Source: Centroscyllium fabricii
Taxonomy: Eukaryota
Assembly: GCA_051313645.2 (NCBI GenBank)
Contig: JBNRSN020000013.1
Location: forward strand, 139,996,001 to 140,060,000
Direction of reading: 5' to 3'
Length of the DNA: 64,000 bases
Positions 1-64,000 of this stretch are shown piece by piece. The translations under genes were made by a program, and so were the position numbers. The notes beneath the pieces were generated by a model. It was not told the DNA's origin. It ran no database searches and saw only the letters and a list, made by a program, of their open reading frames with translations. Positions within the stretch are counted from its first letter, which is position 1; each line of letters begins with the position of its first letter.

Positions 1-399
1 GAATCCTGAGCGGTGTGTCGTCATGATCCACGTCGAGTTGGTAGGTGCTCAGCGACGGATCCCGGGGCCCCAGCGTGCCGTCTACAAGGGCTAGAAAAAA
101 ATGCCTTGACACCGGTGCATCGTGGCTAGCGGTGGGGGGTAATGGTGAGGGGTGGTGGGTAATGGTGGTCTCAGGGGTTCCTGAGGGGGCGAGATCTCTA
201 ATGGAGACCGTGTCCTCCCGCCCGTCAGGCTACGCAACGTAGGTGTATTGGGGGTTGGCGTGGAGGAGATGGACACTTTCGACCAGGGGGTCCGTCTTAT
301 GGCTCCTCACGTGCTTCTGAAGTAGGACGGGCTCTGGGGACGTCAGCCACGATGGTAGCGCGGTCCCTGAGGTGGATTTCCTAGGGAAGCCAAACATTT

Positions 400-2221
400 T
401 TTCGTGAGGAGTAGCGTTGGTGGCAGTACAGAGTAGTGATCGGATTGAGTGGAGCGCATCAGGGAGAACTTCTTGCCAGCGAGAGACTGGAAGGCCTTTA
501 GACTTCAGGGCTAGCAGGGCAGCCTTCCAGACTGTTGCGTTCTCCCTCTCTACCTGTCCATTCTCCCGGGGGTTGTAGCTGGTAGTCCTGCTCGTGGTGA
601 CTCCTCTTGCGAGCAGTTACTGACACAGCTCGTCACTCATAAAGGAGGTACCCCGGTCGCTATGGATATAGCTGGGGAACCCGAACAGGGCGAAGAGATT
701 GTGCAGACACTTGATGACCATGGCAGAGGTCATGTCCGGGCAGGGGATGGCAAAAGGGAAACGTGAGTACTCATCAATAATATTGAGAAGTACACATTGC
801 GGTCAGAGGAGGGGAGGGGCCCTTTAAAATCGACGCTCAGGCGCTCAAAAGGGCGGGTGGCCTTTATCAGGTGTGCTCTGTCTGGCCTATGAAAATGCGG
901 TTTGCACTTGACACAGACTTGGCAGTTCCTGGTCATGGTCCTGACCTCCTCGATGGAGTAAGGCAGGTTGCGGGCCTTGACAAAGTGGAAGAACCTGGTG
1001 ACCCCCGGGTGGCAGAGATCGTTGCGGAGGGACTGCAATCGACCCACCTGTGCACTAGCACATGTTCCGTGGGATAGGGCATCTGGGGGCTCATTGAGCT
1101 TCCCGGGCCGGTACAAAATATCATAATTGTAGGTGGAAAGTTTGATTCTCCTCCTCAATATTTTGTCATTTTTGATTTTGCCCCGCTGCTTGTTATTAAA
1201 CATAAAAGCAACTGAACGTTGGTCAGTGAGCAGGGTGAATCGTTTACCGGCCAGGTTCTATGAGTCTATGAGTAATGCCTCCAGTGCCGCACAGCTTCCA
1301 CAATGGCCTGGGCCTCCTTTTCGACAGAGCAGTGTCTAATTTCGGGGCCCTGGAGGGTTCGTGAGAAGAAGGCCACGGGTCTGCCTGCCTGGTTAAGGGT
1401 AGCGGCCAGGGCAAAGTCGGACGCATTGCTCTCCACCTGGAACGGGGTGGATTTGTCCACAGCGTGCATTGTGGCCTTAGCGATGTCTTCCTTGATGCGG
1501 TTGAAGGCTAGGCGGGCCTCTGCCATCAGGGGGAAAGAGGTGGATTTGATGAGTGGACGGGCTTTGTCCGCATAATTGGGGACCCACTGGGCGTAATGAG
1601 AAGAAGCCCAGGCATCTCTTCAGGGCATTGAGGCAGTGGGGGAGGGGAAGTTCCAGAAGGGGGCGCATGCGGTCGGGTTCGGGACCGATGATCCCGTTCT
1701 CCACGACACAGCCAAGAATAGCGAGGCGGGCCATGTGGAACATGCATTTCTCCTTGTTATAAGTCAGGTTTAGGAGTTGGGCGGTGCGGAGAAATTTCTG
1801 GAGGTTGACGTCATGGTCCTGCAGGTCATGGCCGCAGATGGTGACATTATCCAGGTACGGGAATGTGGCCCGCAGCCCGTTCTGGTCAACCATTTGGTCC
1901 ATCTCCCGCTGGAAGACCGAGACCCCATTGGTGACGCCAAAGGGGACCCTAAGGAAGTGGTAGAGGCGGCCATTCGCCTCAAAGGCAGTGTACTGGCGGT
2001 CCTCAGGGTGGATAGGGAGTTGGTGGTACGCAGACTTTAAGTCGATGGTGGAGAATACCCGGTACTGTGCAATCTGGTTGACCACGTTAGATATGTGGGG
2101 AAGGGGGTATGTGTCCAGCTGCGTATACCGGTTGATGGTTTGGCTATAGTCGATGACCAGGCGGTGTTTCTCACCGGTCTTAACGACCACCACTTGGGCT
2201 CTCCAGGGGCTGGTGCTAGCC
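400..2221 (-). pseudogene. Gypsy pol RT-RNase H-integrase, fragmented
   Basis: ORFs 1477..2193 (RT), 1266..1526 (RNase H), 730..1203 (integrase N-terminus); core motifs (HSDRG, NGQVERENA) continue toward about 400. Confidence 0.85.
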
Positions 2222-3740
2222 TCAATAATCCTTTTCCTTCAGGAGCCGCTGCACCTCGGATTTGATAAAAATTCTGTCCCCAGCACTGTATCGCCTACTC
2301 TTGGTGGCAATGCGCTTACAGTCTGGGGTGAGGTTAGTGAACAGCAGGGGAGGGATGACTTTAAGAGTCGAGAGGCAGCAGATGGTGCGCGGTGGGCAAT
2401 TTACAAACTGCTGGCTGCAGACAGTGAGAGGGGGGAGGGGCCCATCGTACGCCATTGTGATACTCTTAAGGTGGCATTGGAAATCTAACCCCAGTAGCAC
2501 GGCAACGCAGAGCTGTGGTAGAACAAGGAGCTTGAAGCCTTTGTACTTCGTGCCCCTCATAGTCAGGGTCACTACACAGTAGCCGCCGACGTCCGCTGTA
2601 TAGGACTTGGAGGCCATAGAGATCCGGTGGCGTGCTGGCAGGACTGAAAGGGAGTAGCGCTGCACCGTGTCGGGGTGGATAAAGCTCTCCGTGCTCCCGC
2701 AGTCAAACAGGCAGTTCATAGCGCGGCCATTTACCTTGATGTCCATCATGGACCTGGCAAGTTGGTGAGGCCTGGATTGATTCAGGGTGATGGAGGCCAG
2801 CATTGAGTTCGGTGGGTCGCTGTCGTACTCGGTTGAGGCGATGGGGGAGTCGGGGGCCTGATCCCAAAATGGCGGCCCGCACGGCTCACACGCGGCTGGC
2901 GGTGTCCAAGATGGCGACCCCCACGGCCCACACGCGGCGCTGCTGGAGTTGAAGGTTGGTTTGGCCTTGCACACTTTAGCGTAGTGCCCCTTCTTACCGC
3001 AACCGGAGCAGATCGCATCCTTTGCCGGGCAGCGTTGTCTGGGGTGCTTGGCCTGGCCGCAGAAGTAGCACTTTGGGCCTCGGGACATCGCGGCTGTAGT
3101 CAGGCTGCTGGTGGGTCGTGGCGGTGGCGACGTGGCGCAGGCTTGTGGTCCTCCCGAGTCCCAAGATGGCGGCGCCCGTGACATCCACGATGTGGCCGTG
3201 TGGTCAGGGGAGTAGGCGTCCATGTTTCGGTGAGCCACGTCCAGTGTGTCAGCAAGGGTCACAGCCTTCTGCAGGTCGAGCCCACCCTGTTCTAACAGTC
3301 TCTGCCGGGTGTAGCTGGACCTGATGCCAGCAACATAGGCGTCCCGGATTAAGTCCTCCATATTTTCTGTGGCCGTCACTGCCTTGCACTTGCAGGCCCG
3401 GCCGAGGACTCTCAGTGCCTGTAGGTATTCATTGCCCGATTCCCCGGGTCGCTGTTTGCGGGTAGCCAGGAGATGCCTGGCGTAGATCTCATTGATTGTT
3501 TTAGTATATTGACCTTTAAGGAGACTGATCGCGTCCGTATAGGATGTTGCGTCTCGGATCATCGAATATACTTGGTGGCTCACCCGGGAGTTGAGTACAA
3601 GCAGCTTGTCGGCATCGGACCTGACGGTAGCAGTGGAGGCCTGCAGGAATGCTTCAAAGCAGCCAGTGCTCGAAATTGTTGGATGCATCCGCCATTTGAG
3701 GATCCAGCTCCAGCCGTTCTGGCTTCAGTATTTGCTCCAT
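2222..3740 (-). pseudogene. Gypsy gag-protease, frameshifted near 3660
   Basis: ATG at 3740 (MEQILKPERLELDPQ) joins ORF 2222..3688, which has zinc knuckles and an aspartic protease motif. Confidence 0.85.
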
Positions 3741-3762
3741 AATAAAATTTAGTGAATAAAAT

Positions 3763-4040
3763 TGATGCGCTATCAATAACTGCAAAAGACGAGAAGTTAT
3801 ACGAGTAACAAATAGGCTTTTATTTACTAAAGAATGAGAGCATGCCTTCACTGGTCGACTGGTCCTGAACTCAGGGGGACTGGGAAGCAGTCGCCTTTAT
3901 ACCAGGGCCTGAGGGAGGAGCCACAGGCGGAGTCAGCAGAGGCATGCCCAGGCAGGTTACATACATCAGGTAAGAGTGAACCACAATACAACAACAACAG
4001 TGGTTTACCAACAACACAACAACAACACTGGTTTACCACA
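3763..4040 (-). repeat. 5' LTR (278 bp) of the Mag-like Gypsy
   Basis: Minus strand TGTGGTAAACC...ATTGATAGCGCATCA with TATAAA and AATAAAAGCC; same end motifs as solo LTRs at 17919 and 45317. Confidence 0.85.
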
Positions 4041-4328
4041 GATAGTAACAGGGCCTGTGTAATGAGAAAGAAAACCAACCCAGTATATTACAAGGCCTGA
4101 TAATAACAGATCTAAATATCACCACGCCTGTCATTGTCCTAAACCTTTTTCCGATATTACTAAGGTTGAGGTGAGTGTTATTTTGAAGTACACTTAATTA
4201 TTTATGTCCTGGGTGTTCAATGACTTAACCAAAGTGCTGTTTCTTGTCAAGCTCCCTCCAGATAAATATAACTCACTATTGTACACACGTTTTAGAATTG
4301 GAAGCATGTTATTTCATTTCAATTATTT

Positions 4329-4596
4329 TGTGGCGGATCGCCTCGCATACGGCAAATCCGCCAGACTCACAGACTCTCGAGCGCCGGCGTGCCAACGCAC
4401 AAATGCGCTGACGTCACCGCGCCCGACGCGCAAACGTGCCGACGTCAGCATGTACGTACGAGCTGACGTCACAAAAACGTATATATTTGAGCGCAAGGGC
4501 GCCAAACGCTCTCTCAATGATGTAACCTGAATAAAGAAAGTTGTGTTCGTTTAAACTGGTCTCGGCCTTTACTCTCGCCCGTCAGCAAACCCAACA
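4329..4596 (+). repeat. 5' LTR of CsRn1-like element
   Basis: TG...CA ends; direct repeat of 8328-8595; TATA-like and AATAAA motifs; TGACGTCA at 4409 and 4464. Confidence 0.95.
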
Positions 4597-4597
4597 T

Positions 4598-4610
4598 TGG
4601 TGACCCCGAC
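4598..4610 (+). other. Primer binding site (tRNA-Trp)
   Basis: TGGTGACCCCGAC right after the 5' LTR matches the canonical tRNA-Trp PBS. Confidence 0.85.
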
Positions 4611-4634
4611 ACTCGGAACCAATTAAGCCCTGCA

Positions 4635-7600
4635 ATGACGGACGCAAGCGCAGTTTTGATTAAACTGCCCGAGTTCCGGGAAAACCTGGCTGCAGCCTGG
4701 TTCGTCCAAGCCGAGTCCCGGTTCAGACTGCACCGCATCAGCAGAGACGGGACAATGTATGACCATCTCGTCGCCTCGCTGGCCAGCTCCATGGTCGCGA
4801 AGGGCTGGGCAGAGCTGCAGAACCCACCGCAGCAAGGCAAGTACACACATCTTAAGGCCGCGTTCCTTAAAAGATTTACTACCTCGCAATACCAGCGCAG
4901 CTGCCAGCTCCTCGACCTCCAAGATCTCGGTGACGCTTCACCATCAGTCCTTCTCTCCCACATGCTCTCGCTCGCAGACGAGAACCCACCAGGGCCCCTC
5001 TTCCGAGCACTGTTCATCTGGCAGCTATCTCCCAGCATCCGCCCCGCCATCGTGGCATCTGACCTCCAGAGCCTGGCAGACCTGGCCCGCCTGGCTGACA
5101 GGCTCCTGTCCGCGCACTCGGACCGCGATACCGCGGATTGGGCCCCTCCACGCAGTCACCGGGCCCAGCCTTCAGGCCCACGCGGCCGCCGCATTCCCCA
5201 ACCCCACCGAACCCAGGGTACTGTTACTACCACACCCGGTTCAGCGCCAGGGCGCAACGGTGCACACAACCCTGCACCTTCAAACCCACACCGGCCTCCA
5301 CGATGGCCGTGGGGCATGCAGGCTGCCTCCTGTACGTCACGGATGACAAAACAGGATGCCGTTTCCTGTGCGACACCAGTGTCCAGCACAGCATCGTGCC
5401 CGCCTCCGTCCTCGAAGTCCAGAAGGGCACACGAGGCCCGGCACTCGCTGCGGCAAACGGGTCCGACATCCGGACGTACGGCACCTGCACGGTCCAGCTC
5501 GACATCACATGTCACCGCTACCAATGGGAGTTCATCACTGCCAAGATACTCTCACCCCTCATTGGCGCGGACTTCCTGTGCACACACGGCCTCCTGGTCG
5601 ACATGCCTCGGCGCCGTCTCGTGGACATGAACACCATGACCCCCATCCCTGGCGCCATGGCCCCTGCGCAAGCCCCCGACATGGCGGCACAGTGCCACGC
5701 CCGGGCCACGGACGCCTACTTGGCACTCCTGGCCGAATTCCCGGCCCTCACCAACCCGACTTTCACGGCTAAGGTCGCCAAGCACGGGGTTGAGCACTTC
5801 ATCCAAACCACGGGCCCACCAGTACACGCCCATGCCCGCAGACTGGACCCGGCTAAGCTGGAGGTCGCGCGGAACCAGTTTGCCACTATGGAGCAGCTCG
5901 GCATCATCAACTGCTCCAACAGCCCCGGGGCTTCCCCACTCCACATCGCCCCCAAACCCGACGGAGGCTGGCGCCCCTGTGGGGATTACCGCCGCCTCAA
6001 CGACGCCACCACGCCTGATCGGTACCCGGTGCCGCACATTCAGGATTTTTCAGCCAAACTGGCCAGTTGCTCAGTCTTCTCCAAGGTCGACCTGGTGCGC
6101 AGATATCACCAAGATGGCAGTCATCACCCACTTCGGGCTGTTCAAGTTCCTGCGAATGTCCTTTGGCCTTAAAAAGGCAGCACAGGCATTCCAGCGCCTC
6201 ATGTTCCTAGACGACATCGTGGTAGCCAGTTCCTCCAGACAGGAACATCTTGAACACCTTGAGGTCCTGTTCAGGCGCCTCAGCGAGCACGGGCTCATCC
6301 TCAGCCCAGCCAAGTGCCAGTTCGGCCTGGACCGGATCGACTTCCTCGGCCACCACATCCCCCAGGCCGGGGCCATTCCCCTGCCCACCAAGGTGCAGGC
6401 AGTCCAGCAATTCCCCGTCCCACCACTGTCAAGGGCCTCCAGGAGTTCCTGGGGATGGTCAATTTTTACAACCGCTTTATCCCCAAAGTGGCGTCCCTCA
6501 TGGGCCCCCTCTACCAAGCCCTCCGCGGCAAGAGCGGCAAAATGGCAGTTGAATGGACGGTGGACACCTCCGCTGCCTTCGATTCCACCAAATCGGCGCT
6601 CGCCGACGCCACCCTCCTCACACACCCACAGCCTAATGACCATGCGGTCGGCACCATGTACGAGCAGTGGGTCGACGGGGCCTGGCAGCCCCTCGCCTTT
6701 TTCAGCCGCCAGCTGCGCCCCCCGGAGATGAAATACCGCACCTTCGACCGCAAGCTCCTCGCGCTGCACCTGGCGGTACGCCACTTTAGGTTTTTGCTGG
6801 AGGGCCACCCCTTCACCGCGTTTGTCGACCACAAACCCCTGACATTCACGATGGCAAAAGCAGCTGACCCCTGGTCCGCCAGACAGCAGCGCCAGCTCAG
6901 AGCCTGTCCGAGTTTACCACAGACATCCAATACGTCTCCGGTCGAGACAACGTGGTAGCCGACTGCCTCTCCCGCCCAGCCATCCACGCCACACATCTGG
7001 CAGTCGACTATGCATGGCTTGCAGCGGACCAGCTCACCGACCCGGACCTGCTCTCTGCGCCAACCAGCTTTCCCGGCCTATGCTTGGCCTCCGTCACCTG
7101 CGGCCCGACCGCGACCAGCATCACATGTGACGTTACCCTGCCCCAACCCCGGCCCGTCGTCCCAGCATCTTGGCGCCGGCATGTTTTCAACATACTCCAC
7201 AACCTCTGCCACCCCGGCGCCCGTGCTTCCATCAAATTGGTTGCCAACCACTTCGTCTGGCGCGGCCGTAGTAAAGATGTGCATACTTGGGCCAACTCAT
7301 GCATTGCCTGCCAACGTGCCAAGGTGCATCAGCACATCAAGGCACCCCCTCGGGGAGTTCGACGTCCCCGCACGGCGATTCAACCATGTACACATGGACA
7401 TCGTGGGGCCCCTGCCGCCATCACAGGGCCAGACCCACTTGCTCACTATCATGGACCGCAATACTCGCTGGCCCGAGGCGATACCACTGGCCTCCACCAC
7501 CACAGCGGACCTCGCCAGAGCCTTCATCGCCACGTGGGTCGCCCGGTTCGGCGTCCCCTCCGACATAACATCGGACAGAGGACCCCAGTTCACCTCTGCA

Positions 7601-8200
7601 CTGTGGACTGCTGTTGCTCACAACCTCAGGATGACCTTACACCGCACCACGGCGTACCGCCCACAAGCCAACGGACTGTGTGAACGCTTCCACAGATCCA
7701 TGAAAGCTATTCTACGGGCCAGCCTCACGGACAGCACCTGGACTGACCGCCTCCCATGGGTCATGCTCGGCCTCCGCTCCGTGGTCAAAGAGGACCTCCA
7801 TGCGTCTGCAGCAGAGCTTGTCCACGGCCAACCGCTGCGCGTACCCAGCAAGTCCCTGGTCGCCGCAACGACACCCTGGTCGGCTGACTAGCAACGCCTC
7901 GACTTCACCGCCTTGGCGCAACTGTTCACCCCGGTGCCCATGACCCGGCACGGTGAAACAGCCTCACACGTCCCGCTTGGCCTGCACCAGGCGCAATTCG
8001 TCTTCATCCGCCATGACGCTCTCCGCGGACCTCTACAACCTCCATACGATGGGCCCTACAATGTGCTTCTGGCGGGGGACTAGTTTTTTCAACTACAGGT
8101 GGGCAACAGAACCGAAACGGTGTCGGTCGACAGTCTTAAGCCGGCACACACTGAGCCCGGCGAACCCACTCCAGTTGCCCACCCACCGCTACGAGGCCGA
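4635..8200 (+). pseudogene. CsRn1-like gag-pol, multiple frameshifts and stops
   Basis: gag (IKLPEF...AWFVQAESRF), protease, RT (WRPCGDYRRLN, FLDD), RNase H (DHKPL), integrase (HMDIVGPLP, SDRGPQF, ANGLCERFH). Confidence 0.85.
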
Positions 8201-8327
8201 CCCCTGGCCAGCCAGCTTGCCCGGCCTCTACTCCTCAACCGACGCCAGCCAAGAGCCGCTCCAGCCGGCCCATCAGACCGCCGCAACGCCTCGTCCACTC
8301 CTCCTGAGCGGATTCTGGAGGGAGCTC

Positions 8328-8595
8328 TGTGGATGATCGCCTCTCATACGGCGAATCCGCCGGACTCGCAGACTCTCGAGCGCTGGCGTGCCAACGCACA
8401 AACGCGCTGACGTCACCGTGCCCGACGCGCAAACGCGCCGACGTCATCACGTACGTACGTGCTGACATCACGAAAATGTATATATTTGAGCGCAAGGGCG
8501 CCAAACGCTCTCTCAACGATGTAACCTGAATAAAGAAAGTTGTGTTCGTTTAAACTGGTCTCGGCCTTTACTCTCGCCCATCAGCAAACCCAACA
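8328..8595 (+). repeat. 3' LTR of CsRn1-like element
   Basis: Direct repeat of 4329-4596, followed by ATTT TSD. Confidence 0.95.
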
Positions 8596-8883
8596 ATTTA
8601 TCATTTTGTTTGGAAGCGCTAGTTGTGTGCGTTGCATTCATCTTTGGTAAATCTTTAATCGCATTAAGATGGGTGACACCAGTTGGGGAAAAGGCAATTT
8701 TCTCCACTCTTTGCTTCCAGTGTCAGGGATAAGATATTCAGAGGCAGAGTAAACCTCCCCTCGTCTGCATTAAGAATACACCCTCAAGTTAGAAGAGCAC
8801 CTGCACTTTGTGACTGTTACACTTTAATTTCCCGTGTCAACCATCCTTCTGGCTTCTCTGAATGAGTCTGCTAATTTAATGTT

Positions 8884-9320
8884 AACAACAACAACTTGTA
8901 TTTATATGGCACCTTTAATGTAGTAAAATGTCCCAAGGCGCTTCAGAGGAGCGGTAATCAAACAAAATTTGACACCAAGCCACGTAAGGAGATATTAGGG
9001 CAGGTGACCAAAAGCTTGGACAAAGAGGTGGGTTTTAAGGAGTGGCTTGAAGGAGGAGAGAGTAGAGTGGCGGCGAGGTTTAGGGAGGAAATTCCAGAGC
9101 TTAGGGTCTTAGCAGCTGAAGGCACGGTGGCCACCAATGGTGGAGCGATTGAAATTGGGGGTGCTCAAGAGGCCTGAATTAGAGGAGCGCAGAGATCTTG
9201 GAGGGTTGTGGGGCTGGAAGAGATTACAGAGATAGGGAGGGGGCGAGGTCATGGAGGGATTTGTAAACAAGGATGAGAATTTTTAAATCGAGGCATTGCT
9301 TAACCGGGAGCCAATGTAGG
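8884..9320 (-). mobile_element. L2-clade LINE 3' fragment
   Basis: Minus strand reads DFKILILVYKSLHDLAPPYL...KLWN; (GTT)n tail; similar to 55960-56220 and 62530-63650. Confidence 0.75.
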
Positions 9321-9375
9321 ATGCTGTCGATGCTCAGGTAAGAAGCTGCGAGGTAAAAGTGCTTGATTGGCTAGG

Positions 9376-10253
9376 CTAAGCAAATCTGGCCAAGATAAGT
9401 GCGTTCCTTGCATCCCAGGCAGCAATGTTCTCGCGTACTGCTGCCGCTGGTTGATAGGCCTCTGCAAGATGTTTGTTTTCGTTCTCCTCCTTCTCCTCAT
9501 CTGAGGAGGATATGTGACGAGCCACTTGGTCCTCAGCAATCTGCAAGCCACAATGCTGTGCCGTGTTGTGAAGTGCACAGCAAACCACAACGATTCTGGA
9601 GACCCTGGTTGCTGAGTACTGCAGGGCTCCACCTGATCTATCCAGGTATCTGAAGCGCATCTTCAGCAAACCGATGGTTTGCTCGATTATGGCTCTGGTG
9701 GACATGTGACTGGAGTTGTATCTCTCCTCAGCTTCGTTGGATGGTCTCAATGGTGTCATTAGCCACGTCTTTAGGGGCTAGCCCTTGTCTCCAAGTAGCC
9801 AATCATTAAGTTGGTCTGGTGGACTGAACAGCGGAGGCACACTAGACTGGCGCAGTATGAAGGAGTCATGGTAACTGCCAGGGTACTTGGCACAAACATG
9901 CAAAATTTCCTTCTTGTGGTCACACACCAGCTGAACGTTAAGGGAGTGGAAGCCCTTGCAGTTGACAAAAATACCTGGATTGCGATGGGGTGCCCTAACA
10001 GCTGTAACATTCCCAATACCCCGATGAAAAACTCGTAAAAAAATCGGAAGTGCACTGCGCACTTCCTGGAGCACAGGCCAAGGCGCTGCAGCTCCCTCCC
10101 CCCCCACCCCCCCCTCCCCCAGCCTTCTTCGGAATTGCAGGTATCCCACGCATGCGCGGGAAATGGCGTCTACCTGCAATTCCAAGGGCCGCACACTTGA
10201 GTACACGCTTCGTACTTGCACGTTGGGCCTCGGGGCCATTGGAAAAACCGGCC
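9376..10253 (-). mobile_element. Internally deleted PIF/Harbinger transposon fragment (transposase C-half plus one terminus)
   Basis: [43 protein letters not shown]; terminus GGGCCGGTTTTT at 10253 abuts a Gypsy LTR. Confidence 0.85.
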
Positions 10254-11655
10254 CATTATATTCACGTGATCACACGCCGAGCCGTCATTGGCCTGCAGGC
10301 ATCTGTAAGGACTGCTATTGTTTGGAAGACCCAGGCTAGGGGTCCTAATGCCATGCTTTCTCCAGTGGTGCTGCTAGGAGTAACATCACAGACCTAATGC
10401 TTAATAAAAAGTTAAACTGTAATACTCCGTTGTCCTGCAATTTATTATTTTTGTACAAAGTGTGCAAAAACAAGACATGGTGCCAGAAGTAGGATTGGAA
10501 AATGGACATCGTTGGAGCTCCCTTGCCACGAATGGATTGGGAATCTTTGAAGTTACCTGGAGAATGGCGCAAGTTCAAGCAACACGTGGAGTTGATGTTC
10601 TCAGGTCCTCTAAAAAGCAAAGGGAAGGAAGAAAGATGCAGCTACCTACTCCTGTGGATCAGAGAAAAAGGGAGAGACATCTTTAACACATGGTCTCTCA
10701 CCGCGGATGAAGCAAAGGTACTGAAACGTTATTTTGACCGTTTTTGAATCATATGTGATGCCCAAGACAAATACGATATTCGCTAAGTACAAGTTTCAGG
10801 AGAAAGTACAAGGAGCTAGTGAGTCATTTGAACAGTTTGTGACTGAGTTAAAACTGCTGGTAATAGACTGTGGATATGCAGATAAAGATGAGATGGTCAG
10901 AGACCGCATCGTGTTTGGAATACATTCAGCTGAAGTGAGAGAGAAACTTTTGAATATTGGGTCCGGGCTAACGCTGGACAAAGCTATGGATATAGCTAGA
11001 TAGCACGAGATAGCCCAAGCATAGTTGAAAACAACAACTGGCGCCACGAGCAGCTCGCGTGAACAGACAGTGCACACAGTTAATAGACACAGAAACCAAA
11101 GAACGAGAGAGTTCTAACAATGAGCGACACAGACATAAATCGCTTCAAAAATTGTGGATATTATGGAAATGAGGTGCATGGGGAAAAGGAGCACTGCCCT
11201 GCCAAAGGAAGGCAATGTGCTAAGTGTGGTAAATGGAACCACTTTGCTAAAGTTTGCAGGACTGTTTTTGGAAAAGCAGTACACACAGTGAGTGACAGCC
11301 AAATGCCAGATAGAGAGCCAAATGCAGAGGAACTGTTTATTGATTCTGTGTCACAGAAAAAAGATATCAGCGACTGAGCAAGCCTTTGCAGATATTGAGA
11401 TAGGAAAACAGGGCACAGAGCTAAAGTTTAAACTAGACACTGGTTTTCAGGTTAATGTAATTACTCTGATTGAGTATCACAGCTTGAAGGATGAGTGTGA
11501 GCTACAGCCCACCTCATGCAGACTGACCAGCTATAGGGGTGAGCAGCTCATTGTAATAGGCACGTGCGTGATGAAATGCAAGTACAAAGAAAGCGACATG
11601 ATGTTGGACTTCTACATTGTTGACACTCGAGCACATCCAGTGCTAGGTCTAAAGG

Positions 11656-12059
11656 CATAGAAACATAGAAACATAGAAGATAGGAGCAGGAGTAGGCCAT
11701 TCGGCCCTTCAAGCCTGCTCCGCCATTCAATGAGATCATGGCTGATCATCCAAACCCAGCACCCTGTCCCTGCTTTGTCCCCATATCCCTCTCGAACCTG
11801 CACCGACCCATATCGCACTGTATCCCCGTTACCCCACCTATTTAATCCCCCTAACACTAAGGGACAATTTATCCTGGCCAATCAACCTAACCCGCACATC
11901 TTTGGACTGTGGGAGGAAACCGGGGCACCCGGAGGAAACCCACGCAGACACGGGGAGAATGTGCAAACTCCACACAGATAGTACCCGAGGCTGGATTTGA
12001 ACCCGGGTCTCTAGTGCTGTAAGGCAACAGTGCTAACCACTGTGCCACCGTGCCGCCCC
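11656..12059 (-). mobile_element. HE1-like V-SINE inserted in Gypsy pol
   Basis: tRNA-like head (GGTGGCACAGTGGTTAGC...GGTTCAAATCC), V-domain core (TGTGTGGAGTTTGCACATTCTCCCCGTG), CR1-type tail (TTTCTATG)n. Confidence 0.85.
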
Positions 12060-14710
12060 GACATGGACCTCATCAAGCTAGTGCTATCCGACAGAGTGGG
12101 TCAACGCGTTAGTAGTGTTTGAGAAACCACGTACAGGCAAGCTCAGAGTCTGTCTCGACCCCAGAGATTTGAACAAGGCTATCAAACACCCTCACTACCC
12201 TCTACCAACTCTAGCTGACATCACACCCAAGCTAGTGGGAGCATGTTACTTAAATGTAATGGATGCACGATCAGGATACTGGACTATCAAGCTCACGGAA
12301 GGGTCATCTAAGCTAACAACGTTCAACACGCCACTTGGACACTACCGATTACTGCATTTACCATTTGGTCTTATCTCAGCTCAGGATGAATTCCAGCGGA
12401 AGATCGACGAAACCTCTGAAGGCTTCGACGGAGTAGTCGTAATCGTAGACAACATCCTCATCTATGGCAGGAATAGAGAGGAACATGACAGGAACCTCCA
12501 TGCGATGCTACAAAGATCACGGGAGAAAGGTATCCGGCTCAACCCTGAGAATAGCATAATCGGATCCACCAAGATCAGTTATTTCGGGCATCGCCTCTCA
12601 ACTGATGGCATTAAGCCGGATCCAGAGAAAATCTCCGTCATCAAGGAATAGTGAGGAACATGACAGGAACCTCCGTGCGATGCTACAAAGATCACGGGAG
12701 AAAGGTATCCGGATCAGCCCCCAGAAAAACATAATCGGATCCACTGAAATCAGTTATTTCGGGCATCGCCTCACAACTGATGGCATTAAACCGGATCCAG
12801 AGAAAATCTCCGCCATCAAGAAGATGGAGCCGCCAAAGAAATGCACAGAGCTAGAGACAGCACTAGGCACGGTTAACTACTTAGCCAAGTTTGCCCCGAG
12901 CCTCTCCGAAATCAACGGACCCCTGCGACAGTTGCTCAAACAGTCCAATGAGTTCCTGTGGGACGAACATGACACAGCATTTCAGAAAACGAAAGACCTA
13001 ATCACCAGAGAACCAGGACCAGTTCTTGCCTACTTCAACCCCAACAAAGAGCTCAGACTACAAGTGGACGCATCAAAGTACGGACTAGGCGCAGTATTAC
13101 TGCAAGAAGGAAAGCCCATCGGCTATGCTTCCAGATCTCTCACAGATAGTGAAATCAACTATGCTCAATTCGAGAAAGAGCTATATGCAATTCTGTTTGA
13201 ATGCAAGCGTTTCCACCAGTATGTTTATGGCCGATAAGTCATTGTGGAGTCCGACCACAAGCCCCTCGAGTCAATCATGAGGAAACCACTAACCACAGCC
13301 CCACCAAGGCTACAGAGAATGATCCTTCAGCTACAGAAGTACGACTTCACAGTCATTCACTGTCCAGGCAAAGACATTTGTCTAGAACTCTGCCCATCAA
13401 ATGTCAAAGAGCCCATGATACCTCACTATATCCCAGACAGGTCCTGGCAGGTCACAGCAATGGATCTGTTCACATGGAACAATGAGGACTACATAGTGAC
13501 TGTTGATTACTGCAGCAGATTTTTTGAACGGGACAAGCTTCACAGCACTACATCTGCAGCTGTGATCCACAAGCTAAAGGCAGCCTTTGCCAGGCATGGC
13601 ATGGTAGAGACTTTAGTCTCAGACAATGGCCCCCAATACAAATCAAATCAAACAAGTTTGAGTCGTTTGCCAAGGCATGGGATTTCACACATGTCACATC
13701 AAGTCCACATCACCCTCAAAGTAATGGCCTTGCTGAAAACCTGTCCAGATTGCAAAAATACTCATGGACAAAGCCAAAGCGGACAAAAGAGACCCCTACA
13801 TCAGTCTCCTTGAGTACCGCAACACTCCGGTTGACAACTTCAAGTCACCAGCACAGCTGTTGATGAGCCGCAGACTTTGCTCAATCCTTCCAAGCACCAA
13901 CCAGCAGCTACAGCCAGAGGGCGTCAGCTGCAAGCAAGTGCATGCAAAATGTGTACAGAGACAGCAACACCAAAAGAGATACTATGACAGGTCAGCTAGA
14001 CTACTGCCGCCGCTGCACAATGGAAAATCCGTCAGAATCCAGGAGCATGACTACTGGAAGCCAGCAATCATCATCCAGCCAGCTGACACTGAGCGTTCGT
14101 ATCACATCCGCACCCCAGGAGGACAGGTGTACCGCCGCAATCGCAGGCACCTCCTGAACACCAAGGAACAACACCGTCATTCCGACGAGAGGATCAGTTC
14201 AACAGAGTGTGGTGAACAGAGCAATTCACAAAACTCATCATACTCACCTGAACCTGAACCTAAACCCGAACCTAAACCCGAACCTGAACCTGAACCTAAA
14301 CCTGAACCTGAATTGTTGACTAATTCAGGAACATACCACACAAGGTCGGGACGAGAGGTCAAGCCCAGAGTTATCCTTGACTTGTGAACTGCCAAAGGGT
14401 GTAGGCGAATCGCTGCCCTAAAACTGTACATAGAAATGTTGAGATGTTTTCAGTGCTAGTTAAATGCTGAGTTTACTTATATGTTTATGCTACCGAGAAC
14501 ATTATGTAGAAGAAAGGTTTAAAAGTAATGCATGACATTTTTCTTTAAAAGAAAGGGGATGTAACATTTGCATATTGATTTATCATTGACCGGCAGGCAT
14601 CTGTAAGGAATACCTATTATATTCACATGATCTCATGCTCAGTTGTCATTGGCCTGTCGGCATCTGTAAGGACAGCTATTGTTTGGAAGACCCAGGCTAG
14701 GGGTCCTAAT

Positions 14711-15480
14711 AACAACAGAAAACGCTGGAGAAACTCAGCAGGCCCAGCAGCATCGGTGGAGAAAAAAACAGAGTTAACGTTTCAGGTCGATGACCTTTCT
14801 TCAGAACTGGAGAAGCCGGGAGGGGGGATAGATTTTAAAGCTTGTAGGGGCTGGGGAAAGGGGGAGGGGCTGAAAGAACAAAGGAAAGATCAGCAAAAGG
14901 AGAGAAGGCGGGGGAGATGAGAGATATTGGGAGAAATTGAAGGAAGACAGGATGGCTCTGGATAGGTGTGAACGGCTCTGGCAGAGTAAAGAAAAAAGAA
15001 AAAAAAGAAAAAAGCCCAGACGGAAGTGTGGATTGAAAAAAGAGAGAATATATATATATATATATATATAAAAAAGTGTGGTAGGGGCCGAGGTTCTGAT
15101 CTAAAATTGTTGAACTCTATGTTTAGTCCAGAGGGCTGCAGAGTGCCTAAGCGAAAGATGAGGTGCTGTTCCTCGAGTTTACACTGAGCTTCTGTGGAAC
15201 AATGCAACAGGCCACAGACAGTGAGGTTTGAATGGGAGTGGAGTGGAGAATTAAAGTGACAGGCCACCGGGAGCTCGGGGTCCCCCTTACGGACTGAACG
15301 GAGGTGTTCCGCAAAGCGGTCACCCAATCTGTGTTTGGTCTCCCCGATGTAGAGGAGACCACATCATGAGCAGCGAATACAGTATACTAGATTGCAGGAA
15401 GTACACGTAAATCGCTGTTTCACCTGGAAGGGGTGTTTGGGGCCCTGGACAGTGGGAAGGGGGGAGGTATAAGGGCATGT
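14711..15480 (-). mobile_element. Penelope-like element 3' fragment (GIY-YIG endonuclease) in the Gypsy 3' LTR
   Basis: NLVYCIRC...YIGET...GDRFAEH...GTLQPSGLN; 9-bp TSD GGTCCTAAT (14702-14710, 15481-15489). Confidence 0.9.
14772..14808 (-). ncRNA. Minimal hammerhead ribozyme motif (Penelope-associated)
   Basis: AGUU-CUGAAGA-A-AGGUC-auc-GACCU-GAAAC-GUU-AACU on the minus strand. Confidence 0.7.
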
Positions 15481-15798
15481 GGTCCTAATGCCATGCTTTC
15501 TCCACAGGGCTACTAAGATCACAGACCTAATAAGAGAGTTAAACTGTAATACTTCGTTGTCCTGCAATTTATTATTTTTGTACAAAGTGTGCAAAACAAG
15601 ACTGTACTAACTCTCGTAACAAGTCAATTATGCAGCCCCTTATCAAATGCCTTCTGATAATTCATGGATGGTACATTCATTCCATTTTTATGCTGTTTTC
15701 ATCAAAATTGTAATTAAGTTAATGAAGCATGAACTACCCTTTGCAAATCCATGCTGAATATTGCTGCTTAGCCCACTAGAATATATCAAATTGTGTAA

Positions 15799-16032
15799 GA
15801 AAGACTTGCATTGACATAGCGCCTTTCACGGCCACCAGACGTCTCAAAGCACTTTACAGCCAATGAAGTTACTTTTTGAAGTGGAGTCACTGTTGTAATG
15901 TGGGAAACGCGGCAGCCAATTCGAGCACAGCAAGATCCCACAAACAGCAATGTGATAATAATCATAAAATGTTTTTGTTATGTTGGTTGAGGAATAATTA
16001 TTGGCCAGGACGCCGGGGATAACTCCCCTGCT
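15799..16032 (-). mobile_element. DeuSINE (SacSINE1-like) 3' fragment
   Basis: Minus strand AGCAGGGGAGTTATCCCCGGCGTCCTGGCCAATA resembles the Deu domain; L2-type tail. Confidence 0.6.
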
Positions 16033-16160
16033 GTAGAAATGTTTAAAAAGTGGAAGGCCGCAAAAGAAAGTATGCATTGCGCTCTCTCTCTCTCTCACCC
16101 ACTTAGCTTTCAGGCACACACACAAACACACACGTGGCGTTGCAGTGCAGAAAGCGCTCC

Positions 16161-16247
16161 AGTCACTCCTCCTCCTCGCTGGGTGGCGCTGCTGCTGGAG
16201 GTCTGCGACACCTCCTCGCTGGGTGGCGCTGCTGCTGGAGGTCTGCA
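16161..16247. repeat. Minisatellite CTCCTCGCTGGGTGGCGCTGCTGCTGGAGGTCTGCGA (left part)
   Basis: The same unit resumes at 22116-22345 beyond the Penelope/Harbinger insertion. Confidence 0.7.
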
Positions 16248-16317
16248 AAACAACAACAGAAAATGCTGGAAAAACTCGGCAGTTCAGGCAGCATCGGTGG
16301 AGTGAAACAGAGTCAAC
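16248..16317 (-). mobile_element. Penelope-like 3' end remnant (continues 22094-22104)
   Basis: Similar to 14711-14790; split by the Harbinger inside GTCAAC|GTTTCGGG. Confidence 0.7.
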
Positions 16318-17153
16318 GGGCCAGAATTTCGTCTGTTCCTTTTCGTGCGGGTGCACGGTCATGCGCACCCGTTATGCAGCGCACGTCATTTCTGTCGATT
16401 TTGCACTCAAAATTTCGTCTGTCATTTTGCTGTTTCGTGGGCTGCGTAGCGATCCAGCCAGTTTTGCTGCGTTGCTTCTGTGCGAGCCTCCTGCGTGGGC
16501 AATTACAAAGCCCCGCCCACTGAGGTCTAATTTCAATGAACACGCCCCCACAGAATCTCCTGGAAAGAACGCGAGACAGCAGTTCAACACTGAGATTTCT
16601 AGGGAAGTTTACTTCATTTTCACCGTTTTCTCTGCTAATTTTTTTTTTACTTTTAAAGATTTTTTAACCTCCTTATCATTTTCTCATGTATGTGAAGAAA
16701 TTGTAACGATTTTTCGTTGTTGTTGAGTAGTTTAAAACGGGTGTGCTTTGTTGTCTGCATGTGAACCCTATGAAAGTCGAACTGCTTTTGATTTTCTCCC
16801 TCAAAGTGTCAGAAGCATCTAAATGCTTCAGAACTTATAAGTTCTTTATATGAGGTTAAAAACTGATCTGCTTGGTTGGTTTTCAGCATGTTAACTGCTT
16901 GTTAACTGCTTGTAAATCGCTGTACTTTTGATTTTCTCCCCCAAATTTTCAGAAGCATTTAAATGATTCTGAAGTGCTGTTGTAGATGTTAAAAACTGAT
17001 CTGTTTTTTTGTTCACATGTGATATCCTTGCAAGTCTCTGTACTTTACAGTTTATGAATCATTTGAAGACTTTTATAGTTATACTTTCAAAATGTAGGTG
17101 CTGTTGAAGAGCTGTAAATTTTCTTTTTTAATTTTGGTTACGTAGAAGTAGAA

Positions 17154-19148
17154 ATGGCAGGAAGTATCCCCCCAAAAATTAAAAGAACCGTTCACTTTTC
17201 TGAGGATGACATTAAGAATCTCCTCGACGAGGTGGAAGCACGAAAATCGAAGATAGTCGGTACTCCACAGTCAAGAGCGCCACGAAAGCAGCAAACAATT
17301 GCGTGGGCTGAGATTGCCGAAGCTGTGAGCGCAACCTCAGCAGTTACTCGAACGATGGAGCAGTGTAGGAAAAAACTTAGTGATTTGCTCAGAATTGTCA
17401 AGGTTAGTTCAGTGTAACAGAACTTTAATCTCTGTATAAAGTGAGTTGCATATGTGGCAGTCTTTGATCCACCTTAAAATTATAAATGACAGTCCTTGAG
17501 GCCCCATGAAAGGTTAGTTTACTGTAACAGAACTTTAATGTCTATATAAAGTCAGCTGCATATGTGGCAGTCTTTGATCAGCCTTTAAAGTATAAGTCTT
17601 TCTGGCACCATGAAAGGTTAGTTCATTGTAACAGAACTTTAATTTCTTGTTAAAGTGAGTTTCATATGTGGCAGTCTTTGATCCACCATAAAACTTTAAT
17701 GCCAGTCTCTCAGGCACCATGGCAGGCAATACAACTTTATGGCAGGGACATCTGCTTTAATCTTCAGGATTGCTGCAGCTCCTAAAAGGGTGCTTGCAGG
17801 TTATAAAGAGCAATCTACTTCATGTCTTGCATTTGTATTGCAGGCTAAAACCAGGTTCAATCATGCTGAACTCAGCAAGACAGGTGGAGGGACAGCTTTG
17901 AGGAAGGAGTTGACTGAGTGTGGTGAACAATTTAGTGTAGTTCACACTGTGTTATTATTGTATATAGTTTGTGTTAATAAAGTTGTTCCTTTCTGTAAGC
18001 ACCTGGACCAGCTGACCCCGCCTCCGGGTATGAGTATAAAGGAGGATGCTCCGCCCACCTGACTCTCATTCCGGGCAGGACTCATCGCGGACCAGGTCTT
18101 GTTCTTAGCGAATAAAAGCCTTTGATTACGATCCACGAAAGACTGGCGTGATTGATTAGCGCATCACTGAGCAAGAGGAAAGGGTTAATCAGCTTTATCA
18201 GTTTGCTGATGACTGTCCCCCTGAAAACTTAGAGATGGCCTGTGGCTCAGCCTTAGTAGCAGAACGTGAGTTCGTGTGGCCATTTACTCTGTGTTTAATG
18301 TGGATTATCAGCATACTAACTCTTTATTCTACACATGTTCCCCTACAGGAGGTGGGCAGAGCTTCCATTCCATGGGCGCAGAGGACATTGCTGCAGGTGC
18401 TGATGTTGCAGAGAGTGTTGCTGTGACGGGTGTGGAGGAGAACCAGGAGCCTGACACCAAGGAGGCTGATGTCGATCCTGAAGAAATGGTGGAATTGCAG
18501 CTGATGGCGATACCAGCGGAGGAGATGGACAATTCAGTATTGTGTGCATCAGTAGCTGGCCCTGGTGGTCCTGAGTCAGTCACATCAGCTGTCAGTTCCA
18601 CCCAGACACTTGATGCAGAGACTGAAGTGCATGAGGACCAATGTGAGAGAAACTCAGATGATGAGGTCGTGCTCATTGGTGCTTTAGAAAAATCAGTGTG
18701 TGAGATGGGTGAGAAATTTGTTGCAGGGATGTGCACACTCGGCCAACAGTTTGAAAATGTGGCAAAAGCGGATGAAAAAATTAATTAAAATCTTGAGAAA
18801 ATTAATTCCAACTTGGAGAGAAATAGTTTAAATCTGGAGAAAATTAATTCCAACCTGGAGAAAATTAATGTAAATCTTGAAAATGGAGTTAATGTGCTTG
18901 ATAAAATGCTCCCCCTTGGCCAGCAGTGCTTCAATGAGTGGAAGCAGAAGCAGACTCCCACACCCCCGCCCTTACCTGCTCGCAGCACAGAGACAGTGGA
19001 GGCCCAGGGTGAAGCTGCAGCTTCAGTGGACATACAGCAGGAATCACAGGAGTTAATAGCTGAAGGGCAGAAGACAGCAATCACTGCCCGATCTAGTGGA
19101 AGAGTAGCCCAGCGGCAACGGGGACAGGGTAGGCGCTGGAAGCCTTAG
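17154..19148 (+). pseudogene. Harbinger Myb/SANT-like DNA-binding protein gene, 3 coding exons, disrupted
   Basis: Exons 17154-17402, 17844-18265 (minus the LTR insertion) and 18349-19148; GT/AG sites; TACTAAC branch point at 18314; motifs FSEDD...W..IA...RT.EQCRKK, TGGG; reconstructs to 405 aa with one in-frame TAA at 18786-18788. Confidence 0.85.
17919..18166 (+). mobile_element. Solo LTR (248 bp) in exon 2 of the Myb gene
   Basis: TGTGGT...ATTGATTAGCGCATCA, 5-bp TSD CTGAG; removing it restores the frame (ELTE-QEERV). Confidence 0.9.
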
Positions 19149-19662
19149 TGTGTGAGACATGGAGCATCAGTGCACCTTATTTGACAGGCATGAACACATT
19201 CCAGAGAGGTGTGGGCCAATTGGCACAATTTCTCACTTTCTTGATGTTTGACTCAAGGCTTGCTATCACTGTTTACAACTGTTTAATAAATAGAGTAGTC
19301 ATATTTAAAATCTGAAGATTTTTATTTTTGAATAAAGATATATAACAAAGACTAGCAGAAGAAACAATTGCAAGTCATTTGAAACTGTTTGCAAATTATA
19401 AGATATCTCAGGAGGTACATGTCTTCTTTACTTAAAGATGTCTAACGATGTTTCAGTATTAAGTTAAAATAGCTTAGGTTTAAATATTTCAATTAAAAAA
19501 ATGCAAATAACAGAACTGCAAAATGTCTTAAAACGGGATACTTTTCAGCATCTGTAAGTAAAAAACTGAAGGTTCAATAAAATTTCACTTTTTTACATTT
19601 AAGCTGTGTCTGTAGATTTCTGAATCGAGCTGTGGAAAGGGGAGCTGCAGGAAGACATATGT

Positions 19663-20844
19663 CTATGTGGTGAAGCTGCTAGCTACTAGTGCTTCACGGG
19701 CAGCCTTACTTTCAGCAGCACTTGGCTCTGGCCTGTCAGGCCTTGCAGCAGGAAGATTGTCATCATCCAAGTTACTGCCCATGTCATCCACTTCAGCGGG
19801 AAGCTCCTCCTCACGGTTCAGGGTCATTCCCTCTCGCAGGGCTATGTTATGCAACATACAGCAGGCTATCACAATCCTTCCCACTTTCTCATGAGAATAC
19901 TGCAAGGTCCCCCCTGTCCGGTCCAAGCACCGGAAGCGTGATTTCAAAAGCCCAATTGTGCTCTCCACCACTTGTCGGGTGGACACATGCGCCTGATTGT
20001 ATCTTTCCTCAGCCTCATTGCTGGTGTTGCGGTAGGGGGTCATCAGAAAAGGTCTTAGTGGGTAACCTTTATCACCCAGTAACCATCCTGATCCTGGAGG
20101 CAATGCTTGCAGTTTAGCATATGCAATCGAGTAACGGAGGGCAGTGGAGTCATGATTACTTCCCCGGTTCGCAGCATTGACGCAAAGGATCCTGAGGTTA
20201 GCATCACAGATGATCATCACATTCAATGAATGAAAACCCTTCCTGTTAATGTATGTCACAGGCGCTTGTCCAGGTGCCTTCAATGCAATGTGAGTTCCAT
20301 CCACGGCACCAATCACTTTTGGGAATCTTGCGATCCGATAAAAATCAATGGCCCGCTCCCTGACACAGCGACTTGACAAGTCAAAATTAATGAACTGCTC
20401 AGCCCTACGGTACAGTGCATCTGTGACCTGATGAATGCAGGCCCTCGCAGCATTTTTGGAGATGTTGCTTATGTCACCGCTGATTGCCTGAAACGATCCA
20501 TTGGCAAAGAAGTTCAGTGCTGTGGTCACCTTCATGCTGACTGACAAGGCAGTACAGGTCTTTGACTGTGTCTGAAGGTCCTCCCTCAACATGTCACAAA
20601 GTCGACCAATTGCCTCTTTCGTGAAGCGCAGCCTCCTCACACACAGCTCCTCCGACATCATCTCATATGTTCTTCTCTCCCTGTACACTCTGTTTGCTGG
20701 GTAGTTCATAGTTCTGATCATGAGACGTTGATGGTTGTGCCTTAATCTCTCCTGTTCCCTCTGTCTTACATCCTGTTCCCTCCGTCGTCTTCTTCTCAAA
20801 ATTAATCTCATAATTGCAAGGCAGAGCATCATGACTGGAAACAT
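19663..20844 (-). CDS. Harbinger (HARBI1-like) DDE transposase, 393 aa, open
   Basis: Uninterrupted ORF with [50 protein letters not shown]. Confidence 0.92.
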   Translation of the reverse strand: MFPVMMLCLAIMRLILRRRRRREQDVRQREQERLRHNHQRLMIRTMNYPANRVYRERRTYEMMSEELCVRRLRFTKEAIGRLCDMLREDLQTQSKTCTALSVSMKVTTALNFFANGSFQAISGDISNISKNAARACIHQVTDALYRRAEQFINFDLSSRCVRERAIDFYRIARFPKVIGAVDGTHIALKAPGQAPVTYINRKGFHSLNVMIICDANLRILCVNAANRGSNHDSTALRYSIAYAKLQALPPGSGWLLGDKGYPLRPFLMTPYRNTSNEAEERYNQAHVSTRQVVESTIGLLKSRFRCLDRTGGTLQYSHEKVGRIVIACCMLHNIALREGMTLNREEELPAEVDDMGSNLDDDNLPAARPDRPEPSAAESKAAREALVASSFTT

Positions 20845-21274
20845 GTCTACCTCAGAGGCTACCTATGTAAAGTGGATTACCTAAAAGTTAAAAGTACAAC
20901 AGTCATTAAAAGTTAGGGGTAGAAAATCACCACAGCATGACCATAAAATATTTGCACTTACACGCCTGTGCATTAAGATGGCATTAAACGCTTCACACAG
21001 ATAGATGCATACATACATAGATACATACACACCTTAAATAAATTCATCCTTATGCATGACAGGAGTACCTAAAATAAATGATTACAGGGAGGCAGAAGAC
21101 ACACCACTGAAAGGTTGATTAGCAACAACAAGGAAGAAATTTGTCTCTTATGCTGATTAAGCAAAGCAAGCAATGGCTTCTGAAAAATCCACCAAAAACA
21201 GCAGCTCCTCAGCAGTCCACAAACAGCTATGAAAAAGCACTTTCCTGGGACTAGGGACAGGGTCACTGGCAAGG

Positions 21275-21528
21275 CTTGGAAGCTAAGCAGAGCCAGGCCT
21301 GGTACTTGGATGGGTGACCACCAGGGAATACCAGATGCAGAAGGTCACGAAAGGATCCCCGGGGAGGGGCGGTTGGCTGAAGATTGTCGGAATGATGGAA
21401 AGACGGAATGGCGGCGCGCACAGACGCAGCGGCTTTGCTGGACTCTTGGGAGCTTGCAAGATCACATTTCGTTGTTCATGTACTTGTACATTGTATAATG
21501 ACAATAAAGTTGAATTATTATTATTATT
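21275..21528 (+). mobile_element. 5S rRNA-derived SINE-like element with a Rex1/Babar-type tail
   Basis: 21275-21344 aligns to the 3' part of 5S rRNA (GGAAGCTAAGCAG...TACTTGGATGGG.GACC...GGGAATACC); ends ATGACAATAAAGTTGAATT(ATT)n like the Rex1 tails in this window. Confidence 0.6.
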
Positions 21529-22115
21529 TTCACTTATCTGAGATGGAAATCAAAAAAAATACTTTCAGCAGTGAGAAGACAGTAGCTAGTTAATTTTTAA
21601 ATTGGGATAAAATACTTAGCAAACAAGCAACTGTGTGTAAAAAAACAGCAGCAAAACAGTTCAAAACCCAATTTTTTTTTAAAGGTTCAGAATCACTCAC
21701 AACTTAAAGAATTACTTTCAGCAGTGAGAAGACAGCAGCTAGTTAATTTTTACATTGGGATAATCTACTTAGCAATTGTAGTAACTTAACTTTTAACGCT
21801 ACGAGAGTGCTTTTCCCGTTCTCCACGCACCAGTAGCTTTCAGTCACGCACCAGTTGCGACTGCTACTCTGAGCTGCAGCTGCAGGGCCAGTTGCCCATG
21901 TAATCAGCATGCATTTTCTCCCGTTCTGACCTCAAATCCCGGGTGCAAGTAACTCATGCGTGCGATGCTGAGGGGCCTTCCCCCATAGCATCCGAAATCT
22001 CCGTTCCGAACAGCGTATGTCAACGCACGGGGCATTTTGGACCCCCTCCGTGCGTGCGCAGCTCCTCTGGGCCTCACAAAATTCTGACCCAACGTTTCGG
22101 GTTGTTCTCTTTGTT

Positions 22116-22345
22116 GAGGTGGAGGTCTGCGACGCCTCCTCCTCGCCGAGTGTGGCGCTGTCGGTGGAGGTCTGCGACTGCTCCTCGTCGCAAGGTGGCG
22201 CTGCAGGTGGAGGACTGCGACTGCACCTCCTCGCTGAGTGGCACTGCTGCTGGAAGTCTGCGACATCTCCTCCTCGCTGGGTGGCGCTGCAGGTGGAGGT
22301 CTGCGGGACTGCTCCTCCTCGCTGGGTGGCGCTGCAGGTGGAGAT
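22116..22345. repeat. Minisatellite (right part), degenerate units of about 35-40 bp
   Basis: Repeats of CTCCTCGCTGGGTGGCGCTGCAGGTGGAGGTCTGCG. Confidence 0.7.
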
Positions 22346-22674
22346 CATTGAAGGAGGCTGCAGTCCCAGGCATGGCCACCGGCTCTGCGCTGCGCTGTCT
22401 CTGCTCGATGGCGGGGCCTCCCCGGGTGAGTCCTCGCTAGGTGGCGGTGCCGGGCCGGGGGTGGGCTGGGCTGTGAGGGGGCGGTGCCGGAGCCGGAGCC
22501 GCACCAACACTGAACCTCGCTCTCCACACTTCGCCCGAGCCATTGAGGGAGTTGGCACCTAGCGAGGCGGAGGGAAGAGCAAGAGAGAGAGTTCAGCGAC
22601 ACAGGCTCGGCGCCGTGGAAATTACAGCCGGGGAATCATAAACTCTCTGTCTGACACACACACAAAGAGCGGCC
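22346..22674 (+). promoter_or_regulatory. CpG-island promoter and 5' UTR of APP
   Basis: GC/CpG-rich, GC box GGGGCGG near 22478, no obvious TATA, directly upstream of GCGGCCATG. Confidence 0.6.
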
Positions 22675-22752
22675 ATGATCCCGCACTTACCGGCTCGGCC
22701 AACGATGCTGCTGGCGGCGATCGTCCTCCCCCTGCTGTGCCGGGCACTGGAG
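22675..22752 (+). CDS. APP: Amyloid-beta precursor protein, coding exon 1 (signal peptide)
   Basis: Kozak GCCATG; MIPHLPARPTMLLAAIVLPLLCRALE then GT donor in phase 0, matching vertebrate APP exon 1 (human ...AAWTARALE|VPTDG); CpG island upstream and long intron-like sequence downstream. Confidence 0.82.
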
Positions 22753-22789
22753 GTAAAAGCGCCTCAGACACTGCCGCACTCTCACACCC

Positions 22790-25110
22790 GGGGAGGGGGC
22801 TCGGGGGGAGGGGGCTCAGCGTCTGGGGGAGGGGCTCGGGGGGAGGGGGGCTCTGTCTGGGGGAGGGGCTCGGGGAGGGGGCTCTGTGTCTGGGGGAGGG
22901 GGCTCTGTCTCTGGGGGAGGGGGCTCTGTGTCTGGGGGAGGGGGCTCTGTCTCTGGGGGAGGGGGCTCTGTCTGGGGGAGGGGGCTCTGTGTCTGGGGGA
23001 GGGGGCTCTGGGGAGGGGGGAGGGGGCTCTGGGGAGGGGGCTCTGTCTCTGGGGGAGGGGGCTCTGTGGGAGGGGGCTCTGTCTCTGGGGGAGGGGGCTC
23101 TGTCTGGGGGAGGGGGCTCTGTCTGGGGGAGGGGGCTCTGTCTGGGGGAGGGGGCTCTGTGTCTGGGGGAGGGGGCTCAGCGTCTGGGGGAGGGGCTCTC
23201 GGGGAGGGGCTCTGTCTGGGGGAGGGGGCTCAATGTCTGGGGGAGGGGGCTCAATGTCTGGGGGAGGGGGCTCAATGTCTGGGGGTGGGGGCTCAACGTC
23301 CGGGGGAGGGGGCTCAGCATCCGGGGGAGGGGTCCTGCGTCTGGGGGAGGGGGCTCAGCGTCTGGGGGCTCGGGAGGGGGCTTGTGTCTGGGGGAGGGGA
23401 CTCGGTGGAGAGCTGTGAGGTTCAGTGTCTGGGGGAGGGGGCCTAGTGTCTGGGGGAGGGGGGCTAATGTCTGGGGGAGGGGGGCTAGTGTCTGGGGGAG
23501 GGGGGCTAGTGTCTGGGCAAGGGGGGCTAGTGTCTGGGCGAGGGGGGCTAGTGTCTGGGCGAGGGGGGCTAGTGTCTGGGGGCGGGGGGCTAGTGTCTGG
23601 GGGCGGGGGGCTAGTGTCTGGGGGAGGGGGGCTAGTGTCTGGGGTAGGAGGGCTAGTGTCTCTGGGGCAGGGGGCTCAGTGTCTGGAAGGAGGCTCAATG
23701 TCTTGGGGGGGCGGGGAGGGGGTTCAATGTCGGGGTGAGGAGGGGGCTCAGCGTCTGGGGGAGGGGGCTCAGCGTCTGGGGGAGGGGGCTCAGCGTTTGG
23801 GGGAGGGGGCTCAGCATCTGGGGAGGGGGCCAGTGTCTCTGCGGGAGGGGGGCTAGTGTCTGGGGGAGGGGGCTAGTGTCGGGGAGGGGGACTAGTGTCG
23901 GGGGAGGGGGCTAGTGTCTCTGGGTGAGGGGCTCATTGGGGGAGGGGCTCATTGTCTGGGGGAGGGGGCTCATTGGGGGAGGGGGCTAGTGTCTGGGGGA
24001 GGGGGCTCAGTGTTCGGGGGAGGGGACCCGGGGGGGTTGCTCAGTGACTGGGGCAGGGGCTCAGGGGGAGGGGGCTTGGGGGAGAGCTGGGGGTGGGGGC
24101 TCACTTCTGGGGTAGGGGGCTCTGTGTCTGGGGGAGGGGGCTCAGTGTCTGGTGGAGGGTCCTCAGCTTCTGGGGAGCGGCTCAGCGTCTGGGGGCAGGG
24201 GCTCAGCATCGGGGGAGGGGGCTCAGTGCCTGGGGGATGGGGCACGCGCTGTTCGGGGGAGGGGACCCGGGGGGAGGGGGCCCGCGCTGTTCGGGGGAGG
24301 GGGCTCTGTCTGGGGGGGGAGGCTCAATGTCTGGGTGGGCGGGGAATGGGGTTCAATGTCTGGAAGGGGGGCTCAGCGTCTGGGGGAGGGGGCTCAGTGT
24401 CTGGAAGAGGGGCTCAGCGTCTGGGGGAGGGGGGATCAATGTCTGGAAGGGGGGCTCAGCGTCTGGGGGAGGGGGAGGGCTCGGGGGAGGTGGCTAATGT
24501 CTGGGGAGGAGGCTCGGCGGGGAGCTGTGGGGTTCAGTGTCTGGGGGAGGGGGGCTAGTGTCTGCGGGAGGGGGGCTAGTGTCTGGGGGAGGGGGCTCGG
24601 TGGAGGGGGGCTAGCGCCTGGGGGAGGGGGACTAGTGTCTCTGGGGCAGGGGGCTCAGTGTCTGGGGGAGGGGCTCAGTGTCTGGGGGAGGGGCTCAGTG
24701 TCTGGGGGAGGGGCTCAGTGTCTGGGAGGGGGGGCTAGAGGCAGAGCTCGGGTGGAGGGGGCTCCAGGGAGGGCGGCTTAGGGGAGAGGGCTAGTGTCTG
24801 GGGGAGCGGGTTCAGTGTCTGGGGGAGATGGGCTAGCGTCTGGGGGAGATGGGCTAGCGTCTGGGGAGGGATGGCTAGCGTCTGGGGGTGAGGGGCTAGT
24901 GTCTGGGGGCTAGCGGCTGGGATGTGGTCTGGGAGAGGGTCTGGGGGTGGGGGGTCTCGGTGTCTAGGGGTGAGGGGACTCAGTGTCTCGGGGTGGGGGG
25001 GTCTCGGGGTGGGGGGGTTTCTCAGTGTCTCGGGGTGGGGGTCTCGGTGTCTCGGGGTGGGGGGTCTCAGTATCTGGGGAGGGTGCTCGGTGTCTTGAGG
25101 TGGGGGGGTG
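22790..25110 (+). repeat. G-rich tandem repeat (TCTGGGGGAGGGGGCTCTGTG-like, about 19-21 bp) at the start of intron 1
   Basis: About 2.3 kb of G4-G6 runs with strong strand asymmetry. Confidence 0.9.
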
Positions 25111-26791
25111 ATGTGGATCATCCCTCACCTCCCTTTCGTCCAACCCCCCTGAGATTAGGGGAATACGGGATGCAAATTCTCAATCATTCCTTCTTTCCCC
25201 CCGCCCAGTTTAATTCTAGTTTCCTTTATTTCCTTTGTTTGGATTTTTCCAGGTTCCTCTCCATCTGAGGAGGGAATGCTCTGCAGCAGGAGCACTTTCC
25301 TCTCCCGCCCTTTTTTCTTTCATTTAGCCCTCATCGCGTACTTTTTCTTTCAACCTTTTAAAAATAAATATATAAACATTTTAAATCTCTCTCATCGGGT
25401 GGGAAGGCTGCTGGCTGGCTGCCCCTAAGAAGATGGCGACTGCAGTGCGCAAACGTCCCCTGCCTGGGCTGTGCTTCAGTGTCTTTTAATAACATTTTTT
25501 TATTCGATAAATAACTGTAAAATTGTCTTCATGGGGATCTTTGTTTATTTTTTCCGTTTGCAACATGCAAATGATTTTGTTGCATTAGAGAATGCATGGG
25601 GTGTGAGATACCTATGTGTGTGTGTGTACAAGATATCTAATAAATATATATAAAATACAGGGTATATGAAGAAAGGGAATAGAGACGGAGAGAAAAATCT
25701 GCCTGCAAAATGGTGTGAGAGACTTAACCCATCTAAATCCTGACTTTTACAGCCTGCAATCCATCCGCCTGTCTTTTATTTAGGTCTCCCATCATGTCTT
25801 TTCAAATTCCAGGTCTTTACCTTTGTCATTTTGGTTCACTCTGTGTCTGTCTTTAACATTTATCAGGTTTATTATTTATGTCTGGCCCCTTCGCATTTCT
25901 GGCAGTTTTCCCATGTATTTTTAATTTCTCTGTTTGGGTTTGCTTCCCTAGTCCTTGTCTTCTCAATTTTTGTCCCTTTTTATTTACATTTCTCGGATTG
26001 CCCGCTGCGTTGCTGTAATCGGAGAAGCTTTCACTTAACAGCCTAGCTAAGAATAGAACTGACCATTATCACCGGGGCAGAATTCTTTTTGCCAAACATT
26101 TCAGATTTTGTCTTTGCAGTTTTTTGATTCTGCAAATGATGGGTTAGCAACCTCTTTGAGCCTTGGTAGTTTGTTTCAATCTCAGGCTCTCCCTTCATTT
26201 TAATAATTGATGTTGTTACACATTCTACGTGTATCATTTGTCAAGACGTCAGGTTCTTCCACTTTGTGGCAAATCTTGACGCAACACCGAAAGAGAGGGT
26301 GATCTGAATCACTGAAACCTGCTGTGATGTCATTCTGGTTCAGTCTTTGCCTTGTGCTGTTCGGACATGGGGCGGGGAAATAACTTGAATCATTAAAAAA
26401 AAAATAGAGCTTTTGTGATGGAACTGAGTTGTCTCGGTTAATATGCATTGCAACAGAAAAATGAAAATCTCTTAAAACTGGAAATGCACAGCAGGTCAGT
26501 CAATGTCTGGAAAGAGGTTACTGTCCAATCGAGACTCTTCATCAGAGCTGCTTCCAGCATTTTATGTTTTTATTTTGTGTTCGAATTTATTACTGTCATG
26601 ATTTATATATTGAAAAATCTCTGCTCATACAGTGAATTGCATTTCAAAATATCTTGAATATTCTGCAGGCAAATTAATCTTGCTTGGATATGTGTTGATA
26701 TTTTGTTCAGTATTTTGTTCAGTAATAGCTTATCACGTTCGTACCTCTTGTATAATACATTGTGACTCCCTGGCTAATAAAGAAAGCCATG

Positions 26792-27300
26792 GAAACATAG
26801 AAGGTAGGAGCAGGAGTAGGCCATTCGGCCCCTCGAACCTGCTCCGCCATTCAATGCGATCATGGCTGATCATCCAAATTCAGTACCCTGTCCCTGCCTT
26901 CTCCCCGTATCCCTTGATCCCTTTAGCCTGAAGGAATATATCTAACTCCTCCTTGAATATATTTAATGAATTGGCCTCTACTGCCTTCTGTGGTAGAGAA
27001 TTCCACAGGTTCACCACTCTGGGTGAAGAAATTCCTCCTCATCTCTGTCCTAAATGGCTTACCCCTTATTCTTAGACTGTGACCCCTGGTTCTGGACTCC
27101 CCCGCCATCGGAAACATCCTTCCTGCATCTAGTCTGTCCAGTCCGGTCAGAATTTTATAAGTTTCAATGAGATCCCCTCTCATTCTTCTAAACTCCAGCG
27201 ATTATAAGCCCAATCGACCCAATCTCTCCCCATACATCATTCCTGCCATCCCAGGTATCAGCCTGGTGAATCTTCGCCGCACTCCCTCCACGGCAAGAAC
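26792..27300 (-). mobile_element. CR1/HER1 LINE 3' fragment
   Basis: RGDLIETYKIL...TRGHSL...RRNFFTQ and CR1 tail. Confidence 0.9.
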
Positions 27301-27304
27301 AATG

Positions 27305-27479
27305 GCTTCGGTGAAGGTGTTGACGATGGTTTGGAGTTCGACCTCAAGAGTGAGTGCAGACGCAAGCGGCGTCTGCCTACTGTAATTCGACGACAGAGGA
27401 TGGGACGACCTTGGATCTGGACTGGAGGCGACAGAGGCTGAACAGTTTCCCGTTTGTTCTGTAAATTAGCTCCACTCCA
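27305..27479 (-). mobile_element. RTE LINE fragment
   Basis: Reverse complement of about 31265-31440 (RT YADD region). Confidence 0.75.
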
Positions 27480-27699
27480 TGGATAAATTGACCCTTAGTG
27501 TTAGAGGGATTGAATATGTGGGGTTACGGGGATAGGGTGGGGATATGTGTCGGTGCAGGCTCGATAGGGATGTGGGGAGAGGGCAGGGGCGGGGTACTGA
27601 ATTTGGATGATCAGCCATGATCTCATTGAATGGCGGAGCAGGCTCGAAGGGCCGAATGGCCTACTCCTGCTCCTATCTTCTGTGTTTCTGTGATTTTCT
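27480..27699 (+). mobile_element. HE1-like SINE 3' half
   Basis: GATAAATTGACCCTTAGTGTTAG... plus CR1-type tail. Confidence 0.8.
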
Positions 27700-27780
27700 A
27701 TCGATGGTTGAGAGACGGTAACCCAGCATAGACTAGGGAATGAAACTCTCCATGGATATCCAAAGCTGGATATTCTAGAC

Positions 27781-28133
27781 CAGCGGTCCCCAACCTTTTT
27801 GGGACCGCGGACCATTTTGTGCGAGTCAATTTTTTCACTGACTGGGCTGGGGGGGTGCTGGCGGAGTTTTTTTCACTGACCGGGGTGGGGGGGGTGCTGG
27901 CGGAGTTTTTTTCACTGACCGGGGTGGGGGGGTGCTGGCGGAGTTTTTTTCACTGACCGGGGTGGGGGTGCTGGCGAGGGTTTTTGGACGGACCGCGGGG
28001 GGGGGTGCTGGCGGAGGGGTTTTCGCGGGGGGTGCTCGGGTGCGGGCGGCGAACATTCCTTCTGCGGCTGCGGCCCGGTAAAACTCTTCCACGGCCCGGT
28101 ACCGGGCCGCGGACCGGCGGTTGGGGACCGCTG
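27781..28133. mobile_element. hAT-Charlie-type MITE with internal tandem repeat
   Basis: 15-bp TIR CAGCGGTCCCCAACC; 8-bp TSD TTCTAGAC (27773-27780, 28134-28141). Confidence 0.92.
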
Positions 28134-28845
28134 TTCTAGACATTTCTGTGAGCAAATCAAGCCAGGTGGGCCATCACGGCTCCCACAGGGTCTTTTTGAA
28201 ATGGTCACGGTTCTTGCCATAAATCTTGAAAGTGGGTGGATTCTAATGAATTTCCTGCATTTCCAAGCGCTGCATAGATCAGGAGCAAGTGGAATGTTGA
28301 AAACCAAGCTGCCGTCGCACCCATCTGTTATTCGTAGACAATGTCCTTTTGTCAACTTTGAGTGAAGTATTCTTGCTGGGGGGGGGGGGGGTTGTGGGCT
28401 GGGTGAGGCTATTTGCCAAGGTATCCTAGTGTTTACAAAAAGATGGATTCATGCTTCTCCTCACAGACCACCTAGTGTTCTCTTCCCCTGTTTCTCCCCT
28501 AACTCCACAGGCTTCTATCACATCAATAGGTTAAATCCAAAGCATGAGGTGTTCGCTTGAAAAAAGAGTCTTCATGTACGAAAAAAATTCTGCTGTAATT
28601 TTGAAAGCTGATGTAGAATGTTTTCCTACTCTTCTTCATTTAGTTAAAGAATCACAATACAGATCCGGAATGTTCACCGGTTTGTTTCCCTAGTCTATGC
28701 TGGGTTACCGTATCTCAACCAGGGTGACCTTAGCGAGTTCTGCAATCGGCCTCAATGGCCCTGGGCTAGGGAGGTGAAAACAATCAACTGAGACTTCGGC
28801 TTCTGATCACTATCCAACCCTGCCCAGCCCTGTTCTCACCTGACG

Positions 28846-29330
28846 TTCATTCAATTCAATTCAATTTATTGTCATTGTAAAGTGAACATACACAACACAA
28901 CGAAATGCAAGCATGCAATCTCCCAAGAAACAATACAGATATTAAAATGTCCTCTCCTGTAAGTCCCAGTCCGGCCACGACGGCCCCGATGCCGATGCTC
29001 AGGCCCACACGGACCCCGATGCGCCCGGCCATGACGGCTCCGGCCACGACGGCCCCGATGCTCGCGGCCCCGAAGCTCTGGCCATGACGGTCCTGATGCT
29101 CCCGGCCCCGAAGCTCTGGTCATGACGGCCCCGATGCTCCTGGCCCCGACGCTCAGTCCACGACGGCCCCGATGCTCCTGGCCCCGAAGCTCTGGCCATG
29201 ACGGCCCCGAAGCTCCCGGGCCCGACGCTCAGGCCCCGAAGCTCCCGGCCCCGACGCTCCGGTCCCGACGCTCAGGCCACGCGGGCCCTGATGCTCCCGG
29301 CACCCGGCCACGACGGCCCCGAGTGTGAAC
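28846..29330 (-). mobile_element. Non-autonomous element with a Rex1-type tail and GC-rich tandem repeat
   Basis: (TGAAT)n tail after ATGACAATAAA on the minus strand; repeats of ACGGCCCCGATGCTC at 28970-29320. Confidence 0.55.
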
Positions 29331-29371
29331 CCTGGCTAATCTTTTTTTTTTCTTTCTTCCCCCAACCAAAT

Positions 29372-29973
29372 GTAAGAAGTCTCACAACACCAGGTTATAG
29401 TCCAACAGTTTTATTTGAAATCACAAGCTTTCGGAGTGTTGCACCTTCATCAGGTGTAGTAGAGATGCATAAAGACACAGCATATATAGTCGGAGAACAA
29501 TGTCATCTTTCCAACTGCCCTTCATCACACCTCGGCAGAGAGACATTCATAGCAATCAAAGGTGTGAATGGTGTTCAAACAGATCAGGCAGGCAGGCACC
29601 ACCTGAAGAACAATGAAGTGGAGTCACAAAGGGTCAAATGTTGCACAGTCTGGGGTCTGTGTGAAAACCAACACAGAACAAGTTAAAAAAAAAAAAGATT
29701 TTTCTTGCTGGAAATCGCAGCCGGTACAGCCGCATCTGTGTAGTGAGAACAAGTCAAAGACGACTCGAGTCTGGATGACTCTGTCAGGTGGGGTTACATG
29801 TAGTGTGACATGAAGCCAAGATCCCGGTTGAGGCCGTGCTCATGAGTGCAGAACTTGGCTATCAGTTTCTGCTCGACGATTTTGCGTTGTCGTGTGTCTC
29901 GAAAGGCCGCCTTGGAGAATGCTTACCCGAAGATCGGAGGCTGAATGTCCTTGACTGCTGAAGTGTTCCCCGA
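29372..29973 (-). mobile_element. Penelope-like element 3' fragment (second family)
   Basis: GEHFSSQGHSASDLRVSILQGG endonuclease C-terminus; degenerate hammerhead at 29421-29456; 9-bp TSD CAACCAAAT. Confidence 0.85.
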
Positions 29974-29996
29974 CAACCAAATTTAGTAATACAGTC

Positions 29997-30301
29997 CAGG
30001 TCCAGCACCGTTAATCCGGAAACTTTAGTCGTCCGGAATGAATCCGGCCGGCTGGTCTGCGCATGCGCAAAATGGCCGCCGTGCTTGGCTGCGCATGCGC
30101 AAAATGGCTGTCGCGCTTGGCTGCGCATGCCTGGGCCTCTCCCCGAACGATTAATGCTTCGGCGAGCGCATGCGCAGACCTTTCAAAATGGCCGCCGGCT
30201 TTCGCGGTGCATGTGCTCGCCGAAGCTTCAATCGTTTGGATTTTTCACTAGTCCGGCACTGGCTTGGTCCCGACAGTGCCGGACGGACGGTGTCGGACCT
30301 G
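29997..30301. mobile_element. Tc1/mariner (Tigger/pogo-like) MITE
   Basis: TIR CAGGTCCAGCACCG...CGGTGTCGGACCTG|TA; similar to 37205-37674. Confidence 0.7.
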
Positions 30302-31174
30302 TAGTACTTGGGTGTCTTTCTGTTCCTTCTCTTTCCCCCCACCCTCTGCTTGGCTGCTCTGGCATTTAAACCAGTTAACTCAGCACATACCACATCACAT
30401 TTCCTGGTCTCCGTCTCAGTTTCACACCGGTTGTTGTGTTTTCTCTGAAAACCATTCAGAGACTTATCGACTTTATAAATATCTAAAGTTGTTGATCTGT
30501 AGGCTGTATGGATTGTTTTTTAAACTAGATTCCTAAAATATTTATAGGAGTCCTTTTTATCCTTAATTTCTCTTGCACACAACAGCTGGAATGCACTTGG
30601 GGCTTGTGGAGCTAAAATACTTTAAATATATTACTATTCACACCTTTTGCGAATGGGAAGTGGTATAATTGTGGGCCATATTATTACGGTTGGGTCTATT
30701 GGCCTTTAATTCCATCTTCGTGATACTATCGCAAAGCACCCAAGTCCAGCGATGGTGCTCAGGGCAGTGGCTGTTGAGAGTTTCGCTCTTGCCATCTTTC
30801 ACCATCTGTTGACCGAAATGGTTTGTATGCTTGTGCATCTCTTAGCCAATCTAAGCAGCTGCTGAGGAATAATGGGATGGGGAGGATGAAAGATGGGGGA
30901 GAAATGGTCCCTTGATGTGGAGAAAATGTGGACTTTGTCAATTGCTTGAGAAATGTGTTTTCTGTTTTAAGCTCTCGATGAGGAGTTTAGAATTGCATCC
31001 AAGTGACAGCTAAACCCAGATATAGGAACCAAGTTTCTGCCTGTTTAAATAGCCCTCAGCAAGAATTTCTGGCAGGAACTAAACCTGAGTGTGCACACAA
31101 GGCAGCAAAAAGGTAATGCTCTTTGGAGCCCAGTTTGAGTGAAATGAAAGGGTATGTTTGGCACAACATACTGC

Positions 31175-32335
31175 TCAAGAGCTGCTAGCTGGTTCCCTTC
31201 ATTGGAAGCTCTTCTCGATCTTCCTTGCTGCAATGCTCCATCTCACCCTCAGTAAGCCCCCTGCTGGAGTGGAGCTAATTTACAGAACAAACGGGCAACT
31301 GTTCAACGTCCGTCGCCTCCAGTCCAGATCTAACGTCGTCCCATCCTCTGTCGTCGAATTACAGTATGCAGACGACGCTTGCGTCTGTGCTCACTCGGAG
31401 GTCGAACTCCAAACTATCGTCAACACCTTCACCGAAGCGTACGAGAGCATGGGCCTTACACTCAACATCTGTAAGACAAAGGTCCTCTACCAACCTGCCC
31501 CCGCCACACACTACTGCCCCCCCGATTATCAAAATCCACGACAAGGCCTTGGACAACGTGGACCACTTTCCATACCTCGGGAGCCTACTGTCAACCAGGG
31601 CAGGCGTCGATGACGAAGTCCAACACCGCCTTCAGTGTGCCAGTGCAGCCGCCGGTCGCCTGAGGAAGAGAGTGTTTGAAGACCAGGATCTCAAACCTGG
31701 CACCAAGCTCATGGACTCAGAGCAGCAGTGATACCCGCCCTGCTGTATGCCTCGACATGTACCATGTACAGCAGGCACCTCAATGCACTGGAGAGGTACC
31801 ACCAATGCTGCCTCCGCAAGATCCTGCCAATCCATTGGCAGGATAGGCGCACCAACGTCTGTGTTCTCGCTCAGGCCAACATCCCCAGCATCGAAATTTT
31901 GACCACGCTTGATCAGCTCCGATGGATGGGTCGTCCGCATGCCCGATACGAGACTCCGAAAACAAGCGCTCTACTCGGAGCTCCGGCACGGCAAGAGAGT
32001 CCCAGGTTGGTGGAGGAAACGCTTAAAGGACACCCTCAAAACCTCCTTGAAAAAGTGCAACATCCCTGGCGCAAAACCGCACAAAGTGGAGGAGAAGCAT
32101 CCGGGAAGGCGCCGAACACCTCGAGCCTCTTTGCCAGGAACAAGTGGAAGCCAAGCGCAGGCAACACAAGGAGCGCACGTCAACCCAAGCACCCCACCCA
32201 CCCGCCCCTTCAACCACCGTCTGCCCCACCTGTGACAGAGACTGTCGGTCCCGCATTGGACTCATCAGTCACCTGAGAACTCATTTTTAATGTGGAAGCA
32301 AGTCATCCTCGGTTCCGAGGGATCGCCTAAGAAGA
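31175..32335 (+). mobile_element. RTE-clade LINE 3' fragment
   Basis: LQYADD, LNICKTKV, FPYLGS, LRW.G, C-terminal CPTCDRDCRSRIGLISHLRTH, 3' hairpin and (AAG)n tail. Confidence 0.9.
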
Positions 32336-32904
32336 GGAGAAATTGGATAAGAGATTGATACGTATTTTATTTTGACTGTTTTTGGCCTAACATTGCAGAT
32401 GTTATAGAGGGCCACTATCCAGCTGCGGTTATAGCTTAGAGGAAGTCACCTTGCCACCCACTTGTTTGGCATGGGATTGGGGAAACCTACTTCTAAGTGC
32501 ATTTTGAATCCTGTTTAATAATACTATGTACTGTGGGTAAAGTAAGATATGCAACAAGGGTAATCAAAATGATGACTGTCTATTTTAGGGGACTTTTAGC
32601 CAGAACCCCATGAAAATAATCTTCCTTTATTACGTTTATAAATTTCCCTCATAGTGGCAACTTTTTTTTTTCCCCCACCCCATTTTAAGGATCTGTGAAG
32701 ATATTTTTGTTACTTTGGGTTAATTATTGGCCATAGTTAACCATTTTACAAGCCTTGCCAACACTGCAATAACCATGCCACTAGGAATAAAAACGCAAGT
32801 GGCTAGGGTGGGAGAAATGACTCCCTTTTCGTTTCCTTTCCCATAGCTATGTAGCAGACATTGAAAACTTGGTGTTTTGGGGTCAGATCTGCATTAAGCT
32901 CTTT

Positions 32905-33527
32905 TAATTCAATTCAATTCAAGTTTTATTGTCATTGCAGAGTACTAGTACAATACAACGAGACAAAGACTCGCCGCTCCCGAGAGTAGTGCAAATACGT
33001 TACATACAATAAAGTACATTTCAGGTGGGCAGATACTGGATGTTTTTGTTAGAGTTCAGGAGACTGACAGCCCTGGGGAAGAAGCTGTTCTTGAATCTGG
33101 TCGTGCGGGTGCGGATTGATCTGTAGCGTCTCCCGGAGGGCAGGGGGGCAAACAGACTGTGGCTGGGGTGTGTGGGGTCTTTAATAATGTTCAGAGACCT
33201 CCGTAGGCAACGTTTGAGGTAGGTGCGTTCGATTGACAGTAGCTGGGTGCCGGTGATTCGTTGGGCAGTTTTGACTACCCGCTGCAGGGTCTTCCGGTCC
33301 GAGATGGTGCAGTTCCCATACCAGACAGTGATGCAGTTTGTCAGTATGCTTTCGAATGTGCAGCGGTAGAAGTTGGTGAGGATGCCGGATGACAGCTTGG
33401 CTTTTTTCAGCTTCCTTTGGAAGTACAGGCGCTGTTGGGCCTTCTTAACCAGAGGTGTTTAGTGACCAGGAGAGGTCTTCCGAGATGTGGACCTCGAGGA
33501 ACTTGAAGCTGGACACCCTTTCCACCT
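32905..33527 (-). mobile_element. Rex1/Babar LINE 3' fragment
   Basis: Close to 37809-38600; (TGAAT)n tail. Confidence 0.85.
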
Positions 33528-34488
33528 TTAAACGTTACTTATGAATTTTGGAGGTAATTTGAGCAATGACTGCTGATCTCACGGTCGGGGAGAGACAACT
33601 TCAAAAGAGGATTGAGCTAGCTAAGATGTAGTTATAACATACAGTTGAAGCATCCTAGGTTAATGACTATCTAATTTATCTCCATTACATTGTCGTGCAC
33701 ATCTGAAGTTATTGGACATGGTGACTATTCAAACTTTTTCCTCAACAGTTTACACAATAAAATAAGCGAGACTTTGTGTAATCCACTTGGAATTGTTTAC
33801 ATTCCAAGTCTAGAAAAGACAGCTATGTATGGTTTGCAGTTGGCAGAACCCAAGCTGCCTTAAAGGGAAATATTTGCATGTGAATTCAACCACTGATGTT
33901 TAGGTTGGTGTAGCTTTCAGACTATTGGCTAAAGTCAAGAGCCTACTGTAATCTTTGTTTTCATGAGTTCAGCCCTGCACTGTTAAGTCAGCCAGGAGTG
34001 TTTCTATATAAGAACATAAGAAATAGGAGCAGGAGTCGGCCAATCGGCCCCTCGAGCCTGCTCCGCCATTCAACAAGATCATGGCTGATCATCTCCTAAC
34101 CTCAAATCTACTTTCACTCTCCATCCCCCCTGAACCCATGTGATCACCCGGGAGAGGCGAAAAACCAGATAAAAACCCATTGGCTAATTTGGGAGAAAAA
34201 ATCTGGGGAATTCCTCTCCGACCCATCTAGGCGATCGAAAACTGGTCCAGGAGATCACATGGCCGATATGAACCTAGCATCACGTCCACTTACCTGCCCG
34301 CTCACCGTAACCCCTAATTATCTTTACTTCCAGGAAACTGTCTATCTCTGTTTTAAATTTATTCAAAGTAGTAGCTTCCACAGCTCACTGGGGCAGCAAA
34401 TTCCACAGACCTATCATCCTCTGAGTGAAGATGTTTCTTCTCATCTCAGTTTTGAAAGGGCAGCCCCTTATTCTAAGATTATGCCCCC

Positions 34489-34720
34489 TGATGTGACAAA
34501 AGAGACCTGCACATCAATAACTCTAAGCAAAGCTTTAATCAACTATTTACAGAGTTAGAGTTTCACATGCTTACAGGGGAAGCATCATCCCAGACTGGAT
34601 AGCAGCAGAACTTATACCACCAGACAGGAAGTGACGTATATACAGGAAGTGACATGTAAAAAAGGAAATGATGTCACAGGAAACACATGACTTTCTGCCG
34701 GAAGTTTCAATATCACCACA
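34489..34720 (-). mobile_element. Solo LTR (232 bp)
   Basis: Minus strand TGTGGTGATA...TGTCACATCA; TSD CCCCC; interrupts CR1 at TRG|HNL. Confidence 0.8.
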
Positions 34721-35785
34721 CCCCCCTAGTTTTAGTCTCACCCATCAGTGGAAACATCCTCACCACGTCCACCCGATCAAGCCCCTTCACAATCTTATAT
34801 GTTTCGATACGATCGCCTCTCACTCTTCTGAACTCCAATGAGTAGAGGCCCAACCTACTCACCCTTTCCTCATAAGTCAACCCCCTAATCTCTGGAATCA
34901 ACCAAGTGAATCTTCTCTGAACTGCCTCGAGAGCAAGTATATCCTTTCTCAAATATGGAAACCAAAACTGTACGCAGTATTCCAGATGTCGCCTCACCAA
35001 TACCCTGTATAACTGCAGCAGGACCTCCCTGCTTTTATACTCCACCCCCCTTGCAATAGAGGCCAAGATTCCATTGGCCTTCCTGATAACCTGCTGTACC
35101 TGTATACTAACCTTCTGTGTTTCATGCACCAGAACCCCCAGATCCCTTTGTACTTTAGAACTTTGAAGTTTCTCTCCATTCAGATAATAATTTGCTCTTT
35201 GATTTTCTTTGCCAAAGTACATAACCTCACACTTTCCAACATTATATTCCATCTGCCAAAACGTTGACCACTCACCTAGCCTGTCTATGTCCCTTTGCAG
35301 GTTTTTTATGTCCTCCTCACTCACTGCTTTCCCTCCCATCTTAGTATCGTCTGCAAACTTGGATACGTTGCACTCGGTCCCTTCCTCCAAATCGTTAATA
35401 TAGATTGTAAAGAGTTGGGGTCCCAGCACTGACCCCCGCGGAACACCACTAGTCACTGATTGCCAATCTGAGAATGAACCATTAATCCCAACTCTCTGTT
35501 TTCTGTTAGATAGTCAATCTTCCACCCATGCCAGTATATTACCCCCAATCCCGTGATTTTTTTATCTTGTGCAGTAATCTTTTGTGTGGTACCTTGTCAA
35601 ATGCCTTTTGGAAGTCCAAATACACCACATCCACTGGTTCCCCTTTATCCACCCTGTTTGTTACGTCCTCAAAGAATTCAAGCAAATTTGTTAAACATGA
35701 CTTCCCTTTCGTAAAACCATGCTGACTCTGTCCGATTAAATTATGCTTATCCAAATGTCCTGTTACTGCTTCCTTAATAATGGAC

Positions 35786-36164
35786 GGCACGGTGGCATAG
35801 TGGTTAGCACTGTTGCCTCACAGCACTGGAGACCCGGGTTCAAATCCAGCCTCGGGTACTATCTGTGTGGAGTTTGCACATTCTCCCCGTGTCTGCGTGA
35901 GTTTCCTCCGGGTGCTCCGGTTTCCTCCCACAGTCCAAAGATGTGCGGGTTAGGTTGATTGGCCAGGATAAATTGACCCTTCGTGTTAGGGAGATTGAAT
36001 ATGTGGGGTTACGGGGATAGGGTGCGATATGTGTCGGTGCAGGCTCGATAGGGATCGAGGGATATGGTGACGAGGCAGGGATGGGGTGCTGGGTTTGGAT
36101 GATCAGCCATGATCTCATTGAATGGGCCGAATGGCCTACTCCTGCTCCTATCTTGTATGTTTCT
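35786..36164 (+). mobile_element. HE1-like V-SINE
   Basis: Head, V core and tail; TSD ATGGAC. Confidence 0.9.
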
Positions 36165-36757
36165 ATGGACTCCAACATTTTACCCACCACAGATGTTAGG
36201 CTAACCGGCCTATAGTTTCCAGCCTTTTGTCTGTCTCCCTTTTTAAATAAGGGCGTTACATTAGCAGTTTTCCATATATGGTGGATATAAAACACAGGGG
36301 CTTCCGTGCATGACGGTCAAGTCTATCTATCCTTTATTCAAATTGTATGTAGCAGGATCTTTATTTCATCACGCTGCATTTTCTGGCAATATAACGTGAG
36401 CCTCTCTGCATCACTGTCATAAGACCGAGATAAATCTGGTCACTAGCTGTTAATCCCCTCCACTAAATATGTATCTTGCAGAGGGAAGGTTGTGTAATGT
36501 TATAGTGTTGCATAGCTGTGAATTTTGAGTTGTTGCCTCAAAATGATGATGGATATTATATTTACCCAATAATCATTTTTATTTGATTGGAGACTAAATG
36601 GTGCTGGGTATTCAGCTGTCCGACATTTCAGAATTCTCTCTTTCACACTCTTTGGGAATTAAGACAGTAGCACTTTCCTTCGTTTGAAAAGTGATCCTTG
36701 GTTGAGGAAGCGAGGCTGGAATTCAGGAGTGTTCTGTGAGGCCTGGTTTTCCATATA

Positions 36758-37180
36758 CAGGTTGAAGTTCGTTAATCTGACACGGGCGGGACCAGGCCCG
36801 TACCAGACAAGTGAAAATCCCGAACGATTGAAGTTACGGCGAGCGCATGCACAGACCATTCAAAATGGCCGCCGCGAAAGGCCGGCGGCCATTTTGAGTG
36901 GTCTGCGCATGCGCTGATCGTCTGGGGAGACCCGGCTCGGGGAGGCTCACAGCGGCCAGGCTCGGGGAAGCTCGCAGCGGCCAGGCTCGGGGAAGCTCGC
37001 AGCGGCCAGGCTCCGTGAAGCTCGCAGCGGCCAGGCTCCGTGAAGCTCGCAGCGGCCAGGCTCCGTGAAGCTCGCAGCGGCCAGGCTCCGTGAAGCTCGC
37101 AGCGGCCAGGCTCGGGGAAGCTCGCAGCGGCCAGGCTCGGCCATTGTGAATGATCTGCGCATGCGCGCGCCGTTCGGCTA
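36758..37180. mobile_element. Tigger-like MITE, truncated, with a 25-bp tandem array
   Basis: TA|CAGGTTGAAGTTCGTTAATC; repeats of GCTCGCAGCGGCCAGGCTCCGTGAA at about 36940-37140. Confidence 0.65.
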
Positions 37181-37204
37181 CCCAGATCCTTTCACTTGTA
37201 AATA

Positions 37205-37674
37205 CAGGTCCAGCACCGTTAATCCGGACACCGGTAATCCGGAAACTTCAGTCGTCCGGAACGAATCCGGACGACTGGTCTGCACATGCGCAAAATGGCC
37301 GCCGTGCTCGGCTGCGTGTGCGCAAAATGGCCGCTGTGCTTGGCTGCACATGCCCAGGCCTCTCCCTGACTGCCAGACTGGTCTGCGCATGCGCAAAATG
37401 GTCGCCGTGCTCGGCTGCGCATGAGCAAAATGGCTGCCGTGCTCGGCTGCGCATGCGCAAAATGGCCGCCGCACTTGGCTGCGCATGCCCGGGCCTCTCC
37501 CCGAACGATTGATGCTTCGGCGCGCGCATGCTCAGACCATTGAAAATGGCCGCCGGCCTTCGCAGCAGCCATTTTGAATGGTCTGCGCATGCGCACGCCG
37601 AAGCATCAATCGTTCGGCTTTTTCACTAATCCGGCCTGGTCCCGCCGGTGCCGGATTAACAGGGTCGGAGCCTA
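37205..37674. mobile_element. Tigger-like MITE with GCGCATGCGC/AAAATGGC arrays
   Basis: TA|CAGGTCCAGCACCGTTAATCCGG ... CCGGATTAAC. Confidence 0.7.
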
Positions 37675-37808
37675 TCAAGATTAGCAACGTATAATGTAAT
37701 TCACTCGTCATTGAGGTAGGTGAAAATACAACTCTGATCATGGGTATTCATTTTAAATAGCTTTTGTGTTTTTTCTCTATTGAGTGTCTTTTGTAATTCT
37801 GAACTGTG

Positions 37809-38600
37809 CAATTCAATTCAATTCAATTCAAGTTTTATTGTCATTGCAGAGTACTAGTACAATACAACGAGACGAAGACTCGACTCTCCCGAGAGTAGTG
37901 CAAATAAAATAAATAAATTACATGCAAAATGCATACAGTAGAGTACATTATCAGGCGTGCAGGTACCGGAGTTTCTTTTTAGAGTTCAGGAGGTTGACAG
38001 CCCTGGGGAAGAAGCTGTTCTAAAATCTAGTCGTGCGGGTGCAAATTGCTCTGTAGCGTCTCCCGGAGGGCAGGGGGGCGAACAGACTGTGGCTGGGGTG
38101 TGTGGGGTCTTTAATAATGTTCATAGACCTCCGTAAGCAGCGTTTGAGGTAGATGCTTTCCATTGACGGTAGCTGGGTGCCGGTGATTCGTTGGGCAGTT
38201 TTGACTACCCGCTGCAGGGTTTTCCGGTCCGAGATAGTGCAATTACCATACCAGACAGTGATGCAGCTTGTCAGTATGCTTTCTATTGTGCAGCGGTAGA
38301 AGTTGGAAAGGATGCCGGATGACAGCCTGGCTTTCTTCAGCTTCCTTAGGAAGTACAGGCGCTGTTGGGCCTCCTTAACCAGAGATGAGGTGTTTAGTGA
38401 CCAGGAGAGATCTTCCGAGATGTGGACCCCGAGGAACTTGAAGCTGGACACCCTTTCCACCTCAGCCCCTTGGATGAAGATGGGGGGGTGTCTTCTGCTT
38501 CCAGTCCTCCGGAAGTCCACTATGATCTCCTTGGTTTTCTTGGTGTTCAGTGCCAGGTTGTTGTCGGCACACCAACCCACAAGGCGCTGGATCTCATCCA
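37809..38600 (-). mobile_element. Rex1/Babar LINE 3' fragment
   Basis: ORF 38020..38622: WCADNNLALNTKKTKE, FKFLGV, QRLYFLR, LPSGRR. Confidence 0.9.
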
Positions 38601-38779
38601 CAAGTGTTGAGAAACTCAACACTTGTGGAACTTAGGCACGTCCTGTTGCCAAAGCCAGAAACTCCAGATAAGACTTTGCTTCCAGGTAACATTGAAGCTT
38701 CAGTGCTTTTAAATTTCACATTCTGTCCCTTTCTTTCTCTTTTCCCCTTCCCTCTACCCGCTCACGGTGGTATAGAGAG

Positions 38780-38965
38780 AGGGGTGCAGGCGGCTGTCAG
38801 CCTCCTGAACTCTAAAAATAAACTCCGGTACCTGCACGCCTGAAAATGTACTTTACTGTATACAATTTGCATGTAATTTATTTGCACTACTCTCGGGAGC
38901 ATCGAGTCTTTGTCTCGTTGTATTGTACTAGTACTCTGCAATGACAATAAAACTTGAATTGAATT
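38780..38965 (+). mobile_element. Rex1/Babar 3' tail fragment
   Basis: Reverse complement of about 37815-38000. Confidence 0.8.
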
Positions 38966-40253
38966 GTGGTTACAGACACCAGCTTAATCTTCATGGGATG
39001 CAGGACATGGAAAAATTAGATTACTGGTGGCTGGGAAGATTTGGGGTGGTTTGTTTCACGGTGGATGTGACTGCAAAAGGTTGCAGCTCCATAACCTTTC
39101 TATCTTCATTGCGTTATGAGGAGTTAATTTAATGAGATCTTTCTTTCTTTGGCATGTTTGCTTTGCTGCTTGTTCTGGCATCTGTAGAATGTGTTTGGTA
39201 AGAGCACAGTGTGTTTGCGTTTGATTGAAAAGATAAGCAGTGAGTGGGATGGTATCAGGCTTGGAAATGGCTCATTTAAAGAGGAACTTTTTTCTGGTGG
39301 ATATCATGGAGAAGGCAGAATTGTTGGAATGTACAAAAGAGGATAAATCTTGCAGAAAATGGCGCAGCCTGGTGTTTAAAATCTGCGGTCTATGGATACC
39401 CTGAGCCAAGCATAGCATTTTCTAGCAGCTAGGCTGGTGTTTAATCAGCCTGTAGGCAGTATATTTGACTTCCACGCATGCTGGGTATGCATTCTCAGTG
39501 CTGATGTTAGTCAGGTACGGAGACTGTATATAATCTACACCCTGATTGATCACAGTGGCTGTGGAGTTTCATGGATGTGCAGAGATATATGTTGAACATT
39601 TGGCAGTAGTGCAGCACCCTTTTGGTGTCCACTGATCTGTGTTGTATAAAATAAACAAATATATATTGGTGTTCTGGTAGACCACAAGTACAATTTCACT
39701 TCAAGTGCCTTTAACGTAGTAAATGTCTGAAGGTGCTTCGCAAGAGAAATGGGCACCTGGCAATATTAGTTCGGAGAAATGCCGGAAAAACAAGGTCGAA
39801 GAGATCGATATTGAAGTTTTAAAATGGGGCAGATGGACAGTAAAGCAAAGGGGTTTAGAGAGGGTGTACCCAAGGGGAGGGACTAGCATCTGAATGTTCT
39901 GTCTATCCGGCATTTCTTTGCACTGGTTACAGTGTGCAACCACTGGTGCAAAAGCAGCTGGCCCAAATCCATACCAATTTATTTTTAAAGGAAAATCCTG
40001 CCATCCCACTGTAACATCATTTGCATTTCAATTATTGAATGAGTCCATTTTTGCTAGTTCATAAGCCAGTGATCTTCACTTCATGCACAAGTGCAGAGCT
40101 GTGCGTGTTATGTAAAGATATAAAAGAATACAGGGGAAAAATGCAGGTAAATGGAGTTGAGATACAGATCAGCCATAATCTAAATAGAATGGCAGAACTG
40201 GCTCGAGGGGCTGAATGGCCTCCTGTTCCTATCGGCCAATCTAGTCTACTCAT

Positions 40254-41169
40254 GGGGTCAATTTTCCTCAAGGTGTGGGGCATTGATGAATTCCCCGCTG
40301 ATTATTCCCGCTTTCTGAAGGGTGTGGGAGCCTCACGCAATTTTGGCTCAATTGGCCAATTAAATCCTCGCTTGTGGGAAGCCCTGCCAATTGGTTTAAG
40401 ATAGAAAGCCGGCGGGGTTCCCACTGTGTGACCACCAGAGCCCATGATTGACGGCTCTAACTAGCCTGGTCAGTTTCTTTGTTGTTTCAGTGGATTGTGA
40501 CATCACAAACCACTGTCAACAGAATCTAACCGCAAGTCGATGATTGACAGCTCTAAGTAGTCTGGTCTGTTTCTTTCTGTTTCAGTGCATTGTGATGTCA
40601 CAATCCACTGTCAACAGAATCTAACCGCAAGTCGATGATTGACAGCTCTAAGTGGTTTGTTTCACTGGCAGGCTCCTGACAGCTAGTGAACGCCTATCTA
40701 TCAATCACTAGATAGCATCTGGAAGGTAAGTTTTTGAAATGTTTTTTCCCACTAATCTTGGGCACCCTAGGGAGACAGTTAGACCTCTAGCATGCTGGAG
40801 ACCAGGAGGCCATTCTGCTACAGGTGCTTCAATGCCTTGAAGGCAAAAGTCAGCAAACCGAATGTGTCCCCGTTAGGTTTCACCGGCGGGGTTTCCAGCT
40901 GGTGGGTTTTGTGTGGGAAAAGGCTGAAAATTGCAAGGGGCCCTTAAAATGGCATTATACATGCCAAATAATGGCCCCTAATGAGTCTAACGACCATCCC
41001 CGCCGATGCCGGGCGGGACTGAAGCGGGCCGATCGGACCTGCCAGCCTAAAACTGACAAGCTGGCGGGAAACCGGCAGGAAGGGTCACGAACCCCTGTTT
41101 TTGCGGGGGTTTTTCCCCCCTCGCCAGCCGCCGAAAAAGCCACCTGTCGGCTCCAGGAAAATTGACCCC
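40254..41169. mobile_element. Harbinger-type MITE
   Basis: TIR GGGGTCAATTTTCCT / GGAAAATTGACCCC; internal tandem duplication of about 100 bp (40445-40650); TSD unclear because a CR1 tail abuts the right end. Confidence 0.7.
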
Positions 41170-42752
41170 ATAGAGTCATAACGACACAGAAGGAGGCCTT
41201 TCGGCCCAGCGAATCTATGCCAGCTCTCTGAAGAGCAATCCAGTCAGTCCCATTCTCCCGCTCTATCCCCGTAGCCCTGCGAGTTTATTTCCCTCAAGTG
41301 CCGATCCAGTCTCCCCTTGAAAACATTGAGTGTCTCCGCTTCCACCACTTCCGTCGGCAGCGAGTTCCAGGTCCTCACCACTCGCTGCGTAAAGTTTTTC
41401 CTCACATCCCCCTGTATCTCTTGCCCAAAACCTTAACTCTGTGTCCCCCAGTCCTTGTACCATCAACTAGTGGGAACAGCCTTACCCCGTCTAGCCTATC
41501 CAAACCCATCATAATCTTGTACACCTCTATCAAATCACCCCTTAACCCCCTTTGCTCTAATGTAAACAAATCCAGCTTCTCCAACCTGTCCTTGTAGCCA
41601 TTCTGGTAAATCTCCTCTGCACCTTCTCGAGGGCCTTCACATCCTTCTGAAAGTGTGGTGACCAGAACTGGATGCAATACTCCCGTTGTGGCCTAACCAG
41701 AGCTTTATAAAGATTCAGCATAACTTCTCTACTTTTGTACCCAATACCTCTATTTATGAAGCCCAAGATCCCATATGCTTTGCTAACCACGCTCTCAATC
41801 TGTCCCACCACCTTCAGGGACCTGTGCACATTAACTCCCAGGTCCCTCTGTCCCTGCACACGCCTTAAAACTGTGTCATTAAGTGTATATTGCCTCTCCC
41901 CGTTCCTTCTGCCAAAATGCAAAATCTCACACTTCTCTGTATTAAATTCCATCTGCCACTTGTCTGCCCATTCTGCCAGCCTCTCTATGTCCTATTGCAG
42001 TCAATTAGTATCATCCTCACTATTCGCCATACTCTCTCAGGTTTGGTGTCATTGGCAAATTTAGAAATTCTACTCTGTATTCCAATATCCAGGTCATTTA
42101 AGCAGTGGCCCCAGCACTGACCTTTGGGGAACACCACTGTCTACCATCCTCCAGTCTGAAGAACAGCCATTTACCACAACTCACTGTTTTCTGTCCTGAA
42201 GCCAATTCCTTATCCAAGCTGCCACTGACCCACCCATTCCATGAGATTCAATTTTGTTAACCAGCCTTCTATGCGGTACTTTGTCAAACGCCTTCCGAAA
42301 ATCCATGCAGACAACATCCATTGCATTCCCTTCATCAATCCTCTCTGTTACTTCATCAAAAAATTCAATTAGATTAGTCAAACATGATCTTCCTTTTACA
42401 AATCCGTGTTGGCTCTCATTAATTAGCTTAAACCTCTCCAAGTGCCCATTAATTTTTTCCTTGATTATTCTTTCTAAAACTTTACCCACCACTGATATTA
42501 AACTGACTGACCTGTAATTATTAGGATTGTCCTAACAGCCTTTCTTGAACAATGGTGTCACATTTGCCACTTTCCAATCCTCAGACACCGCCCCCGCATC
42601 GAGGGAAGATTGGAAAATTATGGCAAACCCTTCCGTTATCTCATCTCCTCCCCCAATTCCCTTAGCAACCTGGGGTGCAAACCATCTGGACCAGGCAGCT
42701 TATCCACTCTAAGCATACCCAGCCTTTCTAGTACATTCTGTCTATCAATTTT

Positions 42753-42870
42753 AGAAACATAGAAGATAGGAGCAGGAGCAGGCCATTCGGCCCCTCGAGC
42801 CTGCTCCGCCATTCAATGAGATCATGGCTGATCATCCAAACCCAGTACCCTGCCCCTGCCTTGTCCCCAT
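42753..42870 (-). mobile_element. SINE/CR1 tail fragment
   Basis: AGAAACATAGAAGATAGGAGCAGG... tail. Confidence 0.7.
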
Positions 42871-43174
42871 TTTCACACCTTCCATTGCTTCTACCTTTTC
42901 CACATCTACCAATATTTTGTCAGCATCCACCTCCTCAGTAAACACCTATACAAAGTACTCATTGAGTATTCTAGCTTTGTCCTGCGCCTCTAAGCATATA
43001 ATCATCTTCTTTGTCTCTGATAGGCCCCACCTTACCTCTTACTACCCGCTTACTGTTTACATGCCGGTAGAAGATTTTTGGATTCCCTTTTATGTTAACC
43101 GCCATTCTACTCATATTCTCTCTTTGCCAGAAGTCACACAACACCAGATTATAGACCAACAGTTTTATTTTAAA

Positions 43175-43212
43175 TCACAAGCTTTCGGAGCTTCTGCCCC
43201 TTCGTCAGGTGA
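43175..43212 (-). ncRNA. Minimal hammerhead ribozyme motif
   Basis: UCAC-CUGACGA-A-GGGGC-agaa-GCUCC-GAAA-GC-UU-GUGA. Confidence 0.7.
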
Positions 43213-43670
43213 AAGAGAGACTGACTTAAAGAACGCACATATGGGAGGAAGGGAGAAATCCGATCTCTCCCACATCTCACCATAGCAGAGATAGACAGAG
43301 CACACAAAGGCGTATTAACATATTTTAACGCATCAGTCTGAGAGCAATGAGGCACAGTCGCAAGGGGTCAAATGCTGCAAAACACCGAATGATTTTTTTT
43401 TTTTTTTAAAGGAATTTCCTTACAAGACAAAGATGTCCCTAGTCTGGATGACTCTACGTCAGGCAGGGTCACATGTAGCGTGACATGAAGCCAATATCAC
43501 GGTTGAGGCCGTGCTCATGGGTGCGGAATTTGGCTATCAGCCTCTGCTCGACGATTTTGCGTTGTGTGTCTCGAAGGCCGCCTTGGAGAATGCTGACCCG
43601 AAGATCGGAGGCTGAATGTCCTTCATTCTCCCTTCCTCCCATATGTGCGTTCTTTAAGTCAGTCTCTCTC

Positions 43671-43707
43671 TCACCTGACGAAGGAGCAGCGCTCCGAAAG
43701 CTTGTGA
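43671..43707 (+). ncRNA. Minimal hammerhead ribozyme motif, intact, sense to APP
   Basis: UCAC-CUGACGA-A-GGAGC-agc-GCUCC-GAAA-GC-UU-GUGA; perfect helices I and II, palindromic AAGCUU helix III. Confidence 0.75.
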
Positions 43708-44275
43708 TTTAAAATAAAACTGTTGGACTATAACCTGGTGTTGTGTGACTTCTTGCATTTGTCCACCCCAGTCCAACACCGGCACCGCCACATCATCTCT
43801 CTTTGCCAATCTTATTTTCATCTTCACATCCTCTCTCAACTTACTGTATTTGGTCTGGTTCGCCCTTTGAAGATTTCACCTGACATGCATACACCCTTTT
43901 TTGTTTGTTCACCTCTATCTCCCTTGTCATCCATGGGGCCCTTGCTTTGGTTCCCTTACCCTTCCCTCTTGTTGGAACGTACTTGGAACATCTCCTCCTT
44001 AAAGATCTTCCATTGTTCCGTTACGGTTTTTCCTGTCAGTCTTTGGTTCCATTTTACCCTGGTTGGTTCCATTTTACTCTGGCTAGTTCCATTCGCATCC
44101 CATTGAAGTTAGCCCTATTCCAGTTTAGCAGTTCCACTCTAGATTGCTCCTTGCTCCTCTCCATTGCTAATCTAAATCTTATGATACGATGATCACTCGT
44201 ACCACAGACACTTGGTCGACCTGGCCCACCTCATTCCCCAGCACCAGATCCAGCAATGCCTCCTTCCTAGTTGGG

Positions 44276-45005
44276 CGTCGGGCTCTGTTTCTTCGCTCCC
44301 GTGGTGCGGGAGCAGGAAGATCTCGGCAGGCTAAATCGGGCCGTCGGGCGCTGCTCCTTTGTTCCCGTGGTGCGGGAGCTAGAAGAGGTAGTCGGGCCTT
44401 ATCGGGCCGTTGGTCGGCGTCGAGCGCTGTTCCTTCTCTCTGGAGGTGAGGAGGTTGTCGGGCCTTCATCGGGCCGTTGTCGGGCGTTGTCCCTTTGCTC
44501 CAGAGATGCGGGAGCATGAAGAACTCGTCGGACGTGAATCGGGCCGTTGGTTGCAGGTGGACTCTTTCACTTTTCTTCCAGAAGACTCTATGGGCATTCA
44601 TGGAACAGTGGTTGGAGTTGGGGACTAGTTTTCTTCAATCCAGGAGCTGAGAAATTGGTTGGCCTGAGTGGTCTGCGGTCAGATGGATGGATGGATGGAT
44701 GGCGATCGGGTCGCCTTCTGCACTCCCTTAAACATTGATTGACTTGAACATTTATATATATTGAATTGGTTGAATAGCGTCGAATTTAGGAACCGGAGCA
44801 CATGCGGACCCTCAACGATGGCGCCGGAAAAATGGCTTGACGTCTTGTGGGTTCTCGCGTGCTGTGTGTCTTTGTTCTTTGTTGTTTAGTTGTAGTTGTT
44901 TGGTTGATACATAGTGCGTGAAAACTGCAGTAAGCATTTCACCTTCTGAATTTGTTGTTTATTTTCAGTTGTGTGACAAATAAAAATTTACTTACTTACT
45001 TACTT
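44276..45005 (+). mobile_element. Non-coding retroposon with (TTAC)n tail inserted in CR1 ORF2
   Basis: GC-rich tandem head, GTGACAAATAAA then (TTAC)n; the CR1 frame resumes on both sides. Confidence 0.55.
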
Positions 45006-45316
45006 ATTGGTCAAGGAAATTCGCCTGAACACATTTCAGAAATTCCTCCCCCTCCTTCCCCTTTACCCCAGCATTATCCCAATCGATATTTGGGGAATGA
45101 ATGTCCCCCAATATCACCACTCGATAGCTCTTGCATTTCTCTGTGATTCCCCTGCAGATTTGCTCCTCTAACTCCCTCTCTATTTGGAGGCCTATAGAAT
45201 ACCCCCGACAGTGTGATCAGACCCTTTTTGCTCCTCAACTCTAACCAAATGGATTCTGTCCTTGTCCCCTCAAGAACATCCTCCCTTTCCAACACTACAA
45301 TGTCTTCCTTAATCAG

Positions 45317-45588
45317 TGTGGTAAACCACTGTATATAGTATATATATGTCTCCCCCTTGTGTCCCCTCCCTGTAACTGTACGTAACGCCTCCTTGCCAGG
45401 GAGGACTCACCTGGGAGGACTCCGCTCCTCGGCTTCCTCCCCAGACTTTGCCCACTGGGTATAAAAGTGAGAGCACACCTGAGTGCTCTCACTTTGGCTT
45501 GGAAGATCGTCGGACCTGTGTCCACTTTTATGTGAATAAAAGCCTCGATTACATCTAACCATCGACTGGAGTAATTGATTGTGCATCA
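45317..45588 (+). mobile_element. Solo LTR (272 bp)
   Basis: TGTGGTAAACCA...ATTGATTGTGCATCA; TSD ATCAG; TATAAAA and GTGAATAAAAGCC. Confidence 0.9.
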
Positions 45589-45852
45589 ATCAGCACTGTC
45601 ACCCCACCTCCCTTTTTCCCTTCCCTATCTTTTCTGAACACCTTGTACCTTTGAATATTAAGTGCCCAGTCCTCACTGTTTTTAAGCCACATTTCCGCTA
45701 TTGCCACAACATCATATTGCCACATGGCTAATTGTGCTTGTAGCTCACCAACCTTATTCATCACACATTGTGCGTTTACGTACATGTATTCTAAACCCAT
45801 TTTTGAATTTTTTGTAGTCTTTCTTAGTCTGCTCCTATCTAATATGGTACGA

Positions 45853-46282
45853 CAGGTTGAGCACCATTAATCCGGCAGGGTCGGAACCAGCACCCTACCG
45901 GATTGTTGAAAATGCCAAATGATTGAAGCCACGGCGGCGCATGCGCACATCATTCAAAATGGCCGCCGTGAAGTTTTGAATGACCTGCGCATGCGCCTCC
46001 GAACAGTGAGCGCATGCGCAGATCATTCAAAATGGCTGCTGGAAGTTTTGAATGGTCTGTGCATGTGCTCGCCGTTCGGCGCATGCGCGGATCATGCAAA
46101 ACTTCCGGTGGCCATTTTGAATGATCTACCCATGCGCTCGCCGTTCGGCGCATGCGCAGATCATTAGCCGCAGCATCAATCGCGGCGGCCATTTTGCGCA
46201 TACGCAGGGCAGTCGGGGAAATTTATGCCGGACAACTGAAGCTGCCGGTTTTTCGGGTAACGGATTAATGGTGTTCAACCTG
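45853..46282. mobile_element. Tigger-like MITE
   Basis: TIR CAGGTTGAGCACCATTAATCCG / CGGATTAATGGTGTTCAACCTG|TA. Confidence 0.85.
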
Positions 46283-47376
46283 TACGTCCGCCTCCAGTAC
46301 TATCCCACACGCTCACTCTTTTATGCACCTTATTCCTCTTTGCTACTCCTATATGCTGGTGCCCATCCCCCTGCCAAGCTTGTTTAAACCCTCCCCAACA
46401 GCACCAGCAAACCTCCCCACGAGAATATTGGTCCCGGCTCTGTTGCGGTGTAACCCGTCGGGCTTGTACAGGGTCCCGACTTCCCCAGAAATGGTCCCAA
46501 TGCCTCAGGAATCTAAAGCCCTCCCTCCTGCACCATCTCTCCAGCCAAGCATTCATCTGTTCTATCCTCCTATTCCTGTACTCACTAGCAAGTGGCACCG
46601 GGCTACCTTAGAGGTCCTGCTTTTTAATCCCTCATAGCTCCCTAAACTCTGCCTGCAGGACCTCATCCCTCTTTCTGCCTCTGTCATTAGTAGTACCGAT
46701 CTGGAAAACGACCTCCGACTGTTCACCCTCCCCTCTCGGAGTGTCCTGTAGCCGCTCAGTGACATCCTTGACCCTAGCACCAGGGAAGCAACATACCATC
46801 ATGGAGTCACGTCTACGGCTGCAGAAACAGCTGTTTGCTCCCCTAACTATTGAATCCCCTACCGCTATTACTCTTTCACTCGATTCTCTTTCTCCACCCC
46901 CCCCCCCCCCCCCCCCCCCACTGCTCCCGTGCAGATGAGCCGCCCGTGGTGCCGTGGACTTGGCTCTGGCTGCAATCCCCAGAGGGACCATCGCCCTCAC
47001 CAGTACTCAGAACAGAATACTGGTTGGATAGCGCAATTCACTCCTGCACTACCTGCCTGGTCCTCCTCCTCTGTCTGGCAGTCATCCGTTCCCTCTTTGC
47101 CTGCATATGCGGGGTGACCACCTCTAGAAACGTGCTGTCCCCGTAACTCTCAGCCTCGCGGATGCACCGCGGTGACTCCAGCTGCCGCTGAAGCTCCAAA
47201 ACCCGGAGCTCGAGTTGCTGTAGCTGGCGACACTTCCTGCACACGTGGTCGTCCAGGCTACACGACGCATCCGGAACTTCCCACACGGCACAGGATGCGC
47301 ACTCCACGGGACTGAGCAGCCCTGCCATGCCTCGATTTAATGGACTAAGAACTAACACGGCAGAAATAAACTTAAT

Positions 47377-48189
47377 GGGCCCTGTTTTCCTGTGCTCCAG
47401 AGGAGCTGCACCCCCACGAAGGGGGGTCAGAAATGCCTCGTGGGGGTGCAGCACGGGGGATGCCCACGAACGGGAATTTCCTGTGCTGATGGGCAAGGCC
47501 CTTCAGCTCCCAACGCAGGAAGACCTTGCACTGACGATTTCCTGTCAGAACGGGTGATTTTTAGAGAGTAATTCCATGTGCAACTGGCTCACAAGCTGCC
47601 CACGAAAAAACCAGGAATAAGAGGGAGAAGATTTAGTTTTTGAAGCAGGTAAGTTAATTTTTTAACTTTAATTTTAATTTTTTACAGTTTTGGGGAGTAG
47701 TGTGGCCAGATCGGTAGCGTTAAATTTTTAAGTTAAAGTTTAAAAAAAAAATTAACAAATCCGATTTTAAGTTAATTTACCTGTTTCAAATCGCTAATTT
47801 TTAAAGTTAAATTTCTGAAATTTTTAACTCTCTAGCTAATTAAAAAATCTAAGAGGAAAAAATGGTTGACTTACCTTCCGTTTCTTCCTCTGAGAAGCTG
47901 CTGTGCCCCCGTGCTGCTCCCCGCGAGTCTATTGCTGCCGCTCCGCACTTCCCTGCTCTCACTAAGGTCCGACTCGGGATCTGGTCATTTAAATTAGGGA
48001 TCTGGGGGGCGTTTCTTATTTAAATTAGGGATCTGTGGGGGCGTGGCTGGCTGGCCACGCACCAACAAAAGCCAGACCCCTACGCAGCACCCGAAGACGT
48101 TTTTTTTCACAGGAAATTGACGTCAAAAAAACAAAACAAATTGCGTGCGCCACGGGAGCGCGCAAACGGGCCACAGGAAAACAGGACCC
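47377..48189. mobile_element. Harbinger-type MITE in the CR1 5' UTR
   Basis: TIR GGGCCCTGTTTTCCTGTG / GGGTCCTGTTTTCCTGTG; 3-bp TSD AAT. Confidence 0.88.
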
Positions 48190-48507
48190 AATACTTAACA
48201 AAAACCACTCCCCCAGCTACTTACCAATCAGCTCCTTCCTTTGTGCCAACGTCACTTTTTTTACTCTGACTTCACTTTTTCCAAAAACTGCCTCTGTTGA
48301 GTTGAGTTGCTGCCTTTTTTCCCTGTAAGTTATCTCTTGACACACATTGGCACCGCCCTGCATTATCTGTGGAATAGTTACTGCTAATCTGGCATTTTTT
48401 GGTTGTTTATTGGGGGTGACTTCTGAAGGAATTTTCCATGTCCTTGCCCTTTGTATGCTTCGGTTATGTTCATCGGCCTCATGTAACTTCGGATAGTTCC
48501 GAGTGCA

Positions 48508-49288
48508 GCATGGAAGGAGTGCAGCGAAGATTCACCAGGCTGACACCTGGGGTGGCAGGAATGACGTATGAGGAGAGATTGCGTCGATTGGGCTTGTACT
48601 AGCTGGAGTTTAGAAGAACGAGAGGGGATCTCATTGAAACTTATAAAATTCTAACAGGACTGAACAGACCAGATGCAGGAAGGATGTTCCCGATGGCCGG
48701 GGAGTCCAGAACCAGGGGTCACAGTCTAAGGATAAGGGGTAAGCCATTTAGGACAGAGATGAGGAGGAATTTCTTCACCCAGAGAGTGGTGAACCTGTGG
48801 AACTCTCTGACGTATCGTCAATTTACTCAATAAAGTCAAAGACGAGTAGTGACCTTAACTACAGGCTTTTATTGACTTACTTTGGAGCTACACTCCGAAC
48901 GAACAAACAGGAACAGAATGAGTGAGCCCGGTCAGTCCTCACCTATAAAGGGCCTCACCTGGGGGAGGAGTTAGAGGTGTGGCTGACCTGGCTCCACGAC
49001 AGTGTCGCAACATGTTTAACTATTATACGTGGCAATATTGGCACCAATATTGTAGTGGTAAACTATAGACAATTATGGTTACCACACTCTCTACCACAGA
49101 AGGCAGTCGAGGCCATTTCATTAAATATATTCAGGAAGGAGTTGGATATATTTCTTAAGGCTAAAGGGATCAAGGGATATGGGGAGAAGGCAGGAACAGG
49201 GTACTGAATTTGGATGATCAGCCATGATTGCATTGAATGCAGAGCAGTCTACATGGCCTACTCCTGCTCCTATCTTCTATGTTTCTAT
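48508..49288 (+). mobile_element. CR1/HER1 3' fragment with nested solo LTR
   Basis: EGVQRRFTR...WNSL|PQKAVEA...GIKGYG and tail. Confidence 0.88.
48808..49086 (-). mobile_element. Solo LTR (279 bp)
   Basis: Minus strand TGTGGTAACC...ATTGACGATACGTCA; TSD CTCTC; AATAAAAGCC. Confidence 0.88.
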
Positions 49289-50031
49289 TCAGTCTCAGAA
49301 TAAATTGAGCTCATCTTGGTAGAGTATGATTTGTTTCTCAAACAAATTGCAGATAGTGTTGTAAACCATTGGACACGATGAACCGAATGGCCTTCTGCAC
49401 TGTAAACCTCCATGATTCTATGAATAGCATAGCAAACCAGATAGAATGGTGACCAGTATCCAACTGCATTTTATATTGGGGAAGGTCAAGGATACTATAG
49501 TGCAGAACACCATCAAGGTTAAAGAGTAGAAGGCGAGATAAATCCAGTAATGTTGATTAGATGATGCTAAATTTTAGCAACATACTGGTTTAGTTTTATT
49601 GGCTGGTTTACACTTGGTTCAGGAGGCTAAACAGTATTTTTTTTTAACTGCTGTTATCTTTTGTTGTCATGAACCCAAGGAATTTCCAAGCTAATAATCC
49701 TTCATTGAATATATGCCTTCCCAGTAGAAGTTGTTGTAGCGGTACCTTGTGCGACTACCCTGTAGTACCAAGCTGATTTGCAAACCTTCAGTTTGGAAAC
49801 GGGACCCGCCCCTCCATCATGCAGATATCACAAAGGACTGCCAACAAAAGCTGGTCAGCCTCTGGAAGTGTCGTATGATGCATGAACTAAAAAAAATTCA
49901 GATCAAATAACACATAAGGTCTACCAGTTTGTGCTGATGAGTTCCCCCTCACTTTCCCACTACTGTAAAGAATATCTAGCTTCTTTGTCAGATCAGTCGG
50001 CCAGTTGAGACACCTAAATACAGCAGTGATG

Positions 50032-51145
50032 CAGGTTGCGCACCGGTAATCCGGCACCCGATGGTCCGGCAGCTTCAGTGGTCTGACACGATTGGAAACC
50101 GGCGCTCTTCCTTTTGTGGAGCAGCCGCTCGGCGGCGCCACCATTTCCCAGGAAGGGTGAGCGAGCGCCGAGTTTGGGTTTCTGTTTTTTTTAGGTTTTG
50201 TTAAGAGTTCTATCCCCGGGCTCCCTCCCAGGTAGTGTTCTACCGCGCACTCCGGGCCCCGGGGAGTGTTCTACCCGTGCGCTCCGGGCCCCGGGGAGTG
50301 TTCTACCCGGGCCCCGGGGAGTGTTCTACCCGTGCGCTCCGGGCCCCGGGGAGTGTTCTATCGCCGGGCTCCCTCCCAGGTAGTGTTCTACCCGTGCACT
50401 CCGGGCCCCGGGGGGTTTTCTACCTGCGGGCCCCGGGGAGTGTTCTACCTGCGCGCTCCGGGCCCCGGGGAGTGTTCTACCCGCACGCTCCGGGCATCGG
50501 GGAGTGTTCTACCCGCACGCTCCGGGCCTCGGAGAGTGTTCTACCCGCATGCTCCGGACCCCGGGGAGTGTTCTACCCGCATGCTCTGGGCCCCGGGGAG
50601 TGTTCTACCCGCATGCTCCGGGCCCCGGGGAGTGTTCTACCCGCATGCTCCGGGCCCCGGGGAGAGTTCTACCCGCATGCTCCGGGCCTCGGGGAGTGTT
50701 CTACCCGCATGCTCCGGGCCTCGGGGAGTGTTCTACCGCGCGCTCCAGGCCCCGGGGAGTGGTCTACCGCGCGCTCCAGGCCCCGGGGAGTGTTCTACCC
50801 GCGCGCTCCAGGCCCCGGGGAGTGTTCTACCCGCACGCTCCGGGCCTCGGGAGTGTTCTACCCGCACGCTCCGGACCCCGGGGTGTGTTCTACCCGCACG
50901 CTCCGGACCCCGGGGTGTGTTCTACCCGCACGCTCCGGACCCCGGGGTGTGTTCTACTGTGCGCTCCGGGCCCCAGGGAGTGTTCTACCCGCACGCTCCG
51001 GGCCCCGGGGAGTGTTGTACTGCGCGCTCCGGGCCCCGGGGAGTGTTCTACCGCCCCCCCCCCCCCACCCGAACCTTCAGTGGTTCTGAATTTTTACTGG
51101 TCCCGCACTGGTCCCGAGGGTGCCGGATTAACGGTGCTCAATCTG
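50032..51145. mobile_element. Tigger-like MITE with an expanded 32-bp minisatellite
   Basis: TIRs as 53514-53831; roughly 25 units of CCCCGGGGAGTGTTCTACCCGCACGCTCCGGG. Confidence 0.85.
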
Positions 51146-52261
51146 TATTACCTCAGTGTCGTAGCCCAGTTTTTCGAGGCTGTGAAATTGTACCTGTTCT
51201 GCTTTCCTTTCTGTCCTTAACTCAGTTTGATTTTTTTTTAATGGGAATGGGGGAAACCATGGAGTTCTGCAGTTTTGCTTCAGAAATGGTTCCGTTTTTT
51301 GTCTGATTGCAACCCTGGTGTTTTTCTACGTTTTATAGGTGCTATATAAATGCAAGTCATTCTCCGTTGAGATTTGTTGCTCGGATTTCAAATACAAACG
51401 CATCAACTCAGTACATCTTTCAGTATTTTTAGACCCCCTTCTCCACCAGTGTTTCAGACCAAATTTAGGTTCTGAATGTCAGGATCATATTCTCGAAACT
51501 TTGAGCTAATTTTAAATACTGTTAAATATAAAAGTACAGCAGACTGGGTGTATGAAGGATATGGAGCACTTTTGAATCCTGTTCTTGTACACTGACAAGG
51601 ATGGAGGAATTCAATGGTAATAAATTGTGTACCCCCCCCCCAAAAAAAAACACCCCGTTATCCTTGCTACAGTACTGGTATTGTAACATAATGGGTTGGG
51701 AGCGCTGCATCCATAAGAGCAATTAGATTGTTGTAAAGCATTTTGCCAGTTAGTACATATTAATGTTCTAGGCTGTGTTAGAAGGTGTCGCATGACCGCG
51801 CAAGGATAAGTGAATTTGCAATGTGAGTTGAGATATTTGCTGGGCTTGCATGCTTTAGTTATTGGATTGTCATAAAGCATTCTGTCAAGCCTGGTGTTAC
51901 TGCAGCAAGTTCGCATTTAAAATTCATTAATTGTGGGGGGTTGGGGGGGGGGGAAAGCTTTTCACTGTTCCAGTCAGCAGTACAGAAAATAGAGAAGGAG
52001 ACAGATCCGTTAGTACTTGGAAGTTGATCAGAGATAATTTGTTGGAAGGATACGATTGCTGCCATTTGATACACTAGTTAATTAAACTTGTCCAGGATTC
52101 TGTTCTTGAACTGTCCACTCGAAGGTGGGCAGTAGAAATGAGGATATTTCTTTGCTGCTTTTGCACAGAAGGGATACTCTTCCGTCCTCCCCACCCCACC
52201 CCACCCCTCGGATGACCTGGCTGAGATTGTGAATCGCATCTCATGGGGAAAGATGTGTCCC

Positions 52262-52832
52262 GTCTTGGCATAGTGGTTAGCACCGTTGCCTCACAGCGCC
52301 AGGGGTCCGGGTTCAAATCCAGCCTCGGGTGACTATCTGTGTGGACAATTGCAAGAAGTCACACAACACCAGATTGTAGTCCAACAGTTTTATTTTAAAT
52401 CACAAGCTTTCGGAGCGTTCGCCCCTTCGTCAGGTGGAAAGAGAGACTGACGAAGGGGCGAACGCTCCGAAAGCTTGTGATTTAAAATAAAACTGTTGGA
52501 CTATAATCTGGTGTTGTGTGACTTCTTGCAATTGTCCACCCCAGTCCAATGGAAGCAACAGATAGATCATTGCAACAAACGTCAAGTGACTGGACAGAAT
52601 GATGCATTATTGACCTGTGTGGAGTTTGCACATTCTCCCCGTGTCTGCGTGGGTTTCCTCCCACAATCCAAAGATGTGCAGGTTCGGTTGATTGACCAGG
52701 ATAAATTGACCCTTAGTGTTAGGGGGATTAAATATGTGGGGGTTACGGGGATAGGGTGGGATATGTGTCGGTGCAGGCTCGATGGGGCGAAATGGCCTCT
52801 ATCTGCACTGTAGGGATTCTATGATTCTATGA
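52262..52832 (+). mobile_element. HE1-like V-SINE interrupted by a Penelope palindrome
   Basis: Head 52262-52345; V core resumes at 52615; short GATTCTAT tail. Confidence 0.85.
52341..52546. mobile_element. Penelope pseudo-LTR palindrome with two opposed hammerhead motifs
   Basis: 93-bp arms 52341-52433 and 52447-52539, 13-nt spacer, one mismatch seen. Confidence 0.88.
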
Positions 52833-53513
52833 TCACTCGACAGTGCTATTTGTTAGGTCAATAATGCATCATTCTGTCCAGTCACTTGACGTTTGTTGCA
52901 ATGATCTATCTGTTGCTTCCATTGCGGTCTTTGGATATCCATAAAGCAAGAGCAGTTGGGAGGCTTTCATTCCTGCCATGTTCATGCAGTGTATTTACCA
53001 TCACTTTTATGCCATTGCAAAACTGGAGGATTGCAAACCGCTTTCCCCCACAGAGTGGAAAAATTAGTGAGCAAGTCACCATAGCACACACTCTCGTGCA
53101 TTGTAGTGGCCACTTAAGAGTGGCACCGAAACCAAGGTTGCCGCCTTATTGCAAAGGAGCAGGAAAGTATCTTTAAAAGGGATTTTTTTTAAATGGTTTG
53201 AAATCTGCAACCCAAAAAGAGCAAAACAATTATTCTTCTGTCTTTCTGCTTGATGGAAGGTTACTGCTGTGCAATCATTACAAAAGTGAATCTACCTTCA
53301 TGCAGGAATGATCTTTTAGCAGCATCTTGCTGTACAGATACAGAGTATAGATAGACTCCGCTATCTATTAGCTACTCAACGTTTTAACCTGAATTATGAA
53401 TTGGTAGATTTAAATGGAAGGTATCTGGGGTTTTAAAGAAAATGTAGTTTCCCTGTTGCTTGAGCTTTTAGCAATCTAGGGAAAGCTTGGTGTATATACA
53501 GTTTTAGCCAGTA

Positions 53514-53831
53514 CAGGTTGAGCACCGGTAATCCGGCACCCGATGGTCCGGCAGCTTCAGTGGTCCGGCACGATTGGAAACCGGCGCTCTTCATTTTGCG
53601 GAGCAGCCGCTCGGCGGCGCCACCGTTTCCCGTGAAGGGTGAGCGAACGGCGTCGGGCGTTTGGGTTTCTGTTTTTTTAGGTTTTGGAAGTGTTCTATCC
53701 CCGGGCTCCCTCTCGAGTAGTGTTCTACCGCGGGCTCCGGGGAGTGTTCGACCCGTGCGCTCCCCCCGAACGTTCAGTGGTTCGGAAATTTCAGTGGTCC
53801 AGAGGGCGCCGGATTAACGGTGCTCAACCTG
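53514..53831. mobile_element. Tigger-like MITE (short form of the minisatellite-bearing family)
   Basis: TA|CAGGTTGAGCACCG...CGGTGCTCAACCTG|TA. Confidence 0.9.
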
Positions 53832-54032
53832 TACATGTATTCTTCCATACTGACCCCTGGCAGAGGCTACTGTGACTTGGTTTGATTTCTTGTTAGGAAT
53901 TGACTTTACTGGTGTCTTAAATGACTTGTATTAAACACAATGACCGCTTGTCTTAAATTATGAGAATTGTATATAGTCGTGCCATTCACTACATCTTCAA
54001 AATAAGCATTTCCAGTTATAGTTTGCATAATA

Positions 54033-54510
54033 CAGGTTGAGCACCGTTAATCCGTTACCCCAAACGCCGGCAACTTTAGTCGTCCGGCATCAATCGCCCC
54101 GACTGCCCTGCACATGCACAAAATGGCCGCCGCGACCGATGCTTCGGTGAATGATCTGCGCGTGCGCCGCCGAACGGCAAGCACATGCGCAGATCATTCT
54201 AAACGGCCGCTGGACGAGCCGGGCCTTCCATGACGTCAGGGCGCGGCGGCTCACGGCGCGTTTTGAATGTGCGGGTCCCGAGCGCCCGCCATGGTGAAGC
54301 GCGCGGTTCCCCGGAGCAGCCTGCAGGCCGTCATCAGGAGGCACAAACCGCAGCTGAGACTCCGCAAGGACGTTCGGCGGCCATTTCCAATGTTGTGCGC
54401 ATGCGCGCGGCCATTTTGAATGGTGCTGGCCGGCTTCATTCTACTGTTTTTTTCCGCTCTACCGGCGTGGGCCTAGTCCCGCCCGTGCCGGTATAACGGT
54501 GCTCAACCTG
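54033..54510. mobile_element. Tigger-like MITE
   Basis: TA-flanked TIR CAGGTTGAGCACCGTTA. Confidence 0.9.
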
Positions 54511-55006
54511 TACAAGCATTCACATTGATTCTTTACATTACTGCAATAGATTAAGATTCGTCCGTGTTTTTGCTCAACTTTCCTCTTTTTCAAAACCAAG
54601 ACACTATTCCAAGGTAAGCCAGGGTCAAATATGAAACCCTGATAAAAGTTGGTGCCGACTAATTTTGAGTCCAACTAAGCAACACTGAGGATTTTGTTTG
54701 AGCTGAAGAAAATGCCGTCCGTTAGTCGACCTCTTGTGCTATGATCTGCAGCTGACAATTGGGGCACCTATGTCTTGACAAAGGAGCTATACAAGGTTCC
54801 AATTACAGTCACTTTGCCCAGATCCAGTGTCTCTGGGGAGTTGCAGCGAGTAAATCTATTGCAGTATTGTGCAAGATCAGAAAAATGTACAATTCAGATG
54901 GGCTGAAACTAATAATGTCTTCATCTATTTCTTGATCAAGCTACAGAGACTAGACTTGAGAAGTATTTTGAGATGTGTTGACCACATTCCCACAGAAAGC
55001 TCAGTA

Positions 55007-55402
55007 CATAGAAACATAGAAGATAGGAGCAGGAGTAGGCCATTCGGCCCTTCGAGCCTGCTCCGCCATTCAATGAGATCATGGCTGATCATCCAAACCC
55101 AGCACCCCACCCCTGCCCTCTCCCCATATCCCTATCGAGCCTGCACCGACACATATCCCACCCTATCCCCGTAACCCCACATATTCAACCCCCCTAACAC
55201 TAAGGGTCAATTTACCATGGCCAATCAACCTAACCCGCACATCTTTGGACTGTGGGAGGAAACCGGAGCACCCGGAGGAAACCCACGCAGACACAGGGAG
55301 AATGTGCAAACTCCACACCGATAGTACCCGAGGATGGATTTGAACCCGGGTCTCCAGACCTGTGAGGCAACAGTGCTAACCACTGTGCCACCGTGCCACC
55401 CC
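55007..55402 (-). mobile_element. HE1-like V-SINE
   Basis: Head, V core and long CR1 tail. Confidence 0.9.
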
Positions 55403-55439
55403 CATGGACTTGTCTGGGTACATTATTTTAAAGATTCTT

Positions 55440-55800
55440 GCAAAGTGGTTAGCACTGCTGCCTCGCAATAAGGAGCTCCTGGGTTCGAATCCTGCTTGGC
55501 CCGGGGACCTCTCTGCGTGGAGTTTGCATGTTCTCCCCGTGTTCATGTGGGTTTCCTCCGGGTACTCCGGTTTCCTCCCACCACCCAAAGACATGCAGGT
55601 TAGGTGAATTGGAGATATACTAAAAAAAAATTGCCCATGAGTATGTGTGTGAGATATAGTTCTTAGAGTTGGGGGTGTCAGGGGATATGGGGAGAGGGTA
55701 GGAGGGGGGTGCTGGGTTTGGATGATCAGCCATGATCTCATCAAAATGGCGGAGCAGGCTCGAATGGCCGACTCCTGCTCCTATCTTCTGTGTTTCTGTG
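55440..55800 (+). mobile_element. V-SINE (divergent subfamily)
   Basis: AGTGGTTAGCAC...GGTTCGAATCC head, V core, same CR1 tail. Confidence 0.8.
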
Positions 55801-55959
55801 ACTATATTTTAGGTTAAAAAGCACTAAAAGTGAACTTGCCTTGTTGCTTCACCGGCCCTGTTACCCTAGAGCAAGAACATCGCCAGGGACTATCGATGAA
55901 TCTACCTGTACTTCAGCTGTACTTTCACCGTCGCACTGTTGTGCGAAGCTGTGTCACAC

Positions 55960-56220
55960 ACAACTTGTATTTATATAGTGCCTATGTAGTAAAGCAGCCC
56001 AAAGTGCTTCACCGGAGCGTTATCGAACAGAATTTGACACCGAGCCACATAAAATACTGGGGCAGATGAGAGGTGGGTTTTAAGGAGCGTCTTAAAGGAG
56101 GAAAGCGAGGCCGAGAGGTTTAAGGAGGGAATTCCAGAGCTTCGGGCCGAGGCAGCTGAAAGCACGGCTGCCATTGGCGGAGCGATTATAATTGGTGATG
56201 CTCGAGGCCAGGCTTGGAGG
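55960..56220 (-). mobile_element. L2 LINE 3' fragment
   Basis: RAFSCLGPKLWNSL; similar to 8884-9320. Confidence 0.7.
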
Positions 56221-56237
56221 AGCGCTGTTGTCAAGTA

Positions 56238-56581
56238 CACAATCCCTTATCCGAAACCCGTGGGACCGGACGGGCCTCGGTTTTCCGGATTTCTCGGTTT
56301 TTGGATGGCGCCCAAGTGCGCAAGAGCGCGTGCGCATTGCCGTGTCTGCGGCCCAGTTCGCAGTCGGGGAACGGCATGTCGATGGTTTATTTCCTCAGCA
56401 CGGCATCAACAGCAACCCGTAACCTTGCCTTAAGGTAAAAATATCTTTTTTCTCACTGATAAATGCTGCAGCTGGATACTTCCTTCAATTTATTTACGGA
56501 AAAAAATAGTTATTTTGGCGCAACTCGGGTTCTCGGTTTTTGGAGCTTTTCGGTTTTCGGATGTGCGGTGAAGCGATTGTG
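56238..56581. mobile_element. Tigger-like MITE with CACAATC termini
   Basis: TA|CACAATCCCTTATCCG ... GATTGTG|TA. Confidence 0.7.
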
Positions 56582-56916
56582 TACCTGTACCAAGAAGCCT
56601 CAAAATGACCAGGATTGTGTAGCGTCATTTGAAAAAGAATTGTCATATAACTTATGGGCTTTGGCTATCTTTGAGCATGAGTTGGTGTGCAGTGTATATT
56701 TTTTTGCTTGTATGTACTGCAGTGTTTTAATAAACAACTTAGACAGCATGGAATCAGCACATGGAGCAAGTCAGAACTCAAATTCAAATTGTTCAAGAAA
56801 AACCAGCGGCACGTTTGGTTTTAATGGAAGATCTTTTTAGACTTGAACCAAGTTAGTCTCATTCCTCTGATTCTTCAACGAAACTCAATTTGTAGATGTG
56901 CAGTAGTAAGTTGAAC

Positions 56917-56988
56917 GCTGCGCTCCGAAAGCTTGTGATTTCAAATAAAACTGTTGGACTGTAACCTGGTGTTGTGTGACTTCTTACA
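56917..56988 (+). mobile_element. Penelope pseudo-LTR fragment
   Basis: GCTCCGAAAGCTTGTGATTTCAAATAAAACTGTTGGAC. Confidence 0.75.
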
Positions 56989-57140
56989 ACTTTTTTAATA
57001 ACCAACTTAAAGAACCAGTGCGCAAGACATTACCTAAGTTAGAAAGAAACATCATACAATAATAGTGTCATAAGCTTCGATTTTAAAGGTTGTAAATTTG
57101 CACGTGAAATGCAAAGTGTTTCAAGGGAGAACATGAGGTA

Positions 57141-57671
57141 CAGGTTGAGCACCGTTAATCGGGCACGGGCGGGACCAGGCCCGTGCCGGGAAATGGAAAA
57201 AACCGGGAGAACGAGTTTGGACACTGCGCATGCGCGCCAGTCAAAATGGCCGCGCGCATGCGCGCAGCATTGCAATTGGCTGGCGCGCGCATGCGCAGAT
57301 CGGGCCCGGGTCCGCCGTCCCTCTCCATCGCCTTTGGGGTTGCTGCTGCCGCCGAGCGGGACTCAGGCTGACAGCTGTTGCCTAGTGACTGTCCGCCTCA
57401 GTCACGGGGCTCAGCTGTCGAGAAAATAACGGGCGGCCGTATTGAATTATCTGCGCATGCGCTAACCGTCCGGTGACGCATGCGCAGATCATTCAAAACA
57501 CCCGCAGCTGTTTTGAATGATCTGCGCATGCGCTCGGCGCATGCGCAGATCATTCGCTGAAGCCACGATGGGGGCTGCCATTTTGCGCATGCGCAGTGCA
57601 GTCGGGGCAATTTGTGCCGGCAGACTGAAGCTGCCGGCTATTCGGGACACGGATTAACGGTGCTCAACCTG
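57141..57671. mobile_element. Tigger-like MITE
   Basis: TA-flanked TIR CAGGTTGAGCACCGTTAATC. Confidence 0.9.
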
Positions 57672-58136
57672 TACTCATAGAAATGAAATTAGATGAAGAA
57701 CTGAGGGTAGAAGAGAATGATTTTTTTTAAAAGACAACTGATGAGAGTAAAGGGTCTGATCACCTCATGACGCTTATTGGACTTACTGTTCAAAGAGCAG
57801 ATTTTAAAAAACTATTTGGAATTTTTCTTTTTGGCAATTTTGTCCCCTACTGTTGGTGACTTCTTTCCAGAGTGTAGTACCACAGGAACCAGGTATCCAA
57901 CTTATTCCAGTACCTTGCACATCTGGCCATTCTTTGTGTGAGCTTTGTTAAGCAATATTACCCAACTATTCAACCATGTAGGGCATCACAGCCGAGCACA
58001 AGACCATACCCAGGCTGTCAGCAGCCCAGTTTCAGCCAGTAATACGGTAGAGATCAAGAATGTGAACCCTGGTGGACTTCTCTCCACCCCACCCCGGCAA
58101 CAAAACAATTTGGTTCTGGACTCAACATTGGGTAAC

Positions 58137-58439
58137 GGGCATATTGGTTAGCACTGTTGCCTCACAGCGCTAGGGGCCCGGGTTCAAATCCGGCCTCGGC
58201 TGACTATCTGTGTGGAGTTTGCACATTCTCCCCGTGTCTGCGTGGGTTTACTCCGGGTGCTCCGGTTTCCTCCCACAGTCCAAAGATGTGCGGGTTAGGT
58301 TGATTGGCCATGATAAATTGACCCTTAGTGTTAGGGGGATTGAATATGTGGGGTTACGGGGATCGGGTGGGATATGTGTCGGCGCAGGCTCGATGGGCCG
58401 AAATGGCCTCTATCTGCACTGCAGGGATTCTATGATTCT
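58137..58439 (+). mobile_element. HE1-like V-SINE (short-tail form)
   Basis: Head, V core and GATTCTAT tail. Confidence 0.85.
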
Positions 58440-58762
58440 CAATTCAATTCAATTTCAATTCAAGTTTTATTGTCATTGCAGAGTACTAGTACAATACAAT
58501 GAGACGAAGACTCGACGCTCCCGAGAGTAGTGCAAATAAATAACATGCAAATTGCATACAGTAAAGTACATTATCAGGTGTGCAGGTACCGGAGTTTATT
58601 TTTTAGAGTTCAGGAGGCTGACAGCCCTGGGGAAGAAGCTGTTCTGAAATCTAGTCGTGCGGGTGCGAATTGATCTGTAGCGTCTCCCGGAGAGCAGGGG
58701 GGGCGAACATACTGTGGCTGGGGTGTGTGGGGTCTTTAATAATGTTCAGAGACCTCCGTAGG
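58440..58762 (-). mobile_element. Rex1/Babar 3' fragment
   Basis: Same as 32905-33210. Confidence 0.8.
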
Positions 58763-58859
58763 CTAAATGATTCTAAAACTATTTCAGAATATCACCACTG
58801 CCCCGATTTTGTTCAGGCAGCAGCTGTTGATTATTTTACCATCCCCATTTGCAGTATTT

Positions 58860-59060
58860 AATCTCTCCTGCCTTCCATCCTAGCACAGACCGTCCCTTTT
58901 GTTCCTCCCCCCCTTTCCCTTCCTCTGCACCTGCTTGAAACCTGCTACATCTCCCGAAAGGATCGCAGACCTGAAAGGTTAACTCTGTTTCTCTCTTCAC
59001 GGATGCTGAGTGTTTCCAGCATTTTGTGTTATTTCAGATTTCCGGCATCCGCAGTATTCT
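58860..59060 (+). mobile_element. Old Penelope-like 3' end fragment
   Basis: GACCTGAAAGGTTAACTCTGTTTCTCTC...CCAGCATTTT, similar to the reverse complement of 14711-14800. Confidence 0.55.
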
Positions 59061-59066
59061 GATACT

Positions 59067-59067
<1 letters not shown>

Positions 59068-59105
<38 letters not shown>
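59068..59105. repeat. (TA)n microsatellite
   Basis: Directly visible. Confidence 0.95.
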
Positions 59106-59110
<5 letters not shown>

Positions 59111-59221
59111 AAAGGTTGCTCAGGTCAGTTGTAGCAACGTTACCACCTTCCCAGCTAAGATCAGCTACCTCGGCTCAGACTAGGGCACCATCCTTATCTG
59201 TGTGGTCCAGCTGCTCGCAGA

Positions 59222-59880
59222 ATAGAACATAGCACAGTACAGGCCCTTCGGCCCTCAATGTTGTGCCGAGCATTGCCCGATACGAAGATCTAGCTATCCC
59301 ACCCCCTAACATTCTTTGTACTCCATGTGTCTATCCAGTAACCTTTTGAAGGTTCCCAAATTGTCCGATTCCACTATTTCAGCAGGCAGTGCATTCCACA
59401 CCCCGACCACTCTCTGAGTAAAGAATCTACCTCGGACATCCTTCCTATATCTCCCACCATGTACCTTATAGTTATGCCCTCTTGTAACCGCTACACCCAC
59501 CTGAGGAAATAGCCTCTCTACGTCCACTCTATCTATCCCCCTCATCATCTTATAAACCTCTATTAAGTCGCCTCTCATCCTCCTTCGCTCCAAAGAGAAA
59601 AGCCCCAGCTCCCTCAACCTCTCCTCATAAGACCTTCCCCCAAACCAGGCAGCATCCTGGTAAATCTCCTCTGCACTCTTTCCAATGCCTCCACGTCCTT
59701 CCTACAGTGAGGTGCCCAAAACTGCACACAATATTCCAAGTGTGGTCTCACCAGGGACCTGTACAGTTGCAGCATAACCTCACGGTTCCTAAACTCAAAC
59801 CCCTTGTTAACAAACGCCAACACACTGTAGGCCTTCCTTACAGCTCTGTCCACTTGAGTGGCAACCTTCAGCGATTTATG
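59222..59880 (-). mobile_element. CR1 LINE 3' fragment
   Basis: ORFs 59306..59617 and 59614..59913 (VRPHLEYCVQFW, RGDLIEVYK). Confidence 0.9.
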
Positions 59881-60202
59881 CCTGTAGAACAACCTTTGCT
59901 TTAAAAATAACATGCATACGCCGTAGTCACGGCAACAGTTTGGCCAAGCTTTCTGTGGGTCATCAAGGGAAGTTTGTAAGCCTCTGGTGAGAAAGGGGAG
60001 AGTGTTCTCCCAAATATAGTGGCTTTCTGACAGGTTAATGGATCACCAGCTGAAATTATACTGATTGATGAATGTTCACTTTACATTTCCACAATGACTG
60101 GAATAACCCAAAGGCTGACCAGGTCAAAGGGCGCTGGTGCTCACTGATGAAAGTTCTCTGAGGTTCGGTCAAAACCTTGAAAATTCTTAAGTTATGTTCA
60201 TA

Positions 60203-61205
60203 CAGGTTGAGCACCGGTAATCTGGCACCCGATTGTCCGGCAGCTTCAGCGGTTCGGCACAATTGGAAACCGGCGCTCTTCATTTTGCGGAGCAGCCGCT
60301 CGGCGGCGCCACCATTTCCCGCGAAGGGTCTGCGAGCGCTGACGGCGTCGGGCGTTTGGGTTTCTGTTTTTTTAGGTTCTGCAAGTGTTCTATCCACGGG
60401 CTCCCTCCCGGGGAATGTTCTACCCGCGCGCTCCGGGCCCTGGGTAGTGTTCTACCCGCGCGCTCCGGGCCCTGGGTAGTGTTCTACCCGCGCGCTCCGG
60501 GCCCTGGGTAGTGTTCTACCCGCGCGCTCCGGGCCCCAGGGAGTGTTCTACCGCGTGCTCCGGGCCCCGGGGAGTGTTCTACCCACGTGCTCCGGGCCCC
60601 GGGGAGTGGTGTTCTGCGCGCTCCGGACCCCGGGGAGTGTTCTACTGCGCGCTCCGGGCCCCGGGGAGTGTTCTACCGCGCGCTCCTGCACCGGGGAGTG
60701 TTCTACTGCGCGCTTTGGGCCCCGGGGAGTGTTCTACTGCGCGCTCCGGGCCCCGGGGAGTGTTCTACCCGCACGCTCTGGGCCCCGGGAAGTGTTCTAC
60801 CCGCACGCTCTGGGCCCCGGGGAGTGTTCTACCCGCGCGCTCCGGGCCCCGGGGAGTGTTCTACCCGCACGCTCCGGGCCCCGGGGAGTGTTCTACCCGC
60901 ACGCTCCGGGCCCCGGGGAGTGTTCCACCGCGCGCTCCGGGCCCCGGGGCGTTTTCCACCGCGGGCCCCGGGGATTGTTCTACCCGCGCGCTCCGGGCAC
61001 CGGGGAGTGTTCTACCCGCGCGCTCCGGGCCCCGGGGAGTGTTCTACCTGCGCGCTCCGGGCCCCGGGGAGTGTTCTACTGCGCGCTCCGGGCTTAGGGG
61101 AGTGTTCTACCCGCACGCTCCCCCCGAACCTTCAGTGGATCGGAATTTTCAGTGGTCCGGCTCCGGCCTGCTCCCGAGGGTGCCGGATTAACGGTGCTCA
61201 ACTTG
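60203..61205. mobile_element. Tigger-like MITE with an expanded 32-bp minisatellite
   Basis: Same body as 53514 and 50032; roughly 22 repeat units. Confidence 0.85.
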
Positions 61206-61742
61206 TCGTTTGGTTGTGCTTATGCTGTTTGCATGAGTATGAGACTTGTGCTGCTTAATAGTGGGCATTCAACCGTGTTGGATTCATTAATCTGGCAGTG
61301 CTGTTCAAATGGATTGATGAGTTTGTGTGATAATTTCCTACAGCATTTAAATAAAACAGTGGCAGGGGTGTTGTGCTGTACAAACTCCGAGTGTGACCTG
61401 AAAATTGTCCCCCTGTCATACAAAACAAATGGTATTTTTTGTATAAAATTATCTCTGGCTTACAGAAGATGGATGGCTCTGCTGTTAAATTTCACTCAGC
61501 ACAGGAGTCATGGGGTTTGCCACAAGATTAATGGTTCCTTAAAGCTCTGATTTCATGATATTCATATGCACCAAGAATAGTAATTTTTTTTTAAAAGCGA
61601 CTTTTTATTACACTAAAAATCATGTTCACACTGGACTGAACAAATTTTGCATTTCGTTTACTTAATTTCTTGCTCTTTTTTCCCACCTCTTGTTTTCTCC
61701 CTTCTGCTCCTGAAGATGTTAAATAAAGCTGGGATATGGGTT

Positions 61743-62096
61743 ACATAGAAACTAGGAGCAGGAGTCGGCCATTCGGCCCTTCGAGCCTGCTCCGCCATTC
61801 AATGAGATCGTGGCTGATCATCCAAACCCAGCACCCTGTCCCTGCCCTCTCCCCACATCCCTCAATCCCTATCGAGCCTGCATCGACACCCTATCCCCAC
61901 CACCCCACATATTCAATCCCCCTAACACTAAGGGTCAATTTATCATGGCCAATCAACCTAACCCGCACATCTTTGGACTTAAAAGGAAAGAAATTGCAGG
62001 AAAGGGGAAAGAGCGGAGGAATGGGACTAATTGGATCGGTCTTTCACGGCTGCCACGGGTATGATGGGCCAAATGGCGGCTTCCTACGATTCTATG
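61743..62096. mobile_element. SINE 3' half (-) fused to a CR1 tail (+)
   Basis: 61743-61978 is a reverse HE1-like segment; 61980-62096 is a CR1-like end. Confidence 0.65.
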
Positions 62097-62529
62097 AAAT
62101 CTGCCCTCTGGTACCTGGCTCAAGTGCCCTTTATGTTTTGTTTTTCATGTATGAGCCTGGATATTGAGTGCGGACAGTTGGCCTGTGGAGCGCACCAGAA
62201 TCTATGCATACTTTTCAAACCAGCACTTTATAGCTATCAAGATGGAGAACCCCATTGATTTTTTTTGTTCACCTCCCTAGCTTGGGGTGTTCAGGCCAAT
62301 CCGAGTGTTCCAAGTGCTGCTTTGGCTAAGAATAACTAACACAGCACAGGACCTGGAATTGCATCTTGTACTGTACCTGTGGTGCACTTTCCCATTAACC
62401 CATGAGTGTCGAAGCTTTTTAGTCTTTGTGGACTGAGAAATATCACGAGGCACAAATTAAGTTGAATTTAATGTACCCATTGATTTGCATACACCTTCAA
62501 CTGTTTCTCCTTGCATATTGCGGTGCATA

Positions 62530-63650
62530 TCGCACCAGGTCACGTTCACCCATCGCCCTGTACTCGCTCCCGGTTAAGCAACACCTCAATTTTAAAATTC
62601 TCATCCTTGTTTTCAAATCCCTCCATGGCCTCGCCCCCTCTTCCTATCTCTGTAATCTCCTCCAGCCCCACAACCCCCCCCCCCCCCGCCCCTCGAGATA
62701 CCCGCGCTCCGCTAATTCTGTCCTCTTGAGCATCAGGTGGTTAAGAAGGCAAATGGTATGTTGGCATTCATATCTAGAGGGTTCGAGTATAGGAATAAGG
62801 ATACCTTACTGCAGCTGTACAAGGCACTGGTGAGACCACACCTTGAGTATTGTGTACAGTTTTGGTCGCCTCATCTGAGGAAGGATGTTCTTGCCATGGA
62901 AGGAGTGCAGCGGCGATTCACCAGGATGATACCTGGAATGGCAGGAATGACCTACGAGGAGAGATTGTGTAGTTTGGGCTTGTACTCGCTGGAGTTTAGA
63001 AGATTGAGAGGGGATCTCATCGAAACATATAAAATTCTGACAGGCCTGGACAGGTTAGATTCAGAAAGAATGTTTCCAATGGCGGGAGAGTCCAGAACCA
63101 GGGGCCACAGTCAATGGATAAGGGGTAAACCATTTAGGACAGATATGAGGAAGAACTTCTTCACCCAGAGAGTGGTGAGCCTGTGGAATTCCTTGCCACA
63201 GAGGGCAGTGGAGGCCAGTTCATTAAATATATTTAAGAGGGAATTGGATATATTTCTTCAGGCGAAAGGGATTAAGGGTTACGGAGAGAAGGCGGGGACG
63301 GGGTACTGAACTTGAAAGATCAGCCATGATCTCAGCCAAAGATCAGCCATGATCTCATTGAATGTAGGCTCGAAGGGCCGAATGGCCTACTCCTGCTCCT
63401 ATCTTCTATGTTTCTATCCCTGATTTTAATAGCTCCGTGCCCTAAGCTGCCTAGGCCCTAAGCTCTGGAATTCCCTCATTAAACCTCTCTACCTCTCTTT
63501 CCTCCTTTTAAGACGCTCCTTAAATCCTACCCCTTTCTACCCTAATATCTCATGTGGCTCGGCGTCCAGTTTTGTTTTATAATCGCTCCTGTGAGGCGCC
63601 TCGGGACGTTTTACTACGTTAAATGCGCTGTATAAATACAGGTTGCTGTT
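62530..63650 (+). mobile_element. L2 3' fragment interrupted by CR1
   Basis: FKILILVFKSLHGLAP before and PKLWNSL after the CR1; L2-type tail. Confidence 0.7.
62736..63417 (+). mobile_element. CR1/HER1 3' fragment
   Basis: ORF 62737..63309 open to the natural stop, then CR1 tail. Confidence 0.92.
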
Positions 63651-64000
63651 TTGATTTTAGAATTTGCCCCACCAACGAGGGACTAGCACGAACAGCCCTT
63701 TCACAAAACATGCATGCCATGAAAATGAAAACCGGCAAACCAAATCTGAAATACATGTTCAATGGAACAGAGTTGCCACGGCTTCATGTGCAAGATTGCT
63801 TGGGCTTGTGAGCCACGTGTAGCCCATGGGGCCTCCCTTTTTGGAGGAGGGAAGGAGTCAGTCCCCTCTTAAATTGTAAACTGGATTTGGAATGATGCCA
63901 CAAGGAAATCTACTCCCTTCCAACGAGCAACATGAACCAGCTTGTTGAGTTAACATTAGCCTTTTGGTAAGCGGATGCCACTAGCTTGAATGAGGTTCAT

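Follow-up and report, generated by a model that had tools for sequence, protein, structure and literature searches.

Probable Self-Priming from the Poly(A)-Signal Region of the LTR in an Animal Clade of Ty3/Gypsy Elements

Ty3/Gypsy elements of one clade in the genome of Centroscyllium fabricii carry, one nucleotide from the 5′ LTR, a primer-binding site that lacks the TGG of tRNA-type sites and instead complements the stretch of their own LTR that contains the poly(A) signal. Covariation between the two strands makes self-priming in some form very probable. We consider it likely that the primer is the element's own RNA, probably its capped first ∼50 nt, which would be freed by a predicted cut at AAA/GCC; the sequences also suggest that the primer is likely not the first 11 nt, as it is in Tf1. 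Retroviruses and most LTR elements are, as a rule, primed by tRNA; Tf1 and its kin are the shown exception. Self-priming itself is known, and the internal, poly(A)-signal-containing primer end in an animal clade is best read as a new variant of it.

The window, i.e., the whole 64,000-nucleotide stretch analyzed here, contains, in its first 4 kb, a decayed Ty3/Gypsy element on the minus strand, in which the coding sequence is broken into several frames. The order gag-PR-RT-RNaseH-IN between TG...CA LTRs, together with a polypurine tract and a target duplication, identifies it as Ty3/Gypsy. The 3′ LTR lies just beyond the window, behind the polypurine tract (G000:C335:139995220-139994943), and is 96.8% identical to the 5′ LTR; a 5-bp target duplication flanks the pair. 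The LTR limits were set by 29 other genomic copies starting at 4040 and by the 3′ LTR. The closest named proteins (74 to 83% identity) come from sharks and rays. The features discussed below are as follows, in window coordinates.

3763..4040, minus strand: 5′ LTR, 278 bp, TG...CA (both ends common to the 29 other genomic copies; matches the 3′ LTR)
3896..3901, minus strand: TATA-like box (from sequence, with equal spacing to the initiator in related families; putative function)
3868..3874, minus strand: initiator-like site with the putative transcription start at ∼3871 (alignment and fossil ends)
3818..3831, minus strand: 14-mer of the R region with GCC next to it, predicted to form the 3′ end of the self-primer (pairs 13/14 with the primer site; covariation)
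3819..3824, minus strand: AATAAA hexamer within the duplex, predicted poly(A) signal (paired variants; one poly(A)-ended copy)
3763..3817, minus strand: remaining R and U5, looped out between the duplex strands; template of the predicted minus-strand strong-stop DNA
3762, minus strand: single A between the LTR end and the primer site (1-nt gap in 29/29 close copies and 19/19 RT-selected elements)
3748..3761, minus strand: primer-binding site, lacking TGG; every base except the C at 3754 is paired in the window copy
2222..3740, minus strand: gag with two CCHC-like knuckles, and protease; frame shifts near 3660
1477..2238, minus strand: reverse transcriptase (RT), YLDN at the YxDD motif (PF00078, E = 1e-21; translation)
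179..1718, minus strand: RNase H and integrase in several broken frames (tblastn against a natural intact relative)
45317..45588, plus strand: solo LTR of related family B (5-bp target duplication; full-length members L048 and L060 have a matching changed primer site)
about 17919..18166, plus strand: solo LTR of related family C, a young family that yielded the first set of fossils (5-bp target duplication)

The window holds other repeats as well. Back to back with the studied element lies a CsRn1-like Gypsy element (4329-8595, plus strand), which has the usual TGG type of primer site (at 4598) and is a useful control. Two sets of open reading frames on the minus strand (9376-10269 and 19663-20862) resemble the Harbinger/PIF type and, judging by their motifs, are presumably transposases of that type. 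G-rich tandem arrays with 21-bp and 32-bp units occupy 22769-24900, 50227-51086, and 60366-61190, and the 32-bp array is present twice, each time with a common upstream segment. A near-perfect 93-bp inverted repeat with a 13-nt spacer lies at 52341-52539.

On the minus strand, the LTR ends with CA at 3763 and is followed by an A (3762) and the 14-nt primer site (3761-3748), with the gag ATG at 3740, 22 nt from the LTR, as the initial annotation of this DNA had reported. Recomputation also reproduced the pairing that it had proposed: 3761-3748 pairs at 13 of 14 positions with 3831-3818, the stretch containing AATAAA at 3824-3819. This level was reached in none of 1,000 dinucleotide shuffles of the 278-nt LTR (best, 12/14, in two shuffles). 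The 29 closest genomic copies, a sample biased by having been picked for likeness to the window junction, pair at 14/14 (17 copies), 13/14 (10 copies), or 12/14 (2 copies) positions. In the tRNA-primed Gypsy clades (CsRn1-like and Mag-like), the site begins with TGG and complements the 3′ end of a tRNA; such a TGG site, which might have been retained in other copies and deleted in this one, was found in 0 of the 29 close copies and 0 of 19 elements selected by RT. The single mismatch had been ascribed to an altered LTR base, with reference to two solo LTRs that have G at that position. Both solo LTRs are real, and they belong to other families of the same clade; the odd base in the window's subfamily is instead the primer-site C at 3754 (T in 28 of the 29 close copies), not the LTR A. 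The expected G:C pair is present, albeit in a sister subfamily.

The complementarity covaries across subfamilies, which had been proposed at the outset as a test. In the families of the window's two solo LTRs (B and C), the primer sites of full-length members changed in step with the LTR stretch, a compensatory change of the kind found in self-primed LTR elements. A genome-wide pattern that required AATAAAA in the LTR and, downstream of the LTR end, its complement matched 169,914 times, compared with 47 for the reversed control, and a second pattern, in which T was barred at one primer-site position, gave 76,314 compared with 439, so that both patterns together yield about 246,000 junctions in the 7.2-Gb host genome. 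Among the first 100 matches listed for the second pattern, inspected by eye, 98 had ATTAAA with the matching primer-site change and 2 were mismatched; none had AGTAAA or ACTAAA. AATAAA and ATTAAA were the only paired hexamer variants seen in the host genome.

For positions that the patterns do not fix, we compared pairing with that of shuffled partners in 89 fetched loci (90 minus one fold-back copy), which are kin, so that the counts are not independent events. Pairing was found in 88/89 loci at position 6 (50 with partners shuffled), 84/89 at position 8 (26 shuffled), 88/89 at position 9 (51 shuffled), and 86/89 at position 12 (45 shuffled), and position 8 included all four pair types. Over positions 8 to 13, only five G-U pairs occurred in total, making the pairing essentially Watson-Crick. 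At position 14, 45/89 loci paired, and from position 15 onward pairing was at the chance level of the shuffled partners; the duplex thus ends sharply at 13 to 15 bp. A host tRNA fragment or other small RNA could in principle prime these elements, the LTR match being incidental, and half-tRNA primers do exist in Ty1/copia lineages (PMC6317226). The 89 loci, however, contain 50 distinct primer-site 14-mers, each matched to its own LTR. Furthermore, within the window's group, one position shows all four pair types among near-identical LTRs, matched in 30/30 cases by script and in 95/100 by eye. As four different bases at one position are each matched, a fixed host RNA cannot be the partner; covariation nearly refutes a host RNA primer, which we regard as very improbable.

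We also sampled elements by RT, irrespective of any primer-site pattern. A 600-kb stretch of contig C1 held 67 RT loci, of which 33 fell in the clade; 14 of these had no usable 5′ LTR. All 19 usable elements had the 1-nt gap and a complement ending at AAA/GCC, 44 to 60 nt from the LTR end. The complement was 12 to 15 bp long in 18 of them and 9 contiguous bp in one. In the same stretch, 13 Gypsy elements from outside the clade showed TGG by eye. A 3′ end after AAA that would lie 1 nt from the LTR edge, the geometry originally suggested for the primer, was invariant across the elements examined. Among 80 metagenome loci, we examined the 27 whose match reached the gag start. The geometry was shared by 23 of them, with 10 to 18 bp, each above the best of 20 shuffles; of the other four, three are on contigs that end too close and one was without any pairing. 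These relatives represent about 13 families, 8 with AATAAA or ATTAAA and 5 with GTTAAA, TTTAAA, or GATAAA, i.e., noncanonical poly(A) signals. The strict invariant is therefore the TAAA end and not the canonical signal.

In a quick RT tree of 73 rows, the self-complementary elements all fell in one clade on a long stem (SH-aLRT, 99), apart from the TGG elements; the tree included neither Tf1 nor sushi, and one outgroup row labeled TGG reads GGG at the junction. Named protein homologs come also from cnidarians, nematodes, and insects. The Pfam lists of the homologs contained no chromodomain family, and none of the 240 homolog matches listed bore a flatworm name; the Saci2/lennie clade of flatworms has tRNA-type primer sites according to the available text of PMC12471100. 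Motif look-ups for a clade name (MolGy, PolGy, and Cigr-1 were sought) gave no match in the searchable supplements of PMC6238403 and PMC8556966. The RT catalytic motif of the window element, YLDN, belongs to a wider set: 126 of 212 homologs have YxDN, 69 have a YxDD-type motif, and 17 were unparsed, which points to a large, evidently mobile clade without the second aspartate. A text search of the literature on YxDN-type RT returned no relevant paper. YLDN as a partner trait of self-priming was rejected, as two YLDD members self-pair likewise.

The duplex dominates the predicted fold of the leader, with a probability of 0.61 to 0.99 in 25 leaders. Between its strands, the segment 3763..3817 (44 to 60 nt long in relatives) forms an inner stem in predicted folds. 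On the 5′ side of the duplex, a short local hairpin could also be made out by eye. Several folds contained a second helix, which joins the gag start to R upstream of the duplex; it was not supported, as own partners were no better than those of other families in the 25 leaders. According to the predictions, the whole hexamer is paired in the 5′ leader, and in the context of the 3′ LTR it is mostly freer. In HIV, the 5′ poly(A) signal is hidden by the poly(A) hairpin, and the duplex here might likewise merely hide the signal, or serve as a packaging structure, while some other primer is used. Such a role would accord with the predicted difference between the two LTR contexts and with the restriction of paired variants in the host to the two hexamers. 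A mere structure would, however, allow G-U pairs and a variable position; here the pairs are of the Watson-Crick type, the gap never departs from 1 nt, and no alternative primer site is present in the 22 nt between the LTR and gag. We think this explanation improbable.

The position of the poly(A) site is suggested by one copy (L461; G000:C845:26389704), the only match in a search for poly(A)-tailed copies, whose LTR ends in a run of 16 to 17 A's located 16 nt after the hexamer. It appears to be a captured polyadenylated transcript end, which would place the poly(A) site 16 nt past the hexamer and so leave ∼15 to 17 nt of R for the first strand transfer. RNA contigs of four runs, compared with the family C leader, gave no information on the start, end, or poly(A), and no RNA data set containing that leader was listed.

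For the transcription start, two motifs come into question. The distal initiator-like motif, 50 to 54 nt upstream (50 nt from the duplex end in family C), is conserved, lies ∼30 nt below the TATA-like box (∼33 nt in family C), and has an A that is invariant in 14/14 aligned family members. A proximal motif directly upstream of the 14-mer is present in the window's family and absent from the others. Plain Tf1-type priming would have transcription start at the duplex, with the first 13 to 15 nt of the transcript as the primer; the proximal motif of the window's family would suit it, and Tf1 itself works in this way (PMC7175516, in its available text). It fits poorly with the absence of that motif elsewhere and with the conserved distal motif, and a start at the duplex would leave the TATA-like box at an unusual distance. 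Read-through fossils, described below, also pass the proximal position and reach the distal one, where, at the initiator ∼37 to 40 nt 5′ of the duplex, their ends cluster in both families C and D; one sister-subfamily fossil ends there too. We therefore consider Tf1-type priming unlikely to apply and place the putative start at the distal initiator and not at the duplex. The earlier suggestion that the paired stretch, unlike that of Tf1, is not the transcript 5′ end gains indirect support from the same fossils.

The first such fossil was locus L081, in which the primer site runs on into a reversed copy of R. Fold-back junctions of this kind numbered 176 in family C and 139 in family group D. 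In family C, the 176 junctions (one mismatch allowed) compare with 2,265 exact primer-site junctions, i.e., up to ∼8%, although the settings differ. From the first-listed 70 per family, we kept fossils with a recognizable intact upstream LTR and outside flank (44 in C and 36 in D) and merged those sharing a junction, which left 40 and 35 independent fossils (75 in all). In family C, 29 do not extend beyond the initiator-like motif, 4 end past it, and 7 run through U3; the corresponding numbers in family D are 20, 5, and 10, giving pooled proportions of 49/75, 9/75, and 17/75. Per base at risk, ends were 7.1 times (C; P = 7e-6) and 3.8 times (D; P = 3e-3) more frequent up to the initiator than beyond it. 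Of the junctions still running there, 15/41 (9/20 in C and 6/21 in D) end within −2 to +3 of the initiator, whereas the next six bases hold 1/11 and 2/15 ends, respectively. The exact subfamily of the window gave no match to the fossil pattern. Its sister subfamily has eight fossils with three informative ends, at 26, 48, and 55 nt, and the end at 55 nt (one of the eight fossils) falls at the matching motif, window position 3871.

As the fossils pile up at the initiator, past the duplex, the primer is likely the capped 5′ fragment of ∼50 nt. In a post hoc observation, the base following initiator ends was C in 8/11 cases, compared with 7/47 elsewhere, an extra base that would fit copying of the cap G. 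Many fossils jump to internal sequence in the normal direction. For 19 of the 58 short fossils, the fetched stretch included a later LTR end; each of the 19 showed a target duplication (15 exact and 4 with one mismatch), which indicates that they integrated as units. Eight insertions of ∼300 bp (L135, L140, L144, L148, L381, L419, L211, and L432) consist of an LTR, the primer site, a reversed part of R, and the last U5 bases, with a target duplication; as they lack the polypurine tract, they probably represent dead ends of reverse transcription.

Not all fossils can derive from a capped 5′ fragment. Such a fragment cannot template the 17 U3 run-throughs, some of which reach the polypurine tract and internal sequence from the 3′ part of the element; another route, either DNA snap-back or a switch to the 3′ copy of R, therefore also operates. 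The same switch, made onto an intact RNA 5′ end, could yield the short class as well. Self-priming might use another piece, either a 13- to 15-nt fragment trimmed at both ends or the same stretch from the 3′ copy of R or from a second RNA, with the fossils arising when plus-strand DNA switches onto intact RNA. The sharp stop of the complement at 13 to 15 bp is what a twice-cut primer would give, and the U3 run-throughs fit a 3′ R template. On the other hand, the 49 independent fossils that end at or before the initiator look like a single overrun followed by one wrong transfer, and the 5′ copy lies only 44 to 60 nt from the site, with which it is predicted to pair in cis. We regard a different piece as the less probable source of the primer, though a more serious contender than the other alternatives. 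Should the short fossils result from switching, they would nevertheless locate the start site and attest to pairing while reverse transcription is under way, but would not show a covalent 50-nt primer.

With the capped 5′ fragment as the preferred primer, the cycle may be outlined as follows. In every family, the site is placed 1 nt from the LTR and complements the LTR stretch by Watson-Crick pairing. In the predicted fold, the two strands would pair within the 5′ leader, looping out 44 to 60 nt and burying the 5′ poly(A) hexamer, and the 3′ LTR copy of the stretch would be without a partner. By analogy with Tf1, nuclease cleavage, most likely by the RNase H of the element, would then occur at the 3′ end of the paired stretch, and RT would extend the freed 3′-OH, with the ∼15 to 17 nt of R behind the cut serving the first strand transfer. 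Plus-strand synthesis would copy 13 to 15 nt of the primer, thereby remaking the site. The fossils suggest that in some percent of events it overruns, as no modified base acts as a stop, and copying to the RNA 5′ end would then produce fold-back insertions. That the primer is copied back into the site in each cycle would explain the fast, exact, and Watson-Crick-only covariation. In its full form, in which one helix acts as a switch that silences the 5′ poly(A) signal, a cut at AAA/GCC turns the capped 50-nt 5′ end into the primer, the site is rewritten each cycle so that both strands evolve in lockstep, and overrun insertions record the start site and even the cap, all across a pan-animal clade, this account has in our judgment an even chance of being correct.

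Several known systems share parts of this arrangement. Tf1/Tf2 of Schizosaccharomyces pombe, Tj1, and the Tf1/sushi group also have a primer site complementary to their own LTR and use no tRNA, with a predicted cut freeing a 3′-OH and a structured U5 between the strands; the Tf1 mechanism is described in PMC7175516, PMC4600332, and PMC11042837, the available text of the first stating that RNase H cleavage makes the primer. The primer site of the Tf1/sushi group, however, pairs with the very start of the transcript (first ∼11 nt), whereas fossils and promoter spacing here suggest a start ∼37 to 40 nt upstream of the duplex. That group also belongs to the chromovirus RT branch, in which an integrase chromodomain is usual; the Pfam lists for homologs of the window clade showed none. 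For the Ty1/copia elements TAR (Houba and Osr-1) and for Tcn1, a self-complementary primer site has been predicted from sequence, as here, in another superfamily or in the chromovirus branch, and in plants and fungi; the available text of PMC6317226 contains no statement on overlap between those primers and the poly(A) signal. In Skipper of dictyostelids, a chromovirus, a pyrimidine-rich stretch replaces the TGG site, and its authors report no complement in the LTR (PMC5006619, available text). The fossils have a counterpart in defective HIV-1 proviruses with primer read-through, described in the available text of PMC12657518, which have the same anatomy of 5′ LTR, primer site, 7 to 54 nt of extra primer, and a downstream jump; there the insert is tRNA-Lys3, whereas here it is the element's own R up to the putative start. 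For animal Gypsy clades other than chromoviruses, a search of openly available full-text papers found none that describes self-priming by way of the poly(A) signal.

Annotation software that relies on finding a tRNA site would overlook or mislabel this clade. Fragments of tRNA control tRNA-primed elements, and a large, nonchromodomain animal clade that escapes tRNA would also escape this control. If the primer is internal and includes the poly(A) signal, 3′-end control would be coupled with replication. The fossil approach should be general, as the fold-back or insert sequence after the primer site names the primer of any LTR family; if the switch reading is true, overrun insertions would let primers be read from assemblies alone.
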